This document shows, piece by piece, positions 1 through 64,000 of a stretch of 64,000 bases of DNA. Each line of letters begins with the position of its first letter. The first letter of the stretch is position 1. The translations under genes and the position numbers were made by a program. The notes under the pieces are model-generated. The model was not told the origin of the DNA. It saw only the letters and a program-made list of their open reading frames with translations, and did no database searches. Source of the stretch: a virus (lineage: Duplodnaviria; Caudoviricetes); the IMG/VR virus record IMGVR_UViG_3300042445_001485; one strand, written 5' to 3'.

Positions 1-52
1 CATCACCGTGATTATATGGATCTTGCCAAGGTACCCTAATAGTTATCATATA

Positions 53-271
53 TTAACTCCACTTCAGTAAAAATGCTGACATGTCTTCTTCTCGGTCAAA
101 TCGAAATGTATCAAATGCTGTGCGTCGTACTGTGGGCATGGTGTTCCAACACCAATGTTGTATAGGATCCATTAGGGCTTCGTTTAGGATATAGCCGGGG
201 TTACTGTAGTCACTGGTAATAGTATCAGCTATTTTCAACTCCATGCCATCTCTAATCCATTTCATGTCCAC
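53..271 (-). CDS. small hypothetical phage protein (C-terminal F-x-F...F-x-L-x-W family)
   Basis: ORF ends FRFDREEDMSAFLLKWS; same C-terminal pattern as the two adjacent ORFs. Confidence 0.7.
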   Translation of the reverse strand: MDMKWIRDGMELKIADTITSDYSNPGYILNEALMDPIQHWCWNTMPTVRRTAFDTFRFDREEDMSAFLLKWS

Positions 272-474
272 ACCAATGCAAATGCTGTTGCATCTCTGTC
301 ATGTTTGAATGTAAAAGTTGTTTCTCCAAACATGCTCCATACAGCCCAGGTTCGTTTATCCCAGTCGCCAGGATCGGCATACACATGCCCGCCATGGCCA
401 ATATGGTCATAGCACCAAGCGGACATTTCTCTGTTGAGATGATATTGTTGTTTACCAATTTTGATTTCGGTCAT
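262..474 (-). CDS. small hypothetical phage protein (same family)
   Basis: Ends FTFKHDRDATAFALVWT; start placed at ATG 474, which overlaps the TGA of the upstream gene (ATGA). Confidence 0.7.
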   Translation of the reverse strand: MTEIKIGKQQYHLNREMSAWCYDHIGHGGHVYADPGDWDKRTWAVWSMFGETTFTFKHDRDATAFALVWT

Positions 475-701
475 TGCCATCGTAAACAAAATAAGGTTGC
501 ACCCTCCGGAGTGGGCATTCGAAAAGTCCATACGTGGCTGGGGAATCCACTGCTGAAACTCCAGGCATCTATGCCAATTTCTCGTTCACACCAATCAATG
601 ATATCGTAGATATCTTTATCTTTACAATCTAAGGTTATGGAAGTCATATCACATTGTAACATTGTTGTCTTTATAGGTCTTGTTTTTTGAGCGTGTCCCA
701 T
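471..701 (-). CDS. small hypothetical phage protein (same family); probable start 647
   Basis: Ends WTFRMPTPEGATLFCLRWQ; tandem with its paralogues. Confidence 0.65.
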   Translation of the reverse strand: MGHAQKTRPIKTTMLQCDMTSITLDCKDKDIYDIIDWCEREIGIDAWSFSSGFPSHVWTFRMPTPEGATLFCLRWQ

Positions 702-1096
702 ACTTCTTTTTGCTCTCGGAACTTGTCGCGTAGTCGTCTATATTGGATGCCGGCTTCTTTGAGTTCGTCAAATTCTTTTTCCAATGCAGAGTCCATCTTC
801 ATTACACCCAGCATTTCCTGTATGCTCACCAATGTCTCTGTCAAACTCACGCCGTTTATTTTAAGGTCTGCGTTCTTGCCATTTAGCTCCAAGGTGCCGC
901 TTTGTTTTAGTGTGGCGGCGGTATTGTTGACCGCATAGCCTGGGTTGGCCCAAGTTCCGTTGGTGCCCGAGCTGGTGTACACATAGCCATTTTGTCCCAT
1001 TGGCGGGACGGTGACAGTTACATTACCATATGTGTATGGTGATGCGGTTGTATTCATTGTGTATGACATAATAGCATTATATATCTTTAGCACCAA
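671..1096 (-). CDS. hypothetical protein
   Basis: 141-aa ORF with a C-terminal coiled-coil-like segment; start uncertain. Confidence 0.65.
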   Translation of the reverse strand: MVLKIYNAIMSYTMNTTASPYTYGNVTVTVPPMGQNGYVYTSSGTNGTWANPGYAVNNTAATLKQSGTLELNGKNADLKINGVSLTETLVSIQEMLGVMKMDSALEKEFDELKEAGIQYRRLRDKFREQKEVWDTLKKQDL

Positions 1097-1117
1097 GATG
1101 TCAAACTAAATATTTCC

Positions 1118-1474
1118 ATGTTAGCACTTAAATATGAATCTTACCGACCAGACCTTTCTGTACCATGGGTATCGGAACTACTTACAACAACACAAGATCC
1201 TGCATTGCAATCGTTGAGTCAGAGCTATAATCGTTGGCTAGACCTATCACAGGGACAACATGGGTGGCGTATGCAGATCGTACACGGCAATGATCCACAC
1301 GTGGGCATACACATACACGACTTTGGTCCAACCACTACCGAAGAAAGTATATATCACTTGTACGATCTTTATCTATATCGCTTCTTGCCAGAGTACCAAG
1401 AATGGTACCACTGGCTAAGAAACTATGTGCAACAACATAATTGGCGTATCACTAGAACCATCATAGAGATTTAG
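1118..1474 (+). CDS. hypothetical protein
   Basis: 118-aa ORF preceded by TAAATA at 1107-1112. Confidence 0.6.
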   Translation: MLALKYESYRPDLSVPWVSELLTTTQDPALQSLSQSYNRWLDLSQGQHGWRMQIVHGNDPHVGIHIHDFGPTTTEESIYHLYDLYLYRFLPEYQEWYHWLRNYVQQHNWRITRTIIEI

Positions 1475-2325
1475 ATATCAAATCCAAAATTGGGATCAAA
1501 GTGTTCTGCTGATTCCTCGTAACCTTTATAGCCACGCGGATTGCATACCACACGACACTCTCCGATCATGTAGTCAAATTGATCATGTGTGTGTCCATGC
1601 GTCCATACTTTGATTTCTGGATAATCCAACATAAACTCACTGAGATCACTGCTGTAAGCACCATTCATAATGGTGTCATTTAAGTAGCGTGGTTTGATAC
1701 TGACCTTGCTTGGAGCATGGTGAGTGCAGATCACAACCGGACTTGTCTTGCCTTCTGCACGACGATTTGACATCACTGACTTGAGATAACCCACAGTTTT
1801 ATAATGATCTGTCATGGTTTTTTCTGGCTGTAGCCTATGATATGCATTCTTGGTTTCGTTAAACATGGTGATTTGACGATAGTCGTTCATCATTGATTTC
1901 ATATGAAACAAGGTCAACTCGTCACCTCGGTTCATATCGGTCCAAAGCGTAGCACCTAAGAATGTAACACCATCGATGTCAATACACTCATTTTCCAACA
2001 GTTGCACATTGTCGGGCATCTGTTCTTTTAAATGTGAGTAAGTCTTGTGGTACTGGAATCCATAATGCTCGTGGTTACCCATGACATAGATCACCTGCCT
2101 GTACTTGGGACATTCTTCAAGAAAGAAACGGATATACCGATCTTCGCGTTTTCCATTAAACACCTGTTCTGTTAACACCTGATTCAATATGTGGTTTTCT
2201 CTGTAACGTTCACGCTTGACATTCTTGGCCTCACAGATGTCTCCAGACAGGATTAGGACATCGCCGCCTGGCAACTCGAGATCTGCAAACTCAAGGTGTA
2301 AATCACTCATAACATTAACACGCAT
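1471..2325 (-). CDS. calcineurin-like metallophosphoesterase
   Basis: Motifs SDLH, GDI, GNHE, THH and HGHTH. Confidence 0.92.
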   Translation of the reverse strand: MRVNVMSDLHLEFADLELPGGDVLILSGDICEAKNVKRERYRENHILNQVLTEQVFNGKREDRYIRFFLEECPKYRQVIYVMGNHEHYGFQYHKTYSHLKEQMPDNVQLLENECIDIDGVTFLGATLWTDMNRGDELTLFHMKSMMNDYRQITMFNETKNAYHRLQPEKTMTDHYKTVGYLKSVMSNRRAEGKTSPVVICTHHAPSKVSIKPRYLNDTIMNGAYSSDLSEFMLDYPEIKVWTHGHTHDQFDYMIGECRVVCNPRGYKGYEESAEHFDPNFGFDI

Positions 2326-2379
2326 CTTCTTCTCCTATAATAGTAATTATACTATCAATTCCGTTATTGCACAAATAAA

Positions 2380-2401
2380 AAAAGGCCCCTCGGGGCCTTT
2401 T
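2380..2401. terminator. intrinsic terminator (bidirectional form)
   Basis: aaaaggcccctcggggcctttt hairpin with A/T tracts, just after the 2417 gene. Confidence 0.85.
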
Positions 2402-2416
2402 GGGTCGCGCCAGGGA

Positions 2417-2683
2417 TTAAACCAAACCCATTGCCAATGCTTTGTAACCAGCGGCTACAACTTTGCGGCTTGGTTTGCCATGCACATACTCAGTAACAGT
2501 AACACCGTTACCAGCTTTGCGGCTGTTTGCATAAATTGCAAAACCAGCTTGACGAATACGACTGGCTTCAGCACTCAAGTTGCCAATGCCAAAACGCTTA
2601 CGAGCTTCGCTTGCAGTCAATTTCTCACCATTGAGAACCATGGCTTTAAAAGCCTTACCAGTTTTAGTTTCTAGATTAATCAT
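2417..2683 (-). CDS. small winged-helix DNA-binding protein (putative)
   Basis: LTASEARKRFGIGNLSAEASRIRQAGFAI helix-turn-helix-like pattern. Confidence 0.6.
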   Translation of the reverse strand: MINLETKTGKAFKAMVLNGEKLTASEARKRFGIGNLSAEASRIRQAGFAIYANSRKAGNGVTVTEYVHGKPSRKVVAAGYKALAMGLV

Positions 2684-2729
2684 CTTTTTTCCTTTAAAAG
2701 TATTTGCAGTAATTTCAACTGCTGATGCT

Positions 2730-2758
2730 AGTATAGCAAAATTATTACACTAGGTCAA
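2730..2758 (-). promoter_or_regulatory. sigma70-type promoter
   Basis: TTGACC-N17-TATACT upstream of 2683. Confidence 0.75.
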
Positions 2759-2767
2759 CAACTAGTT

Positions 2768-2986
2768 TTACCGTTTGTAATATGTTTGCCCATAATATAT
2801 CTTGCGACACACTTCTTGACCTTGGAGCAGTCGATATGTAACGCAATCTTGATGGTAATGGTCACTTAGGGCATGACTGGCAACCGTTTTTCCAGTTGTG
2901 GCGGCCACACCCAAATCCATAACTGTAGTCACGGCACAACCTTGAAGGGTGACCAATAACACCATTAACCACTTATAGGTTATCAT
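2768..2986 (-). CDS. small putative lipoprotein
   Basis: Hydrophobic N-terminus with lipobox-like LQGC. Confidence 0.55.
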   Translation of the reverse strand: MITYKWLMVLLVTLQGCAVTTVMDLGVAATTGKTVASHALSDHYHQDCVTYRLLQGQEVCRKIYYGQTYYKR

Positions 2987-3347
2987 ATGAAATAGGCATC
3001 CATCCTAGTTGTCGTAGGTCTGTTTCAATTTCTTCGGTTACTTGCCCTTCGGGCACAAATCCTTCGCCTGTGCGACAACCAAGACCAAATCCTTCTTCTT
3101 CGGATCCAATGCCCGAGCAGTACCAATCTATGTAATTACCTTGCTGTCTAATGGTGGCAATGATGCCTCCGGCATAGCGCCAACTGCAATGCCACAGTTG
3201 TTTTTTCAATATGGCCATGACTTCTAGTCGTTGCCACTGCATATTACACAAGGCCGCATAGAGGTTTTGTGCATAGGTGTCATTGGCCCTGACCTTGTCA
3301 CAGATCCAGGTGGTATTTTTTAGATCGGTTTCTAAATTATGATCCAT
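2973..3347 (-). CDS. hypothetical phage protein
   Basis: 124-aa ORF directly behind a consensus promoter. Confidence 0.75.
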   Translation of the reverse strand: MDHNLETDLKNTTWICDKVRANDTYAQNLYAALCNMQWQRLEVMAILKKQLWHCSWRYAGGIIATIRQQGNYIDWYCSGIGSEEEGFGLGCRTGEGFVPEGQVTEEIETDLRQLGWMPISYDNL

Positions 3348-3352
3348 ACCTT

Positions 3353-3381
3353 ATTATAAACTATTTTAAATTTTGTGTCAA
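3353..3381 (-). promoter_or_regulatory. sigma70 consensus promoter
   Basis: TTGACA-N17-TATAAT, 5 nt before ATG 3347. Confidence 0.85.
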
Positions 3382-3427
3382 CTAAAAAGTGGTCTACGGC
3401 GTTGTATATATGTAACATAAAAAACAA

Positions 3428-3772
3428 ATGAAATTACTTGCCATTTTAATTGCTGTATCAGTATTTGCGGTAGAACCTGCTGGCGCGGTAGTAACGGTCA
3501 CACCAAAAACGGCCAAAGCGCATCTACCACGAGTGCCTAGAGTCAAACTGCTTCGTAGTAATCCACACAGGTTTACTGCCATTCGGTTGCAGGGTACCAA
3601 TCCGTATGATGCACCAGATGATGATTTCCTTTGTGTCAGTAGTGCTCGCAAACCAAAAGTTATCAATCCCAATCTTGTGGATGACGATGAAGAACTTTCG
3701 GAATATGTGACCATACGATTGATGGTGGCCCGTGCCAGAGCCATGCAAAAGTACAGAGAAGTCCGTGCATAA
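3428..3772 (+). CDS. hypothetical protein with signal peptide
   Basis: MKLLAILIAVSVFA N-terminus; followed by a terminator. Confidence 0.65.
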   Translation: MKLLAILIAVSVFAVEPAGAVVTVTPKTAKAHLPRVPRVKLLRSNPHRFTAIRLQGTNPYDAPDDDFLCVSSARKPKVINPNLVDDDEELSEYVTIRLMVARARAMQKYREVRA

Positions 3773-3773
3773 A

Positions 3774-3796
3774 AAAAGGCCCTAAGGGGCCTTTTT
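3774..3796. terminator. bidirectional intrinsic terminator
   Basis: aaaaggccctaaggggccttttt between convergent genes. Confidence 0.85.
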
Positions 3797-4003
3797 GGTT
3801 AATGTAACTTGCCGGGTGCGTTCATCAATGCCCCAAGTCAGCTCATCACCGATTCGCCAACCATTGGCCTCCAATGCGTCTGGGGGCAAGGGCATAACAA
3901 TGTCGCCAGTTTCGGGATCCTCCTCCAACTCAACCGTCCAAGTTGTGGCAGATTGGCGAGTAATCCGGGCATCTAGCACACTTGCCTCAATCTGACTTTT
4001 CAT
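3782..4003 (-). CDS. AbrB/MazE-like small protein (putative)
   Basis: IVMPLPPDALEANGWRIGDELTW resembles the swapped-hairpin AbrB pattern. Confidence 0.55.
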   Translation of the reverse strand: MKSQIEASVLDARITRQSATTWTVELEEDPETGDIVMPLPPDALEANGWRIGDELTWGIDERTRQVTLTKKAP

Positions 4004-4292
4004 TTATAATCCTAACATCAGTTACATTCATCACACGAAATGATCTCCATTCGTTTTTGTCTAGACAGAATACGCTAAGTGTTTCGGGTTTGTATAAACG
4101 AGTTTGGTGATGTTCGTTTACGGCCCGAGCAGGCATTGCCGCCGCTCTAAGGGTGCAAGGCATGGTGCGTACAGAGCCATCTACCTTGGTAAAAGTAATT
4201 TCGCAATCGTGTTCACTTAACAGATTACGGATATAACGATTGCGACTATCAGCATCACCTGCTAATTCTAGTACTATTTCAGTGTCGGTCAT
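3987..4292 (-). CDS. SH3/WYL-like fold small phage protein
   Basis: ITFTKVDGSVRTMPCTL...WRSFR pattern typical of T4-like phage WYL_2-type proteins. Confidence 0.7.
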   Translation of the reverse strand: MTDTEIVLELAGDADSRNRYIRNLLSEHDCEITFTKVDGSVRTMPCTLRAAAMPARAVNEHHQTRLYKPETLSVFCLDKNEWRSFRVMNVTDVRIINEKSD

Positions 4293-4459
4293 TTGTCGCC
4301 CTTGTTACGACTAGTGCGTTGTCTAGAACCGTCTTGTTCGATTACAACATAACTACGCACAAAGGCACCACGAGTATGGTTGTCTAAAATCAGTGACGCG
4401 GCACGTTTTACACTCTTGCTGATCTTAACAGCTTTTGGATCATATCCTCTACAGGTCAT
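4289..4459 (-). CDS. 56-aa hypothetical protein (not in ORF track)
   Basis: Hand-translated MTCRGYDPKAVKISKSVKRAAS...; overlaps both neighbours in operon fashion. Confidence 0.55.
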   Translation of the reverse strand: MTCRGYDPKAVKISKSVKRAASLILDNHTRGAFVRSYVVIEQDGSRQRTSRNKGDK

Positions 4460-4700
4460 TTTGTGTTTCCTTTTTAAATTGTTTACGACAGGCTCGTTTC
4501 ATAGCAGGAGTAAAGTCTGGATGTATCTCTGCTACACTGCAATTATACACATGATCTCTATCGTTGAGCAAGAGCTTTTGAACAATATTAATGCCAAGCC
4601 AAATCAAACCAAACAATGCAATCACAATGACTACATCTAATACCATAACTGTTAGTTTAAATAATTTTGTGTTTTCTTTGCTGGTGATTACAAATTTCAC
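4449..4700 (-). CDS. small membrane protein
   Basis: Single transmembrane segment; coupled to neighbours. Confidence 0.6.
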   Translation of the reverse strand: MKFVITSKENTKLFKLTVMVLDVVIVIALFGLIWLGINIVQKLLLNDRDHVYNCSVAEIHPDFTPAMKRACRKQFKKETQNDL

Positions 4701-4891
4701 GCCAATGTGTCTACCTTTGTTCCTAACCCTCGACTTTTACCACCGATATCAAGTCGCCTTAGACGCATACGCTCGTTATCAATGATGTCTGCGTTAATCT
4801 TTAATGATTGATGTTTGAGTTCCATTATGTGCTGATCTAACTGCTGGAGTTCCATTTGTTTCTGGTAAGATTGGACTACATCAATTCTCAT
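4697..4891 (-). CDS. small hypothetical protein
   Basis: ATGA overlap with the ligase stop. Confidence 0.55.
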   Translation of the reverse strand: MRIDVVQSYQKQMELQQLDQHIMELKHQSLKINADIIDNERMRLRRLDIGGKSRGLGTKVDTLA

Positions 4892-6189
4892 AATTTCTCT
4901 CCTATTTCAAAGCCACGGAATCGAAGGAACCTAGGAAAGCGCAAACTGTAAGTACCATCTTGGTTCTGTGTTATGGCATCGGCTCGCACTTCGACCACCT
5001 GGCCTGCACACTTGGCGCGATCCTGCCAAAAGTCTTCTCGCTGTTGGTCACTGAGTCCTGAACCTACATTGACTTGAATGGCTCGTTCATCGTCAACACC
5101 TTCACATACCAGGGCACCTAACTTGCCCACATTGCGTCCTGTACCTTCTTCTGTATTTACGACAGTTAGGCTAACTTCAATAAAGGGTTTTTGTTTTAAC
5201 CATGCGGTGCTTCTTTTACATTCGTAAACTGCATAAGGATCTTTGATCATAATGCCTTCGTATCCGCCTGCAATGGCATCTGCATTGATTTGGGTAAAAC
5301 GATCGGCACCCTCATCGGTATCTAGGTTCACAAGTTCCTGTCCCACAACTGACACATTGGGCATATGGTCTGCAATTGGCAAGTACCAGGCCAATAATTG
5401 CTCACTGCGTTTGTGCTGTGGACAACTGCTGACGCCTGATTGAAATTCCTTCAGTGGTAAGATGTCAAACAGGTTCAGCACCGCATCGTCGGTTCGGGCA
5501 TCACCTTTGCGATGAATCTGCCGCATCAAGTCTTGAAAGTTTCCCGACATGATCTCACCATCTAACACTATTGGCTCTCGAAGAAACACCGCATGTTTGG
5601 CAATCTGTCGTTTAACTTCTTCAAAGTTCACCAGTTCTTTGCCATTGCGACTGTACTGATCAACTTGACCATTTGGGTACACAATGGTAATCACACGCAC
5701 ACCATCAAGTTTGACTTCGATGACTTTTTCGCCAGAAACTTTACCTTCATGCTTGGCACCATCAAATGCCAATTGGCACTCAAACACCGGCACATGAAAC
5801 TTGGGATCTGCATGTTTGTTAATAGTACTATCACTAGTGCCACAACGCATGTCTTTGATCAAGATGCGTCGATACCACAGATTCCATTCTGCTTCACGGG
5901 CATTCATACGCAGATAGTTCACTGCGGTAACGGCAGTATTGCCAGTGATACGGCGGTCGGCCAAGTCCTGTGCTGTTTTCCAAAACACTTCGCTAGTAAG
6001 TCCTTTGCCATCACCTGTTTTCTCGTCGACTTTTTTAACACCAAATGTGATCATGGCATCATATGCCGCACGGAATCCGCGGAACAATTCGGCATTGTCT
6101 GCCGCACTCTCTCGACGAATGATGGCTTCTTTTACTAGACGACTGTTGTCGGCTTCCAGCTCGGCAACAACTTCCCAGGGTTTGTTCAT
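4888..6189 (-). CDS. lig: ATP-dependent DNA ligase
   Basis: Motif I KLDGVR, LDGE, YEGIMIK, WLK-K and C-terminal OB fold SLRFPRF. Confidence 0.96.
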   Translation of the reverse strand: MNKPWEVVAELEADNSRLVKEAIIRRESAADNAELFRGFRAAYDAMITFGVKKVDEKTGDGKGLTSEVFWKTAQDLADRRITGNTAVTAVNYLRMNAREAEWNLWYRRILIKDMRCGTSDSTINKHADPKFHVPVFECQLAFDGAKHEGKVSGEKVIEVKLDGVRVITIVYPNGQVDQYSRNGKELVNFEEVKRQIAKHAVFLREPIVLDGEIMSGNFQDLMRQIHRKGDARTDDAVLNLFDILPLKEFQSGVSSCPQHKRSEQLLAWYLPIADHMPNVSVVGQELVNLDTDEGADRFTQINADAIAGGYEGIMIKDPYAVYECKRSTAWLKQKPFIEVSLTVVNTEEGTGRNVGKLGALVCEGVDDERAIQVNVGSGLSDQQREDFWQDRAKCAGQVVEVRADAITQNQDGTYSLRFPRFLRFRGFEIGEKL

Positions 6190-6458
6190 TTTGTTTCTCC
6201 ATAGTGGATTGATTGGCCGGGCTTGATGCCCAAATAGTTCATGGCCATGATCAACATGAAATTGGCATGTTCTTTATTTTTGGGCAGTACAACTCTTTCA
6301 CCTTCATTCAGTTGGCGTAGTTCTTCTTTGAGTTGTTCAAGTTCAAACACCAGGGGTCGAACTTCTAACCTCATAACTTCACGGGCTATGGCTTCAGCTT
6401 GACTTCTAGTAACTGGTACGGTATCTATCATAATTGTTCCTCTTGTAGGGTTTCCCAC
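6186..6458 (-). CDS. hypothetical protein
   Basis: ATGA coupling to the ligase. Confidence 0.6.
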   Translation of the reverse strand: MGNPTRGTIMIDTVPVTRSQAEAIAREVMRLEVRPLVFELEQLKEELRQLNEGERVVLPKNKEHANFMLIMAMNYLGIKPGQSIHYGETK

Positions 6459-6799
6459 ATCATTCGCTTTTCACACTCGGCGCGAAACTGCTCGCGAAGC
6501 TCAGGGCTTTTACACCAGGCCTTGATGTTGGCATAACTGCCCTGTGCCTTGTTAGGTACATTTTCTCGTATCCACATGGCAGTGGCCCAAAACACCGTAC
6601 GGCTCTGCCTGTCTGTGTTAAACAGGGCCCGTTCATATTCATGTGCCAACATGGCCTCCATGTGTCCACCGGGCAACAAGCCATCAAACAAGTAACGGTC
6701 CATTGCGGCCATTTGGTTGTCACTCCAACGCATGCCAACATATCGGGCATCGTGGTACATGCTACGATTATAATCAATTGCGTTGGGCTTGTAAATCAT
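6428..6799 (-). CDS. hypothetical phage protein
   Basis: Start at ATG 6799, overlapping the upstream stop. Confidence 0.65.
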   Translation of the reverse strand: MIYKPNAIDYNRSMYHDARYVGMRWSDNQMAAMDRYLFDGLLPGGHMEAMLAHEYERALFNTDRQSRTVFWATAMWIRENVPNKAQGSYANIKAWCKSPELREQFRAECEKRMMWETLQEEQL

Positions 6800-7149
6800 T
6801 TTGCACTTTCGAATTCTTTGACATGTCGACAAGCACCGCGGAATTGGAATCCGCTACAAGTGCAATTATACACATTTTCTTCTAAGGTCACAATGTATAT
6901 ATCACCTTTTGAACCTGTGACTTCCCAACGATTGGGATTTGTAGTAACTTCAATCTCAAAGTTAGGTTGATTTTTTAATGCAACAAATTTACGACCGCGG
7001 AGATCAATGCGTATGGCCGTTTTGAATGTTTTGATTTCTGTTGAGCCGGGTTTAATGTATGCATACATTTTGGTCTTGGAGTCATCCAACAAGTAAACAC
7101 CGTTGCCAAATGGATCAGCCCATGTAGTAGTTTCTTGATAAAATTTCAT
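6796..7149 (-). CDS. SWIM zinc-finger protein
   Basis: C-terminal CTCSGFQFRGACRH (CxC...CxH). Confidence 0.8.
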   Translation of the reverse strand: MKFYQETTTWADPFGNGVYLLDDSKTKMYAYIKPGSTEIKTFKTAIRIDLRGRKFVALKNQPNFEIEVTTNPNRWEVTGSKGDIYIVTLEENVYNCTCSGFQFRGACRHVKEFESAK

Positions 7150-7382
7150 CGTGTCTCCTCAACCATACGCATGAATGCCCGCATCATGGTCTGTGCCTGT
7201 GCCAGGTTCTGCTCGGGTGTCTGCTGTTGCACACAGGCCGCTGTCACCTGCTGACGATGAAACTGTGCCAGGTTTGCTTGACAAGCGGTTTGTTCTGCAT
7301 AGGTGCCAACTGTGGTGATACCTGTTGCAAGGATGATAATTAGATTGTACATGTTAGTCGGCTCTTGAGCAGGCATACGCAT
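7146..7382 (-). CDS. small hypothetical protein
   Basis: Operon position; start probably about 7352. Confidence 0.5.
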   Translation of the reverse strand: MRMPAQEPTNMYNLIIILATGITTVGTYAEQTACQANLAQFHRQQVTAACVQQQTPEQNLAQAQTMMRAFMRMVEETR

Positions 7383-7671
7383 TCAGGCCTGCCTTACGCA
7401 GAACTTCGGCAAACGCATGAGCACCGGCTTCTTTGATGTCCATACTCTGTGTGAACGAACCACCGGGGTTCCAAACACTCAGGCATTTTGGTTTGTAATC
7501 TTTCTTGAAACCTGCCGCAATCAATTCCTTGGCCTCTTTGGAGTTGGTACGATCCACAAACACATCAACCCAGGCAAAACCACAGTAGCCAGGTTCACCA
7601 TGACGAGCACGAAAGTCTGCTTCGGCTTGGCGGGCGGCTTCGAAAGCTTCTTGGACAATTTGATTCAACAT
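7354..7671 (-). CDS. early hypothetical protein
   Basis: AAAAAGGAG Shine-Dalgarno and promoter directly upstream of ATG 7671. Confidence 0.8.
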   Translation of the reverse strand: MLNQIVQEAFEAARQAEADFRARHGEPGYCGFAWVDVFVDRTNSKEAKELIAAGFKKDYKPKCLSVWNPGGSFTQSMDIKEAGAHAFAEVLRKAGLNAYACSRAD

Positions 7672-7701
7672 GTCTGACTCCTTTTTAATTACAATACAAC
7701 A

Positions 7702-7730
7702 ATTATACAAAAGATCGCCTTTTCGGGCAA
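7702..7730 (-). promoter_or_regulatory. early promoter cassette
   Basis: TTGCCC-N17-TATAAT with the repeated spacer gaaaaggcgatctttt. Confidence 0.75.
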
Positions 7731-7731
7731 A

Positions 7732-8007
7732 TCACATGCTCCAAAAAGTTTCACTAGCAGGCGAGCAACAATTTGGGGTGTTGACATCTTCTTCAAATGT
7801 TTTGCCCGACATCAAATTTGTGCGGGTGACCATCTTGGGCTTGTAGTGTTTGGTGTCAATGATGTTGAGTTGATCAACTGTATAACCTGCCTTGTTGCAC
7901 AAGCGGGTTCTTGTTGCACGAGCTGACCCAAAAGTTTTGTAGGCTCTAGTACGATTTGGACCGTCTGTAACAATAAGTCCGGTACCTCTAGCGACAATAT
8001 AAAACAT
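7732..8007 (-). CDS. early hypothetical protein
   Basis: AAAAAGGAG Shine-Dalgarno; C-terminal TPNCCSPASETFWSM. Confidence 0.8.
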   Translation of the reverse strand: MFYIVARGTGLIVTDGPNRTRAYKTFGSARATRTRLCNKAGYTVDQLNIIDTKHYKPKMVTRTNLMSGKTFEEDVNTPNCCSPASETFWSM

Positions 8008-8036
8008 CTCAACTCCTTTTTAGCTTCAATACATGT

Positions 8037-8065
8037 ATTGTATAATAGATGCCATTCGGAGTCAA
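8037..8065 (-). promoter_or_regulatory. early promoter cassette
   Basis: TTGACT-N17-TACAAT, repeat family member. Confidence 0.85.
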
Positions 8066-8100
8066 ATTTTGGGCAAATTGGGTGTTGTAAATGAGCCACA

Positions 8101-8130
8101 AAAAAGCCCCGCAAATCTTGCAGGGCTTTT
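8101..8130 (-). terminator. porin terminator
   Basis: aaaaagccc...gggctttt hairpin. Confidence 0.75.
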
Positions 8131-8165
8131 GTAGTACTTTAGTATTACTTTTTGATCAGTAATAC
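8131..8165. repeat. AGTACT/AGTATTACT-rich repeat
   Basis: gtagtactttagtattactttt is identical to 57088-57109. Confidence 0.75.
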
Positions 8166-8172
8166 TTTGGTA

Positions 8173-9270
8173 TTAGAACGTGTGACGCAAGCCAACTGCG
8201 GTGCGCTTTGTTACACCAGCGGTGGCTGTGGCACCTGCGGTGTTGGTGTCAGCATCACGAGTGTCAAAACGTGCATACAAGTTGGTTCTCTTGCTGAGTT
8301 CATGATCCACACCGTAACCAAGAATTTTCTTGTCTACATTGGCTGTGCTCTTTTCATTGCTGGAACCAGTTGACCACATGACGCTGGTAGCACCAACGGT
8401 GTACTTGGCACCAAACATTTGTCCAGTCTGGTCGATAGCGGTGGCTGTGTTTTGTTTTTCTGTCCAACGACCACCATACACAGTTGCGGCACCAATCTTG
8501 TAGTTGGCAGACAACATGCTGAGAGTGTTGTTGGTACCATCAGTCAAGGCCTGTGAACCAGTGGCAATGAATGATGCAGTGGTAGTGGCCAAAGTGCCTG
8601 ACTGCTCAATGCGTTGAGCGGCATACTGCACACTCACGGGACCATTGGCATATTTTACACCATAGTCAACCACACTCTGAGCATTGACGCTGGCACTTGG
8701 TGGCACATACAAATAAGAACCACTTACACCTGCCACTGCTGGAGACTCATAACGAATGGCTCCATTGAAGCGAGTAGGTGCAGATTGTGCTGTGTGAGTT
8801 GCTGTGGCACTGTAACGAGTAAAGATGTTACCGTTTGATCCATAACCTGAACCAATGGCTGTACCAAACACAGATCCGTTGCCCCAGGCATCTAGGATGT
8901 TGGAATTCACACGACCAAGTTTCACAGTGCCCCAATTGGCTTCTGTGCCTATAAAGGCTTCTTGACCCACACCCACAGTGCCTGCTGTGGTTGAGTTGTA
9001 TGTGGTGCCTTCAACTCCGGCACCATTGATGAAATCAGGTGTTAGTTGTAGTTTGAAATTGGCACGGAGTCCGCCGCCTAGATCATCTGTACCGGCAATG
9101 TTCAGCACCGTAGTGGCTGAATTATTGGCTGCAAGACCTTTGGTGTTGACACCAGTGGCTGCATTGGTAAACAACAGGCCGGTATCAACCAGGCCAGTGA
9201 TATTGACAGCACTTTGAGCAAACACAGAGGTGGCCGCAAGTGCAATCATGATTGCGAAGATTTTCTTCAT
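8173..9270 (-). CDS. Gram-negative trimeric porin (betaproteobacterial-type)
   Basis: Signal peptide MKKIFAIMIALAATSVFAQ, alternating beta-strands, RFNGAIRYESP, LSKRTNLYA and terminal VGLRHTF (C-terminal Phe). Confidence 0.93.
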   Translation of the reverse strand: MKKIFAIMIALAATSVFAQSAVNITGLVDTGLLFTNAATGVNTKGLAANNSATTVLNIAGTDDLGGGLRANFKLQLTPDFINGAGVEGTTYNSTTAGTVGVGQEAFIGTEANWGTVKLGRVNSNILDAWGNGSVFGTAIGSGYGSNGNIFTRYSATATHTAQSAPTRFNGAIRYESPAVAGVSGSYLYVPPSASVNAQSVVDYGVKYANGPVSVQYAAQRIEQSGTLATTTASFIATGSQALTDGTNNTLSMLSANYKIGAATVYGGRWTEKQNTATAIDQTGQMFGAKYTVGATSVMWSTGSSNEKSTANVDKKILGYGVDHELSKRTNLYARFDTRDADTNTAGATATAGVTKRTAVGLRHTF

Positions 9271-9317
9271 TGAGTTTTCCTTTTTAATAAAAATCATGGT
9301 CTTTCGATCCATGTGTT

Positions 9318-9346
9318 ATTATATAGCCTTCTGAACTGAAGAGCAA
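9318..9346 (-). promoter_or_regulatory. sigma70-type promoter of the porin
   Basis: TTGCTC-N17-TATAAT. Confidence 0.7.
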
Positions 9347-9376
9347 TATATTCTGTTAATTTTGGCTAAATTTCTG

Positions 9377-9916
9377 CTATTTGCCAAAAATCTTCTTTAG
9401 TCTACCAAAAGTCACATTGTCTTTTTTAACCGGATCGGTAATAACCATGCTGTAACACCAGCGTTCTTCACCGGGGTTTACTATATTGTGTGGTATTCCC
9501 ACTTGTACCAAACTGGGGTTCTTAATTGTTGCTGTATGCAGTAGTTGAACTTCGGTTGGATCAAATATGGTATACTTGCTACCCACTGGTGTTTCTAACA
9601 TAGCCTTTGGCAAACTGTTTGTAATTCTATACCAATGCATGGTAGACCCTTTGCCACCGAACACCCAGTTAATTTTACCCCTATCACCGGGTCCGTTGTC
9701 AATATGAATACCTAGCGTGTACGGAGTCTCAGGCGGGCCATAAAATAGCTCTAGTCGTTCAAACAATAACCCGTGCCCTTTTAACAGTTTAATCCAGGCC
9801 GGATTAACTGCATTAGAATCTGCATCTATATGACAGCGTTGACTATAATGGGGGTGTTCATAGTCTGGAACAAACAGTGGAGGTTGTAAGCCTAGCGGTA
9901 TACAAAATAAACTCAT
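9377..9916 (-). CDS. HxD...H cupin / 2OG-Fe(II) oxygenase-like protein
   Basis: GIHID ... PHNI; start at ATG 9916, 4 nt after TAAATA. Confidence 0.65.
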   Translation of the reverse strand: MSLFCIPLGLQPPLFVPDYEHPHYSQRCHIDADSNAVNPAWIKLLKGHGLLFERLELFYGPPETPYTLGIHIDNGPGDRGKINWVFGGKGSTMHWYRITNSLPKAMLETPVGSKYTIFDPTEVQLLHTATIKNPSLVQVGIPHNIVNPGEERWCYSMVITDPVKKDNVTFGRLKKIFGK

Positions 9917-9960
9917 AAAGTATTTATTGCTGGTCGTGCCTGGCAATATTATTAAAATAC

Positions 9961-10200
9961 TTACTTGCTTTTCTCTACTTGCTTTTCTTCCGTTTTCTCC
10001 ACTTTCTTTTCGATGGGTGGTGGGAAATGCGGTTCAATCACATAGTGTGTGGCACCCCACCAACCAAATGCTGAGATAAAACCGTATAAAAATATTTCAA
10101 TTACCATAGCCTGTATTATACAAGCAAGTAAATTTTTGTCAATGTTTTCGGGTAAGATTGCAAGCAGGATCTTTACAAGCTGTAATTCGTTTACGATCAC
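9961..10200 (-). CDS. small membrane protein; probable start about 10104
   Basis: One TM segment and a Lys/Glu-rich tail. Confidence 0.45.
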   Translation of the reverse strand: MIVNELQLVKILLAILPENIDKNLLACIIQAMVIEIFLYGFISAFGWWGATHYVIEPHFPPPIEKKVEKTEEKQVEKSK

Positions 10201-10348
10201 AGTCCGGGCAGTTTTTAATAACTCTGCCTAAGTTGACAGGCATAAATCTTACTATTTCATTTTTACCTGGTTTATCCCAACTGTCACATTTAGTAGCATG
10301 TATCATCGATGTCTCCTTGACATACATATACAACGCCTTAGCCTGCAA
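10139..10348 (-). CDS. small Cys-rich hypothetical protein
   Basis: CPDC...C...C pattern; start uncertain. Confidence 0.45.
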   Translation of the reverse strand: MQAKALYMYVKETSMIHATKCDSWDKPGKNEIVRFMPVNLGRVIKNCPDCDRKRITACKDPACNLTRKH

Positions 10349-10373
10349 AAGGGTTTACACACTTGGTAATATG

Positions 10374-10916
10374 TTAATAATGCGAAGGATCCATTGGTCC
10401 AAGTTGATTTAGATAAGCCAGCATATCCTCATAAGTTTGGTCGTACACGGTGATTGCCAGTGTGTATCTATTTGTGGTTCCCAAAGTCAACACTGAATGT
10501 TCTACCTGTGTATTAAACAATATTGGTTGATATCTTATGTACTCAACCGGCTTGACCATAAACATGGACGAATTCTGTTCGCCCACCTTGAATAAAGTGG
10601 TGGCATCAGGGCTATCACTTAGTAGTACATTTATTCCGCATAATCTTGTTCCGCGGGAATTAATTAAATCTTTGTGAAATTTGTAATATGTTCCTGGACT
10701 AAATCTCATATAGTCAAATGCCACATTCTTAAATTCACGCATTAATTTTTTCCCAAAGAGACTGCGTTCAAATCGCATACAGCGAGCTGTGGTTATTTTT
10801 GTTGGCATCTTGTGTTGGGTTGGATTACGGTAAGCCGCTTGTAATGCGTCATAGTAGTAAGAGATTGGTATCGGGGGTAAACCAGTTGATTGATAACAGT
10901 CGTTGATATTGATCAT
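10374..10916 (-). CDS. HxD...H cupin / 2OG-Fe(II) oxygenase-like protein
   Basis: YKFHKD ... EHSV; TAAATA-N4-ATG. Confidence 0.7.
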   Translation of the reverse strand: MININDCYQSTGLPPIPISYYYDALQAAYRNPTQHKMPTKITTARCMRFERSLFGKKLMREFKNVAFDYMRFSPGTYYKFHKDLINSRGTRLCGINVLLSDSPDATTLFKVGEQNSSMFMVKPVEYIRYQPILFNTQVEHSVLTLGTTNRYTLAITVYDQTYEDMLAYLNQLGPMDPSHY

Positions 10917-10929
10917 ACAGTATTTAACT

Positions 10930-11115
10930 TAAGAGAAACCCGCCGAAGCGGGTTTCCTGAGTTTCTGTTACGAGGTATGTCTTACCCTAGGCTACTTTAC
11001 GCGGCCAATGCGAACTGTGAGTCGTTAGCGTTTACTTTTTTTGCTTGATTAACGGTCATCGCCTACCGAGCGCCATTACTTGTACTCTTGACCCAATCGA
11101 TCCTGTGTCAGGCCC
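10930..11115 (-). ncRNA. ssrA: tmRNA coding piece (permuted, two-piece ssrA)
   Basis: 5' GGGCCUG acceptor strand at 11115, D-loop analogue ACACAGGAUCGAU, PK1 (CGC/GCG, CGGU/ACCG), resume context GUAAAC-GCU-AAC-GAC, tag (A)ANDSQFALAA* at 11029-10997; 3' end approximate. Confidence 0.93.
10935..10956 (-). terminator. terminator hairpin at the 3' end of the tmRNA coding piece
   Basis: gaaacccgc-ttcg-gcgggtttc perfect 9-bp stem with UUCG loop (minus strand). Confidence 0.85.
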
Positions 11116-11116
11116 A

Positions 11117-11329
11117 TCATAAGAAAACTTCTTCACCGTGTTCATCGCATAAACTAATATAGTGTTTGTTAGGACCAACAAACTTATACATCAAGTGACC
11201 TTGCTCTTTGTCCCGCTTGGTAAGAACCAAGTAATGCACTTGACCAAATTGGTTGGGCACTTCTTGAAACTTCTCGCCGTGGAATACAGGCAATATCTCT
11301 CCGTCACTTGTTTTTACACAAATCTTCAC
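11117..11329 (-). CDS. 70-aa protein encoded inside the tmRNA intervening segment
   Basis: TAAGGA Shine-Dalgarno immediately after ACCA, GTG at 11329, open for 70 codons, TGA ends 1 nt before the coding-piece 5' G. Confidence 0.7.
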   Translation of the reverse strand: MKICVKTSDGEILPVFHGEKFQEVPNQFGQVHYLVLTKRDKEQGHLMYKFVGPNKHYISLCDEHGEEVFL

Positions 11330-11340
11330 AAACTTCCTTA

Positions 11341-11405
11341 TGGTGGACCTGGGCGGCACTGCCCCGCCGTCTTGAATCCTTTTCTCAGTAACAGTTTACG
11401 CTGTT
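11341..11405 (-). ncRNA. ssrA: tmRNA acceptor piece (permuted ssrA)
   Basis: GAC-GGCGG-GGCAGUG-CCGCC-CAGGUCC-ACCA; pairs with GGGCCUG giving G3:U70; GAUUCAA and CUGUUACU pair with the coding piece; 5' end estimated from the promoter. Confidence 0.92.
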
Positions 11406-11411
11406 CTTGTT

Positions 11412-11440
11412 ATTATATATTTATTTTGATTGCGTGTCAA
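11412..11440 (-). promoter_or_regulatory. sigma70 consensus promoter of the tmRNA locus
   Basis: TTGACA-N17-TATAAT. Confidence 0.9.
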
Positions 11441-11589
11441 CCTATTTGGTACTTGGGTTACATCTGGCTACTATTTTTTTGTTTTGAGCCCGGTATTCTT
11501 CTTGCTTTTGGGACCTGGCCTGCTCTATTTCCGTCACTCATTCTTCAACTCCAATGGACGCCAGACTGGATCGTAGGGTAAAGTCACTG

Positions 11590-11838
11590 TCATGAACTCC
11601 ACCTCAACGCAAACCATGTGGCCAACTTGGGATCTTTGACTGTGATGGTGGGCACATATTTTGGTGCCAGGTTAAACCCTTCAAACGCTTCATGTCCTTG
11701 TGGATACACACGCTCACGCCGGTAGAACCAAGCATACTCGTCACTGTCTTTGATATCAGTCATATTGCCTCGGCCCACATGCTGGTACAGCCATTCAACG
11801 CAACCTTCAGGCACACCTTGATTGAACTCTACTCTCAT
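11590..11838 (-). CDS. small hypothetical protein (C-terminal F-x-L-x-W family)
   Basis: Ends ITVKDPKLATWFALRWSS. Confidence 0.7.
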   Translation of the reverse strand: MRVEFNQGVPEGCVEWLYQHVGRGNMTDIKDSDEYAWFYRRERVYPQGHEAFEGFNLAPKYVPTITVKDPKLATWFALRWSS

Positions 11839-12113
11839 TCAACTCCGAAATGTTGCTCAATATATGCCGCGGCTTTTAGTTGCCCGTTATACAATTCATC
11901 GTTCATACCACGATTATAGCATTGATCCAAACATTCCCGCACAATCAGTTCGGCGAACTTTGACTCATATGCCTCCGACCAAAAACTCTCACCCTTGAAG
12001 TTATAGTCGGCATACTTTTCAGCCTGTTCAGCAAGTTGTTTAATTCGTTCGTTCATTTCAGTTTCCAATTTGGGGAAGTCAACAGGATTGTTAGTGTTTG
12101 ATTTATGTGTCAT
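11835..12113 (-). CDS. small hypothetical phage protein (KFAELIVREC type)
   Basis: MNERIKQLAEQA...KFAELIVREC...HFGVE pattern. Confidence 0.7.
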   Translation of the reverse strand: MTHKSNTNNPVDFPKLETEMNERIKQLAEQAEKYADYNFKGESFWSEAYESKFAELIVRECLDQCYNRGMNDELYNGQLKAAAYIEQHFGVE

Positions 12114-12158
12114 TCTTCAACTCTACATTGCGCGGTAATAAGACACACGGTGGCTTTA

Positions 12159-12223
12159 TGGTTACGCAGGGTTAAGCACCCCCGGGTCTTGAATCCATTT
12201 TTATCTGCTTCATACAGCAATAA
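12159..12223 (-). pseudogene. partial second tmRNA acceptor piece
   Basis: ttattgct...ggattcaagacccgggggtgc mirrors the acceptor piece, but the T-arm and acceptor strand are broken. Confidence 0.55.
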
Positions 12224-12502
12224 TCATTTGTCTCTAAAAAGGCTTTCAACCTTAGAGACAGCATCTGGTGTTGACCCTTCCGCCACACCTTGTTCTTTAT
12301 CCTTCTTTGCTTTCTCTATTGCGTCCCATTCGGCTCCGGTCTTTTCACCTCGTTTTTTCTTCACAGGAGGTTTAGATGAACGAACACCAGTGTGGCTGTT
12401 TTGGTAATCACCACTTGGTAGTTTAGTCCAGCCCTCTGCTACTTCTTCACTTTGGGCATTTTCAATAAGGTTGATATAATCGCGGAAAGATTTATTTGTC
12501 AT
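12224..12502 (-). CDS. small putative head-associated protein, possibly truncated
   Basis: TAAATA-N7-ATG; LIE and two VAEG motifs; ends abruptly at the tmRNA-like remnant. Confidence 0.55.
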   Translation of the reverse strand: MTNKSFRDYINLIENAQSEEVAEGWTKLPSGDYQNSHTGVRSSKPPVKKKRGEKTGAEWDAIEKAKKDKEQGVAEGSTPDAVSKVESLFRDK

Positions 12503-12741
12503 AGTATAGTATTTATCCTTCACGCTTCCAAAATCTAAAAGATTCTGTGAGTTTGTTGCGGATGTATTCTTCTGTTTCAGTATCGCAAGATGCTAACTCA
12601 CTATCCACTAAATCGTGAATTTTTGTCCATAATTCATTATATAGGTCTTGCGAATCCATAATATCCTAACACGGTAGTCCTACCCTTGCGTCCAGGACCT
12701 GTTTCTCTTTGCTTCATATAGCAATAACTTACATTGTATAT

Positions 12742-13203
12742 TTATTTTCGACCAATGTCAACCGGTATACTCAATGCTTTTAATCGTTGCAATACCGCAG
12801 GCTTGATTTCCTCAGGGTAATCAATGATGTTTACCAGTTTGATGTATTGATTAGTAAAAGGAATCGCTTGTGCAATTCGTTCTTCTTCTTCTCCGGTTGC
12901 TGGTCCACCTGTATAACCCGGTAAGTTACTTTGCCAAGCATGACTTTGGACATTGGCTAGTTTTCTCACGGCTCGGCCATCAACTGTGATCATTACAGAG
13001 TTGGCAAGATCATTGAAATGGTACCAGTCTGGATTTCTTGTTAAACTTACATTACCGTAGTCACTATAATCAAAATCAGGATCAACATTGTCAGCACCGC
13101 TAACATCCAGCTTGCCACTGCGAACCATACCATTTAACCCTTGTGTAGTAGTTTTGTGGTAAAGTAGATCGGTTGATTCTGTTAGAATTTCATTTATACG
13201 CAT
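12742..13203 (-). CDS. ADP-ribosyltransferase-like fold protein (putative)
   Basis: LYHKT and VSLTR strands typical of ART folds; MRINEILTES N-terminus; TAAATA-N4-ATG. Confidence 0.5.
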   Translation of the reverse strand: MRINEILTESTDLLYHKTTTQGLNGMVRSGKLDVSGADNVDPDFDYSDYGNVSLTRNPDWYHFNDLANSVMITVDGRAVRKLANVQSHAWQSNLPGYTGGPATGEEEERIAQAIPFTNQYIKLVNIIDYPEEIKPAVLQRLKALSIPVDIGRK

Positions 13204-13224
13204 CTAGTATTTATTACACCAGAT

Positions 13225-13761
13225 TCAATCATAACTGTCAAGTTTCAAATCTTTCAAATGATCCAATGCTTCAGCATAGGCAACTTGGTACAAACTCACA
13301 CTTAAAATATATCTAGGTTGGTCGGTAGGATTTAATACTGCATGTGGATGTTGTGTGTTAAAAAGCGTAGCTCCTAAGAATGTGTAGTCACAAACTACTA
13401 TACCGTGATTCATTTTATTAAATGAATGATCTTTAAACATGGTAACTGCCCCAGGATTCTCGCTAACAACATAGTTGATACAGCATTGTCTTGTTCCGTA
13501 TTTTACACCACTTAGATCACAATGCCAATCATAAAAACTGTAGGGTTCATTTCTAAAAAAAGTAACAATTGTGGTTGAAAACTTTTTTGACAGGTCATTT
13601 ACAAAGTTGGTACCTTGAAACTTTATACAGGAAGCCAAGGTAATTTGATTGGGTTTCTTGTGTTCCTCTGGAAAAAAATACTTGGCTCGTTTTGCCAAGT
13701 CTGTATATTTCTCCGATAACTTTGGTAAATTTGGTAAGTGATGAAAATAATCATGTTCCAT
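13225..13761 (-). CDS. HxD...H cupin / 2OG-Fe(II) oxygenase-like protein
   Basis: YDWHCD ... PHAV; similar in layout to 10374-10916. Confidence 0.7.
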   Translation of the reverse strand: MEHDYFHHLPNLPKLSEKYTDLAKRAKYFFPEEHKKPNQITLASCIKFQGTNFVNDLSKKFSTTIVTFFRNEPYSFYDWHCDLSGVKYGTRQCCINYVVSENPGAVTMFKDHSFNKMNHGIVVCDYTFLGATLFNTQHPHAVLNPTDQPRYILSVSLYQVAYAEALDHLKDLKLDSYD

Positions 13762-14275
13762 TGAGCTGTCCTTGATAATGTTTAATCAACGAAAACGGAT
13801 CAGTGTTGTTTAATCCCACCGTTATAGCAGACCGTTCTGTCTTGATTCCTTTGACTGAATGTAGCACACGAGTATTCAGTATATGCCACCTACTGGGCTC
13901 AATGCATACACTTTCAAGTATATTTAATTTGGCATATTCTGGAATTTTGACCCTGGGCTCTCTCGAAACAGGTTGTCCGGGCTGTTGCCAAAGTGTAGTG
14001 GTCACGGTTGGTCCACCAGTGTTGATTATATAGTTTATTGCCCATAATCTTTTATCACAGTGAGCATTAACATCTTCCGAAATAACCTGATACCCTGCGA
14101 GATCGACATCACTACTGATATTTTCAGCAAGCCAAGATTTTAATTCAGGATGTACGGCCCATCGTGCATAGCCGGCATCTTGGAATCCAATTTGAGTCGG
14201 GTCTGGTATGTAAGGATTCTTCAATAATTCTTCAGGAATCCTGGGCAGTTGATCTAGATATTGGAATAGAATCAT
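13751..14275 (-). CDS. HxD...H cupin / 2OG-Fe(II) oxygenase-like protein
   Basis: NAHCD ... WAINY ... LHSV. Confidence 0.7.
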   Translation of the reverse strand: MILFQYLDQLPRIPEELLKNPYIPDPTQIGFQDAGYARWAVHPELKSWLAENISSDVDLAGYQVISEDVNAHCDKRLWAINYIINTGGPTVTTTLWQQPGQPVSREPRVKIPEYAKLNILESVCIEPSRWHILNTRVLHSVKGIKTERSAITVGLNNTDPFSLIKHYQGQLNGT

Positions 14276-14814
14276 AATATTAGTATATCTTCTAGATTTT
14301 GTTTTTCAAATCCAATTGTACAAGTAATTCTCGGTTCTAAACATTTAGGATTAATAACCACGCCGTGACAAATTTTAGTATTGAATACCATTGGTCGTAA
14401 TAATTCAATTGACTCAATTTCTTTTAGTGGAAACTTTCTCTCTGGTTCTAGATATGATTCTCGCCCCTGGTGTCTTTGAATTTTGTTGCCGTTTGTATCA
14501 TAAAATTTTGTATAACTGCCTGCACAATTAATCACCGGCCACAGCACTCGGTGTATGTGCTTACCAGTATCGAGATGGACAGGACCGTTTACCAAAGGCT
14601 CCCACCGCAAAATTGTTATCATGTTTATTTTTGATTTTATAACCTTGGCAAGCTCTTCTTCCAATTCAGGCACAAAATCTAATACCGATTCGGCATTTGC
14701 AGTAGTCCAACCCCATCTGTTAAATAACTCACTGTTTTCTGTGACATATTGATAAAGTTTATCAGAAATTAGTTGTTGTTGATCTACATCTAGAAATTTA
14801 TAAATTCGACGCAT
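14272..14814 (-). CDS. HxD...H cupin / 2OG-Fe(II) oxygenase-like protein
   Basis: PVHLD ... CHGV; start at ATG 14814, 4 nt after TAAATA. Confidence 0.7.
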   Translation of the reverse strand: MRRIYKFLDVDQQQLISDKLYQYVTENSELFNRWGWTTANAESVLDFVPELEEELAKVIKSKINMITILRWEPLVNGPVHLDTGKHIHRVLWPVINCAGSYTKFYDTNGNKIQRHQGRESYLEPERKFPLKEIESIELLRPMVFNTKICHGVVINPKCLEPRITCTIGFEKQNLEDILIL

Positions 14815-14832
14815 TAGGTATTTATAAAAAGG

Positions 14833-14863
14833 AAAAAGGCACACTTGAAAAAGGTGCCTTTTT
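14833..14863 (-). terminator. intrinsic terminator
   Basis: aaaaaggcac...gtgccttttt. Confidence 0.7.
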
Positions 14864-14886
14864 AAAGAGGGACAAGCCCTCTGTGC

Positions 14887-15222
14887 TTACTCAGCAATCA
14901 CTTCTTTAGTGGACTTGGTAGCACGAGCTTTGATAGCTTCCATGCTGGGCTTTGCGGCCTTGCCCTTGGTAACTTTGACCACGCCATTGTACTTGGCATC
15001 AGCCATGTCGATGGCCTCACGGTATGCAGGGTTTGCATACAGGTCGTGGGTCTTAAGGAACGCAACCAGGGCTGGCTTGTCCATTGCAGTTGGCAATTCA
15101 AACAGCTGGATATCGCTGTCAGTTTTTGCCAAGATCTTGACACGAGTTGTATCAGTTGCAAAGCGAACCTTGTAACCACCTTTAGATTTACTAACACCAC
15201 CGACTTTGAAAAGTTTAGTCAT
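14887..15222 (-). CDS. basic hypothetical protein
   Basis: 111-aa ORF with GGAG Shine-Dalgarno and strongly biased codons; Lys/Ala-rich C-terminus. Confidence 0.75.
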   Translation of the reverse strand: MTKLFKVGGVSKSKGGYKVRFATDTTRVKILAKTDSDIQLFELPTAMDKPALVAFLKTHDLYANPAYREAIDMADAKYNGVVKVTKGKAAKPSMEAIKARATKSTKEVIAE

Positions 15223-15456
15223 TTAAGACACTCCATTTAGTTAAGTTGAAAAACAATACAGACACACTCTGTATATTCGAATTATAGTTGAAAACGAATT
15301 TCGTGTCAACCACAATTTGAACTCTTTTACCCATTTTACTGAGCCAATTCTTTACTGTGCGTTTTGACCGCACCAATACCATTGTCCAACATTCGGGCCA
15401 CACCCGAAAAGCCCACAGTTGCAACAACAATACCTAACACAAATCCAATGATGAGA

Positions 15457-15933
15457 TTACGCATTTTCTGTCTCCTTTACAGAGGCCAGGGCCTCGTCCA
15501 AGCGAACCAGGCGACGAGCAAAGTTGCCGTACATGCTACCACAGTACCATACACTGTTTTCCATCACATAGTAGTACTCGCCGACACAGGCATCAACCTG
15601 CTCTAAGAATTCTTCAAATGTGTGCGATACTTTCCAGCCGACATCTTTTTCGCCGCGATCGCGACCGTAAAAGGTACACATATCCTGCGTGGTCTCTTCG
15701 TGCAAGCGTTGTTCAATTTGGCTAGCCAAGTCAAACTTGCTAAAGGCGTGCTTCTCGCCAATGTCCTTACGCAGGCTACTCATGTCACCCAGGGCCACCA
15801 ATTGATTGGCTTTGCCGGAGTCATAGTGCTCAGCCAAAATTTCTCCATTGTGTTCCAAATAACCATCCCAATGGCAATAAACTGATTTACAAACTGTACC
15901 GTGCATGACTGCAATACGACTTCTAGTTCCCAT
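15457..15933 (-). CDS. early hypothetical phage protein
   Basis: MGTRSRIAV...VYCHWDGYLEHNG motif; AAAAAGGA Shine-Dalgarno. Confidence 0.8.
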   Translation of the reverse strand: MGTRSRIAVMHGTVCKSVYCHWDGYLEHNGEILAEHYDSGKANQLVALGDMSSLRKDIGEKHAFSKFDLASQIEQRLHEETTQDMCTFYGRDRGEKDVGWKVSHTFEEFLEQVDACVGEYYYVMENSVWYCGSMYGNFARRLVRLDEALASVKETENA

Positions 15934-15964
15934 TTTGGATTCCTTTTTAAGTTTCAATACAAGT

Positions 15965-15993
15965 ATTGTACAATAGATGCCTTTTCGAGTCAA
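15965..15993 (-). promoter_or_regulatory. early promoter cassette
   Basis: TTGACT-cgaaaaggcatctattg-TACAAT. Confidence 0.88.
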
Positions 15994-15996
15994 CCA

Positions 15997-16185
15997 TTAT
16001 TTGCGTGTAATAGTTGTTTTGAAAACACCGCTCAAAACCACCACTGCACACCAAGTTTCAAATGTCAGTGGTATGGCCAGTGTAGGGAAAAGTGTGTTCA
16101 TGCTCCAAATTACTGCAACCGGGCCAAGTATGACCAGGGCAATAATAATCACAGCCCACAGAATAATTTTATTTGCATCGCTCAT
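15997..16185 (-). CDS. small two-TM membrane protein
   Basis: Start MSDANKIILW; hydrophobic. Confidence 0.6.
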   Translation of the reverse strand: MSDANKIILWAVIIIALVILGPVAVIWSMNTLFPTLAIPLTFETWCAVVVLSGVFKTTITRK

Positions 16186-16356
16186 GATGATTTCTTTAAC
16201 TGTTGATTGTTTTAAACGGGCTGAGTTCTTCTTGCTCTGCTTCCATATAGACCCAATCCACTGGGATATTGAGAAGTCGTGCAATATCTTGTGGGGCGAT
16301 ATCGTCCTCCAGCATTTCTTGGATGTCGATTGAAATATCACTCATTGAGATTCGAT

Positions 16357-16551
16357 TCATATAGTCTTTCTACATTCAAAAACACCGGGAAACATCCGGT
16401 TCTCCCGCACCAATTGGTCCATGTATGTGACCATGGAAGTCCGGGTCTTTTCACAGTCCTCTAGTTCTCTAAACTGACTCATGCGCTCTATGTGAAAGCC
16501 CGGAAGCCCGGCCTTGGTTACTACTAAGAATGTAAATATTAATTCGTACAT
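16357..16551 (-). CDS. small hypothetical protein
   Basis: Coupled to the upstream gene. Confidence 0.55.
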   Translation of the reverse strand: MYELIFTFLVVTKAGLPGFHIERMSQFRELEDCEKTRTSMVTYMDQLVRENRMFPGVFECRKTI

Positions 16552-16868
16552 TATGCAGTCCTCATCTGACCTTCAACGATTTCCAGCATGTTGGCCGGAA
16601 TCTTCCACAATGTGCCGTCACTATCTTTACGGACTGTGACATACTTGATGGCAATCTTTGTAACTGTACCGTGAGCACCCCAGGTGTGTTTGGGACTGGA
16701 CCAGCGAACTTGAACACCCACATCCAGGCTACGCTTGATCTGCTTGCGAAGATTGGTCTGTGCAAAACGAATGGCGTCGGTCATGCTACGAAGTTCTACA
16801 TCAGTCCATGTGCCAAACATGATAGATCTATTAAGTTGCTGAATGTCTAAAAGTCGTTCCATTTTCAA
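16551..16868 (-). CDS. early hypothetical protein (SH3-like C-terminus)
   Basis: Promoter cassette and Shine-Dalgarno directly upstream; GTVTKIAIKYVTV...WKIPANML. Confidence 0.75.
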   Translation of the reverse strand: MKMERLLDIQQLNRSIMFGTWTDVELRSMTDAIRFAQTNLRKQIKRSLDVGVQVRWSSPKHTWGAHGTVTKIAIKYVTVRKDSDGTLWKIPANMLEIVEGQMRTA

Positions 16869-16894
16869 GTTCCTTTTTAAGTTTCAATACAAGT

Positions 16895-16923
16895 ATTGTA
16901 TAATAGATACCATTTCTAGTCAA
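16895..16923 (-). promoter_or_regulatory. early promoter cassette
   Basis: TTGACT-N17-TACAAT, repeat family member. Confidence 0.85.
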
Positions 16924-17116
16924 CCAAACGCTGAAAAATTGTCTGTTGTAAAATAGCAACATCTTCCGACGGCACATAAAAGTCTGTGGCAGGGTCGTAA
17001 TACTCACCTGCTTTGGGGTCATAATAAAGTACTACACCGCTGGGATAGTGAAAAGGACCTTCTAGCCCGGCTCTAGGACCCCACTTGGGGTCATGTTGGA
17101 AAACAGTATTTGCCAT
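16916..17116 (-). CDS. small hypothetical protein
   Basis: GLEGPFHY...LYYDPKAGEYYDP motif. Confidence 0.7.
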   Translation of the reverse strand: MANTVFQHDPKWGPRAGLEGPFHYPSGVVLYYDPKAGEYYDPATDFYVPSEDVAILQQTIFQRLVD

Positions 17117-17117
17117 T

Positions 17118-17369
17118 TTAGTTTGCCATCAATGTGATTTGAACTTCGTGACCTTCGTGGGTGATGTTTACTCCCACTGGGCGGCCTTCCCCGCGGAAAC
17201 TACTGTGACGACGATCGTAAGCCAATTTTTGTATTGCAAGGCGCAGAGCCGCACCGTGCGTGACTGTGGCTGTTTTTGTATAGATGTCGTTGATAGTACC
17301 ATACATGCCAAAACCGTTGATAACAAAACGAATTCGGGTGCTGTTACTAAATCCTGCTACATGACGCAT
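17118..17369 (-). CDS. early hypothetical protein
   Basis: AAAAAGGAG Shine-Dalgarno before ATG 17369. Confidence 0.75.
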   Translation of the reverse strand: MRHVAGFSNSTRIRFVINGFGMYGTINDIYTKTATVTHGAALRLAIQKLAYDRRHSSFRGEGRPVGVNITHEGHEVQITLMAN

Positions 17370-17399
17370 CGCTGACTCCTTTTTAGCTTCAATACAAGT

Positions 17400-17428
17400 A
17401 TTGTATAATAGATGCCTTTTCGAGTCAA
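17400..17428 (-). promoter_or_regulatory. early promoter cassette
   Basis: TTGACT-cgaaaaggcatctatta-TACAAT. Confidence 0.88.
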
Positions 17429-17430
17429 CC

Positions 17431-17492
17431 AAAAAAAGTAGTACTTGAGTAGTACATGTTGTTTTATTACAACAGAGCAGGTATAGTACTAA
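17431..17492. repeat. AGTAGTAC/AGTACT-rich repeat
   Basis: aaaagtagtacttgagtagtac...tagtact. Confidence 0.65.
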
Positions 17493-17528
17493 ATATCTAT
17501 ATCAACCCTAACCCTGTTATTAGATTAC

Positions 17529-19037
17529 ATGGCTATTTCAACTCGTTTCCTTATTGATTTTCCTCTCACACCAAATCTTAGTATTACAGATACAGGTCAG
17601 GAAGGCATGCCGACCTACAACCATGATACCATTGATCGACGAATCAACGCTGTTGCGTCGGGCTTAACCCGTTTAAATTTTCCAGACAATAGTAGAATTA
17701 CAATTATAGATTATCTATCATATAATTTTGTTACATTCAACGTCGGCGTATACCGAGCCAGGCATACCATAGCACCGATTAATTTTAAACTTTCAGCCGA
17801 ACAGGTTGAACATTGTATTAGAGATTCGGGTTCTGTAATAGTTTTTTGCAATCAACATTTTACACATCTTGTACCACCTGGTATGAAATTTATTGTGTTT
17901 GATTCAACAGAATTCAATGATTTTTTAGGAGACGAGAATTTTATTCCCGTTCCACCTTCTACTAATTATGAAGATTTTGAAAATAGAAATGTAACAATGA
18001 TGTACACTTCGGGAACAACCGGTAATCCCAAAGGGGTAGTAAATAATTATAGAAATAGATTTTTTCAAATCAGCCGCGGAATTGACAATCCCATTGTCAA
18101 ATATAAACGATTGGTTTCGTTGGCTCCATTACCAATATATCATTTAGCAGGACTTAACAATATCGAGCAAGATATGTTTTTTAGTTATTCTGAAGAAACA
18201 CAGATTGTACTAATGCCACATTTTGATACTAAAAAATACATACAACACGTACAGGATTTTAAAATAACAAGATTGCGACTAGTCTCACCAATGATGGCTA
18301 TGGTTCTTCAAGAAACAGAATTACTAGAAAAAGCTGATTTTTCTCGCGTGGTAGGAATTGCATTAAACTCAAGTTTTGCTCCAAAGAAAATGCAAGATGA
18401 CATAAGAAAATACTTTAAAGATTTAAAATGGTTAGACAATCCCTACGGTTTAACGGAAACAGGTCCACTGTTTGGAAAAGAAAACCCCAGGAACTTGCCT
18501 AAACCGATGATGAGTGTGGGATATCCGCTGCCGGAGGTTAGTTGTCGTATTAACAAAGATAATGTACTCGAAGTTAAAGCACCAGCGTGTTTGTCTCAAT
18601 ACCATAATAGACCCGAGTTACAGACTTCGTTTACCGACGATGGATATTTTATCACAGGTGATTTATTTAGAGTTAACTATAATGGATTTTATTTTTACAT
18701 GGGTCGTGCCGATGACATGTTTAAAAGTGGTGGTGAAAAAATCTATCCATCTGAAATTGAACCAGTTATTGAACGCCACCCCGGTGTTGCGCTAAGTACG
18801 GTAGTGGGTGTAGAAGATGAAATCAAAGGGCATAAACCATATGCATTTGTAGAGCTCAAAATCGGAGCCAAAGCCACAGCCGAAGAAATTAAACAGTTTA
18901 CCATTGAAAATGTTGCAACATATCAAATTCCTCGTCGAGTATGGATTTTAGATTCATTGCCGAGAACCAACATAGGCAAGATTGATCGCAAAACATTAAA
19001 AAATCTTGCCATTGATCTTTTAAAGGAAAATACATGA
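17529..19037 (+). CDS. acyl-CoA synthetase / AMP-binding (ANL) enzyme
   Basis: YTSGTTGNPKG, YGLTETGP, TGDL, GRADDMFKSGGEKIYPSEIE, PRTNIGKIDR. Confidence 0.95.
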   Translation: MAISTRFLIDFPLTPNLSITDTGQEGMPTYNHDTIDRRINAVASGLTRLNFPDNSRITIIDYLSYNFVTFNVGVYRARHTIAPINFKLSAEQVEHCIRDSGSVIVFCNQHFTHLVPPGMKFIVFDSTEFNDFLGDENFIPVPPSTNYEDFENRNVTMMYTSGTTGNPKGVVNNYRNRFFQISRGIDNPIVKYKRLVSLAPLPIYHLAGLNNIEQDMFFSYSEETQIVLMPHFDTKKYIQHVQDFKITRLRLVSPMMAMVLQETELLEKADFSRVVGIALNSSFAPKKMQDDIRKYFKDLKWLDNPYGLTETGPLFGKENPRNLPKPMMSVGYPLPEVSCRINKDNVLEVKAPACLSQYHNRPELQTSFTDDGYFITGDLFRVNYNGFYFYMGRADDMFKSGGEKIYPSEIEPVIERHPGVALSTVVGVEDEIKGHKPYAFVELKIGAKATAEEIKQFTIENVATYQIPRRVWILDSLPRTNIGKIDRKTLKNLAIDLLKENT

Positions 19038-19804
19038 CATTTAACGCATGGGACACATTGGAAGGTAAAACTGCTGTGATAACCGGTGTTACCGGAGGAA
19101 TTGGGTTTGCTACCGCACAAAGACTTGCCAGACGCGGAGCCCGAATAATTGGTATAGTCAGAAGAAATTTAGAAGATGCACAGGCTAAATTAAACACATT
19201 ACCATGTAGTAGTAAAGAACCTCATCTAGCATTACTAGCAGATGTATCCAACAAGGTTCAACTACAAGAAGCAATTCTATCCATTGATCGTTGCGATATA
19301 TTGGTACAAAGCACTGGCAATACCAAAAGAATTCCACACGAAAAAATTCAGTTAATGACTGATACCTACTTTGATGAGATGACCAGAGATAACCTAAGAA
19401 GTTATTTTACTGTTATAAGGTCGTTTGAACCATTGCTGAGAAAAAGTCGAGAATCTGTCGTTGTCAATATTGGATCTGTTGCGGGCAATGCACACAGCGC
19501 CGGGGGCGGCAGCAATATTGCCTACTGTGCCGCCAAAGCCGGACTTGATGCATTGACTAGAAATTTATCCAAGGCATTAGCGCCAGACATTCGTGTGGTT
19601 GGTGTTAGTCCCGGTATAGTAGATACTACGTTTGTTACCAAGGCCATCGACAACTACCCTAATTTAGAGTCAATTGCCAATAGCACTCCACTTAAACGAA
19701 TTGCCACAGTAGAAGATATAGCGGCAAATGTAGAAGCTTTAACTACCTTAATGAGATATTCCACAGGCATTGTAATCTGTGTAGACGGAGGAAGAACCCT
19801 ATGA
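19034..19804 (+). CDS. short-chain dehydrogenase/reductase (SDR)
   Basis: TGVTGGIG Rossmann motif, YCAAK catalytic YxxxK, VSPG. Confidence 0.95.
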   Translation: MTFNAWDTLEGKTAVITGVTGGIGFATAQRLARRGARIIGIVRRNLEDAQAKLNTLPCSSKEPHLALLADVSNKVQLQEAILSIDRCDILVQSTGNTKRIPHEKIQLMTDTYFDEMTRDNLRSYFTVIRSFEPLLRKSRESVVVNIGSVAGNAHSAGGGSNIAYCAAKAGLDALTRNLSKALAPDIRVVGVSPGIVDTTFVTKAIDNYPNLESIANSTPLKRIATVEDIAANVEALTTLMRYSTGIVICVDGGRTL

Positions 19805-20694
19805 TCATCAGACCAGAAAAAACTATTATGACTTGCGCCATTACTGGCGCCATCACAGATCCCAATTCAACACCGTATTTGCCAATCAGTCCAGAAGAGA
19901 TAGCAGATAGTGCATTAGGTGCCGCAGAAGCAGGAGCCTCAATAGTGCATTTACATGTTAGAGATCCTGCAACTAAAATGGCCAGCATGAGCACCGAACT
20001 GTATATAAAAGTAGTTGAGATGATCAAAAAAGACAATCCAGATCTTATTATCAATTTGACCACAGGTCCTGGAGCACTATTTGTTCCCGGTGCTAGACTA
20101 TTGCAAGTTGGTGAAAAAAGTAGTGTCATGAGAAGTGCTAGACAGAGAACCGAACATATAACTGAAATTAGACCAGATATCTGTAGTTTTGATTTCAATA
20201 CCATGCATCATGGCGGACCAAGTATTCGTTTAAATTTTATGCCTGTGCTAAGAGAAATGGCAGTTATTATTAAAGAAGCAGGAACCAAACCTGAACTTGA
20301 ATGCTTTGACTCCGGAGATGTTAGAATTGCCATGCAGTTGCAAAAAGAAGGTTTAATTGAAGAACACCCGCTGTGGCAGTTTGCAATGGGTGTCAAATAT
20401 GGATGGGATAATACTCCCGAGGCATTAAACTATGCCCGATGTGCGATACCACACGGTTCGTTATGGTCGGCGTTTGGTATCAGTCGGGAAGAAATGCCAA
20501 TGGTGGCCAATACTTGGTTGTTAGGCGGGCATGTTAGGGTTGGTCTCGAAGACAACATTTACCTAAGTAAAAATGTGTTGGCAAAAACCAATGCTGAGTT
20601 AGTTACCAAAGGTCGTCGTGTTGTTGAGGATTTGGGTGGTCAGTTGGCCAACTATGCAGAAGCTAGGGCAATATTAAATCTCCCTAGCAAGTAA
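19801..20694 (+). CDS. beta-keto acid cleavage enzyme (BKACE / Kce / DUF849)
   Basis: TCAITGA, P-SPEEIA, AGASIVHLHVRD, GGHVRVGLEDN. Confidence 0.95.
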   Translation: MIIRPEKTIMTCAITGAITDPNSTPYLPISPEEIADSALGAAEAGASIVHLHVRDPATKMASMSTELYIKVVEMIKKDNPDLIINLTTGPGALFVPGARLLQVGEKSSVMRSARQRTEHITEIRPDICSFDFNTMHHGGPSIRLNFMPVLREMAVIIKEAGTKPELECFDSGDVRIAMQLQKEGLIEEHPLWQFAMGVKYGWDNTPEALNYARCAIPHGSLWSAFGISREEMPMVANTWLLGGHVRVGLEDNIYLSKNVLAKTNAELVTKGRRVVEDLGGQLANYAEARAILNLPSK

Positions 20695-20696
20695 TA

Positions 20697-21239
20697 TTAG
20701 GGTTGAGTATAACCTTCTACATGTTGATCAATTACGCTGTCGTCTGGTAGTTCCATCCCGGGAGCAATGACCAATACTTCTTCTTCACTGAGAACACAGG
20801 CACGTTCTGCCCCAAATGCCAAGCACCAGTCGATCCATTCTTGTGCATGTTCTGCCTTGAGAACTCTCAAACTTTTCCACGATTCGGGGACTGTTCGTAA
20901 ATGCGGATAATCAGCTATAACTACATTTCTTACAGTATCGTGCGTATAATAGGTATTACAGGCCCAATGGCGGTATTTCACATTCCAATCGATTTTTCTG
21001 CCTGCATGTGGCGAAGGTATATCATAGGGTATGTAGGTGTCTCCACCGGGTGTGTCCGGCGAAGATCTAGTCCCTAATGTTCCCTTGACCATTTTTCCGG
21101 CATCAACCAGTTCGGCAACTTTAGCAACCAGTGCATCATTGTTGGCTTTTGTGGGCGCTTCCAGGGTGCCAGGCAGGGGAATCGAAAAAGTTTCTGGCGG
21201 AAATGAGTTGGTAACGATAACATATTTTGCTGATGGCAT
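20697..21239 (-). CDS. hypothetical protein
   Basis: 180-aa ORF with TAAATA and AGGAG upstream. Confidence 0.7.
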   Translation of the reverse strand: MPSAKYVIVTNSFPPETFSIPLPGTLEAPTKANNDALVAKVAELVDAGKMVKGTLGTRSSPDTPGGDTYIPYDIPSPHAGRKIDWNVKYRHWACNTYYTHDTVRNVVIADYPHLRTVPESWKSLRVLKAEHAQEWIDWCLAFGAERACVLSEEEVLVIAPGMELPDDSVIDQHVEGYTQP

Positions 21240-21269
21240 TTTAAAAATCTCCTATTACTAGTATTTACC

Positions 21270-22421
21270 TTAGTGAAACATTAAGAATTGATTTTGCACA
21301 TCAAGTCTGGTTGCACCTAGATCACCGTGTCCTGCTGGAAATACCACAACATTCCATTGCGGCTTGGGTCCTTCGGGTATACGATTCATTTGATCGTATG
21401 TGATAATTGATGCAGGGTCAATACGGTATTTTGCCGACAACTGCTGTTTAAATTCGTCCCATGCTTCGGCACTACGGACCTGTGTACGACCCTGTTCGTC
21501 CTTGACATACTTGCCCTTGGCATCGGTGACAAACAAGTTACGGAACATGTCCTTGGGAATGGTGGGTGCGCCTTTTAGGTTTTTTCCGGCATTGCGATGG
21601 AATTCAACTTTTTTGACTTCACGACTCTTGGCGCCACCGTCACTGAAGTTGGGTAGTGTATTGGCCGGTGTGTTGGGGTCAGTTACTGGATCACCCATTT
21701 TACTATAGAAGTAAAAACGCACATCAGGATTGTTGAGTTGTACCTTTTTACTCAGGTCCCAGTATTGTTTACTGAAGAAGTCTCCAGCATCATGAATACG
21801 CACCAACAGTTTGATACCGTTTTTGTCTGCCAGGGCTTTTGTTCGTTTGATTTCTGTGTCAAACATCTGCATGTATTCGTCAGGGTGGTTGACCAAGAAG
21901 TTCAAGGCTTGTGCGGCACTCATTGATGCGGCCGGGAACATGACATAGCCACCTTTGCGGGCATAGCAGAACAGTTGGCATTCGCCGGCTCCGGGACAAG
22001 TTGTGATTTCCACAAACTCTCCAGTCTCTTCATCCACAACAATACCGCTCAGTGCTGGCAAGGTCAAGTCATATGTGATAGCGCCTTCTTTTTTGCTCTT
22101 GCTCATTTTGGCATTTGATCCCAAAATAGCTCTTGGCGGTGTGGTAATTTGACGCTTTAGATCTTCCAGGTCCCATTCTTCGGTGCCATCATCTTTGGTA
22201 ATGGCCTTGACATTGCTGCCGTGAATGATGGGTTTAAAGCGATCTTGTTTTGTTTTAGTACCAGTCTTGATACGAGTCAAGTAGGCCTGCATGTCTTGTC
22301 GGGACCATGACTTTTGTGGAGCATCTAGTTTGATTGCTTCTTCTACATCGCCCTGCTCAATATGAAGCGGCTTGACTGTAAAGCCACCTAATTTTGTTTC
22401 AATAAGTTGTGAATATCGCAT
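21270..22421 (-). CDS. GP88-like (Fe-S / radical-SAM-related) phage protein
   Basis: SNAKM, TCPGAGECQLFCYA, VRIHDAGDFF; start MRYSQLIE, 5 nt after TAAATA. Confidence 0.7.
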   Translation of the reverse strand: MRYSQLIETKLGGFTVKPLHIEQGDVEEAIKLDAPQKSWSRQDMQAYLTRIKTGTKTKQDRFKPIIHGSNVKAITKDDGTEEWDLEDLKRQITTPPRAILGSNAKMSKSKKEGAITYDLTLPALSGIVVDEETGEFVEITTCPGAGECQLFCYARKGGYVMFPAASMSAAQALNFLVNHPDEYMQMFDTEIKRTKALADKNGIKLLVRIHDAGDFFSKQYWDLSKKVQLNNPDVRFYFYSKMGDPVTDPNTPANTLPNFSDGGAKSREVKKVEFHRNAGKNLKGAPTIPKDMFRNLFVTDAKGKYVKDEQGRTQVRSAEAWDEFKQQLSAKYRIDPASIITYDQMNRIPEGPKPQWNVVVFPAGHGDLGATRLDVQNQFLMFH

Positions 22422-22429
22422 AGTTGTAT

Positions 22430-23611
22430 TTATAGGAATGTGTCTGCCAATTGCTGACACTTGTCCCTTATATCCTTGTTGTTGGTCACGGTGACTGAAA
22501 AGTCTTGCTCGCTGTGGTCATGTTGTGTGGGATCTGCATATCCAGCATACACTTTGTGTACATTGGTGTTGTTGATCAAATCGGTACAACTGCCGCCTGC
22601 TCGCTCATCGGCCATGTCAGTTTCATATTCGTTGCAAGGACTCAGGGTTGTAATGATAATCGAACCCTTGGGTATTTCACCGTACTGCTTGTTATATTTG
22701 TTGATAGCAACTCGTTCAGCATGTATTCGTGTGTCACCGTCACCGGGTAAGTTTATACCTGTGACAATGTTATCATCTGGATCCACCACAGCGGCCGCAA
22801 CCTTGCCATAACGGTCTGGGTCTTTGGCCTGGCCATCTACGATCATCTGTATCAACTGGGTCAGTATGCGATCCAATTTGGGGGTGTTGTGTACACGATA
22901 ATCGTCAACGCTTTCCATGCTGAACTCGCGGTCTTGTGTGGTGTGGTATGCTTTACCAAGTCGATCTAAATAGCCCAAATTGCGTACAACTTTAAATGCC
23001 AGGTTCTCTACACTGAACTCACCACCCGCATCCAGGCCTGCTCGGCGCATCTTACGCAGTTTATCTGTGATGCGCTTGATGTCACGACTGTCATCTGCCG
23101 TTGCCAGGGCATGTCGTATTTGTACCAATAAGTCTTGTACCTTGTGATTTACAGCACCTGTGCTGATCTTGGGCTGTAGGTACTTGGGTGTGTGTACCCA
23201 ACGATTGTTTGTGATGCTGTATACGCCTTGACTCACAGGTGGTTGTTTGACATCTTCTACATATAACTCTACATCATGTCCACGAATACGAATATTGTGT
23301 GCATCATTCCAAATCTTTTTCTTGGCTTGGTAAAGTGCTTCTGCCAAGTCATCACATTGCAAGTTGTTGTAGTCAGTGACCACATGCAGATCAAAGTCAC
23401 TAAACCGGGTCCAGTTGTAGTTGCTCATTGATCCAGTCAACACAATGTCTATGACTTCAAAGTCGGGTATTTCAAGATAGTCAACAAAGGTGCCAACAAT
23501 GGCCAGCAGTCGCTCTCTAACTTCGGGACGCATTTGATCGCCGGTCCAAGTGGCTGGATTCAGCCGGTTGTGATATGCAATATTGCCTGCGACGAAGTCT
23601 TGTGCTCTCAT
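22430..23611 (-). CDS. nucleotidyltransferase fused to a zinc-dependent deaminase domain
   Basis: N-terminal LTGS...SDFDLH (Pol-beta NTase G-S / DxD); C-terminal HAE...TLSPC...C (CDA-like). Confidence 0.8.
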   Translation of the reverse strand: MRAQDFVAGNIAYHNRLNPATWTGDQMRPEVRERLLAIVGTFVDYLEIPDFEVIDIVLTGSMSNYNWTRFSDFDLHVVTDYNNLQCDDLAEALYQAKKKIWNDAHNIRIRGHDVELYVEDVKQPPVSQGVYSITNNRWVHTPKYLQPKISTGAVNHKVQDLLVQIRHALATADDSRDIKRITDKLRKMRRAGLDAGGEFSVENLAFKVVRNLGYLDRLGKAYHTTQDREFSMESVDDYRVHNTPKLDRILTQLIQMIVDGQAKDPDRYGKVAAAVVDPDDNIVTGINLPGDGDTRIHAERVAINKYNKQYGEIPKGSIIITTLSPCNEYETDMADERAGGSCTDLINNTNVHKVYAGYADPTQHDHSEQDFSVTVTNNKDIRDKCQQLADTFL

Positions 23612-23618
23612 TGTATAT

Positions 23619-24314
23619 TTACGCTAGATGCGTCATTAGCGCATCCATTTGTTCTATACCACCTCGGGACAACTGAAAGCCTTGTTGCCGGGCTTTGTCC
23701 ATGCGTTGATCGTATGTGGGGTGTGTGCTGTTGGGTTGGCTGGCTAATTTTTTCATATATTCCAACTCGCCTTTCTTGGCATGCATGAATTTAAACACAC
23801 CAGCTTTGTTGTAGCCCAGGGCTTTACATAACCTAACAGCAAAATCATCAGCATCCATTTCATCTTTACGGGATTGTTCTGGACTTGGCTCATCATCTAC
23901 ATGTCCTAGCGCAATGTGTCCTAGTTCATGTGCTATGGCAAAAGTCAATACATCTGCTGGAGCGTCCCAGAATACAGTTAAGTCTATGCTGATGTATCGG
24001 TTCTCAGGATCACTTTGTATGTATTGTCTATTAGACTTTACACCGATGGTAGCTCCCTGCAACGGTGCGGCCCATGAGGCACCTGCAGTTCTAATCAACT
24101 TGGCAAGTACAGCGTTACATTTTTCCTGTAAGGCCTGCATTCGTGGAGCCCAAATCTTAACCAAAGCCTGTGGGTCTTGTTTGGTTATGTCTTGGTATTC
24201 ACCGGCTTGTGCCGTGGAAGCCATTGACCCCAGGGCGGCTGCTCCTGCCGCACCGGCAAGGCCCTTGAGTATATCACGGCGACCTATTTCTGTGATAAAC
24301 TCACGAGCTCTCAT
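23619..24314 (-). CDS. M48-family zinc metallopeptidase with twin-arginine signal
   Basis: HELGH, E-x-D-A-D, S-T-H-P...R; GRRDILKG plus hydrophobic segment plus AQA. Confidence 0.85.
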   Translation of the reverse strand: MRAREFITEIGRRDILKGLAGAAGAAALGSMASTAQAGEYQDITKQDPQALVKIWAPRMQALQEKCNAVLAKLIRTAGASWAAPLQGATIGVKSNRQYIQSDPENRYISIDLTVFWDAPADVLTFAIAHELGHIALGHVDDEPSPEQSRKDEMDADDFAVRLCKALGYNKAGVFKFMHAKKGELEYMKKLASQPNSTHPTYDQRMDKARQQGFQLSRGGIEQMDALMTHLA

Positions 24315-25135
24315 TAGTCAGCGTTCTTCCCGCACTTGGCTCTTTTGGCATTTGTTAATGCACCAAAGTCAACTTTCCACTCTGCACCAGGTTGAACTTC
24401 TATCACACCTGCGGGGAACTTGTAGTCTACACCGGCTACTTTTTCTATCTCTGCAATGGACCGACGGAATACTGTCAAGTCGTTGCCCAGGTTAACATAG
24501 GGTTTGGTGTGCGGGAATACCCAACCTGCGGCCTGCTTGGTTGTGTTGTTGATCACAATCTTGTAGTATCCATGTGGAACAACAACACCGTTGCCGATAG
24601 TGGGATCACCGGCACCGTACAATGCACCCACATAAATTGTAAAGGGTTGATTCAGTTGTACAGTCCATCCACGAACTGCTGTTTCCAACAGTTTCCAAAT
24701 GCCACGATTCAAACTACCGTGTTGTGGATACATGTTGGTCATTAAGAAACTTTCGTATTCTACTTGTTGACTCCATGAAAGGTCACCGTCAGGTGCGGCA
24801 TGGCCTTTGTCGTAGCCTGTGCCAGCATAGTCGTCTGGGCGAGCACCTGTACCATTTAAACTGGCATCAGCAACAAACGCATTTGTGCGGGGAAAGCAAC
24901 CAAGTGCGTTCTGTGGTAGCAGGGTGTAGGCCACATAAGCAGGAATCTTTACCGGAGCATCATATGCCACAAGATATGCTTCACGGCAAATGGCCTGCAC
25001 TGGTCGTTTGACTACAGCAAATCCATAAGGGCTATGGACTGCACAGGCTTGTACAGGATTAGGAGGCCGTTGGTCCCAGGCTTGTGCAGAAAATACACCC
25101 GTTGCTAGGGCAATTGATAACAAAAACTTCTTCAT
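24314..25135 (-). CDS. secreted DNA/RNA non-specific endonuclease (NucA-like)
   Basis: Signal peptide; YDKGHAAP, LMTNMYPQ, LNRGIW. Confidence 0.93.
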   Translation of the reverse strand: MKKFLLSIALATGVFSAQAWDQRPPNPVQACAVHSPYGFAVVKRPVQAICREAYLVAYDAPVKIPAYVAYTLLPQNALGCFPRTNAFVADASLNGTGARPDDYAGTGYDKGHAAPDGDLSWSQQVEYESFLMTNMYPQHGSLNRGIWKLLETAVRGWTVQLNQPFTIYVGALYGAGDPTIGNGVVVPHGYYKIVINNTTKQAAGWVFPHTKPYVNLGNDLTVFRRSIAEIEKVAGVDYKFPAGVIEVQPGAEWKVDFGALTNAKRAKCGKNAD

Positions 25136-25159
25136 TGATGGTCCTTTTAAAACAGTTTA

Positions 25160-25774
25160 TTAACTATTTATGGCAGGATCTATGAAGCTTTGAGTGTAGT
25201 CGTAATTGACCATTGTGCTGTAGCTCTGTGTGCGTCGGCGCTCACTGTTGTCAGCATTGGGAATAACACGCAATATTTTTGCACCATTGCGTATATGGAA
25301 CTTGGCCACTGGATCTTTTTGTGCAGATAAAAACTCCATGATGGCATTCATCGTGGGTGGCTCGGCAAAATGTGCGCTCAAATTTGGAATAGGGCTCATT
25401 GTGACAAACTGTTGAATTTCAGGCCGGTTGGCATGAATCCAAGTGGCAGCTTCGCGAATTAGTCGAGCACCAGTGTTTTGTACACCGCTGGGTTTATCAG
25501 TTCTAAACACGCTGTAAAAGACGGCATGGTCTGCTTGAAGGCACACAGCACTAGCAACATCTAGTATCTCATCAATATTGTCGGTTAGACCTTGGATGTA
25601 GGCCACACACAACACCGCTGTGGGTACATTGTTCTCTATCCAGAAAAATATATTACGGTCGAATTCGCATCTTCGGTCAAGGCTACGACTCTCAGTTAAA
25701 CTGTGAACTGGGTCCTGATGAACATATTGTAAGTAATCTGGATGGAACTCTGCTGACCGTAAGTGAACAAGCAT
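25160..25774 (-). CDS. malonyl-CoA decarboxylase catalytic-domain-like protein
   Basis: AVFYSV, FVTMSPIP, DPVAKFHIRNGA, MVNYDY. Confidence 0.85.
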   Translation of the reverse strand: MLVHLRSAEFHPDYLQYVHQDPVHSLTESRSLDRRCEFDRNIFFWIENNVPTAVLCVAYIQGLTDNIDEILDVASAVCLQADHAVFYSVFRTDKPSGVQNTGARLIREAATWIHANRPEIQQFVTMSPIPNLSAHFAEPPTMNAIMEFLSAQKDPVAKFHIRNGAKILRVIPNADNSERRRTQSYSTMVNYDYTQSFIDPAINS

Positions 25775-26018
25775 ATTGAAAGCCCTCGTGCTATTATATG
25801 CGTATTTATTCTAGAATGAATAAATGATATAAATTAGTCTATAAATTTAAGATTGTTTGGCCGGCGTTGGCAAACGACCGTAGTTGACCCATTCCCAATC
25901 ATCGTCGGTCATTGGTAACCAATTGCACATGATCAATACCATCCGTAACGAACAGCCTTTTCAGCTCGCACACGACCATAGGCTTCAAAGAAAGCCCAAA
26001 CCTTTGTTAGAATTTTTT

Positions 26019-26171
26019 TCATATTGCCCACTTTTTTTGTTGTTCTTGGTTATAGAAATTGATCCAATACTCAACTTCGGCAGTTGATTTTGGTTGCTTG
26101 CTAACTACATAATATTCCACGCTGTCTTGGTAAGTTGGCGTTGTGAATAGACTTTTGATCCATTTTAACAT
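26019..26171 (-). CDS. small protein (DUF3563-like)
   Basis: AAGGAG Shine-Dalgarno, MLKWIKSLFTTPTYQDSVEYY. Confidence 0.55.
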   Translation of the reverse strand: MLKWIKSLFTTPTYQDSVEYYVVSKQPKSTAEVEYWINFYNQEQQKKWAI

Positions 26172-26236
26172 TTTAATCTCCTTAGTAGAAACCTTATTAG
26201 TGTTTCTACTAGTATTTATCATGCACTGCAACAAAG

Positions 26237-27091
26237 TTAAGAGAATCGCACCGATTTTACAAATTGCCTTGCGGCCAAATGATCTAAGTCTAGGGGAGTC
26301 GTTAGGTCTGCTAGGGGAAAACTGGCATTGGTGTAACAGTACTGCCAAGCACCAAAGAACTCTTGATTTTTGAGATAGTAGTTGTACATCTGCATGTACT
26401 TCGCATCTGCTTGCTCTGGTGTTCTAGCAAAAAAACGCACAACAAAATCTGCACTATAGTGTCTAAAAGGCTTGAACGCTTCCGCGGCTATGTACTGATC
26501 ATTGTCTTCGGCCAGGTCCTGTATAGTTTTGCCAATTTCCGCATAGTTTAAAAAAACTGTGCCCGGGCGCCAAATATGTACAGCATGAGTATAATCGGAA
26601 TCTCTTAGCACTTGGTCTTTGGGCAAACCAAACCAGGTGACCACATGCCTGGCGTCAGCGCCGCGGGCAACACTTTCACAACGATGTACTAGTATGTTTA
26701 GATCCGCTAGTGCTCGGCGCACAGAATCTGGCGCTCGTAACCAAAATTCGCTATTCTGTTGGTCCAGTAAACCGTGATAGCGTTCAAAGATATTATGTAA
26801 GTAGTTTAGGGTGTCTTGATCTGTGACGGTGTCAAGTGTACGATCAATGATTGGTTGATGAGAATTTATTAGACTAATACATTTGTTGATCTGTAGCAAT
26901 GCCGTTTCAACCTGATCGCTGCCTAGGCCATAAAATCTAGCAGGATCATCAATGGGGTACTGGGCTTGTGCTGTTTCCACACGCTCTATCCAACGAGCAA
27001 CCACAGGATTATTTCTTAACTGAAATTCTAAGGTAATACAATCATCTAGATCTTCGGGGTCAGCATAATCGATTAACAGTTTTTTATACAT
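26237..27091 (-). CDS. hypothetical phage protein
   Basis: 284-aa ORF; TATAAT 6 nt upstream of ATG. Confidence 0.8.
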   Translation of the reverse strand: MYKKLLIDYADPEDLDDCITLEFQLRNNPVVARWIERVETAQAQYPIDDPARFYGLGSDQVETALLQINKCISLINSHQPIIDRTLDTVTDQDTLNYLHNIFERYHGLLDQQNSEFWLRAPDSVRRALADLNILVHRCESVARGADARHVVTWFGLPKDQVLRDSDYTHAVHIWRPGTVFLNYAEIGKTIQDLAEDNDQYIAAEAFKPFRHYSADFVVRFFARTPEQADAKYMQMYNYYLKNQEFFGAWQYCYTNASFPLADLTTPLDLDHLAARQFVKSVRFS

Positions 27092-27111
27092 CTAGCAATT
27101 ATACTAGAAAA

Positions 27112-27615
27112 TCAGCACTTTGTAAAGTCTTGGTACTTGAACCACTTTTTCATTCTGTGAGCTGTTTTTAAGTTTATTCCGTATTCGGCCATTCTGTCAC
27201 GGTATATGAAGAAGGCTGATCGATGTGTCATTCTACGATCTTCCCCGCGACTTTCATAGTATTCGCCTACGACATCCCATTCGTATTGGTGTGCCATTTC
27301 GTGTGCCACTGTTGTGACCATCCACTGAACACAAAACCACTTGTCGCTGATCTTCATAGTGCAATACGTGCCGGGATTGGTCATTTCGTCATGTCCGGTA
27401 CATTCACCCCAGAATCCTTTGAATTGTCCCACTGTGATTGGTGGCCGCTTTAGTTCGTTGTCAAAAATATAACGGTTTACAATATTATATGTGTATATAA
27501 TTTCATCAGTGGTAGGTCGGTACAGTTTCCGTCGTTGCTCTGTTAAAGAGGGCAACGGAGCCTGCATCATCGCTCGAATTGGGTTGGGTCTTGCCATAGA
27601 AAATGCTCCAGACAA
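27112..27615 (-). CDS. SprT-like zinc metalloprotease
   Basis: HEMAH, plus downstream H...F. Confidence 0.75.
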   Translation of the reverse strand: MSGAFSMARPNPIRAMMQAPLPSLTEQRRKLYRPTTDEIIYTYNIVNRYIFDNELKRPPITVGQFKGFWGECTGHDEMTNPGTYCTMKISDKWFCVQWMVTTVAHEMAHQYEWDVVGEYYESRGEDRRMTHRSAFFIYRDRMAEYGINLKTAHRMKKWFKYQDFTKC

Positions 27616-27662
27616 TCGTATTTAACGACTGTGCTGGAGCAATTATACTATGCTAAAACTAC

Positions 27663-28472
27663 TTATCTGAATGTAATTTGTCCAACTACAGCATTGGGTT
27701 TTGCCAATGCTTCTGCCCGCTTTTGCTTATATTCTGTGTTATCCACATCTAAGAGCTTGATTTCTGTACCGGATGTGGTACTAACCTTTTCTGCGGGTTT
27801 TGCGGCTTCGGGAACCACAACAGGCTCAACTTTAGATTGGGGTTGTACTATGGTTTCTCCACGATCCAGGCTTTCACGATCAAGCTCGGCCTTGCGATTG
27901 CGCTCAACTTGCTCTTTCAATTCCTGTTCTGCGCGACGGGCATTTACAGCCTGGTTTCGTTGTGCTCGAGATGCAAGTTCTGCAGTCAACAACTGATTGG
28001 CATCTCCTAGGGGGTAACGCATCAACACAAACACACGGAAGGTCGACCCTTCTTGTGTGATCTGACTGTCTACTTTGTGGTGCCCAATAATGGTTGCACT
28101 AGCAACTTTACGAGTCAACATCTCAGCACTCTCAGCACCATACTTGCCTCCGGTGTCTGTCTTGAAGCTCTTGATCATGGCTTCGACTTGACTCTTCATT
28201 TGGAATGCCAACTTGGCGTCGGCATCCAGCGTGGCTTTCTGCACAGTCATGCCCAAGAATGGACCTGTTGCTTCGCCCACAACAAAGATATGTTGTGCTG
28301 TGTTCTCAGGTGGTTGTATAAACCAGTCCGGAACTTTCAGTGTGGGCACCACTGTGCCTTGTGCTTTCAGCACCGTGGTAGGTAAGGTTTGTTCAACCTT
28401 GGTCTGTGGATTTGCCGCACAGCCTGCAAACAGCAAACTCAAAACACTCAATGCAATTAAACTACGATTCAT
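27663..28472 (-). CDS. lipoprotein (LPP20-like)
   Basis: Lipobox FAGC; VPDWF...A...A...A...LA pattern. Confidence 0.7.
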   Translation of the reverse strand: MNRSLIALSVLSLLFAGCAANPQTKVEQTLPTTVLKAQGTVVPTLKVPDWFIQPPENTAQHIFVVGEATGPFLGMTVQKATLDADAKLAFQMKSQVEAMIKSFKTDTGGKYGAESAEMLTRKVASATIIGHHKVDSQITQEGSTFRVFVLMRYPLGDANQLLTAELASRAQRNQAVNARRAEQELKEQVERNRKAELDRESLDRGETIVQPQSKVEPVVVPEAAKPAEKVSTTSGTEIKLLDVDNTEYKQKRAEALAKPNAVVGQITFR

Positions 28473-28524
28473 TTTAAACCTCTCGGGTTAGTTAATATAA
28501 CACAACTATACTATAGAACTCTTT

Positions 28525-29094
28525 TTAGAACAAGTCTACAACTTGCCATTTTCCGGGTTGCATAGTACACATGATTCCAGCAAAACCAACAGGTTTTCCC
28601 AAGTGTGCTTCTTTATAGGAAAACCACTTGCAGTCGGTGCCTTGGTGCCTAAATGGTCGAGGATAGCGGTGGAACACGCCCACTTCACTTTCCTGTATCC
28701 AATCACCAACCTGAATCCGTTCACGAATTCGGATAGGTGGGGCATCAGTACACACCATACTGGATTCTGAGTTAACCACAGGGTCATCTACAGGGATTAA
28801 AAATCTTGCCTGTGCAATATCACGAGCATTGGAACAGGCCTGCTGATCCGTCTCTGCGATTCCTTCGCCTTCTGCGTCTTGCCATTCGTTATTGATCTGC
28901 ACACGCATGGTGGCTATACATTTACGAAGCCCGTTATAGGGCAGTTTGATTTCTTTTACATCTGCAATTCGTTGCAATTGGCTGGTGCCAGAAACAACTG
29001 TTGCTGAACGCACATAACACTGGGCCGCCGCCGAAGTGGCCATAGCCAGTGCTATGGCCGTTATGAGCGGGCGCATTCTGTTCTTAGTGTCCAT
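28525..29094 (-). CDS. secreted Cys-containing hypothetical protein; probable start 29076
   Basis: Signal peptide ending AAA-QC. Confidence 0.7.
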   Translation of the reverse strand: MDTKNRMRPLITAIALAMATSAAAQCYVRSATVVSGTSQLQRIADVKEIKLPYNGLRKCIATMRVQINNEWQDAEGEGIAETDQQACSNARDIAQARFLIPVDDPVVNSESSMVCTDAPPIRIRERIQVGDWIQESEVGVFHRYPRPFRHQGTDCKWFSYKEAHLGKPVGFAGIMCTMQPGKWQVVDLF

Positions 29095-29351
29095 ATCTTC
29101 AACTTTGTTAGAGTATAAAATTTCTTACTAATTGTGTCGGGCCGGTCATTGCCCACCACGCCATCTACCACATAAAATTTTCTTGCGGTCAACTGTTGTT
29201 CCAATTGTGCAATTTGACTTGCCTGACGACGGCAATCAATTTGAAATGCGGCAACTTCTTGTTCAGTCATCAAACGGACTGGCGCAGGCGGGGGAGCCGA
29301 CGCACAGCCAGTCAGGGCCAGGGCTAGTATTAGACCGTAACGGATTTCCAT
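29061..29351 (-). CDS. small lipoprotein
   Basis: Lipobox LTGC. Confidence 0.65.
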   Translation of the reverse strand: MEIRYGLILALALTGCASAPPPAPVRLMTEQEVAAFQIDCRRQASQIAQLEQQLTARKFYVVDGVVGNDRPDTISKKFYTLTKLKIWTLRTECARS

Positions 29352-29518
29352 GAGTCTGCCTTGGGTTGGCGATGGAATGTCGCCACAGAGCGAATGGCTC
29401 GCTCGGCCTCTTTCTCCTGAACTTGGGCGTTACGCATGACATAACGCACAGCCTCGCGGGTGCGAAACTGTAGTTGGAACACGGCTTGATTAGCCATCTC
29501 TTCGGTACGCTCATTCAT
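29330..29518 (-). CDS. small hypothetical protein
   Basis: Operon coupling. Confidence 0.55.
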   Translation of the reverse strand: MNERTEEMANQAVFQLQFRTREAVRYVMRNAQVQEKEAERAIRSVATFHRQPKADSWKSVTV

Positions 29519-29699
29519 CGTTTTCTCCTTGGTTGCGATGTTTAGGGTTGCGTTGAAACTTGTTTTTAACAGTCACAGTCTTGGGACGAAACGGAGTGTT
29601 TTGTGCAAACAGCACAAAGTGCGCCCGTGGACTGGGATTCTGTTTCAGTTTCAGTTTGATTTTCACTTCAGTCTCCGCTGTCAATCTGATAACAGTCAT
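29511..29699 (-). CDS. small basic hypothetical protein
   Basis: RAHFVLFAQNTPFRPK motif; operon coupling. Confidence 0.55.
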   Translation of the reverse strand: MTVIRLTAETEVKIKLKLKQNPSPRAHFVLFAQNTPFRPKTVTVKNKFQRNPKHRNQGENDE

Positions 29700-29952
29700 T
29701 ACAGTGTTGGCAAGTGTATTCAGTTAAACAACGACCAACAGTCTTACTGGTGTAAGAATGTGTGCATGGCTCGCCATGCTGATTGTGATTGACCTTGCCA
29801 GTGGAACGACCAAACATGTATTGGCTGCCACAATTTCTACACGGTAGTGTGTCAGTTTCACGATCATATCCGGCTAGTACACTTTTGTGTTGATGTCCAC
29901 CAGCAGGTACGCGACAGGTTCCGTTGCAAACGGGGCAGGTTCCTTGTGTCAT
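29668..29952 (-). CDS. zinc-finger hypothetical protein
   Basis: CPVCNG, CRNCG, CQHC, terminal IDSGD. Confidence 0.7.
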   Translation of the reverse strand: MTQGTCPVCNGTCRVPAGGHQHKSVLAGYDRETDTLPCRNCGSQYMFGRSTGKVNHNQHGEPCTHSYTSKTVGRCLTEYTCQHCNDCYQIDSGD

Positions 29953-30046
29953 TTTACAAATTCCTCAATTAATACACAGGCCAACATTAGCCAAACAGGA
30001 GCCATAACAATGGCCAAATTTACGATTGCTTGCATACTGATTCCTA

Positions 30047-30274
30047 TCATTTCAAAATATGATTGACCACTTGCGAACGCACAAATGCATTTTCAATCTT
30101 GTCCAAATTTTGTATGGCTTGCACTTTTAACATTCTTGCGGCAGGGTCTGTTTCTTGATATTGCACATAAGTCATCAATGCACTCTGCTCCATGCCTTTG
30201 GCACAGGCACCAAGAATCGCTAATCCGCCAACTACCAAAACCCATGTGGGTAGTGATAAGATAAAATCAATCAT
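30047..30274 (-). CDS. small membrane protein
   Basis: N-terminal TM; coupled to the upstream stop. Confidence 0.55.
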   Translation of the reverse strand: MIDFILSLPTWVLVVGGLAILGACAKGMEQSALMTYVQYQETDPAARMLKVQAIQNLDKIENAFVRSQVVNHILK

Positions 30275-30646
30275 TTAAGCCACCTTTCGAAAATAACCAT
30301 AGGGCAAGCCCTGGGTGAAAGCAAAATACTCCGAGTCGCCATTGGCGTGTTCGGCCTCCATGAGCCATGCAATCACACGCTCGCGGTTTGTACCAGTGTG
30401 CATAAGATTCAGCACACGGTCTTCAAACCGCACAATGGCTTCGGCTTCTGCGGCCTTGCGAGCCGTTTCTTCTTGCTCGATCGCTTCGCCCAGTATTTTA
30501 AATTCGGCTTCAAAGTATTCCAGGGTCCAACCACTGGTGTCGACACCACGAGGGCGGACGCCATAAGCATCTTTGTACATGTCACTGTAGGTGGCCTGAG
30601 CTTGCTCCAGTGCAGACATTTCTTCCCAACTTTTGAACTGTTCCAT
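30275..30646 (-). CDS. early hypothetical phage protein
   Basis: AAAAAGGAG Shine-Dalgarno; YSDMYKDAYGVRPR motif. Confidence 0.8.
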   Translation of the reverse strand: MEQFKSWEEMSALEQAQATYSDMYKDAYGVRPRGVDTSGWTLEYFEAEFKILGEAIEQEETARKAAEAEAIVRFEDRVLNLMHTGTNRERVIAWLMEAEHANGDSEYFAFTQGLPYGYFRKVA

Positions 30647-30676
30647 TGCTGACTCCTTTTTACTTACTATGCCACT

Positions 30677-30705
30677 ATTATACAAAAGAAATCTTTTCGA
30701 GTCAA
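30677..30705 (-). promoter_or_regulatory. early promoter cassette
   Basis: TTGACT-N17-TATAAT. Confidence 0.85.
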
Positions 30706-30833
30706 CCGTTTAACTGCTTGATCAGCAACTGATGCAGGGTGGGTTTGAGCCCCATGCGTTTGCGAAACAGTTCGCCCAGTGTTGGCTTTTTGGTTTTTGT
30801 CATCTGCTTTTCCTTTTTTGTTTTCATGTTCTA

Positions 30834-30862
30834 ATTATACTAATGATTCCATTTCGGATCAA
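30834..30862 (-). promoter_or_regulatory. early promoter cassette
   Basis: TTGATC-N17-TATAAT, 6 nt before a small ORF ATG (30827). Confidence 0.7.
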
Positions 30863-31092
30863 CCAAATACTTTATACAAACCCAAAACACACAGGACTAT
30901 GGCTACGCCATTAATGATCATCTGTTGTTTATTTGCAACACGAATAGCCCATGCAAAAAAGCATACAGCACCGCCTAGTCCCATTATAATGTTCCAGGGG
31001 TAGAGATTGGGGAAAAAGTTCATAATTGCATACATCACTAAGATAAATGCTGTTCCAATCCACTGTATAATTTCATTGATTTTTAAGTTCAT
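30859..31092 (-). CDS. small multi-TM membrane protein
   Basis: Start MNLKINEIIQW, 6 nt after TATAAT; about 3 hydrophobic segments. Confidence 0.65.
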   Translation of the reverse strand: MNLKINEIIQWIGTAFILVMYAIMNFFPNLYPWNIIMGLGGAVCFFAWAIRVANKQQMIINGVAIVLCVLGLYKVFG

Positions 31093-31098
31093 ACAAAT

Positions 31099-31127
31099 AT
31101 TATACAAAAGATACCATTGTGAGTCAA
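31099..31127 (-). promoter_or_regulatory. early promoter cassette
   Basis: TTGACT-N17-TATAAT. Confidence 0.85.
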
Positions 31128-31134
31128 CCAAAAG

Positions 31135-31158
31135 AAAAGCCCCAAACGGGGCTTTTTT
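31135..31158 (-). terminator. intrinsic terminator
   Basis: aaaagcccc-aaac-ggggctttttt. Confidence 0.8.
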
Positions 31159-31165
31159 GTAACAG

Positions 31166-31204
31166 AAAGTACTACCGGTAAAAGTAGTACTAGAGTATTA
31201 CTTT
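31166..31204. repeat. AGTACT-rich repeat
   Basis: aaagtactac...aaaagtagtactagagtattacttt. Confidence 0.7.
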
Positions 31205-31476
31205 GCTTTAGCGGTCTTGGGAGCGAAAACTGCCAACATGTCTTGAGTGGCTTTGACATAGTCAAATTTTGTCACGGCTTCCATTTGCTTGACCATTTCA
31301 CTGGTCAATGTGGTCACTGTATCAGTGCCAACTTTGGCGGCTCGTTTGGTGTAGTCGGCTTGTGCGTCAATGAATTTGATCATTGCTTCTTTGGTTGCTT
31401 CGTTTGTAACAAATGTGTTAACAAATGTTTTTTTACCAGTTTGAACTGTGTCGATGATTGCGTCTGCTGTAAACAT
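31198..31476 (-). CDS. small helical protein, phasin-like (tentative)
   Basis: Ala/Thr/Lys-rich amphipathic helices with no Cys, Trp or His; strong Shine-Dalgarno. Confidence 0.5.
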   Translation of the reverse strand: MFTADAIIDTVQTGKKTFVNTFVTNEATKEAMIKFIDAQADYTKRAAKVGTDTVTTLTSEMVKQMEAVTKFDYVKATQDMLAVFAPKTAKAK

Positions 31477-31669
31477 AATTTCTTTCCTTTATATAAGCGA
31501 AATTTACTTTTCTAAGAGCCCACCTGATTGCGGCACCCTACAAAGTATTTAGCAATTATACTAGTGGTAAACCATGAAAGTCAATGGTTTTCTCTAGTGA
31601 GCTGTCACTAAATAATAGTGTAATACTTAAAAGAGTAAATACAAGTATATTTCAATTTAGGAGATCAAA

Positions 31670-31945
31670 ATGGAAATTTTAATTGTTGCTCTAGTAGCAG
31701 TGGGCTTTTGGTTAGTTTGGCAAGCAAACAAATCTAAAAGGTTTGATATTAACAAAGACGGCAAAGTAGACATGGCAGATGCTCAAGCCGCAGTGGTCAA
31801 AGTTGAGGAAGCTGTTGTTGCCGAAGTTAAAGAAGCTGTTGAAGAAGTCAAAGTTGTTGCCAAGAAAACTGCTACTCGGGCCAAAGCCGCTGGTGACGCA
31901 GTAAAAAAGGCCACTACACGGACTAAAAAAACCACCGCTGAGTAA
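31670..31945 (+). CDS. membrane-anchored protein with EF-hand-like loop
   Basis: N-terminal TM, DINKDGKVDMAD, Lys/Ala-rich tail. Confidence 0.7.
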   Translation: MEILIVALVAVGFWLVWQANKSKRFDINKDGKVDMADAQAAVVKVEEAVVAEVKEAVEEVKVVAKKTATRAKAAGDAVKKATTRTKKTTAE

Positions 31946-33042
31946 TGTCAAGACTTGATTTTGGGGTGTTGGTAAACAGTCCAACCTGTAAATTCCATCT
32001 CGATCATTTTCAGAACAACAACATCCAAGAGTGGGCCATCTATCATGATTCGCCCACTTATTTTCTGCAATTTCAACATCGTGCTCGTGCGGCATTATTG
32101 CATTGGCCATTTCCCGATAATCCCGAATTTGATACGCTAGTTGATCAGTTATACGATCATTGCGAAATTATTGTAATCACAATAACTGAATTACATAATA
32201 GTAGTATCAATTTTATGCGTCGATTTGACCGACCTAAGATTGTGTTTTATATTGCTGGTTTTATACAAGAACCGTTAAAGTCAGCTCAAGTAAAAAACTA
32301 CATGGATTGGTTCCACACCAGCAGGCATTTTTATCGAAACTACCTGCCTGAGATCCTACAGCGAATCAAACCTGGTGCTATTGAAAATTATTTTGACATA
32401 CTGTTGGGTCGTAAAAAACCACACAGGGATTATATCAATCAATATGTTACTAAAAATCTTCGTACTGAACAATATTTCCTAACCTATTTCAACGAGCACG
32501 ACATTGACTTTGCTGAAAATGAATTGCTATGGGCTTGGGAACAGCCCGGCCTTCGTTTCATTGATCGTCCAAAATGGACAGTAGACATGGTTGAATACTT
32601 TGGTTTGAAGATGAGTATTAGCCAAGTAATTCCCATCGACATATACAATCGCACTGCTTATTCAGTTGTAGCAGAGACTTGCTACTCAAACGAGTTTGTA
32701 TTCTTTACTGAAAAAACTGCCAAGCCAATAATTGCCAGGCGTCTATTTGTTATGTTTGCCGGACAAGGGTATCTGGCACGCCTACAACAACTAGGCTTTC
32801 GAACCTTTGACAGTATAATTGATGAAAGTTATGATCAAGAATCAGATCCTGTTCGTAGATGGGGCATGGCCTGTGATCAACTACTATTGTTAACACAAAA
32901 ACCTCAGGACCAAGTATTAACACAGATAAAGCCCATTGTGGATCATAATTTTAAAATTATGATGAACAGCAATTGGTATACTGATTTTAGTTCTGATTTA
33001 GAAAACCTGCTTGGTACACTTGCTGAGCAAACTCGGCGCTAG
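31945..33042 (+). CDS. glycosyltransferase-like protein (GT10-like motif, tentative)
   Basis: VAET...FTEKTAKP...GFRTFDSIIDESYD; paralogue of 40436-41572. Confidence 0.6.
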   Translation: MSRLDFGVLVNSPTCKFHLDHFQNNNIQEWAIYHDSPTYFLQFQHRARAALLHWPFPDNPEFDTLVDQLYDHCEIIVITITELHNSSINFMRRFDRPKIVFYIAGFIQEPLKSAQVKNYMDWFHTSRHFYRNYLPEILQRIKPGAIENYFDILLGRKKPHRDYINQYVTKNLRTEQYFLTYFNEHDIDFAENELLWAWEQPGLRFIDRPKWTVDMVEYFGLKMSISQVIPIDIYNRTAYSVVAETCYSNEFVFFTEKTAKPIIARRLFVMFAGQGYLARLQQLGFRTFDSIIDESYDQESDPVRRWGMACDQLLLLTQKPQDQVLTQIKPIVDHNFKIMMNSNWYTDFSSDLENLLGTLAEQTRR

Positions 33043-34030
33043 CCAGGTTCTTGCCCTTGGCCTCGCACATGATATCAAATTTCTGGCTAAATTGTGCGGC
33101 CCACTGATTGGTAGCTTGATTCCAAAAGAAATCACTGTGTGCCCGTAGTTTTTGTTTCTTGCGACCTTCTGCCAACAAGGCCTGATAGTCGGGACGCACA
33201 GTGGCATCATGTCCTACTAGGTAGTCTTCACGACTACAGGAATAATGCATAGTAGGACGTATGCCGCGCCAACTGTTAAGAATCCGTGAAATTCGGGCAT
33301 CGCCGGGATCCAAGTAATCCCCTTCTCGTATCCAATAATGATGGATGTCAAGAACAGTAGGTATAATATCGCTAAGACTGAGACAAGTATCAAGACCATG
33401 TGAATTCTCCTCGTTTTCTACGGTGATGCAGTTACGGGCCTCGGGACTGAGACGACCATGCACAGCTCGCATGCCTTCAGCACCGCGTTTGCCTGAAATA
33501 TGTATGTTGATTTTAAAATCCTGAAAAGACTTACCAAATCCCATCCACCGTGCCAGGTCTGCATGGTATTCAAATTCCAGTATGCTACGCTCCACAATCG
33601 CATCCGATTCAGAAGCCAACACACAAAATTGTCCAGGATGGAAACTAAGGCGCACACCCAGGCGTCGTGCCGCTTCACCCACAGGGGCAAATATCTTTGC
33701 ACAATGGTCTTGGATTTCTGTTCGTTGCCACCAGTCAATCCAGTCTTTCTCAGTATAACCCTGTAACATTTCGCTACCTAGTCGAACCATGCGTAAATGT
33801 GGTGCAAGACTACCCACACGCTCAACCAGTCTGGTAGCGGCAGCCGCATTGTGGTTCATGATGTCCCACTGGCGTTGGTCAGCCTCGCCCTTGTGCTCTC
33901 TGAGCCAACGCATGGTAGTTGACCTACCGTTTAGGTCACGGTCCACAGCATTGACTTTCATGCCCCCACATTCACTGGGGTCATTGAGCCATTTGCAAGC
34001 AAAACCTATTCGGGGTGTAACTGTAGTCAT
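32987..34030 (-). CDS. uvdE: UV-damage endonuclease UvdE (UVDE)
   Basis: RIGFACK, RLSFHPGQF, NIHISG, ENEE, LDIHH, HYS, HSD, IMCEAKGK. Confidence 0.93.
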   Translation of the reverse strand: MTTVTPRIGFACKWLNDPSECGGMKVNAVDRDLNGRSTTMRWLREHKGEADQRQWDIMNHNAAAATRLVERVGSLAPHLRMVRLGSEMLQGYTEKDWIDWWQRTEIQDHCAKIFAPVGEAARRLGVRLSFHPGQFCVLASESDAIVERSILEFEYHADLARWMGFGKSFQDFKINIHISGKRGAEGMRAVHGRLSPEARNCITVENEENSHGLDTCLSLSDIIPTVLDIHHYWIREGDYLDPGDARISRILNSWRGIRPTMHYSCSREDYLVGHDATVRPDYQALLAEGRKKQKLRAHSDFFWNQATNQWAAQFSQKFDIMCEAKGKNLASAEFAQQVYQAGFLNQN

Positions 34031-34061
34031 ACTTGTATTATATACATACTTTATTTTATTG

Positions 34062-34499
34062 TCAACTGTAGATCCACCCTAAATGTTCCTTTTGGTGTAA
34101 CCAAGTAAAAATAGGTACCGTAAATGCCAATTCCCATCTGCCATTCCATCCCAAATGGGTCGCACCCCGAAGTATTTGATCCAGACTACTTTGTGAGTCT
34201 GCCCAAGGTTGTGGATAGTTGGGTGTATATGTTCCAGACCATTTTAGCCTGTCAGTTGTGATTCCTTCTACCGAGACCGAATCTACAACAACCATCATGT
34301 CTGGGGTGTCGTTGGTTTTGTTGGCAAACTCAAAGAAGAACCTGTGTGCTGTTGTAGATAAGTCTAGACTAAAGTGTAGCGTTACCTCATTGTCGATGAA
34401 AATTTTATTACATACTTCATTGTCTATGCCATAGGTAATCTCGGGACGACCCACACCCCGTAATGTAACAGCAAAGCTAGTATTATACTTGGTATCCAT
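34062..34499 (-). CDS. hypothetical protein
   Basis: 145 aa; coupled to the radical SAM gene. Confidence 0.7.
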   Translation of the reverse strand: MDTKYNTSFAVTLRGVGRPEITYGIDNEVCNKIFIDNEVTLHFSLDLSTTAHRFFFEFANKTNDTPDMMVVVDSVSVEGITTDRLKWSGTYTPNYPQPWADSQSSLDQILRGATHLGWNGRWELAFTVPIFTWLHQKEHLGWIYS

Positions 34500-35775
34500 G
34501 CTCTAATAAAAATTCTCGGTACTCGGGATAAATCTCTCGAGCATCCAATTTGAACTCGTTGTCCCATCTGGCCAACCAATGTATCAACTGCTCTCGTAAT
34601 TCTACAACATTGTCAGGTTCAGGTGCAGACAACATATTGATAACGGTTTCTGTGTGTCTGGCCAACATTTGTTCTATGTTGGCTACATTTCTTCCTGTGG
34701 TAAGTCCAACACGATCCGGAACCAGTTCAGTTAACTGTGCAAGTAGTTCTGTATATTTGGGAATCAAACCAGTTCTAATTTCCAAAGGCAATACACAGAT
34801 TTGTAAATATTCTGGTTCAGTCAACGGAATGCTTTGAATTGCCAACTTGTTTTGTAACGCCCATCTAATCAATTCATCATAGTTGTTCACGCTCAACAAT
34901 TGTGGCACTGTACGCAATACAATATTAAAAGTGTCGCTTTGATGTTGAGTCAATTCTAAAATAGTTTGCTTTACATCCGCGGTAACAGATCCTTGCCTAA
35001 TGTAATGGTTGTTGTCTTTGACACTTTCTATGCTGATTTCAATATCGCATGATCTAAATTGTTTTAGTCTAGCGACTGCTTGATCGTACAACATTGTGCC
35101 ATTGCTTACAAAACTAATGCTGATATCTGTGCGCCCCTGTGCTATTAGAAAATCCAGTAGTTCAATGAATCGTTTACTGAGCATGGGTTCGCCACCCATG
35201 AAATGTAGTCTATTTAAATGCTTGGTTTCTAGTATGCTGGTCTTAAAAGATTCCCAGGCTTGATCGTCCGCAGTCCAATTACGATTGGCAGTCGCATCTA
35301 TTAGTTTCCATTTTTGATAAATGCTACTAATCTTACTGCTGGCTCTAGGATAGCACATCTTACAGGCCAGGTTACACTCATTGCCCAAGTCTATGTGCCA
35401 ATCAACAGGCTGTCGATCTGTTACAGTAGCAAATGCATCACGCATGGGACTTTGAATATAACTGCGTTCGAATGCCCGCTCTGTAAAGATTACAGTTTTA
35501 AAGTTTTCACGGATGCGTCGACTTTCGTGCCCGTGTGCTTCTTCTTTGTAACAGTCCCTACAACCATTGATGGGTTCTGCTCCTTGGATAGCCCGACGCT
35601 TGGCCTGCATGGGCACAGAGTTGTACCACTGACCCACTGTCATGTTTTTAATATTGTATTGTGCAGGATCTGTGTGTGGCTGTTCTCGTTCACTGCAACA
35701 CAGGCCAAAACTGCCGTCCCAATAGATATGTGTATTCGTCCAAGGAACGCTACAAAATATTCGCTGATCAGGCAT
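34483..35775 (-). CDS. radical SAM protein with N-terminal SPASM/twitch-like Fe-S domain
   Basis: CNLACKMC (CxxxCxxC), FMGGEP, N-terminal CSVPW...CC...CRDC. Confidence 0.9.
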   Translation of the reverse strand: MPDQRIFCSVPWTNTHIYWDGSFGLCCSEREQPHTDPAQYNIKNMTVGQWYNSVPMQAKRRAIQGAEPINGCRDCYKEEAHGHESRRIRENFKTVIFTERAFERSYIQSPMRDAFATVTDRQPVDWHIDLGNECNLACKMCYPRASSKISSIYQKWKLIDATANRNWTADDQAWESFKTSILETKHLNRLHFMGGEPMLSKRFIELLDFLIAQGRTDISISFVSNGTMLYDQAVARLKQFRSCDIEISIESVKDNNHYIRQGSVTADVKQTILELTQHQSDTFNIVLRTVPQLLSVNNYDELIRWALQNKLAIQSIPLTEPEYLQICVLPLEIRTGLIPKYTELLAQLTELVPDRVGLTTGRNVANIEQMLARHTETVINMLSAPEPDNVVELREQLIHWLARWDNEFKLDAREIYPEYREFLLEHGYQV

Positions 35776-35776
35776 G

Positions 35777-37033
35777 TTACTCTATTATGCCAAAGTTAGC
35801 CCAGCGAGCTTGCCCTAAACTAACCCACCCAAGCGGGCCACCAATGCTGGGATTACTGTTGAACACAATTGATCCTTTTTCGGTATCGTTATTGGGTGGA
35901 GTAGGCGATGTGCTAATACTAGTTGTTCCTAGTTGTAGTCGTGGAATAGTCACAGATCCATCGGTGTTCAACAACAAGTTAGATTTACCATTGGTCCCGA
36001 TGACCAATAACTGGTCTCTATTAGACCATATCTGTGCTACCCCTTGTTGTCGTTTGCCAATGTTAATATCAATTTCTTCTTCCCATATAGTCAGAGCACT
36101 ACTTGGTTCCATTGTATTAACACCCACTCGTTTACTTCCAGTATACAAAGTATTATATATTAAGGTTTCACCACGAACCATAAGTTCATGTAACACGCCA
36201 ACTTTTTGTAAATTACTTTCTATTATAGCATTGTCTAGTCTGTTACCAACTACTAGATCAACACCGTTTAATTTTATTTGATTAAGATCAAGTCCGTTGG
36301 CATCTATTTCGTTATATAAATGCTTACTAAATTTTGTAAACAGTTCGTCGTTTAATTCTTCTTGTACTTGCTTTTTAGCGGCACTAACCACAGTGACAAA
36401 ACCCGGACTGGTTTCTACTATAGTTCCGTTTAAAGATAAATTACCTTCAAATATGGTATTACCTTTAACAATTAGATCTTTAGTTAATAAATTATTTTCA
36501 ATTACTGTGACATCATCCATGATGGTAACACGACAACCGGTTGCTTTGTCATCTATGCCTGTGCTACCAAACTCTGTAATGATGCCGCCTTTGACTGTAT
36601 CTCCGCTGATTGTACCTACTTGTTTAATTGCGGTACTGTTGATACTTTCGTTGGGGAATGTAAAATCTTTTAATTTACTGTCGATAATGGATGTTAATGC
36701 AGAAGCAATAGCTCCATTAAAATCTATACTGCTGATTCTAGCTGTTATTGCTTCATTAACCAATCTCGACGCGGTATTGGAGATATTATCTACAATGGCC
36801 TTTGTTGATGCGGCAAGTTGTTTATCAATTTCACCCAACTTTGGTTTATATTGTACCGCGGCAACTCGGGCCTCAGCCTTTGCGGCTTCATCCACCCGTG
36901 CGGCAACATTTATTGCATCAAGTTGTCTATTGATTGTATCTTGTAGACTGTTATTGACTTTAGCTGATACTTCTTTAAGTATCTGTTGCGAAAGATTGTC
37001 AACTAAGCCAGATAGTATATTGTTAGATTCCAT
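35777..37033 (-). CDS. hypothetical protein (coiled-coil N-terminus, beta-rich C-terminus; possibly structural)
   Basis: 418-aa ORF. Confidence 0.75.
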   Translation of the reverse strand: MESNNILSGLVDNLSQQILKEVSAKVNNSLQDTINRQLDAINVAARVDEAAKAEARVAAVQYKPKLGEIDKQLAASTKAIVDNISNTASRLVNEAITARISSIDFNGAIASALTSIIDSKLKDFTFPNESINSTAIKQVGTISGDTVKGGIITEFGSTGIDDKATGCRVTIMDDVTVIENNLLTKDLIVKGNTIFEGNLSLNGTIVETSPGFVTVVSAAKKQVQEELNDELFTKFSKHLYNEIDANGLDLNQIKLNGVDLVVGNRLDNAIIESNLQKVGVLHELMVRGETLIYNTLYTGSKRVGVNTMEPSSALTIWEEEIDINIGKRQQGVAQIWSNRDQLLVIGTNGKSNLLLNTDGSVTIPRLQLGTTSISTSPTPPNNDTEKGSIVFNSNPSIGGPLGWVSLGQARWANFGIIE

Positions 37034-37766
37034 CGAATGTTATTGAAATTACATGCTCATAATTTCGCTTGACCAAGCTCTTGTACATAAGATTTTTATG
37101 AACTAAAAAGTTACTTGCTCCTGAGTCTAAGCTGAATTTGGCTAATTGTTTGAAATACATAGTTCTGCGACTAAAAGGTCCGTGTGTTGTTAACTCATTT
37201 ATAGATTGATCAATTTCGTATACTGCTGTTTTCCATGACGCACGATCTTTAAGGTCCCAATCGTGACTTTCTATGTAGGTAGTTTTAGACAGCCCCGATC
37301 TTACCAAAACTGGTTGACTGTATTCACGGTCTTTGTAGTCTTGATTTTTATAATCCTTTAAAGTACTTATTAAAAATTCTCGGGCCAGGCTACAAAATAA
37401 TTTAATTTGGTGTTGCTGTTCTGCATCCGATTGAGCAAATGTAAAATACTCATCTAGTGCCACCACAACATCAAATCCTTTTTGATATTTGTGTAGATCT
37501 ACATAATCTATGTATCTAAATTTAACTCCGCGGTCTGTCAATGATTTTTGCGCCTCGGAACTAATTTCAGTGACTGCAATATCGCCAACAGTGGATGCAA
37601 TAATAGCTGGATTGTATCCAACAAACAAAATTGAATCAGGTGCCAGATTGTAAAAATCGTACACTCCGATTATAATTTCGTTTTTCTTGTTTATAACATC
37701 TTGTGCATGAGAGTTGCGATTAAATGCAGATAAGATACTGTCTGTATAGCTGTCAAATTCGGTCAT
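37023..37766 (-). CDS. hypothetical protein, degenerate methyltransferase-like fold
   Basis: SILFVG...FDVVVA pattern; TAAATA upstream. Confidence 0.55.
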   Translation of the reverse strand: MTEFDSYTDSILSAFNRNSHAQDVINKKNEIIIGVYDFYNLAPDSILFVGYNPAIIASTVGDIAVTEISSEAQKSLTDRGVKFRYIDYVDLHKYQKGFDVVVALDEYFTFAQSDAEQQHQIKLFCSLAREFLISTLKDYKNQDYKDREYSQPVLVRSGLSKTTYIESHDWDLKDRASWKTAVYEIDQSINELTTHGPFSRRTMYFKQLAKFSLDSGASNFLVHKNLMYKSLVKRNYEHVISITFDGI

Positions 37767-37787
37767 AGTTTTATTCTAATAATGCTA

Positions 37788-38708
37788 TTATTTAGCGACC
37801 CGAACCAAATCCAATGTAACACAATGAAACCCACCTCCCAGTGTACGACTGTGGCGTAGCTCCAAGGGAATGACTGTAAATTTATAACTCTCAAGAGACT
37901 TGATCAATTCTGTTTGATGTCGATCTACAATAACTGTATGTTGATCTACCACCAGCATGTTCATGGCAATCCACTTGCTGGCATAGGGATATTGATAGAA
38001 GTCTTGTGTCACCACATCATTGATCCATATCTTGTGCCATCCATCAAATGCACGGGGTACGGTGTCTGCGGTGACACGACTTCCGTTCAGCATTACCAGA
38101 CCTGGTCTCAAGGGAACTATGGTGCTGTCAATGTGTACTCCACTGTAGAAGTTACATAATTCGATGCTGGTGGTTGGGGGCAAGTTGGCCAATAGCCAAT
38201 AGTATGCCAGCCGATTGCCACTGGCACTTTCTAAGTACAGTAATTTATTCTCACCCAGTCGTAATATATTGGCCGCATCCAACACAAGTCCTTGATCTCT
38301 AGGCATGTGTAAGACCCGAGCATCTCGAAGTATGTCGTGATAACATTGTAGTTCCATATCCCTGCAGGGATACATCATTGGTGTGTCCACTACTGTATCA
38401 CCTAGCACTAATAATCTATCTCGGGGGCAGTAGTTATACATGCCATCGTGAGTTTGAAAGTTTAACGGGTCAGGTCGTACGACTTCAACACCCAGACTTG
38501 TCAATGTCGTGGCCAGTGTATCTAAGTCTTCGTTAGTTTCTTCTATTATGCGTTGTGGGACAGGGCCTCGTGGCACCGGAGTTTCTTTCCAAGTGGTCTT
38601 TTCGCTCTCTTTGTTAAAAACAGGATCGTTAACTGGCCAATTGGCATCGGTAGCATCACCAACTACAACTCTTTTTAAACTATCCCATTCATTCCATGTT
38701 GATATCAT
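37788..38708 (-). CDS. amidinotransferase (glycine / inosamine-phosphate amidinotransferase family)
   Basis: NEWDSLKRVVVG, YCPRD, HIDST, GGGFHCVTLD (catalytic Cys). Confidence 0.92.
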   Translation of the reverse strand: MISTWNEWDSLKRVVVGDATDANWPVNDPVFNKESEKTTWKETPVPRGPVPQRIIEETNEDLDTLATTLTSLGVEVVRPDPLNFQTHDGMYNYCPRDRLLVLGDTVVDTPMMYPCRDMELQCYHDILRDARVLHMPRDQGLVLDAANILRLGENKLLYLESASGNRLAYYWLLANLPPTTSIELCNFYSGVHIDSTIVPLRPGLVMLNGSRVTADTVPRAFDGWHKIWINDVVTQDFYQYPYASKWIAMNMLVVDQHTVIVDRHQTELIKSLESYKFTVIPLELRHSRTLGGGFHCVTLDLVRVAK

Positions 38709-39223
38709 ACATGCCCTGTAATTTGTAATGTGTAGCGCGGTTCCAATCCCATGTTGGCTGCCATATGTGGCGCATCATAACTCCACTCATTGGCCCAGCC
38801 TGCTGTCCAACCGACAAAAGGTTGATCATTATACTCAGCATAATGCCCAGGCTTCCAATCTTCTAAGAACACAACGGTACGCCGTATGGTCTGCTCTTGC
38901 CCTCGAAGTTTAAAAATATCAATATACCTCGTATACAAGTCACTGTGTGTGGGCAATATGGTTCCAGGCATCATTCTGTAGTAACTGGTGCCAACATCTT
39001 GCCAACCCAATTGTTCAAATATATTGACGAATTGTCGATTCCAGGTGGGCTGTACACTACGCATGTCACACATATCACCAGTGAACTTGTTTGCAAAACC
39101 TGATTCCGTCCAACGCTTCAAATTTTCATCGTCATTGAATGATTCATTGACATATGGTAACGACTTAAACTCGTCGTCCCAAAATTTGGGAATCTTATAC
39201 TTGGTTATTGCGTGTGTTACCAT
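38705..39223 (-). CDS. 2OG-Fe(II) / AspH-like oxygenase
   Basis: PGTILPTHSD ... PHMAANMG...RYTLQITG. Confidence 0.75.
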   Translation of the reverse strand: MVTHAITKYKIPKFWDDEFKSLPYVNESFNDDENLKRWTESGFANKFTGDMCDMRSVQPTWNRQFVNIFEQLGWQDVGTSYYRMMPGTILPTHSDLYTRYIDIFKLRGQEQTIRRTVVFLEDWKPGHYAEYNDQPFVGWTAGWANEWSYDAPHMAANMGLEPRYTLQITGHV

Positions 39224-40436
39224 AATGTATTACCTTAATATCGGGGTTAGTCGTCTTGTATGTTCGCCACGGATCAATGATTGTGCTACCTGATCCTATT
39301 TCACAGTACAGCGGTTGTTCAACAATATTGCCACTATAGCCATAAGTGATCTGCTGATTATGTGCCAACAAGAATACACCAATTGCAAATTGTAATTGTG
39401 TATCTTCGGCCAACGGATCAATGTAGTAAGGTTTGATACCCATTTCTTCTAGATAGTATCCCACTAGCAAACTGTAACTTCCTTCAGTATAGGCCACATT
39501 AGGTTTATATGCTTTGCCGTGAATGTAAACCGATTTATCAAGTCCCTGCTCAACAGCAACATCACGAATAAACCTTGCCATATTTTTGGCCTGTTGTTCT
39601 CTTGCTTTCATTATAGCATCAAATAAGTCATAACCCAAATCTAATTCTTCCGCAAGATAGCGCAAGGCAATATTATCCCTGGGATGACAAGGACCTGCAT
39701 CGCCCAAACCTGCAGTCATGTATTTTGGTCCCATAATACGCATTTTGCTATTGGCCAGGGCATTGGTAACTACATCTACATCGATGTTGCCTTGCTTCAT
39801 TGCTACATCTTGTATCATGTTGGCTAGTCCAAGTTTGGCACTGATAAATGTATTATAAAATACCTTGATACACTCAGCCTCATCCCAGGTGCCAACTTCG
39901 TATCGTGGATCATTTTGCATTATGGTTTTGTAAAATGTAATTAATTCTCGAGCATCGCCTGTTTCACTGCCGTCTTCTGTGCCAATAATAACCATTTCTG
40001 GATTGACCATATCCCACTCCACTGAGCCCATGGCAATTAAGTACGGATTGTAAATGAAACGAGCATTGGTAATGTTGGGTCTTAGTAGTCTACGGGTAGT
40101 ACCGGGCAGTACTGTACTAATTAACACAACCAATTGATCGGGTTGTGCCCAAGCATCAACATCTTTTAACACCTGTGTGACTTTTGTGTAGTCAAAATCT
40201 TTGTTCTTCAAGTGTGTGATAGGTTGTTCGCCTCCGTAAACAGGATCGTGCGGAGTTTGTACAGCAATAAAGATTATGTCTTGATTGACCACTGCACCAC
40301 GCAGGCTATCGGATATTCTAATCTTGTCACTTTTTCGTGGATAAATATCATACCCAGTAACTTCATGCTGAGTAGCCATTACTTCGGCGCACGACATTCC
40401 CAATTTGCCTATTCCAATAAATCCTATTTTCATCAA
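39195..40436 (-). CDS. ugd: UDP-glucose/GDP-mannose 6-dehydrogenase
   Basis: GIGKLG, IAVQTP, ISTVLPGT, KVFYN, GDAGPCHPRD. Confidence 0.93.
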   Translation of the reverse strand: MMKIGFIGIGKLGMSCAEVMATQHEVTGYDIYPRKSDKIRISDSLRGAVVNQDIIFIAVQTPHDPVYGGEQPITHLKNKDFDYTKVTQVLKDVDAWAQPDQLVVLISTVLPGTTRRLLRPNITNARFIYNPYLIAMGSVEWDMVNPEMVIIGTEDGSETGDARELITFYKTIMQNDPRYEVGTWDEAECIKVFYNTFISAKLGLANMIQDVAMKQGNIDVDVVTNALANSKMRIMGPKYMTAGLGDAGPCHPRDNIALRYLAEELDLGYDLFDAIMKAREQQAKNMARFIRDVAVEQGLDKSVYIHGKAYKPNVAYTEGSYSLLVGYYLEEMGIKPYYIDPLAEDTQLQFAIGVFLLAHNQQITYGYSGNIVEQPLYCEIGSGSTIIDPWRTYKTTNPDIKVIHYGNTRNNQV

Positions 40437-41572
40437 TGAGTTCCTTTAATTTCGTTAGTTTTACCAATTGGTATCGAATTTTACATAGATACTTTTTTTC
40501 TAATTTAGATTTTGATCTGCACTATGTATCATCAATGCTGGATGAATCACCTTATTATCATATTTCATCCGATGGTACTAAAATAGATAACAGCAAACAT
40601 AGTATCTTGTTTTTTGACCAAGAACCTATTCACCCAGAGTTAATTCATTATGTCAGATCTGCGGCCGATTGGTATTTTACCCCAGGACGGCGTTTTTTTG
40701 TAACCAGTGAAAAGTCTAACACAGTTGATCGATATACACATGGCATGAATGCCCAAAGTATTTATTATTTCTTTCATGCCATTGCGGCAAATGAGTGGTA
40801 TCACCAATACAGATGGCGCAAACCTGTTTATAAAGATCATCAGCACCTGTATATAAGCTACAATAATCTAGTTAATCCTTACAGAGCGCATCGCATTGAT
40901 TTGCTGTGTAGATTATACAGCAAAAATCTAATAGATCAAGGGCTTGTTAGTTTTAATTCGCCCGGACAGAAATACCTGGCAAAGATAGTGGACGAATGCA
41001 CTTGGTATAGCACAAAGTCTCGAGACCTATTTCAACAACACACACATCAATTAACTAATAGAACTATCGACACAGACTCAATCGATGGCTTTCTAAGTGC
41101 CACCATTGATGTAGATCATTCAACTCAGTGCTTGCTTCAGATTGTAACCGAAACAGATTTTTACAAAGATAAATTGCATTTAACTGAAAAAGTATTTAAA
41201 CCTATAGTGAGCGGACAACCGTTTATGTTATTGGCAGGTCGAGGAAATTTAGCATACTTGCGTGAATATGGTTTTAAAACATTTGATGATTACTGGGATG
41301 AATCATATGATGACATATCTGATCCTGGTGACAGAGTGGGTGCTGTGGTAAATCAGCTAGAGCGACTTGCCAATTTGAGTCACACCCAACAACAATCAAT
41401 GCGACAAGATATGCAACATATCGTAGAACATAATTTTAATCACTTGTTCTTTGATCTAAGACTGTGCGTAGTAGCAGAACTTACAAACAACATAGCACAG
41501 GCATTGAAATTGCAAGATATTGCCTACAATCCTGCAGATTTACGCGAGCTTTACCGCCAGCTGGTCAATTAG
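40436..41572 (+). CDS. glycosyltransferase-like protein (GT10-like motif, tentative)
   Basis: IVTET...LTEKVFKP...GFKTFDDYWDESYD; paralogue of 31945-33042. Confidence 0.6.
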   Translation: MSSFNFVSFTNWYRILHRYFFSNLDFDLHYVSSMLDESPYYHISSDGTKIDNSKHSILFFDQEPIHPELIHYVRSAADWYFTPGRRFFVTSEKSNTVDRYTHGMNAQSIYYFFHAIAANEWYHQYRWRKPVYKDHQHLYISYNNLVNPYRAHRIDLLCRLYSKNLIDQGLVSFNSPGQKYLAKIVDECTWYSTKSRDLFQQHTHQLTNRTIDTDSIDGFLSATIDVDHSTQCLLQIVTETDFYKDKLHLTEKVFKPIVSGQPFMLLAGRGNLAYLREYGFKTFDDYWDESYDDISDPGDRVGAVVNQLERLANLSHTQQQSMRQDMQHIVEHNFNHLFFDLRLCVVAELTNNIAQALKLQDIAYNPADLRELYRQLVN

Positions 41573-42356
41573 TATTGTAGATAAACTCAGCCTCGGGTAT
41601 GCGAGTTCGCCCGTCTTTACTGCCCAACACAACAACACGGCGTAATCCTCGTTCTGTTTCTACAGTTAAAACAATGCACCCACCGGCAGCATTTGTGGTT
41701 CCTGTTTTACTTACTATGAACTTATGTTTATGTCCTATTAGGGGATTGGTCTGTTTGAATACTAGCCACTTCTTTTTGTTTTTTATTGTAACCTTAGTCT
41801 TGCCGGCGGCACCAACAATTAAGTAATTTTTTTCGGCTATAGTTAATAGCTTTAACAGGTCTTCGGCTGTGCTGACATTACCAGACGATAAACCCGATGC
41901 ATCTGCAAATCGAGTATTTTCTAATCCGTATTTAATTGCCAGGTCGTTCATTGCTTCTATGCATTTTTTATAACCGCCCAAGTAGTTGTTACACAACACA
42001 TCTGCGGCATGATTGTCACTGCGTACCAATGTTATTTCTATCAACTCCTGCCTTGTTAGTCGAAGTTTTTTATTGTAAGTCAGATGTTGATCCATTAAAG
42101 GACGAGATTCCATTACAGCCAATACAGTCATAATTTTGGTAATACTACCAATGGAACGAACTGTTGTGGTATCTTTACTGGCCAAGATTCGATTGTCGGC
42201 ATCGGCCACAAGCCAGCTTTGTGCAGTGAGATCATTGGTATCAGTGATCAATTTGGCTGTTGCTGTGGTTGCCAAGGAAACAACCACCCATGTGATCCAT
42301 TTCTTCAGCAATGTTAAATTTCCAATTGGTCTATATTTTTTCTTATGTGATCCCAA
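41565..42356 (-). CDS. D-alanyl-D-alanine carboxypeptidase/endopeptidase (peptidase S11); true start probably about 42310
   Basis: SxxK (SITK), SxN (SDN) and KTG motifs; N-terminal signal. Confidence 0.92.
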   Translation of the reverse strand: MGSHKKKYRPIGNLTLLKKWITWVVVSLATTATAKLITDTNDLTAQSWLVADADNRILASKDTTTVRSIGSITKIMTVLAVMESRPLMDQHLTYNKKLRLTRQELIEITLVRSDNHAADVLCNNYLGGYKKCIEAMNDLAIKYGLENTRFADASGLSSGNVSTAEDLLKLLTIAEKNYLIVGAAGKTKVTIKNKKKWLVFKQTNPLIGHKHKFIVSKTGTTNAAGGCIVLTVETERGLRRVVVLGSKDGRTRIPEAEFIYNTN

Positions 42357-43021
42357 ACACCTGTGGGATTACCATCTTCGAATGTAATAGTAGTGCCAAC
42401 CACATATCTGAAGCCGTCGCCCTGTATAACATGGTGAGCCAACTCTGTTCTTACCAGGGCACTGGGGCATGTAGTAACCGATGAAAATGCAGGTTTGGGT
42501 ATGTTATCCCAGGAGATCTTGCCTTGATGTAGATCTTCTACAAAATCAGCTATGCCTTTGACCCGAATAGGACCTGGGCGCAATGCCAAAGTAATTTTTA
42601 CATCATCTTCACTCCACCAACGAATTGCACCCGGACCGTCGCATAGTTCATAAAACGACATCCTTGCTTCTAATGTTGATACAGTATTGTTCAATCGATC
42701 TTGTTCGGTGAAGTATCCATCTTTGTGTACTGTCCATCCTGTTTGGTTTTTGTTACTTACAAAAGATGTCAAGTTGCGGCACACCAGGCCAATCGGGTTG
42801 AGAAATTTGTTACAGATTGCCAATGTTTTTTGCCACTGTGCTGGGTTTGCAGGCAATACCACATGTCCAACTTTTATATATCCATACTGTTCTCTTAGCT
42901 GGGCAACCGTGGTGTTAATTGCTAGTTCGCGTTCTTCAGGATCAATTCGAAACTGTAACGGTATAAAGTAATCTAAATTGCGTTTAGGCAACTGTGTAAA
43001 ATCATAATCTATGTTGAGCAT
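42314..43021 (-). CDS. HxD...H cupin-like protein, tandem copy 2
   Basis: WTVHKD ... AHHV; TAAATA-N4-ATG. Confidence 0.75.
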   Translation of the reverse strand: MLNIDYDFTQLPKRNLDYFIPLQFRIDPEERELAINTTVAQLREQYGYIKVGHVVLPANPAQWQKTLAICNKFLNPIGLVCRNLTSFVSNKNQTGWTVHKDGYFTEQDRLNNTVSTLEARMSFYELCDGPGAIRWWSEDDVKITLALRPGPIRVKGIADFVEDLHQGKISWDNIPKPAFSSVTTCPSALVRTELAHHVIQGDGFRYVVGTTITFEDGNPTGVWDHIRKNIDQLEI

Positions 43022-43040
43022 TGAATATTTAGTGATAAGG

Positions 43041-43760
43041 CTAAACTGCCAATTGGTCTATATTTTTTATAATATGGTCCCATACCCCAATTGGATTACC
43101 ATCATCAAATGTAATAGTGAATCCAACAACATATCTAAAACCATCACCTTGTATAACATGATGTGCTAAATTTGTTCTTACTAATGCACTGGGACATGTG
43201 GTCACTGATGAAAATGCAGGTGCTGGTATTTCATTCCAGGAGATCTTGCCTTGCTGTAGATCTTCTACAAAATCGGCATTGCCTTTGACTCGTCTTGGGC
43301 CAATCATTAACCCAGAGTTCACTTCTAGATTAATTTTCACATCATCCTCACTCCACCAACGAATTGCACCCGGGGCTGTAGATAGTCCATAAAATGATAT
43401 CCTTGCCTCCAACGATGAAATTGTGTTGTTTAATCGATCATCATTGGTAAAGTATCCATCTTTGTGTACATTCCAGGCTGTTTGATTTTTGTTGCTGACA
43501 AAGACTGTCACATACCGACTTGCAAGTCCAATTGGATTAAGAAATTTGTTGCAAATTGCAAGGGTTTGGGTCCAGTCGGCCATATTGCCAGCTGACCCAT
43601 AATGACCAGTTTTCTTATGACCTTGGCTTGCTATTGCCCGAGGGACTGTGGTGTTGACTGCTGTGGCATACTCTGCGGGATCTGGCTGCAGATCCATTGG
43701 TATAAAGTAATCTAAATTGCGTTTAGGCAACTCTGTAAAATCATAATCTATGTTGAGCAT
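43041..43760 (-). CDS. HxD...H cupin-like protein, tandem copy 1
   Basis: WNVHKD ... AHHV; TAAATA-N4-ATG. Confidence 0.75.
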   Translation of the reverse strand: MLNIDYDFTELPKRNLDYFIPMDLQPDPAEYATAVNTTVPRAIASQGHKKTGHYGSAGNMADWTQTLAICNKFLNPIGLASRYVTVFVSNKNQTAWNVHKDGYFTNDDRLNNTISSLEARISFYGLSTAPGAIRWWSEDDVKINLEVNSGLMIGPRRVKGNADFVEDLQQGKISWNEIPAPAFSSVTTCPSALVRTNLAHHVIQGDGFRYVVGFTITFDDGNPIGVWDHIIKNIDQLAV

Positions 43761-44401
43761 TGAATATTTAGTTGTTGTACAAAGTCTAAAAGTAATGCGT
43801 GATGTTGCCCATTATGATATCGGTCTCGCATCCATGAGTAACTGTCATACCAAAATTCTTCGCTTTCAGGATGGCAACCAATCAAACCGATATTGTTTTG
43901 TATGATGGCCATGCTGTCACCGTTGGCGTAGGTGGCAATGGTTTTAAATCGTCTATGATCTCCGGTCAAGGTACATCCATCATACCAAAACATATTGATA
44001 GGTTGTCCTTGCCAGGTGATGGGCATGTTCTTGGCATGTGGTCTACGAGTGTCTGAGCCTGGGCGTTTTAAATACTGCACAGCATCAACACCGTCTAAGA
44101 TATCAAGGTAATAACTACCGGCCCAGTATGCACCCATACATATACCCAAATATCTACCACCCTGTTTGACAAATTTTTTCACAGCCGACATGTTGTGTTT
44201 GAACCCAACATCAAAACTGGCTGCGTCTCCAAATCCCCCCGGAACTGCAACTATATCAACATCATCAAAGAAGTTATCTTCAATTTTGTTCTTGCTAAAG
44301 ATTTTGAAATTATAATGATTTTGTAAGGCTCGGATTATGCCATTACCCGACTGTACAGAGCATTTTGGATCATACAAAAATAACGCAATGGTGGGTTTCA
44401 T
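43748..44401 (-). CDS. BPL-N-like class I glutamine amidotransferase-fold protein
   Basis: VPGG, GGRYLGICMGAY (nucleophile Cys), GCHPE. Confidence 0.85.
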   Translation of the reverse strand: MKPTIALFLYDPKCSVQSGNGIIRALQNHYNFKIFSKNKIEDNFFDDVDIVAVPGGFGDAASFDVGFKHNMSAVKKFVKQGGRYLGICMGAYWAGSYYLDILDGVDAVQYLKRPGSDTRRPHAKNMPITWQGQPINMFWYDGCTLTGDHRRFKTIATYANGDSMAIIQNNIGLIGCHPESEEFWYDSYSWMRDRYHNGQHHALLLDFVQQLNIQCST

Positions 44402-44433
44402 GTTTGAATATCAGTGTTTCTGTATTTAGTCAT

Positions 44434-44460
44434 AAAAAAACGGGCCTAAGCCCGTTTCTT
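44434..44460 (-). terminator. intrinsic terminator
   Basis: Minus strand aaacgggc-ttag-gcccgttttttt. Confidence 0.85.
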
Positions 44461-44472
44461 CAATAAGCCATA

Positions 44473-45429
44473 TTAGGCTTGCTTACGGATAGCATCAACC
44501 AATCCTGGTGTGAACATGTCACGGAACTGATCATAAACTACAGCAGTTTGTGCTTTGGCCCAAGCCAATTCTTCTGTGCTCAAAGGTTGAATCTTTGCAC
44601 CTTCGGCAGTTAGCTTTTGCTTGGCAATTTCGCCATCACGGATTGTTTCTAAACGCTCTTCACGCCCGGCTTCAATTGCGGCCTGCTTGATAACAGCCTT
44701 GACCGCAGGGCTCAGACTTTCCCAGAAACGGTCACCAATGATCATAGTGGTCAAGAACAAACTGTGTTCTGTGTCTAACACAGTCTTGGTAACAGCATTT
44801 TGACCCAATGGGTAAATACGTGGATAATTAGTTTCTGCACCTTCACAGTTACCAGCTGTCATGTTGTCTACGATTTCTTCTAGTTCGCAAACAAATGGGT
44901 TCAATCCCAATGCACGGTAAGTTGCTTGTGCGACTGGGTTACGGTTGCTACGCTGTGTAGTTCCAGCCAACTCTGCCAGTGTACTGACTTCTTTGTTGGA
45001 AATCATTTGACGGAAACCACCCGAGTATGTGTAGCTCAAGCCACGAACATTGCTCTTTTCTTTCAATTTGGCCAACAAGCCTTCGCCAACTTCGCCTTCT
45101 AACACGCGAGTTGCGTGGTCATGACCTGCAAAGATGTATGGCAAATCAAATGCCAACATGTCTTGCTCATAGTGTTCAGCCAACCATGTGGTGTACATTT
45201 GGCTCATTTCAATCTTGCCTTGATCCATTAGATCTAACAAGTCGTGTTTTGTAACCAAGACGCCATCGTTATACTTGTGACTGTATTCAGTCAAAGTCAT
45301 GATTTCAACTTGAACTTTTTCGCTGTCATTGCTGATAGCGGCATTCAAGTGGTCTTGGAAGTCTTTGGCGGCACGAACAAATAGATTTAGTGGCTCGTGT
45401 GCGATTACCCAGCGGATTTTTGTAGTCAT
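44473..45429 (-). CDS. dctP: TRAP transporter DctP-family solute-binding protein, lacking a signal peptide
   Basis: FDLPYIF, GGFRQ, R-x-x-x-N-P, G-x-E-x-N-Y, HSLF; GGAG Shine-Dalgarno before ATG 45429. Confidence 0.85.
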   Translation of the reverse strand: MTTKIRWVIAHEPLNLFVRAAKDFQDHLNAAISNDSEKVQVEIMTLTEYSHKYNDGVLVTKHDLLDLMDQGKIEMSQMYTTWLAEHYEQDMLAFDLPYIFAGHDHATRVLEGEVGEGLLAKLKEKSNVRGLSYTYSGGFRQMISNKEVSTLAELAGTTQRSNRNPVAQATYRALGLNPFVCELEEIVDNMTAGNCEGAETNYPRIYPLGQNAVTKTVLDTEHSLFLTTMIIGDRFWESLSPAVKAVIKQAAIEAGREERLETIRDGEIAKQKLTAEGAKIQPLSTEELAWAKAQTAVVYDQFRDMFTPGLVDAIRKQA

Positions 45430-45444
45430 ATATGGTTTCTCCAT

Positions 45445-45569
45445 TTAAAATTTAGTAAGGGTTTGCAAGCGTTCTAGGCATTGTATGCTAGTAAAAGGGT
45501 CTCTACCCTAAGCGTTTCGACAGCGTCGTCGTCGTCAACATTGCGTTGGCGTTTGCATAATAATATTTA
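45445..45569 (-). promoter_or_regulatory. structured leader with short uORFs upstream of dctP
   Basis: TAAATA, uORFs MQTPTQC* and MLTTTTLSKRLG*, hairpins agggt/accct and ctagcat/atgcctag. Confidence 0.45.
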
Positions 45570-45588
45570 TCTTTTGTGAATAAAATTG

Positions 45589-45888
45589 TTATATACTGAT
45601 GCCAAAGCGCAACAATGTTGATTGTTCTCCTGTACCAATTATGCAGGCCATGGTATTGGTATATTCAATCAGAGTCCAGGTCTGAGTTTTGGGATTAACA
45701 AGCATGGTAAATTTGGTTTCGGCGCCCGAGCCGTTCCATTGCGGTTCTTCGCCGTAAGTCTTGGTTATTTGTTCTACAATCATACTAAATGTACCACAAA
45801 CAACTGGTTTGTTAAGTTGAACTATAGATTGGGCGTTTGCTACTGAGCCATACAAGCAGAATAGGAACGCCATTGCTAATCTTCGCAT
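45589..45888 (-). CDS. small secreted hypothetical protein
   Basis: Signal peptide, Cys pair, AAGGAG Shine-Dalgarno. Confidence 0.75.
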   Translation of the reverse strand: MRRLAMAFLFCLYGSVANAQSIVQLNKPVVCGTFSMIVEQITKTYGEEPQWNGSGAETKFTMLVNPKTQTWTLIEYTNTMACIIGTGEQSTLLRFGISI

Positions 45889-45910
45889 ACTGGCTCCTTT
45901 ATTATACTTA

Positions 45911-48007
45911 TTAAAAACGCATCATTCCCCGTATAAACCAATTGTTAGTGGCTATATCGTCTTTTTGCTGTCTACTTGCATACACACCAATCGATTGATC
46001 TCGTGCTGGACTAAAAGCAACTCCTACTTCGGTATTTCTATATCCGTTGCTGGTACTAGATACATCACCCGATACGGTAAACTCATCAATTGCTTTTGCT
46101 ACACGCACACCTGCTTCGGCATAACCTGTGGAATTATTAACACCATCTATAGTTCTAGCACTTTGTATATCGCCTGACTCAGTATAACCGTTTCTGCGTG
46201 AAGTACCAAAAGTGTAGCCCACATAAGGGCGTACTTCTGCGGATTCTACGGGCAAGGTTGGTACATATAATCTGTTGCTAATCCAGGTGTCTGTGCCATT
46301 GGTTGTGTATGCATTGTTGAACAATCCACCAACACTACGATTTGTGGCTATATTGTTTCTAGCATGACCCAAATTGGTTGCCAATATATGCCCGTCATCA
46401 AATGTATAGATGCTGTATAAACCTGCCGCAACTTTGCCTTGTGTGGTTGTGCTGTCAGTGCCGGTCATTGTGGTATTGAATTGACTGTATTGAGCACCAA
46501 CACGCCAATTTGGTTCAACTTTAACATCGCCACCAATGTTGTACATGTTGCTGGCAGCACCATAGCCGTCGCCCGCGCCAGTTGTTTGTCTACCACCGCG
46601 AATAAAGAAACTCTTTTGACCATCTTCGCTTTTGTAAACATCCATACGGAACGGATCCATGTTTAAACTGCGATTAATACCTGTGTTAAGGACGGACAAC
46701 TTGGCCTGTTGGTCAATACGACCACTGAAACTGTCATTGACCACTGCGGTATCCACATTGTTTTCTACCGTGACTATACTGGTAGGAGCCGCATCAGTGA
46801 ATGTAGTGGTACCATCACTCCATGTAGATGTGGTACGAACCCGAGTTGTCACTGTACGATCATATGGTGTTGTGGTATTTGTAGTTGTTTCTCTACCAAC
46901 AGTCTGTACTGTGGCAGTTTCACCCGGAGTATGATGCGCCAGGCTGGCAATGATGACCGGAAATGAGGTATTAATAGTTCGTGTGTCGGACACTGCAATG
47001 GTTGATGTTGCTGTGCTTACCACTGTAGGAGAACTACTACCGCCAGTTGCCGCCGCATCAGTTGCTGAACCAACATCAGTTAAAGTGCCGCCACCTGGAA
47101 CAGAGCCTGCCGTGCCGCCACCTGCACCTCCGGTTATGGCATAGTTAGCCGCGCCAAAAGCGTTTGGTCCGAATATGTAAGCATACTGAAAGTTAACTAT
47201 GTCACCAGGTGCTACATTGTTTACTAGAAAGCCAAGCCCGATTGTAACATCACCGCGACCGTAGTCTACGGTAACACCACCTGATGTGTATGGACTGTAC
47301 CCGTTGTAGTATATCACCGGGTTAGTGGTCCAATTGTTGGCGTCACCACCAATACCTGCGCCCACATTTGCGGCCGCACTATACAGGCCCAGGGCATAAC
47401 GACTGGTTGTGGCTTCAGCGAAGGCCACATTTGTGCGTGGGATGGCACCGTAGCCCAACACATTGTCTGTGGCACTGGTATCACCGGTCATGGGCATGGC
47501 GTCTGGATCAATGAAACGACCAAAGTACAATCTGCCTATAGCAACACTAGCGGTAATGCCGGTGTTGATGTTGATGTAGCGTTGACCGCTGGGTAAACTA
47601 TAGTTATTTGTGATGGTGAAGTCGCTAGTAGAGGCACTCCATATGGCACCGGCGGCTGTGGGTGTTCCAACCCAGGCGCCGGTTGTGATACTTCTAGCAC
47701 CATTATTGTTGTTTGTGTATGTACTAACTAGTGTTCCGCTACTGTCTTCTAAACGAACAGTAAAGCCTTCAAAAGGTGAACCGGGTGTTAGGTAGTCACC
47801 TTGACATGTATCGCACGGAAATGTACCGGTACCAGTGTTGTCGTACTGTAGACCGGGACGAGTACTACCACCTGAGCCCAAGGTACCAGTAGATAGGTTT
47901 ACACCTGCACGAACATATTCGTTTTCAATTATGACATTTTGTGATATGGCTGTGGTGGCCACGAAGACAGAGAAGGCCGCGAGGGCCTTCGAAAAATAAT
48001 AGCGCAT
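45911..48007 (-). CDS. autotransporter-like outer-membrane protein
   Basis: Signal peptide, Thr/Gly/Ser-rich passenger, about 270-aa C-terminal amphipathic beta-barrel ending in Phe. Confidence 0.8.
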   Translation of the reverse strand: MRYYFSKALAAFSVFVATTAISQNVIIENEYVRAGVNLSTGTLGSGGSTRPGLQYDNTGTGTFPCDTCQGDYLTPGSPFEGFTVRLEDSSGTLVSTYTNNNNGARSITTGAWVGTPTAAGAIWSASTSDFTITNNYSLPSGQRYININTGITASVAIGRLYFGRFIDPDAMPMTGDTSATDNVLGYGAIPRTNVAFAEATTSRYALGLYSAAANVGAGIGGDANNWTTNPVIYYNGYSPYTSGGVTVDYGRGDVTIGLGFLVNNVAPGDIVNFQYAYIFGPNAFGAANYAITGGAGGGTAGSVPGGGTLTDVGSATDAAATGGSSSPTVVSTATSTIAVSDTRTINTSFPVIIASLAHHTPGETATVQTVGRETTTNTTTPYDRTVTTRVRTTSTWSDGTTTFTDAAPTSIVTVENNVDTAVVNDSFSGRIDQQAKLSVLNTGINRSLNMDPFRMDVYKSEDGQKSFFIRGGRQTTGAGDGYGAASNMYNIGGDVKVEPNWRVGAQYSQFNTTMTGTDSTTTQGKVAAGLYSIYTFDDGHILATNLGHARNNIATNRSVGGLFNNAYTTNGTDTWISNRLYVPTLPVESAEVRPYVGYTFGTSRRNGYTESGDIQSARTIDGVNNSTGYAEAGVRVAKAIDEFTVSGDVSSTSNGYRNTEVGVAFSPARDQSIGVYASRQQKDDIATNNWFIRGMMRF

Positions 48008-48437
48008 TTTTAGTTCCTTGTTATTTTTATTATTGCTAATAAATGCGTAAGTATTTACGCTAACAAAGTCTAGAGATTTATTATGCTATTTGGATTTTTT
48101 TGATTTAGTAGTTTTGCCACGCACCTGTTTTTTTATTTCCTCTAAGATCTTTTCGCTGACTGGACTTGATCGGTGCGGATGGGACACCGACCCTGTTGAT
48201 GTGTGGGGCGGGTATTTTGGGGGCTTGTGTTTAAACCAACTCATATTGTATATATATGTAGTTTAGTTTTCGAGAGAATAATCTAAATATATTATATGAG
48301 TAGCTTTTTTGAAGACCTAAACGACATAGTTGCAGAAACACCAGTGGGTAAAGTATTGGGTGTTACTCTGTTGATTCTTGTTTTTGCCGGAGTCGTTGCA
48401 CTTGGATTTGCCTACTGGTTTACCCACAGCCATTGAG

Positions 48438-49217
48438 TTATCTTCCTGAATATCGCTTGGGTTCAGCTTCTAGTTGTCGTTGACGATCTGTCTTGGGTAT
48501 GATGCCGGTACCCAATTGTGGATATTTTTCGATCCTATCTTGTATAACTATGGCAAAGATCAAGCCAACAGCAGCCGCAACAACTATACAGGCTATGCCC
48601 CAGGCAGCATTGGCCCACACAGCATCCATACGTTGTCGTTTACGAACTGCTCTAACATGATCATCTTGCATTTGCTTGGCCACAAGTAGTTTTTGTTGCT
48701 TGCCCATGACCTTCATCATCTGTTCCACTTCGGTGTGTAGGGCACCCAGTTCTTTTGGACTTTGATAAACCATTACTTCACGCAATTCCACACCCATTTG
48801 TTCCAGTTGCTTACGCATAAGCACACGTTGTAAAGCACGTTTGCCCAGGCTAGCGTCACCTTGGTATATTTCATGTTGGTGGTGTTTTTCTTCTTCTTCA
48901 AAGACAGCCATGCACTTGTAATAGTTGTCATAGTAGGTGCCCAGGTGCTCACCAAGTTCTTGATAGATGCTTACAGTCTCACCATCACGTTTGTTCAGTT
49001 CAATTACACGATTCTTTTCTTTTACAAACTGGTTGCGTTGTTCAACTGTGGCAGTTTTACCCTTGGCCTCAAATGCGCCATGGAACTGTGCATCGAGATC
49101 CTTGAGCACATCCTTGACATCTCCCGCGGCACCTTTGATGTCTTTGTAAAGTTTGCAGCCGGCTTTGACTGCAGAAACTGCACCATTGGCCAGTGCAAAC
49201 AGGGTTAAGGGATCCAT
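48438..49217 (-). CDS. coiled-coil membrane protein
   Basis: MDPLTLFALANGAV start; one C-terminal TM. Confidence 0.8.
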   Translation of the reverse strand: MDPLTLFALANGAVSAVKAGCKLYKDIKGAAGDVKDVLKDLDAQFHGAFEAKGKTATVEQRNQFVKEKNRVIELNKRDGETVSIYQELGEHLGTYYDNYYKCMAVFEEEEKHHQHEIYQGDASLGKRALQRVLMRKQLEQMGVELREVMVYQSPKELGALHTEVEQMMKVMGKQQKLLVAKQMQDDHVRAVRKRQRMDAVWANAAWGIACIVVAAAVGLIFAIVIQDRIEKYPQLGTGIIPKTDRQRQLEAEPKRYSGR

Positions 49218-49492
49218 TACTTAACCTCCTTCTTCAAGCGATACTCAACACAGATCAAGGTTCTGTTGTTGACATCTCCTATCCAGGCTGTTCTAACACA
49301 TTCAGCTGTGCCAGAATTAAGCCGGACTTCTCGTTCTCGAGGGGGTAGCTCTCGTGCTACAGCAGATTTATCGTAGTGATGTCGATCTCCGCCGTACAGG
49401 GGAGATGATACAGTGTGTTGAGATCGTGACAATCCCAGCAACAACAAAGTCGCCAGGACAAATACCTTGAAGTACTGTAGTATTATTGACAT
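49217..49492 (-). CDS. small secreted hypothetical protein
   Basis: Coupled to the downstream gene. Confidence 0.55.
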   Translation of the reverse strand: MSIILQYFKVFVLATLLLLGLSRSQHTVSSPLYGGDRHHYDKSAVARELPPREREVRLNSGTAECVRTAWIGDVNNRTLICVEYRLKKEVK

Positions 49493-49547
49493 GATCCGAT
49501 CCCACTTATCTCTATTTAAGTGGAAAACGGATAAAAATTATCTAGTG

Positions 49548-49853
49548 TTAGATACTTATTCTTTGTATAATTTCTTGGTAAAAAGTGTCTACTTCTCCGC
49601 CAAACTTACCAATTATGTGCGGAAAAAGATCGTTACAGATCTTGTAGTCTTTGATGTTATAAGCATCAACAAATGCTTGATGTAACTTGCAGTTGTGATC
49701 AAGTTGTGGTAATTCTGACAAGTTAATTCGATCCGCGGGAATAACACAATATGCATCTAAAGTTATGCCATCTTTCACAATGGTTTCTAACTCCAACACA
49801 GTATGTTGTTTTCGTAATTCTTCTGCTACCACACGACTAAAAATTATTTGCAT
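49548..49853 (-). CDS. hypothetical phage protein
   Basis: Coupled to the exonuclease. Confidence 0.75.
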   Translation of the reverse strand: MQIIFSRVVAEELRKQHTVLELETIVKDGITLDAYCVIPADRINLSELPQLDHNCKLHQAFVDAYNIKDYKICNDLFPHIIGKFGGEVDTFYQEIIQRISI

Positions 49854-50383
49854 TATTGTTTTTGTATCCCTAGTTTATTATATACCTGTTGTACCGCAGT
49901 GGCTTGGCTAACACAGTCTTCCAAGGCATTGTGTAGTCCTGCTTTGCCTTTGACTCTTGGATCTCCGTGTACTCCAAATAGTGTACGACTGTCACGGATT
50001 TGCCAGTATTGCCAAGGAGTAGGCCACCCCATCTGTCTATACAAGTTTTCCAATATAGCAAAATCGAACAAAGGACCTTGAGCCCAAATATTGTTGGCGC
50101 CTACTAGAAATCTATTTAAGTCTCGATACAGGGTATCTAAACTAACACGCTCGTTTTCGCCCAGGGCTTCTTCACGGATGTCATCGGCCTGGCTAATCCA
50201 CCAAGCAAGAGTGTCTTCTTGCACTTCGCGACCCAGTGCTGTTTGTTCATCTACATCCACACGAAAGTAAATACCTGGTCCCGGGTCACTTAATGTATAA
50301 GGGTCAAACTTAATTGCACCCAGAGTAAGTATGACGCAATCTGGGCGAGTTCCTAGTGTTTCTAAATCAAGCATGATGTCCAT
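49853..50383 (-). CDS. DEDDh 3'-5' exonuclease/exoribonuclease (RNase T / DnaQ-like)
   Basis: DLETLG, FD, RDSRT, HNALED. Confidence 0.9.
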   Translation of the reverse strand: MDIMLDLETLGTRPDCVILTLGAIKFDPYTLSDPGPGIYFRVDVDEQTALGREVQEDTLAWWISQADDIREEALGENERVSLDTLYRDLNRFLVGANNIWAQGPLFDFAILENLYRQMGWPTPWQYWQIRDSRTLFGVHGDPRVKGKAGLHNALEDCVSQATAVQQVYNKLGIQKQ

Positions 50384-50400
50384 ACTTGTATTATATGCTA

Positions 50401-50880
50401 TTATTTACTTTGTGTCAAGAGTTTTTGGCTTTCTGCGGCAACCACACGGCTACGCAGACCCGAACTGGAGAACGAATGATCTCTGCCGTTGAACACTAGT
50501 TCAATCCCGCGCATTCCACATTCCTCCATGCCAGAGAAATTTATATGTTGATATTCCACACCCAAGATGCGTACATCCACAGGCAAGATCAACAACAGGT
50601 CCCTAAGGTCCTGTTCAGTTTGATACACAACAACTTCGTCCACATAACGGCATGCGGCCAATTGTATTTGTCGTTCCACAATACTTTGTACAGGTTTGTT
50701 TTTGGTATCCGGGCGATCGATTGTGGGATCTGTTTGCAAGCCACAAATTAGATAATCGCAATGATTCTTGGCTTCACTCAACATGGCAATATGTCCGGCA
50801 TGGAGCATGTCGAATGTGCTGAATGTTATACCAATTTTTTTACCTGCGTCTTTGAGTTCTCTAATGTGATTGAATATCAT
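50401..50880 (-). CDS. cytidylyltransferase (TagD/RfaE-like)
   Basis: TFDMLHAGH (HxGH), ICGLQTD, SSSGLR. Confidence 0.92.
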   Translation of the reverse strand: MIFNHIRELKDAGKKIGITFSTFDMLHAGHIAMLSEAKNHCDYLICGLQTDPTIDRPDTKNKPVQSIVERQIQLAACRYVDEVVVYQTEQDLRDLLLILPVDVRILGVEYQHINFSGMEECGMRGIELVFNGRDHSFSSSGLRSRVVAAESQKLLTQSK

Positions 50881-51188
50881 GTTTCTATTTCAAGTTTGAC
50901 ACTCAGCGGGAATCCGTGACTGCGAGCCAGCAAGGTGACTTCGACACCTTTTTGTTCTGCAATCTCATAGGGTAGTACTGCTACCACCGCCGATCCTGCT
51001 TCGTGAATCTTTTCTGTGATTGCCACAGCGGCCGATTCATCATAGTAAAACATTATCTTTAATGTTTCCACAACAAATTCCATGGTGGTTACTTCATCAT
51101 TGATGTAGATCACTCTATATTGACTAGGTTCTTTGAGTTTAACCTTAGGAGCAATCTTTGGTTTATTTTTAGTTTCAGGTTCTGCCAT
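50877..51188 (-). CDS. clpS: ClpS adaptor protein
   Basis: VIYINDEVTTMEFVV, IHEAGSAVV, FPL. Confidence 0.93.
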   Translation of the reverse strand: MAEPETKNKPKIAPKVKLKEPSQYRVIYINDEVTTMEFVVETLKIMFYYDESAAVAITEKIHEAGSAVVAVLPYEIAEQKGVEVTLLARSHGFPLSVKLEIET

Positions 51189-51204
51189 AGTATAGTATTT
51201 AACA

Positions 51205-51228
51205 CAAGGGTGGATGAGTCCACCCTTG
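51205..51228. terminator. hairpin after hsp20
   Basis: caagggtgga-tgag-tccacccttg perfect 10-bp stem. Confidence 0.7.
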
Positions 51229-51239
51229 CTTAGATTATA

Positions 51240-51683
51240 TTACTTTGTGAAAGTAATTGCAATCTTTTTGGGCTTGTCTTCTTCAGGCACTAGTTGTTCT
51301 AGTGCAATAGAAAGAATACCGTTTTTAACAGTGGCCCCACAAACTTCAATATGTTCTGCCAATGGAAATGTGCGAGCAAAATTGCGGGCACTAATACCTT
51401 TGTGTAGGTATTCAACTTCTGTTTCGTCTTTGGCTTTGTCGCCACGGACTGTCAAGATGTTGTCCTTTAGTTCTACATCAATTTCGCTGTCAGCAAAGCC
51501 AGCAACTGCCAACTCAATCACATAGTGTGTGTCGTCAATTTTGATTACATTATGTGGGGGATAGTTGCCATCGCTTTTGCTGTTGGCAAAAGTGCGATTT
51601 AACTGTGCAAACAATTGGTCAAAGCCAATGGCATGACGGTGTAGGCTAGGTAAATCGAGGGTGTGAAGTGTGAATTGTGTCAT
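51240..51683 (-). CDS. small heat-shock protein Hsp20 (IbpA-like)
   Basis: YPPHN, ELAVAGF, YLHKGISARNF, NGILSI. Confidence 0.95.
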   Translation of the reverse strand: MTQFTLHTLDLPSLHRHAIGFDQLFAQLNRTFANSKSDGNYPPHNVIKIDDTHYVIELAVAGFADSEIDVELKDNILTVRGDKAKDETEVEYLHKGISARNFARTFPLAEHIEVCGATVKNGILSIALEQLVPEEDKPKKIAITFTK

Positions 51684-51721
51684 GTTGTTTCTCCTTTAAT
51701 AAGCAAGTTATGACTTTTGTA

Positions 51722-51747
51722 ATGTAGCCCCATAATGGGCGCTACAT
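51722..51747. terminator. hairpin after the bS21 gene
   Basis: atgtagc...gctacat stem. Confidence 0.55.
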
Positions 51748-51774
51748 GTTTATTTATTATACAGAAAAAATTAT

Positions 51775-52014
51775 TTAATACAACTTTTTTGGTAATTCTT
51801 GGTCACGCAACTTTTTACGCCAACGGGCCTGTGCCGCACCTCGTTTGCGTTTGCGTTCGGTTGTGGGTTTTTCAAAATGTTGGCGTTCTTTTATTTCTTC
51901 AAGTAGTCCCGACTCTTGGATTTTTTTCTTGAATTTGCGTAGAGCTTTATCCACTTGATCATTTTGAACAATTACGCTACATCCGCGAATTGGTTTTGGT
52001 TTGTAATATGACAT
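51775..52014 (-). CDS. rpsU: ribosomal protein bS21
   Basis: VDKALRKFKKK...GLLEEIKERQHFEKPTTERKRKR.AA..R. Confidence 0.93.
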   Translation of the reverse strand: MSYYKPKPIRGCSVIVQNDQVDKALRKFKKKIQESGLLEEIKERQHFEKPTTERKRKRGAAQARWRKKLRDQELPKKLY

Positions 52015-52025
52015 GTACTATTTAC

Positions 52026-53516
52026 TTAAATTTTACCTTGTTGTTGATTTTTTAAATATTCAGCTATTTGGGTTTGTTCTGTTTCACTGAGCTCGTCCGG
52101 ATCGTACTCGCCCGAAGCAATTTTATCTACCAGATGTTTGATATATGCTTCATTAAATACGTAGTTATCTGTTAGTGATTTATCACTTTCAACCCACTTG
52201 GACCCATTCCATTTGAACAATTTACTGGGTAGATAATCTGTACGCAAAAACATGTCACCCTTGTTTGGCTTCAACGGAAACGATGTTCCGAAGTCAGCAT
52301 TTGATGCGTTGCCTAAACTGGGATGATTATCTGCTAGGGCACTTAATTCTGGAAACTGTTGTTTAAACGAGTCAATGCTATAACTACGGCCGTTATGCAT
52401 TAAATGATCGCTGTTTGTTAAAAATACCAAGTTATCGTCGGGTGGTAGCGGTTCATCTAATGCCGCAACTTCCGCTTCAGTAAAAGGTCTAGTTTCAACA
52501 GCGGAAATCTCCCCAGGGGCGAGTATAGCCATTGCGGCCGCATCTTCGTGTATGGCATGTGTGCTGGGTGGGGGTGGCGCCACCATGGGCATAAGATTCT
52601 TAAAATGTTCAAATGGCCGTTTTAAATATGCCAAAGGGTCAAACTTAGTTTGAGGTTCATCGGGCTCGTTCTGAGCTATGGGCTCAGCGACTTCCGGCGC
52701 TGTTGGTGCCTCTACCGTTGGTTCATCTAAAATTGATCCCGATTCTTTCTTGTCTCGTTCTTCTTGGGCCCACTTGATGCTTTGTTGTGCGGCTAGTATT
52801 AATACCAGTGCCAAGGGATCAAACACCAGCACAATAATAATGATCACCAGCCTGACAGCTCGTTCTAATACATTCTGATCAGGATTGTCGCCATACACCA
52901 GGGCCGCTATGTATTTTATAGGACCGACTTCTGATTCGATCTTCCTGTTCTCTGCGGCGAGAGGTGCCCGGTCTTCATTAAGTTGACTAATTTTTTTCTG
53001 TTCGGCCTCGATCTCGGCTTGTAAACGGGTTCGCTCTTTTTGCTGAGATCTGCGTATAGAGACTGCTTTATCGGCACCCTTTTCATCTGAGCTTCGGCCC
53101 ATGACTTGATCCACTGCCTCATCATACTGTTTAAGAACTTTGCGGTTAGCATCGATATTGTCCCTTGCTATTTTGATTTTTTCATCGTATATGGCTACCC
53201 GGGCCATTGAATCACCTGATACTAAACTTTGATCACTGTGTGCTTTACTCAGGAATCCAAAGATGCCCATGCTTGTTAACAGCATTAAGAATGCCACAGC
53301 CGGAACAAGATAAAACTTGTACAACAGGCTGGCTCGTTCCCAATACATCTTTAGCCAAATAGCCGCAGTGACTTTGCCAACTTCTAGGCTGGCACCCATG
53401 ATCATGATGGGGATCACAGCGGCTGAGAAAATGGCAGTTAGGCCTATAATACTGTAGTAGGCCGCAATGGCACTGATGATCAGTGCAACGATTAGAGTGA
53501 AGTATCCAAATATCAT
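52026..53516 (-). CDS. membrane-anchored coiled-coil phage protein
   Basis: Several N-terminal TMs, coiled coil, further TM, C-terminal KGDMFLRTDYLP. Confidence 0.85.
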   Translation of the reverse strand: MIFGYFTLIVALIISAIAAYYSIIGLTAIFSAAVIPIMIMGASLEVGKVTAAIWLKMYWERASLLYKFYLVPAVAFLMLLTSMGIFGFLSKAHSDQSLVSGDSMARVAIYDEKIKIARDNIDANRKVLKQYDEAVDQVMGRSSDEKGADKAVSIRRSQQKERTRLQAEIEAEQKKISQLNEDRAPLAAENRKIESEVGPIKYIAALVYGDNPDQNVLERAVRLVIIIIVLVFDPLALVLILAAQQSIKWAQEERDKKESGSILDEPTVEAPTAPEVAEPIAQNEPDEPQTKFDPLAYLKRPFEHFKNLMPMVAPPPPSTHAIHEDAAAMAILAPGEISAVETRPFTEAEVAALDEPLPPDDNLVFLTNSDHLMHNGRSYSIDSFKQQFPELSALADNHPSLGNASNADFGTSFPLKPNKGDMFLRTDYLPSKLFKWNGSKWVESDKSLTDNYVFNEAYIKHLVDKIASGEYDPDELSETEQTQIAEYLKNQQQGKI

Positions 53517-53583
53517 AGTCGTATATTTATAGGTTTTAGTCCTATAGTATACGCAGATAAATGGGAGTTGTCAATGATTATGG

Positions 53584-53735
53584 TTAATCTACTAACCAGG
53601 TTAAACCAATAGCAGACCTTGTTAAGGAGCCACCACTGCTGACAAACACACTGATTGTTTCGCCAGGTGCTAGTGTTAGATTATAATCCAACAGGTCAAA
53701 TGTAGGTTGGTCGAGTTAGGATTTTGTACACCCAT
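53584..53735 (-). pseudogene. internally deleted gene remnant
   Basis: Coupled ATG giving MGVQNPNST, joined out of frame to a C-terminus LDYNLTLAPGETISVFVSS...LTWLVD*. Confidence 0.5.
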
Positions 53736-54595
53736 TATGCTTTAATACCAATAAAGAGTTGACTAGTACGATCAGCAGTCCATGTGTTGCTGTTAGTAGA
53801 ACCATACCCATTATTGATTGCTGTTCTTACGGTGGCATTTAATGCAGAGGCATCCCAAACAGTAAGTACCACAATGTTACCACTGGCAACTCCGTTTAAT
53901 GCGTTTGCCAACAAAGTTAAATCACCAGCAACTCCATATGTGTCATAATTTGCTGTACTAACTAAATCACCATAAGAATCCAACACCACCATATTATGGC
54001 CTCTATCGCCAATATTCAATAGTTCAATGTCGTTTACAACTACTCTGCTATTCTGATATTCAGGTACATCCCATGTTGATGCATACACATAAATCTTATT
54101 ACCACTCACATACTGTGTGGTTGTTAATGCCGCGGTTGTTCCAAATGCTTCGTAGAATGTAAATGCGGATACTGTTTCAATCCAAGGACGACCAGTAACA
54201 AGCCCGCCAACATTGGGATTGTCCACGATAGAGTTGCCCGCAAATTGTGTGGGCAATGATGTAAGGTCATAAGTGGCTCTTGGTTTGCTTGATGCCGCCC
54301 GGTCTAGTGCGGCCAAATCTAATTTGGCTTTTTGTCTAATTTCTCTAGAAGCCAATCTGCCAATCTTGTTGTGTGTTCTTAGTGCTGTGCCAGTGATGAT
54401 GCTCAAACTAGCAAGTGTGGCAGATTCCGTCAAAATGGTTTCTGCCTTAGATATGTCGTACCAAGTAGAATTAAACCCACGGGCTGTGTTGATGGCTGTT
54501 TTTAACTGTGCCACGGTCTGACCATTGTCGATGGTGTAGCTGTCATAAACGGCTGTGTTTAACAAGCTCTGTACTGTAATGGTGATATTGGCCAT
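53735..54595 (-). CDS. ubiquitin-like domain plus ILEI/PANDER (GG-lectin)-like domain protein
   Basis: N-terminus TVAQLKTAI...ILTESATLASLSI; C-terminus GHNMVVLD...YDT...IVVLTVWD...LFIGIK. Confidence 0.65.
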   Translation of the reverse strand: MANITITVQSLLNTAVYDSYTIDNGQTVAQLKTAINTARGFNSTWYDISKAETILTESATLASLSIITGTALRTHNKIGRLASREIRQKAKLDLAALDRAASSKPRATYDLTSLPTQFAGNSIVDNPNVGGLVTGRPWIETVSAFTFYEAFGTTAALTTTQYVSGNKIYVYASTWDVPEYQNSRVVVNDIELLNIGDRGHNMVVLDSYGDLVSTANYDTYGVAGDLTLLANALNGVASGNIVVLTVWDASALNATVRTAINNGYGSTNSNTWTADRTSQLFIGIKA

Positions 54596-54647
54596 ATTTG
54601 TCCCTGTATAGGATATTTAGCCAAAAGACCACCCGCCGGGGCGGTGT

Positions 54648-54830
54648 TTACTGCACTACTGCTTGTAAGTATTCTTCACCAGCAACCTTAAGCATGGCAG
54701 TATGAGTTACCAATCTAGCAAATTCATCAATTTCTTCAGCAGATGCATATATTTCTGGAAGTGTGCTGTGACATACTGCCCACAGGCGTTCAATGTCGGC
54801 TTCTGTTAACCAAGTATCAAATTCCATCAT
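54648..54830 (-). CDS. small hypothetical protein
   Basis: GGAG Shine-Dalgarno; terminator-like hairpin follows. Confidence 0.6.
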   Translation of the reverse strand: MMEFDTWLTEADIERLWAVCHSTLPEIYASAEEIDEFARLVTHTAMLKVAGEEYLQAVVQ

Positions 54831-54969
54831 TCTTCCACTCCGATCCTAATTAGAAAACCACGAGAGTTTCTTAACTTATCTAATTCAGAGAGTTCGTTGT
54901 CTGAACCCACTGTGGTCCAATTGGCGTATAATGCAACGATTGCAATAACTATGAAACCAATTGTTTCTT

Positions 54970-55482
54970 TCATTCTGCAACTCCAAACTGTTTTATCAAT
55001 CGTGAGATATCGGTAATATCGTTTTTTGTAATATTAAACCATTCTCCTCTTACCCATTTTTTTTCAAAATGCTTGTGTAATTTTTTTTCAATAATATCTA
55101 CTCGGTTCAGCAAGTCTGATTTCCAAACTAATTTAAGATCCAACCAATGCGCTGTCTGTAAAGATCTTTTTCTTTTATCTGTGTTTGATCCCGAAGTTAT
55201 TCCAATTTTATAAGGTGTTCCTGGGATATCTGGACCTATAACATAAATGGTTCCAGTAACAGCACCTGCCATGACCAATGTAGTTTTTTGACTACGAACT
55301 AGTCCTTTGGCCTTTATTGCGCTACGCCATTGTGTGGCATATTGTTTGGCACAGGATTTACATTGGGGAATAGCAAGTTGATTCAAATTTTTAGCAACCT
55401 TCTTGAGACCGCTAGGAAAAAAATACTCTTCTGTTGCTTCCAGTAACAGTTTACATTTTGAGCAGGTGTAATGTAATTTCAT
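54970..55482 (-). CDS. T5orf172 / GIY-YIG-like endonuclease with N-terminal Zn finger
   Basis: CSKC...CKSC; IYVIG, YKIGIT, EKKLH, GEWF; start MKLHY. Confidence 0.8.
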   Translation of the reverse strand: MKLHYTCSKCKLLLEATEEYFFPSGLKKVAKNLNQLAIPQCKSCAKQYATQWRSAIKAKGLVRSQKTTLVMAGAVTGTIYVIGPDIPGTPYKIGITSGSNTDKRKRSLQTAHWLDLKLVWKSDLLNRVDIIEKKLHKHFEKKWVRGEWFNITKNDITDISRLIKQFGVAE

Positions 55483-55842
55483 TCTAATTCCTATCCACTG
55501 GTAAACAAACATATTGTCGAGCAGTGGTATTGGGTTGTTTAGCAGATACACAATCCTGTTTGGTTCGATAATGCTCGACCACTTGATAATCCTTGATAGG
55601 ACCATTATTGGATCCCGGAGACAACAATACAACAACCAATACCCAATTGAGCATCACAGACCTTTGATAAAGTCTATAACTGCACGGGCTTGAGTTAAAT
55701 CCATGTCGGTGTCGTCTGCTGTTTTATCTGCCGGACGGAATACATAGTGTGTATTCTTAATGGCATACAGACTGGTGTTGTTGGTGGGTACAACATTGAA
55801 TCGGTCATAGCTCATTTGGCGTTTCTTGTTCATACTTGCTCC

Positions 55843-56223
55843 TTAGGTGATTAAAATATGTTTCTGGTTGGCTCGGTCGCTGTACAACTGGTTGCCACGC
55901 TCACGAATCATGTCGGCCGCTGTCTGCGGTGTGGACTCAAACAGGTCACGCAAATCTTGTTGAGTAATACCACGGTCTGTTGTTACTGTATAAATTTCGT
56001 AATGTCGCTGTGGGTTTTTTCGGGCTCGCATGATCATCATACCAACCATTTGGTTGACTTTTACCAGGTGTTCATTGCGTGGTACTGTGTCTGGATCGCG
56101 GATTATGTCGAACAGTTTTTCTTGTTCAAATGTTTCTGAGCGATCACGGTCTTGTGTAATGTCAACACAGGCTTCAAGTCCGGTGTTGTCCCAACTAAGA
56201 ATAAAAAGATTTTGTTTCTTCAT
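55843..56223 (-). CDS. early hypothetical protein
   Basis: TACAAT-N6-ATG. Confidence 0.75.
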   Translation of the reverse strand: MKKQNLFILSWDNTGLEACVDITQDRDRSETFEQEKLFDIIRDPDTVPRNEHLVKVNQMVGMMIMRARKNPQRHYEIYTVTTDRGITQQDLRDLFESTPQTAADMIRERGNQLYSDRANQKHILIT

Positions 56224-56229
56224 AGTGCT

Positions 56230-56258
56230 ATTGTACAATAGATGCCATTGTTAGTCAA
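56230..56258 (-). promoter_or_regulatory. early promoter cassette
   Basis: TTGACT-N17-TACAAT with atggcatctattg spacer. Confidence 0.82.
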
Positions 56259-56649
56259 TGGCTCTACGGAACACAATTTCCTGTCGTGCAAAGGCTTCTT
56301 GTTCCCAGGGTTGATCCAAATACGGAGTGCGTCTTGAGTAGAACTTGCCACACCATTTTTTACCTCGTGGTGTTATCTTTAATATACCTTTGGCCATTTG
56401 ACGCACATGCACCAATTCATGTGCAAGTGTTACTCCCAATTCCAGGCAATTGCGTTTGGGCTTTAACACAACCAAAACGGTATCTATGCCTGTCATTGGC
56501 ACTGTGGTGCCGTGGTCTTTGAGATCACGATCTACTTTAATCATTAAAAATTTACGGCTACTGTCCAACCCAAGTTGGGTCAGCATACTGGGCAGTACCG
56601 CTTCAATAAATCGTCGAGTCTTGGGGCCTGCTTCAACATGGAATTCCAT
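56251..56649 (-). CDS. HExxH metallopeptidase-like protein
   Basis: TLAHELVH, QPWEQEAF. Confidence 0.8.
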   Translation of the reverse strand: MEFHVEAGPKTRRFIEAVLPSMLTQLGLDSSRKFLMIKVDRDLKDHGTTVPMTGIDTVLVVLKPKRNCLELGVTLAHELVHVRQMAKGILKITPRGKKWCGKFYSRRTPYLDQPWEQEAFARQEIVFRRAID

Positions 56650-56659
56650 TGTGTGTTCC

Positions 56660-56986
56660 TTAGTGGCTGTTCAGAGCAGGATTAAATTCGGCAATCAATT
56701 CACGCTCACGAGCATGAGCAGGCTTGCGTCCACGCACAAACTCCACAATGCCGTAAGTGTGAGCCAATGTGCCGTATTCGCGAATTGACTTACACAAAGC
56801 CCAATCTTTGTTTTCTGTAACTGCACGGCGTACATGTTTCTGCATACGCACTTTTAGAGCTTTACGAACTTGTTGTCCGCAAACTGTAATACCAATGTAT
56901 TGTTGGCCTGTTGTTGTATTGGTAATACAGTAAACGACATGCTTGGTATCTTGGCGTCTTTTTCGGGGTTGCTTTTTAAGTTCCAT
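56660..56986 (-). CDS. GIY-YIG nuclease-family protein
   Basis: VVYCITN...YIG, R...H, E...I...P.LN. Confidence 0.85.
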   Translation of the reverse strand: MELKKQPRKRRQDTKHVVYCITNTTTGQQYIGITVCGQQVRKALKVRMQKHVRRAVTENKDWALCKSIREYGTLAHTYGIVEFVRGRKPAHARERELIAEFNPALNSH

Positions 56987-56992
56987 ACAAGT

Positions 56993-57021
56993 ATTATAGC
57001 AATGATTCCTTTTTCGGACAA
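56993..57021 (-). promoter_or_regulatory. early promoter cassette
   Basis: TTGTCC-N17-TATAAT, 6 nt before ATG 56986. Confidence 0.78.
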
Positions 57022-57032
57022 ATTTCGGCCAT

Positions 57033-57110
57033 AAAAAAAGTACTACAAAAGTAGTACTTTTTGAGCCCTAAAAGTAGTACTTTTTATGTAGTACTTTAGT
57101 ATTACTTTTA
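57033..57110. repeat. cluster of AGTACT/AGTAGTAC repeats
   Basis: At least four agtact cores within 78 bp. Confidence 0.8.
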
Positions 57111-57335
57111 GTGCAGAGTTGCGTCATTGTCAATGTCGTCTATGTCCCTGACCCCAAATATTTTCAATATTCTTTGTACACTTTTAGGTGCAGTAAAGGA
57201 TCCAGTTTCGGGTAACAATACGCTTTTTAATTTGCCATCGGGGCTAATAATAAAAGCATAGTCCTCGTCTGCCCAATCTACTTCATTAAGAAATTCGTCA
57301 ATTTCTTCTTCCGACTCTCGCGTGACCTTGGACAT
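57108..57335 (-). CDS. acidic hypothetical protein
   Basis: AGGAGG Shine-Dalgarno. Confidence 0.75.
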   Translation of the reverse strand: MSKVTRESEEEIDEFLNEVDWADEDYAFIISPDGKLKSVLLPETGSFTAPKSVQRILKIFGVRDIDDIDNDATLH

Positions 57336-57359
57336 GTCTGTCCTCCTTGTTATTATTAT

Positions 57360-57692
57360 TTACTTAAAAAGTATCATTGCCATTATGGTTGCTTGAGCAA
57401 TAAACCCAATTCCGATTGTGACAATATTCAGGGTGTCTTTGAGAATCACTGCACGGCCAAACAGCAGTACAAGTCCGGCCCACATGAACAGCACAATGTC
57501 CAGTCCTGGAGTGCGATCACTGAGCCCGGTCAACAGAGCCAACAAACTGGGAACTGTGGCACAATGTATCACTATTGCGGCCAACCAACCCAGGGTGTCT
57601 GCTGAGATTTTACCAAAATGATCTTCAAAAAACTTGATGATGTTGAATTTAACTTTGGCCACAGTGAATAGATTCATGTCAGGAAATTTCAT
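57360..57692 (-). CDS. small 3-TM membrane protein (SemiSWEET/PQ-loop-like, tentative)
   Basis: Three hydrophobic helices with Pro at the end of TM1. Confidence 0.6.
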   Translation of the reverse strand: MKFPDMNLFTVAKVKFNIIKFFEDHFGKISADTLGWLAAIVIHCATVPSLLALLTGLSDRTPGLDIVLFMWAGLVLLFGRAVILKDTLNIVTIGIGFIAQATIMAMILFK

Positions 57693-57695
57693 TGC

Positions 57696-58271
57696 TTAGT
57701 CCTTGTAAAAAATATGGCGGCCAATTTGGCTAATTTTCTTCTTGCCCCAGTTGGGACTGACATAATCGCCATGGAAGTAAAGTGCATCACGCATTGTACT
57801 AAGTCCAAAGTTTTCTAGCAACACTTTCTTTGCCACTTCTTCACTTTCTCGATAAAGTGCAGGATATATGGGTCGGATTTTGTGTGTGGCTTCGCAGACC
57901 CAGCTGAATTGGCAAACTATTTTGCCAAGGTAATTGTTCTGTTGATATACCACTCCGCATACTCCTTCGCCAAATCGACCTGATGTAACTCGGTTCATGG
58001 TAACTTGAGCCACAGCAACTTTGCCTTCAAACGGCTCACTTGCGGCTTCCCAATAGATGTTCCTGGTCAAACAATCCAACTGACGAGTACGATCTGCTGT
58101 ACTGACGAAACCTTGACGGTAAGCTTCTGAGCCTTCCCTTAGGTTTTCGAATTTAATATTGACTACCTGTACCAGTACAGCGGCAATTAACATTAAACCT
58201 AAAAATTTCAACAGCATTGTAGTGAATGCCGCTAAAAGGTCTTGGTTGATACGAGACATGAGTGTCATCAT
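57696..58271 (-). CDS. cell wall hydrolase (SleB / Hydrolase_2)
   Basis: CLTRNIYWEA, VAQVTMNRV, CQFSW, LYFH, IGRHIFY. Confidence 0.93.
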   Translation of the reverse strand: MMTLMSRINQDLLAAFTTMLLKFLGLMLIAAVLVQVVNIKFENLREGSEAYRQGFVSTADRTRQLDCLTRNIYWEAASEPFEGKVAVAQVTMNRVTSGRFGEGVCGVVYQQNNYLGKIVCQFSWVCEATHKIRPIYPALYRESEEVAKKVLLENFGLSTMRDALYFHGDYVSPNWGKKKISQIGRHIFYKD

Positions 58272-58410
58272 ATTTTACCTCCTTCTATAGGTGTGTAGTT
58301 TTATATAACCCATTAAGTCTTGGGGTAAACGACTACTATAACCCAATGACTGAGTATATTATAGCGTTTTTTTCGTAGAAAAGCAAGTAATATGGGCAGT
58401 TAATGCCCAT

Positions 58411-59970
58411 TTATTTTTTGTATTTTGTACCAATCAGCAACGAGTTGCGAGACTGCACCAACAGATTTCTTCCCTCAACCAGAGCGGCATGAATGGCATC
58501 GCCACCAGCATTGCTCTGGCGGCATCCTTCAAAAAGTGTGGCATAATTTAGTCCCTGACTATCAACTCCATAGTCATGTAAATTATTAACCATGCTCAAA
58601 ATACCGGTAACTCCGGCTGGGGTTATGTCGTCCAGTTGTATTCCCGCCAATAATAAATTATTCAATTCAGTTGTCACTTGAGATTGCATGGCAGTGACAG
58701 CAGAATTTCCTGTGGTGGCCGTTGAGCTGAGTGCTGTTGTGGTGTTGAAGGTATTGGCCGCCGACCAAAGCGCCACAAATGCATTATCAATTTTGCTGGC
58801 TAGGCCGGTTGCACATTGTGTAATGACATTTGCTAAATTTGCGTTAAGGGCTGTACCTGCTGTGTCAGACTCTGCTGTGGTTAAACAACTGCTGATGGTT
58901 GTAAGTGCCGTACTGTGGGTAACTCCTGCTATAGAACCCATAACATCTGTTATAGTTGGGTTACCTAGACTGCCTGTACCTGTACCTATAGAAGCAGACA
59001 AATTGGCATAATCAGAATCTGATATAATATCAGTATAGGCATCCAAGTAAGTGAGGACAGGAACTTCAATGTTGTTTAATAAATCAGCAACTTCTGTAAA
59101 AGATTTAAATCTGCCGCCTAAGTTAATGAACTCATTGGCCAAGCCTGCAAAGTCACCACCGGGAACAACTGCCAGCTCTGCACTATTAAAGATCTTACTC
59201 AAGTCAAGCAATTGACTTAAATCTGTTATGGTAGAATTTGGTCTAAGGCCTGTTTGAGAAATAATTTTGTTTAGTGTGTCGCCTTTGATACTTGATAAGA
59301 ATATAAGTAGTGTATTGGCGTCATCTGTTCTCCAAGTGGTAGGCAATAAGTAACCACCGATTATATAATCGGATTTCTGCGTTTCTGCAAAGCCATAGTC
59401 TATTAGATTCTGTATAAATGTTGCAGGGTCGCCTAATTTGTTTAGATTTTTAACATCATAGGCAGTACCAAAGCGGCGAATGCCATTGCTTAATGTGGCC
59501 ATTTGTGCATCAGTGCCGAAGATGTTACTAAGTCCATTAGCAACTGCGCTACTGTGATTTGTAACACTGATACCCAGATCATCAAATGTTTGATCATAAA
59601 AAGTTTCCAACATGGTCTGTGTTGCTAGACTTGCTGTAACAAATGCACCGGCTTGTGATAGTATAGCAGTAAACTTTGTGATATCGTATAGGCCGTTGCC
59701 AATGCTGGGCAACATTTTATTGTAGTGTGATGACACCGTGGAAATTGTTGTGTTAGCGTTAGCAATATACAAGGGCAAGTATAAGTTAGTTACTGTCCAT
59801 CCTCTAGCAGACAGGGTATTGCCGTGTGTGGTTCCAGGTTGTAGATTTGAATAGTTGCTGACTAGACCATTGGTGCTGATAGTGGTCATAGCCGAGGTCA
59901 TAATGGCATTGGGTTGCAGGCCAACATTGCCAAGTAGATTTGACGCTGAGATCATCAATGACGGAGTCAT
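58411..59970 (-). CDS. putative virion (baseplate/tail-associated) protein
   Basis: 519 aa, Thr/Ser/Asn-rich, directly downstream of the PAAR-like gene; function inferred from position only. Confidence 0.6.
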   Translation of the reverse strand: MTPSLMISASNLLGNVGLQPNAIMTSAMTTISTNGLVSNYSNLQPGTTHGNTLSARGWTVTNLYLPLYIANANTTISTVSSHYNKMLPSIGNGLYDITKFTAILSQAGAFVTASLATQTMLETFYDQTFDDLGISVTNHSSAVANGLSNIFGTDAQMATLSNGIRRFGTAYDVKNLNKLGDPATFIQNLIDYGFAETQKSDYIIGGYLLPTTWRTDDANTLLIFLSSIKGDTLNKIISQTGLRPNSTITDLSQLLDLSKIFNSAELAVVPGGDFAGLANEFINLGGRFKSFTEVADLLNNIEVPVLTYLDAYTDIISDSDYANLSASIGTGTGSLGNPTITDVMGSIAGVTHSTALTTISSCLTTAESDTAGTALNANLANVITQCATGLASKIDNAFVALWSAANTFNTTTALSSTATTGNSAVTAMQSQVTTELNNLLLAGIQLDDITPAGVTGILSMVNNLHDYGVDSQGLNYATLFEGCRQSNAGGDAIHAALVEGRNLLVQSRNSLLIGTKYKK

Positions 59971-59971
59971 A

Positions 59972-60265
59972 TCACGATCCTACCGTTACTGTTGCGGCGC
60001 CCGGGCCTGTGATGGGACCTGGTCCCCAAAACTCTCTGCGATTTTTTTTAACTGATACTGTGGTAGTATCTCCAACAAAACTCAATGCTTTACCTTCAAT
60101 GGTTACAGTACTGGATCCCGGACCCGTAACAGTTTCGCCGTGATCTGTTTTGTCGCTTGATACCAGTGTTGGTGGTTTGCCTTCAATCGTGACTGTACTT
60201 GCTCCAGGGCCTGCTACGCTTTCGCCCTTGGCAGTTGCATCACCGAGTAACGAAGGTACGGCCAT
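59972..60265 (-). CDS. PAAR-like / gp5.4-like spike tip protein
   Basis: Three internal repeats GPG(A/S)(S/A)TVT(I/V)(E)G; about 97 aa. Confidence 0.7.
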   Translation of the reverse strand: MAVPSLLGDATAKGESVAGPGASTVTIEGKPPTLVSSDKTDHGETVTGPGSSTVTIEGKALSFVGDTTTVSVKKNRREFWGPGPITGPGAATVTVGS

Positions 60266-60266
60266 G

Positions 60267-60581
60267 TTATACTATGATCTTTTGTTTTGGTGCAACATCA
60301 ATACCTGTTGTGGTTTTGATATAGTGCGATTTCATTTGTTCTAGAGACTCGGCATGGAACATGACATGTTGCCTACTTAGAAATACCTTGGCATCTTGTT
60401 CGGCACTGAATAAACTCTGAATCAAGCCTATACCTTGTTGACTTGGCATGACCGTACAGGGACTGGCAACACTGAAGCCTTCGCCTGTTTCTTCCACAAC
60501 CTTGGCTACTAGCTCGTCACCGTTGACCATTTTAAAACTTGCTATGTCGCCTGCGGCATATTGTTGATTTGTTACTAGCAT
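60267..60581 (-). CDS. Sm-like fold hypothetical phage protein
   Basis: SFKMVNGDELVAKV pattern. Confidence 0.7.
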   Translation of the reverse strand: MLVTNQQYAAGDIASFKMVNGDELVAKVVEETGEGFSVASPCTVMPSQQGIGLIQSLFSAEQDAKVFLSRQHVMFHAESLEQMKSHYIKTTTGIDVAPKQKIIV

Positions 60582-60582
60582 G

Positions 60583-60825
60583 TTATACCCTTAGTTCTGC
60601 CCAAAACTCTTCGCCTTTGCCAGCGATGCCTTGGTAACCACCCGGAACAAGAGTTGTGCCATTGAATATCTGCGGAACACTACGCAGGCCCAAGTCTACC
60701 AGATGTTGTCTTGCATCCGAATCTTCTTCGATGCTGACTGTGGTATATTCTACACCACGACTCTCTAATAGACTTTTAGCCCGATCGCAAAACGGGCAAT
60801 TACTTTTTGAATAAACTGTTATCAT
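60583..60825 (-). CDS. glutaredoxin (NrdC/NrdH-like)
   Basis: CPFC active site, RSVPQIF. Confidence 0.95.
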   Translation of the reverse strand: MITVYSKSNCPFCDRAKSLLESRGVEYTTVSIEEDSDARQHLVDLGLRSVPQIFNGTTLVPGGYQGIAGKGEEFWAELRV

Positions 60826-61952
60826 TATAAACTAAAACCTTTAAATGTGTCGTTGTCGACATCTTGTTTTGTACCACCCACTACATAACTGCTGATTTCA
60901 GTTTCTTGCGGTGCCACTTGTACTTCTGCGCCTGCAATCCATTTAGCAGTCCACGGTAGGGGATTAGATCCGGGCTTCATACCACAATCCAATCCTACTG
61001 CTGTCATACGCTTGCAAGTCAACCAATCAACATACTGTCCCAATAATTGCTCATTGAGTCCAATCATTGATCCGTCCTTAAACAAATATTTAGCCCATGC
61101 TTTTTCCTGTTCTGCGGCCTTTAAAAACATTGCTTCACATTCAGCTTTTGTTTCTTGTTTGAGTTCGGCAAACGCAGGATCATCGCCGGGCAACAATTTG
61201 ATCAACATCTGAGTACTACCCAAGTGGACATTCTCGTCACGGCAGATTAATTTAATAATCTTGGCATTGCCTTCCATCTTCTTGAGCTCAGCAAAGGCCC
61301 AAGAGCAGGCAAACGAAACATAGAAGCGAATACCTTCTAGTGCGTTTACGCTATTGATAGCAAGCCATAGTTTCTTCTTGAGTTGGTATGTGTCAATCAC
61401 TAGTTCTCGGCCGTTAATGACATGTGTGCCTGCGCCCAATAGGTTATAATAACCACCGTACTCAATCACATCATCATAGTATTTGCTAATGTCTTTGGCA
61501 CAATTAACGATGGGCTCAATGTCCATGAGTTCGTCAAAAATTCTACCGGGGTCTGAGTATACATTGCGAATAATGTGAGTATAACTGCGGCTATGGATGG
61601 TTTCATTAAATGCCCAAGTTTGTATCCAGGTCTCTAACTCCGGAATCGAAACAAAGGGTAAGAACGCCAGATTAGGACTGCGTCCTTGTACGCTATCCAA
61701 TAGAATTTGTCTTTTTAAGTTGCTGGTAAAAATATGCTGTTCAAATTCTGTTAACTCTTTGAAGTCTTTGCTGTCACGCATGACATCAACTTCTTCAGGC
61801 CTCCAAAAAAATCCCAACTGCTTGTCAGTTAGTTTGTCAAACTGTCTGTACTTCAGTGTCTCATATCGTTGTAGTGTTACTGACCCACTGGGGTCTAAAA
61901 AGGCCAGGGCCTCAGTATGTTTTTTATTATTGTTAATATTGAATACACTCAT
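60825..61952 (-). CDS. nrdB: ribonucleotide reductase class Ia beta subunit
   Basis: FFWRPEEVD, ETIHSRSY, LEGIRFY, RDENVH, VAPQETE. Confidence 0.97.
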   Translation of the reverse strand: MSVFNINNNKKHTEALAFLDPSGSVTLQRYETLKYRQFDKLTDKQLGFFWRPEEVDVMRDSKDFKELTEFEQHIFTSNLKRQILLDSVQGRSPNLAFLPFVSIPELETWIQTWAFNETIHSRSYTHIIRNVYSDPGRIFDELMDIEPIVNCAKDISKYYDDVIEYGGYYNLLGAGTHVINGRELVIDTYQLKKKLWLAINSVNALEGIRFYVSFACSWAFAELKKMEGNAKIIKLICRDENVHLGSTQMLIKLLPGDDPAFAELKQETKAECEAMFLKAAEQEKAWAKYLFKDGSMIGLNEQLLGQYVDWLTCKRMTAVGLDCGMKPGSNPLPWTAKWIAGAEVQVAPQETEISSYVVGGTKQDVDNDTFKGFSL

Positions 61953-61967
61953 ACCACTATGTTATCC

Positions 61968-62663
61968 TTATGTTTTTTCAAATACGATCCTAACAGTACC
62001 ATCAAGTTCATTCATGTACTCCATGGAGTCAAGATCAAATACCAAATACTTACAAGGCAAGTTACTCAGTTGATCTCTAACATAGTCGTCAACTTCATAA
62101 TATGAAGGATCAGGAGTACCAAACAAACCATCTAGTACCTCAGCATCTTCTCTCTGCAACATGGGTGCCAAATCCAGGGCAATATAACCACGACCGCCAG
62201 GGCTAACAATGGATACAAAATTTTCAACTATTTCTTTGACCTGTGACAACGGACTATAATGCAAAGAACAGATACTTATAGCCGACTCGAATTGTCCTTC
62301 GTTGTACATAACAAAATTTTGATCAAAGAAATCATGACTATCGCCATAATAATTTGGATCTCCTTCCACATCAGGGGATATGCCCACAATTTGCGGAACA
62401 TACTTTTTAAACATATTCCAACCACAGCCAATGTCAAAAATGCTGTCGGGGGTTTTTTCTAATATGTACTGCAGGTAGTAAAAACTAGTTACCGTACAAA
62501 TGCGTAGACCAAGGGCTTGTCGTAGTGTAGGGTATATGTTAAAGGGCATGGTGTGTTTGTCCCATATCAGAGTATCAAAATCTTTTTCAAGTTTTTGGAA
62601 CATCTCAGTTTTACTAAACTGTTCTTCAAATTCTTCTTGGTTATATTCGTTTAAATTATGCAT
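61968..62663 (-). CDS. class I SAM-dependent methyltransferase-like protein
   Basis: IFDIGCG motif I, SICSLHY, VSPGGR. Confidence 0.75.
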   Translation of the reverse strand: MHNLNEYNQEEFEEQFSKTEMFQKLEKDFDTLIWDKHTMPFNIYPTLRQALGLRICTVTSFYYLQYILEKTPDSIFDIGCGWNMFKKYVPQIVGISPDVEGDPNYYGDSHDFFDQNFVMYNEGQFESAISICSLHYSPLSQVKEIVENFVSIVSPGGRGYIALDLAPMLQREDAEVLDGLFGTPDPSYYEVDDYVRDQLSNLPCKYLVFDLDSMEYMNELDGTVRIVFEKT

Positions 62664-64000
62664 GAGTCACAATCCTCTTGATTTTCAATTGTTTCTGCCA
62701 TAGGGAGAGTTTGTTTTTCACCTATTTTGTCAACATCAATTTCGCCCTGGCCGTCATTGGTGTTAAAATAGTATAATTGCTTAGTTCCATATTTATAGCA
62801 CATGATCAAGTGCTTGAGCATTTCACTCATGGGGATCTTTTCATCATCGTAAAACTTAGGGTTATACGAAGTGTTGGTACTGATACCTTGATCAATATAT
62901 TTTTGCAATACTGCACAAATTTTTAGATATCCTTCTGGACTCTTTTGATCCCACAATAGTTCATATTTGTTTTTCAATTTACGATACTCTGGTACAACCT
63001 GTCGTAATACGCCATGTTTGCTTTGTTTAATGCTTACATAACTTCTAGGTGGTTCTATTCCGTTAGTAGCATTACTTATCTGTGCTGAGGTCTCTGCAGG
63101 CATTAATGCCATCAAAGTGGCATTGCGAATGCCTGTGTTGAGAATTTGCTCACGCAAGGCACGCCACGGCATGCGCTCTTGATGTGGCACTAATTCATCC
63201 ACTTCTTGCTTTCGTGTATCGATTGGCAATAGGCCGTCTGCATACTTTAAATTTTTCCAGGCAAGGCATGGTCCCTGCTCAACGGCAAGATCAGCACTGG
63301 CTTTAATTAAATAATAACTCCAGGCTTCTGCATATTCATCTACTAATGCTAATGCTTTTGGATCACTGTAACTAATATCATGTTTGGCCAAAAAGTAAGC
63401 AAAGTTAATAATACCGTTACCCAGTGGGCGGTATTCTTGTGTTGATAGTTCAGCGGCTCGAACAGGATAATTCTGATAACTGAGTAACGCATCTAATCCA
63501 CGAACACTCAATGTACACATACGCTCAAAATCTCGGGGGGATCGAACATTACCCCAATTTTGTGCGCTGAGTGTACACAATGCAATACGACCATTTTCAT
63601 CCCGAATATCATTGAGTGGTACTGTTGGCAAGTCAATTTCACTGCATAAATTGCTCATCTTAATTGGAGCAATCTTTTCCTTAAATGGGCTGTGTGTGTT
63701 GGCATGATCTACATTTTGCAAATAGATGCGGCCTGTATCTTTACGCTCAGTCATAAACCGGCTAAACAAGTCCGCGGCTCTGAATGTTTTCTTACGCAAT
63801 TTAGTATTACGCTCGGCCTTTTCATATAACTCTTTAAAACGATCTTGATCGTTAAAAAATGCATTATACATTTCCGGAACATCATGCGGACTAAAACAAG
63901 TAATGTCTCCACCTGTTATCAATCGTTCATACATGAGTTTATTAAACTGAACACCATAATCCATTTGACGCACACGATTTTCTTCTGTGCCTTTATTGTT
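62651..64000 (-). CDS. nrdA: ribonucleotide reductase class Ia alpha subunit (5' part outside the window)
   Basis: SNLCSEI (NxCxE), ALCTLSA, MPAETSA, KQLYY, terminal CDSC; frame open to the window edge. Confidence 0.97.
   Translation of the reverse strand, partial: NNKGTEENRVRQMDYGVQFNKLMYERLITGGDITCFSPHDVPEMYNAFFNDQDRFKELYEKAERNTKLRKKTFRAADLFSRFMTERKDTGRIYLQNVDHANTHSPFKEKIAPIKMSNLCSEIDLPTVPLNDIRDENGRIALCTLSAQNWGNVRSPRDFERMCTLSVRGLDALLSYQNYPVRAAELSTQEYRPLGNGIINFAYFLAKHDISYSDPKALALVDEYAEAWSYYLIKASADLAVEQGPCLAWKNLKYADGLLPIDTRKQEVDELVPHQERMPWRALREQILNTGIRNATLMALMPAETSAQISNATNGIEPPRSYVSIKQSKHGVLRQVVPEYRKLKNKYELLWDQKSPEGYLKICAVLQKYIDQGISTNTSYNPKFYDDEKIPMSEMLKHLIMCYKYGTKQLYYFNTNDGQGEIDVDKIGEKQTLPMAETIENQEDCDSCII

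Follow-up and report, generated by a model that had tools for sequence, protein, structure and literature searches.

The T5 pb10 and T4 Hoc proteins are capsid/tail decoration proteins in which an anchor is combined with a display domain. Among the lectin-type domains, POMGnT1 binds β-linked GlcNAc through R129, D179, and R207, and sugar binding has also been described for FAM3C and FAM3A (PMC9802357). The Arg and the Asp are essential for sugar binding by POMGnT1, and both are retained in the CBM of a streptococcal phage Tal protein (PMC9437275; PMC9802357). This ILEI/GG domain is common in phage tail fibers and receptor-binding proteins, including the gp35 hinge connectors of T4-type phages (PMC9704909; PMC9437275), and earlier work cited in PMC9704909 had long since recorded it in phage gp35. 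These reports contradict the view, taken in a preliminary description of the locus presented here, that the domain is mostly eukaryotic. A β-grasp domain is known from the lambda protein TAPI (gpI), which has a ThiS/MoaD-like domain, a conserved terminal Gly, a Gly-rich linker, and a JAB/NlpC peptidase as its neighbor (PMC1779556).

The protein that we describe, P0001, is encoded in a 64-kb window (the whole stretch of DNA that was analyzed, 64,000 nucleotides) from an uncultured large phage. An identical protein is encoded on 17 contigs from several samples, the longest among those listed being 210 kb. The gene and its parts are the following:

53735..54595, minus strand: Ubl-B-ILEI gene P0001, an ORF of 286 aa, stop codon included
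54368..54595, minus strand: P0001 residues 1-76, ubiquitin-family β-grasp domain (Ubl) without Gly-Gly, from profile and model
54170..54367, minus strand: P0001 residues 77-142, module B, from homologue alignment and model
53738..54169, minus strand: P0001 residues 143-286, FAM3/PANDER-type globular lectin domain, from Pfam, Foldseek, and profile
53741-54004, minus strand: Pfam ILEI core (PF15711), P0001 residues 198-285

The preliminary description had seen two domains. Both of its folds were right, and the AlphaFold and Foldseek comparison that it had proposed as a check, once run, recovered a β-grasp and an ILEI-like fold, but a middle module of ~67 residues, which we call B, had been overlooked. 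The AlphaFold2 model of P0001 has a pLDDT of 93.4 and a pTM of 0.77. An exhaustive phmmer search made the mosaic composition of the protein visible: many proteins match residues 1-140 only, many others cover 76-142 only (with their own residues 4-70), and many 143-285 only. The three domain identities and the modular architecture are established.

We found no paralogues of the Ubl, B, or ILEI part elsewhere in the window. The P0001 region gave no megablast match against 50,697 phage records, and tblastn of the whole protein against phage records recovered the ILEI part only, in a "tail protein" of an Alteromonas AD45 phage. The P0001 cluster already bears the label "Interleukin-like EMT inducer" in UniProt/BFVD and the ESM Atlas, and 22% of the members of its ESM Atlas cluster carry PF00240; full-text literature searches retrieved nothing published about Ubl-B proteins as a family. 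New here are the conserved sugar-site residues, the fold of the neighboring gene product c1, the quantified synteny and promoter motif, the single-branch distribution of Ubl, and the scar of a c1 deletion.

An ILEI-type head with a candidate sugar site

The Pfam model PF15711 matched P0001 residues 198-285 with an E value of 2.3e-11 and a score of 44.5 bits (cut-off 27). When a profile of the C-terminal 144 residues was compared with the PDB, it found the POMGnT1 stem (E 2.7e-7), FAM3C (2.8e-6), and FAM3A (1.3e-4), as well as FAM3B. Foldseek against the PDB retrieved FAM3C, FAM3B, FAM3A, and the POMGnT1 stem (TM 0.53-0.60 by target), and the head superposed on 5lc4, 2yop, 2yoq, 7ecq, and 5ggn with an rmsd of 2.2-3.6 Å over 127-137 residues. 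The C-terminal ILEI/PANDER-type lectin-like domain named in the preliminary description is thereby upheld by PF15711, profile, and Foldseek alike.

In the HMMER alignment, R198 and D248 of P0001 fall on POMGnT1 R129 and D179 (RGH vs. RGIH and VWDAS vs. VKDEG, respectively). R198 is invariant; D248 is invariant in our alignment A2 and at least 90% conserved in alignment A5. Conservation of these sugar-site residues is an observation. A third residue, R276, is a putative counterpart of POMGnT1 R207, placed solely by how far it lies from the F-[IV]-G motif, and together R198, D248, and R276 are candidate sugar-binding residues of the head.

P0001 thus resembles FAM3A-D and the POMGnT1 stem in passing the ILEI cut-off, in its three-layer fold, and in the conserved Arg and Asp, and it resembles T4-type gp35 and CBM_1 of the streptococcal phage Tal in having an ILEI-type domain of a kind known in phage adhesion proteins. 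Unlike the ILEI copies of phage fibers, the P0001 head is carried not inside a long trimeric fiber but on a small protein of 286 aa with a new anchor module.

Module B is the core of the family

Module B (~67 residues, 77-142) consists of a helix (84-101) and a hairpin (116-125) and ends in a GRPW motif. Its mean pairwise identity is 0.72, vs. 0.65 for Ubl, and the first half of the head shares top conservation with it. We obtained no family match for B in Pfam or PHROGs, tblastn with B alone against the 50,697 phage records returned chance matches only (E of at least 5), none of the cultured phages in that set carrying B, and a B feature search of the ESM Atlas gave no usable match. In IMG/VR, 480 loci carry B, the contigs reaching 383 kb in length. 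The module may stand by itself (68-72 aa) or be combined into Ubl-B (~139 aa), B-ILEI (~215 aa), or Ubl-B-ILEI, and its C-terminal partners are all lectin-type: ILEI, LamG (Laminin_G_3), PA14/GLEYA, and Calx-beta. Proteins that have no Ubl start with M-[AS]-x-N-G-I-S, three residues ahead of the invariant Asn76.

For quantitative comparison we used 83 non-redundant loci, comprising the best 80 of the 480 from IMG/VR together with L004, L007, and the window. Every one of the 83 has exactly one B gene. The architectures were distributed as Ubl-B-ILEI (13 loci), B-ILEI (21), Ubl-B (17), B alone (8), Ubl-B with another partner (9), and B with another partner (15). In a complete 360-kb relative, G001, the B, Ubl, and ILEI parts likewise occur once each, all within one gene. 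That there is one copy per locus is therefore an established property of the sampled family, and B, a previously undescribed module, is its true core. Headless forms (B alone and Ubl-B) make up 25 of the 83 loci, and B must therefore have a role of its own other than adhesion.

B lies next to virion structural genes in relatives

Clustering of neighboring genes across the 83 loci revealed a mobile triplet, c2 (~104 aa) followed by B and then c1, with c1 directly downstream of B in 51 loci. The c1 product matches phrog_1645, "virion structural protein," with an E value of 6.5e-102 and has homologues in Synechococcus myophages and in podophage HMO-2011. Its model was middling (pLDDT 63.6), and for that reason we used only the ConA-like/GH16-type jelly-roll core (Z 16.9), which resembles lectins, phage CBMs, and receptor-binding domains too; we do not call c1 an enzyme because the canonical GH16 ExDxxE motif was absent by eye. 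The gene order in jumbo phages is c2-B-c1-large terminase-structural protein, and in the lineage of the window the triplet sits between a ribonucleotide reductase block and the genes for c3, S21, Hsp20, and ClpS. This neighborhood of structural genes is a demonstrated feature of the family. A complex prediction for c1 with the Ubl-B protein of locus L010, run without controls, scored 0.00 and gives no verdict.

Two candidates were rejected in the course of these comparisons. Cyanophage S-RIM8 and HMO-2011 encode small proteins upstream of c1, which were considered as diverged forms of B or c2 and showed no similarity to them, and the N-terminal ~90 residues of c1 were considered specific to phages with B until the N-terminus of cyanophage c1 was found to be vaguely similar.

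Some loci have unusual surroundings. In L004, a relative with 72% identity (positions 5612-9616), a gene for a 770-aa coiled-coil "minor head protein"-like product and one for a 563-aa subtilisin (Peptidase_S8) precede the Ubl-B-ILEI gene, and an enlarged c1 of 833 aa lies downstream of it; the same relative has CsgF/CsgG curli secretion genes. On a 7.3-kb contig from Logan (ERR10034891), the gene directly upstream of a Ubl-B-LamG gene (3233-5662 and 5662-7170, respectively) encodes an 809-aa protein with a weak precomputed match to E1_FCCH (ubiquitin-activating enzyme).

In the window itself, c1 has been reduced to a remnant between P0001 and the next conserved gene:

53584..53735, minus strand: scar of an internally deleted c1 (phrog_1645-type), two c1 remnants in different frames
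52026..53516, minus strand: c3, conserved downstream neighbor of 496 aa, a multi-pass membrane and coiled-coil protein

The 219-nt "spacer" 3′ of the P0001 gene is what is left of c1. The ATG of the N-terminal remnant overlaps the P0001 stop codon (TAATG) and opens the peptide MGVQNPNSTN, which is 100% identical to c1 residues 1-10, while the C-terminal remnant, in the other frame, comprises the last ~33 codons and is 76% identical to the final 33 aa of c1 from locus L023 (E 1e-20). Contigs from three other samples have the identical 219-nt gap. Among the 21 Ubl-bearing forms with enough downstream sequence, c1 is missing in one, namely the window. Because only a scar of c1 is left there, the P0001 protein works without c1, and the retention and conservation of P0001 in this c1-less phage population argues that B is independent of c1.

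In the c3 protein, several membrane helices at the N-terminus are combined with a coiled coil that weakly matches DUF4407, a Pro/acidic linker, and a C-terminal domain with a weak match to a "virion structural protein" PHROG. It is followed in the window by a consecutive block encoding S21 (51775-52014), Hsp20 (51240-51683), and ClpS (50877-51188), all on the minus strand; the block is conserved in many relatives, some of which add Hsp70 (L061). Also on the minus strand of the window are genes for a 698-aa protein with an autotransporter β-domain (PF03797; 45911-48007) and for a DctP-type TRAP solute-binding protein (44473-45444).

Transcription signals around the P0001 gene

Two features lie 5′ of the P0001 gene:

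54614-54620, minus strand: CTAAATA, a T4-type late-promoter-like motif, starting 25 nt upstream of the ATG
54628..54645, minus strand: terminator-like hairpin followed by a T run, ending the upstream small-gene unit

In the direction of the gene, the hairpin (54645-54628) comes first and is followed by CTAAATAT, with the ATG 17 nt further on. Since the hairpin closes the upstream small-gene unit, the P0001 gene forms a transcription unit of its own, and the layout of hairpin and motif recurs in relatives. The preliminary description had spoken of a late promoter; what is present upstream is the variant CTAAATA and not TATAAATA. The c3 gene has a perfect TATAAATA (53524-53531), along with an 11/12 σ70-like promoter (53574-53546).

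We counted [AC]TAAATA, in many cases right behind a terminator hairpin, within 45 nt upstream of 28 of the 55 operon-leading genes of the B family, vs. 127 of 1135 other ORFs, an approximately five-fold enrichment, and upstream of none of the 26 B genes that are preceded by c2. CTAAATA was not enriched over the window as a whole. The [AC]TAAATA before B operons may be a variant of the T4-type late promoter, and to judge from this late-promoter-like motif the P0001 gene is probably transcribed late.

Immediately upstream of P0001, a variable region of small genes contains GIY-YIG ORFs that are probably homing endonucleases (T5orf172/MUG113-type and SegE-like; 54970-55635 and 56660-56986, minus strand). 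Relatives carry c2 and other genes in this place.

A putative glycan-binding protein of the virion surface

We consider it about an even bet (probability roughly 0.5) that P0001 is expressed late and serves on the virion surface as an accessory protein for binding glycans of the host or the environment, with B docking the protein, the ILEI domain binding the sugar, and Ubl acting as a fixed cap. B (residues 77-142) would be a docking or structural module that attaches the protein to a conserved component of the virion. The FAM3/PANDER/ILEI domain would be an exchangeable carbohydrate-binding head with an Arg/Asp(/Arg) site as in the POMGnT1 stem. Ubl would be an integral cap packed on B, neither conjugated nor cleaved, which may stabilize B or add a second contact surface. 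P0001 would presumably be present in the particle, either as a tail/baseplate accessory or as a capsid decoration. The glycan-binding virion decoration of the preliminary description comes close to this reading; its location on the virion is something that we, too, infer.

The virion reading is supported by the genes that adjoin B in relatives, since these include phrog_1645 and the terminase, and by the late-promoter-like motif. The conserved sugar-site residues, the modular make-up of the family, and the use of ILEI-like domains in phage tail fibers speak for it as well. Counted against it are the neighbors in the window, which are stress and translation genes (S21, Hsp20, and ClpS) rather than morphogenesis genes, and the lack of CTAAATA enrichment over the whole window, and because c1 has been deleted in the window phage, the best contextual argument is weaker here than in the relatives. 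The headless forms suggest that B may also have a structural role of its own, by analogy with decoration proteins that combine anchor and display. P0001 and its relatives are like T5 pb10 and T4 Hoc in having a small conserved anchor and an exchangeable adhesive domain as well as headless, anchor-only forms, a likeness of design alone.

Some of this context would suit a soluble lectin outside the virion, acting in the infected cell or released at lysis, an explanation that we think unlikely. Such a lectin might, for example, cover up receptors or exopolysaccharide on cells and debris, or attach to a sugar-carrying host molecule, and B would then serve for oligomerization or for binding to a host target. 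The auxiliary and stress genes that surround P0001 in the window, in the place of structural genes, and the persistence of P0001 after the loss of the neighboring structural gene c1 would both fit it. It accounts poorly for the finding that B in other genomes is strongly and repeatedly linked to the terminase and to a family of virion structural proteins, for the late-promoter-like motif, and for a constant N-terminal module with swapped heads, which is the usual design of virion adhesins; nor does the P0001 sequence have a signal peptide.

The ubiquitin-family domain is integral and non-conjugatable

P0001 by itself gave no Pfam ubiquitin match (below reporting). A family profile built from 99 relatives found a single ubiquitin chain, with query residues 4-73 aligned to ubiquitin 1-68 (E ~1.5e-8, 37.7 bits), and the PF00240 cut-off of 25.4 bits was exceeded by the relatives P0157 (34 bits) and P0170 (26.2 bits). 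Foldseek against the PDB placed the Ubl part with ubiquitin, NEDD8, and ISG15 (TM 0.86-0.93 by target), on which it superposed with an rmsd of 1.1-1.4 Å over ~76 residues. The ubiquitin-like β-grasp pattern that the preliminary description had read from residues ~1-75 is borne out by the profile and by the AlphaFold2 model with Foldseek, as is its remark that a C-terminal GG is missing, since the junction reads LRTHNKI and runs directly into B.

This junction is invariant across 24 full-length homologues apart from T74, for which conservation is at least 90%. The last β-grasp strand of the model (β5) spans residues 71-76 and the B helix starts at 84, with no tail, linker, or Gly-Gly. P0001 has Ser49 and His75 at the positions that align with the Ile44 patch of ubiquitin, and in the profile alignment K48 and K63 are replaced by Thr53 and Thr68. 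A stand-alone Ubl-B model from BFVD superposed on P0001 residues 1-139 with a TM of 0.97 by target, as one compact unit. The Ubl exposes no C-terminal Gly (Gly-Gly) that an E1 could activate, and because it has neither a C-terminal Gly nor a free C-terminus it cannot be adenylated. We conclude that the P0001 Ubl is a true ubiquitin-family domain that is non-conjugatable and integral to the protein.

The domain is thus like the integral Ubl domains of the ubiquitin family (PF00240), with a fold 1.1-1.4 Å from ubiquitin/NEDD8, and unlike ubiquitin in having no Gly-Gly tail, K48, K63, or Ile44 patch. It differs from the family proper in being encoded by a bacteriophage, and from conjugatable modifiers (ubiquitin, NEDD8, BilA, and CBASS targets) in the want of an exposed C-terminal Gly. 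Like lambda TAPI, P0001 has an N-terminal β-grasp domain followed by a small second domain, in a morphogenesis-associated phage setting (PMC1779556). Unlike TAPI, it has no Gly or linker, its profile matches ubiquitin proper, and the relative G001 has no JAB match.

Ubl has always been found fused to B, a module that bears lectin heads. A tree of the B module, which has few columns, is unrooted, and comes from a sample biased towards the query, explains the presence of Ubl by a single change on one branch (support 94/87), whereas heads come and go. The clade that has no Ubl retains B and the head at the same genomic place. In the complete 360-kb relative G001, a search for cognate conjugation genes with the Pfam ThiF and Prok-JAB models gave no match.

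We also considered whether P0001 could be an assembly factor with a removable Ubl, cut at LRTHNK to yield a B-ILEI protein like the natural forms that have no Ubl, as has been proposed for lambda gpI/TAPI or for eukaryotic ubiquitin fusions. The start of the Ubl-less relatives exactly three residues ahead of the invariant Asn76, the conservation of the junction in 24 of 24 homologues, the phage TAPI precedent (PMC1779556), and the subtilisin gene two genes upstream in one relative would all fit such processing. We nevertheless judge it improbable, given that the junction has no Gly or linker and lies inside β5 (71-76) of the modeled fold, that the complete relative G001 has no Prok-JAB match, and that Ubl and B behave as a single compact body when stand-alone Ubl-B models are superposed (TM 0.97 by target).

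The preliminary description had proposed a decoy for Bil or type II CBASS. Such a decoy, or an inhibitor of these defenses, whose Ubl would bind a host E1, E2, or deubiquitinase or shield the fiber from tagging, is poorly supported and very improbable. A true ubiquitin-family fold in a phage speaks for it, and because the central tail fiber is reported to be tagged by Bil (bioRxiv 10.1101/2023.09.04.556158) a Ubl on a fiber-associated protein is suggestive. Against it, adenylation is impossible for a domain that lacks both a C-terminal Gly and a free C-terminus, Ser49 and His75 occupy the Ile44-patch positions, Ubl is in every case fused to B, an entire clade does without it at the same locus, and neither the Pfam ThiF (E1) model nor Prok-JAB has a match in the complete relative.

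Implications

With P0001, the known building blocks of tailed phages come to include a true ubiquitin-family domain, here in a structural context that does not allow conjugation, and B is a widespread module on which phages hang interchangeable lectin heads. We see a very slim chance that the Ubl cap is a particle-displayed mimic on a fiber-associated adhesin that occupies in advance or blocks the site where Bil-type systems attach their own ubiquitin-like protein, or binds Bil enzymes, with B as a universal docking tag; if that were true, Ubl-B would be a structural counter-defense within the virion, and B would be a tag for modular display on particles. If B is a docking tag, it would be a marker of host-recognition or adhesion proteins in uncultured aquatic phages, an aid to host-range prediction, and possibly a display scaffold. 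The conserved POMGnT1-type site provides a direct, testable handle on the ligand.
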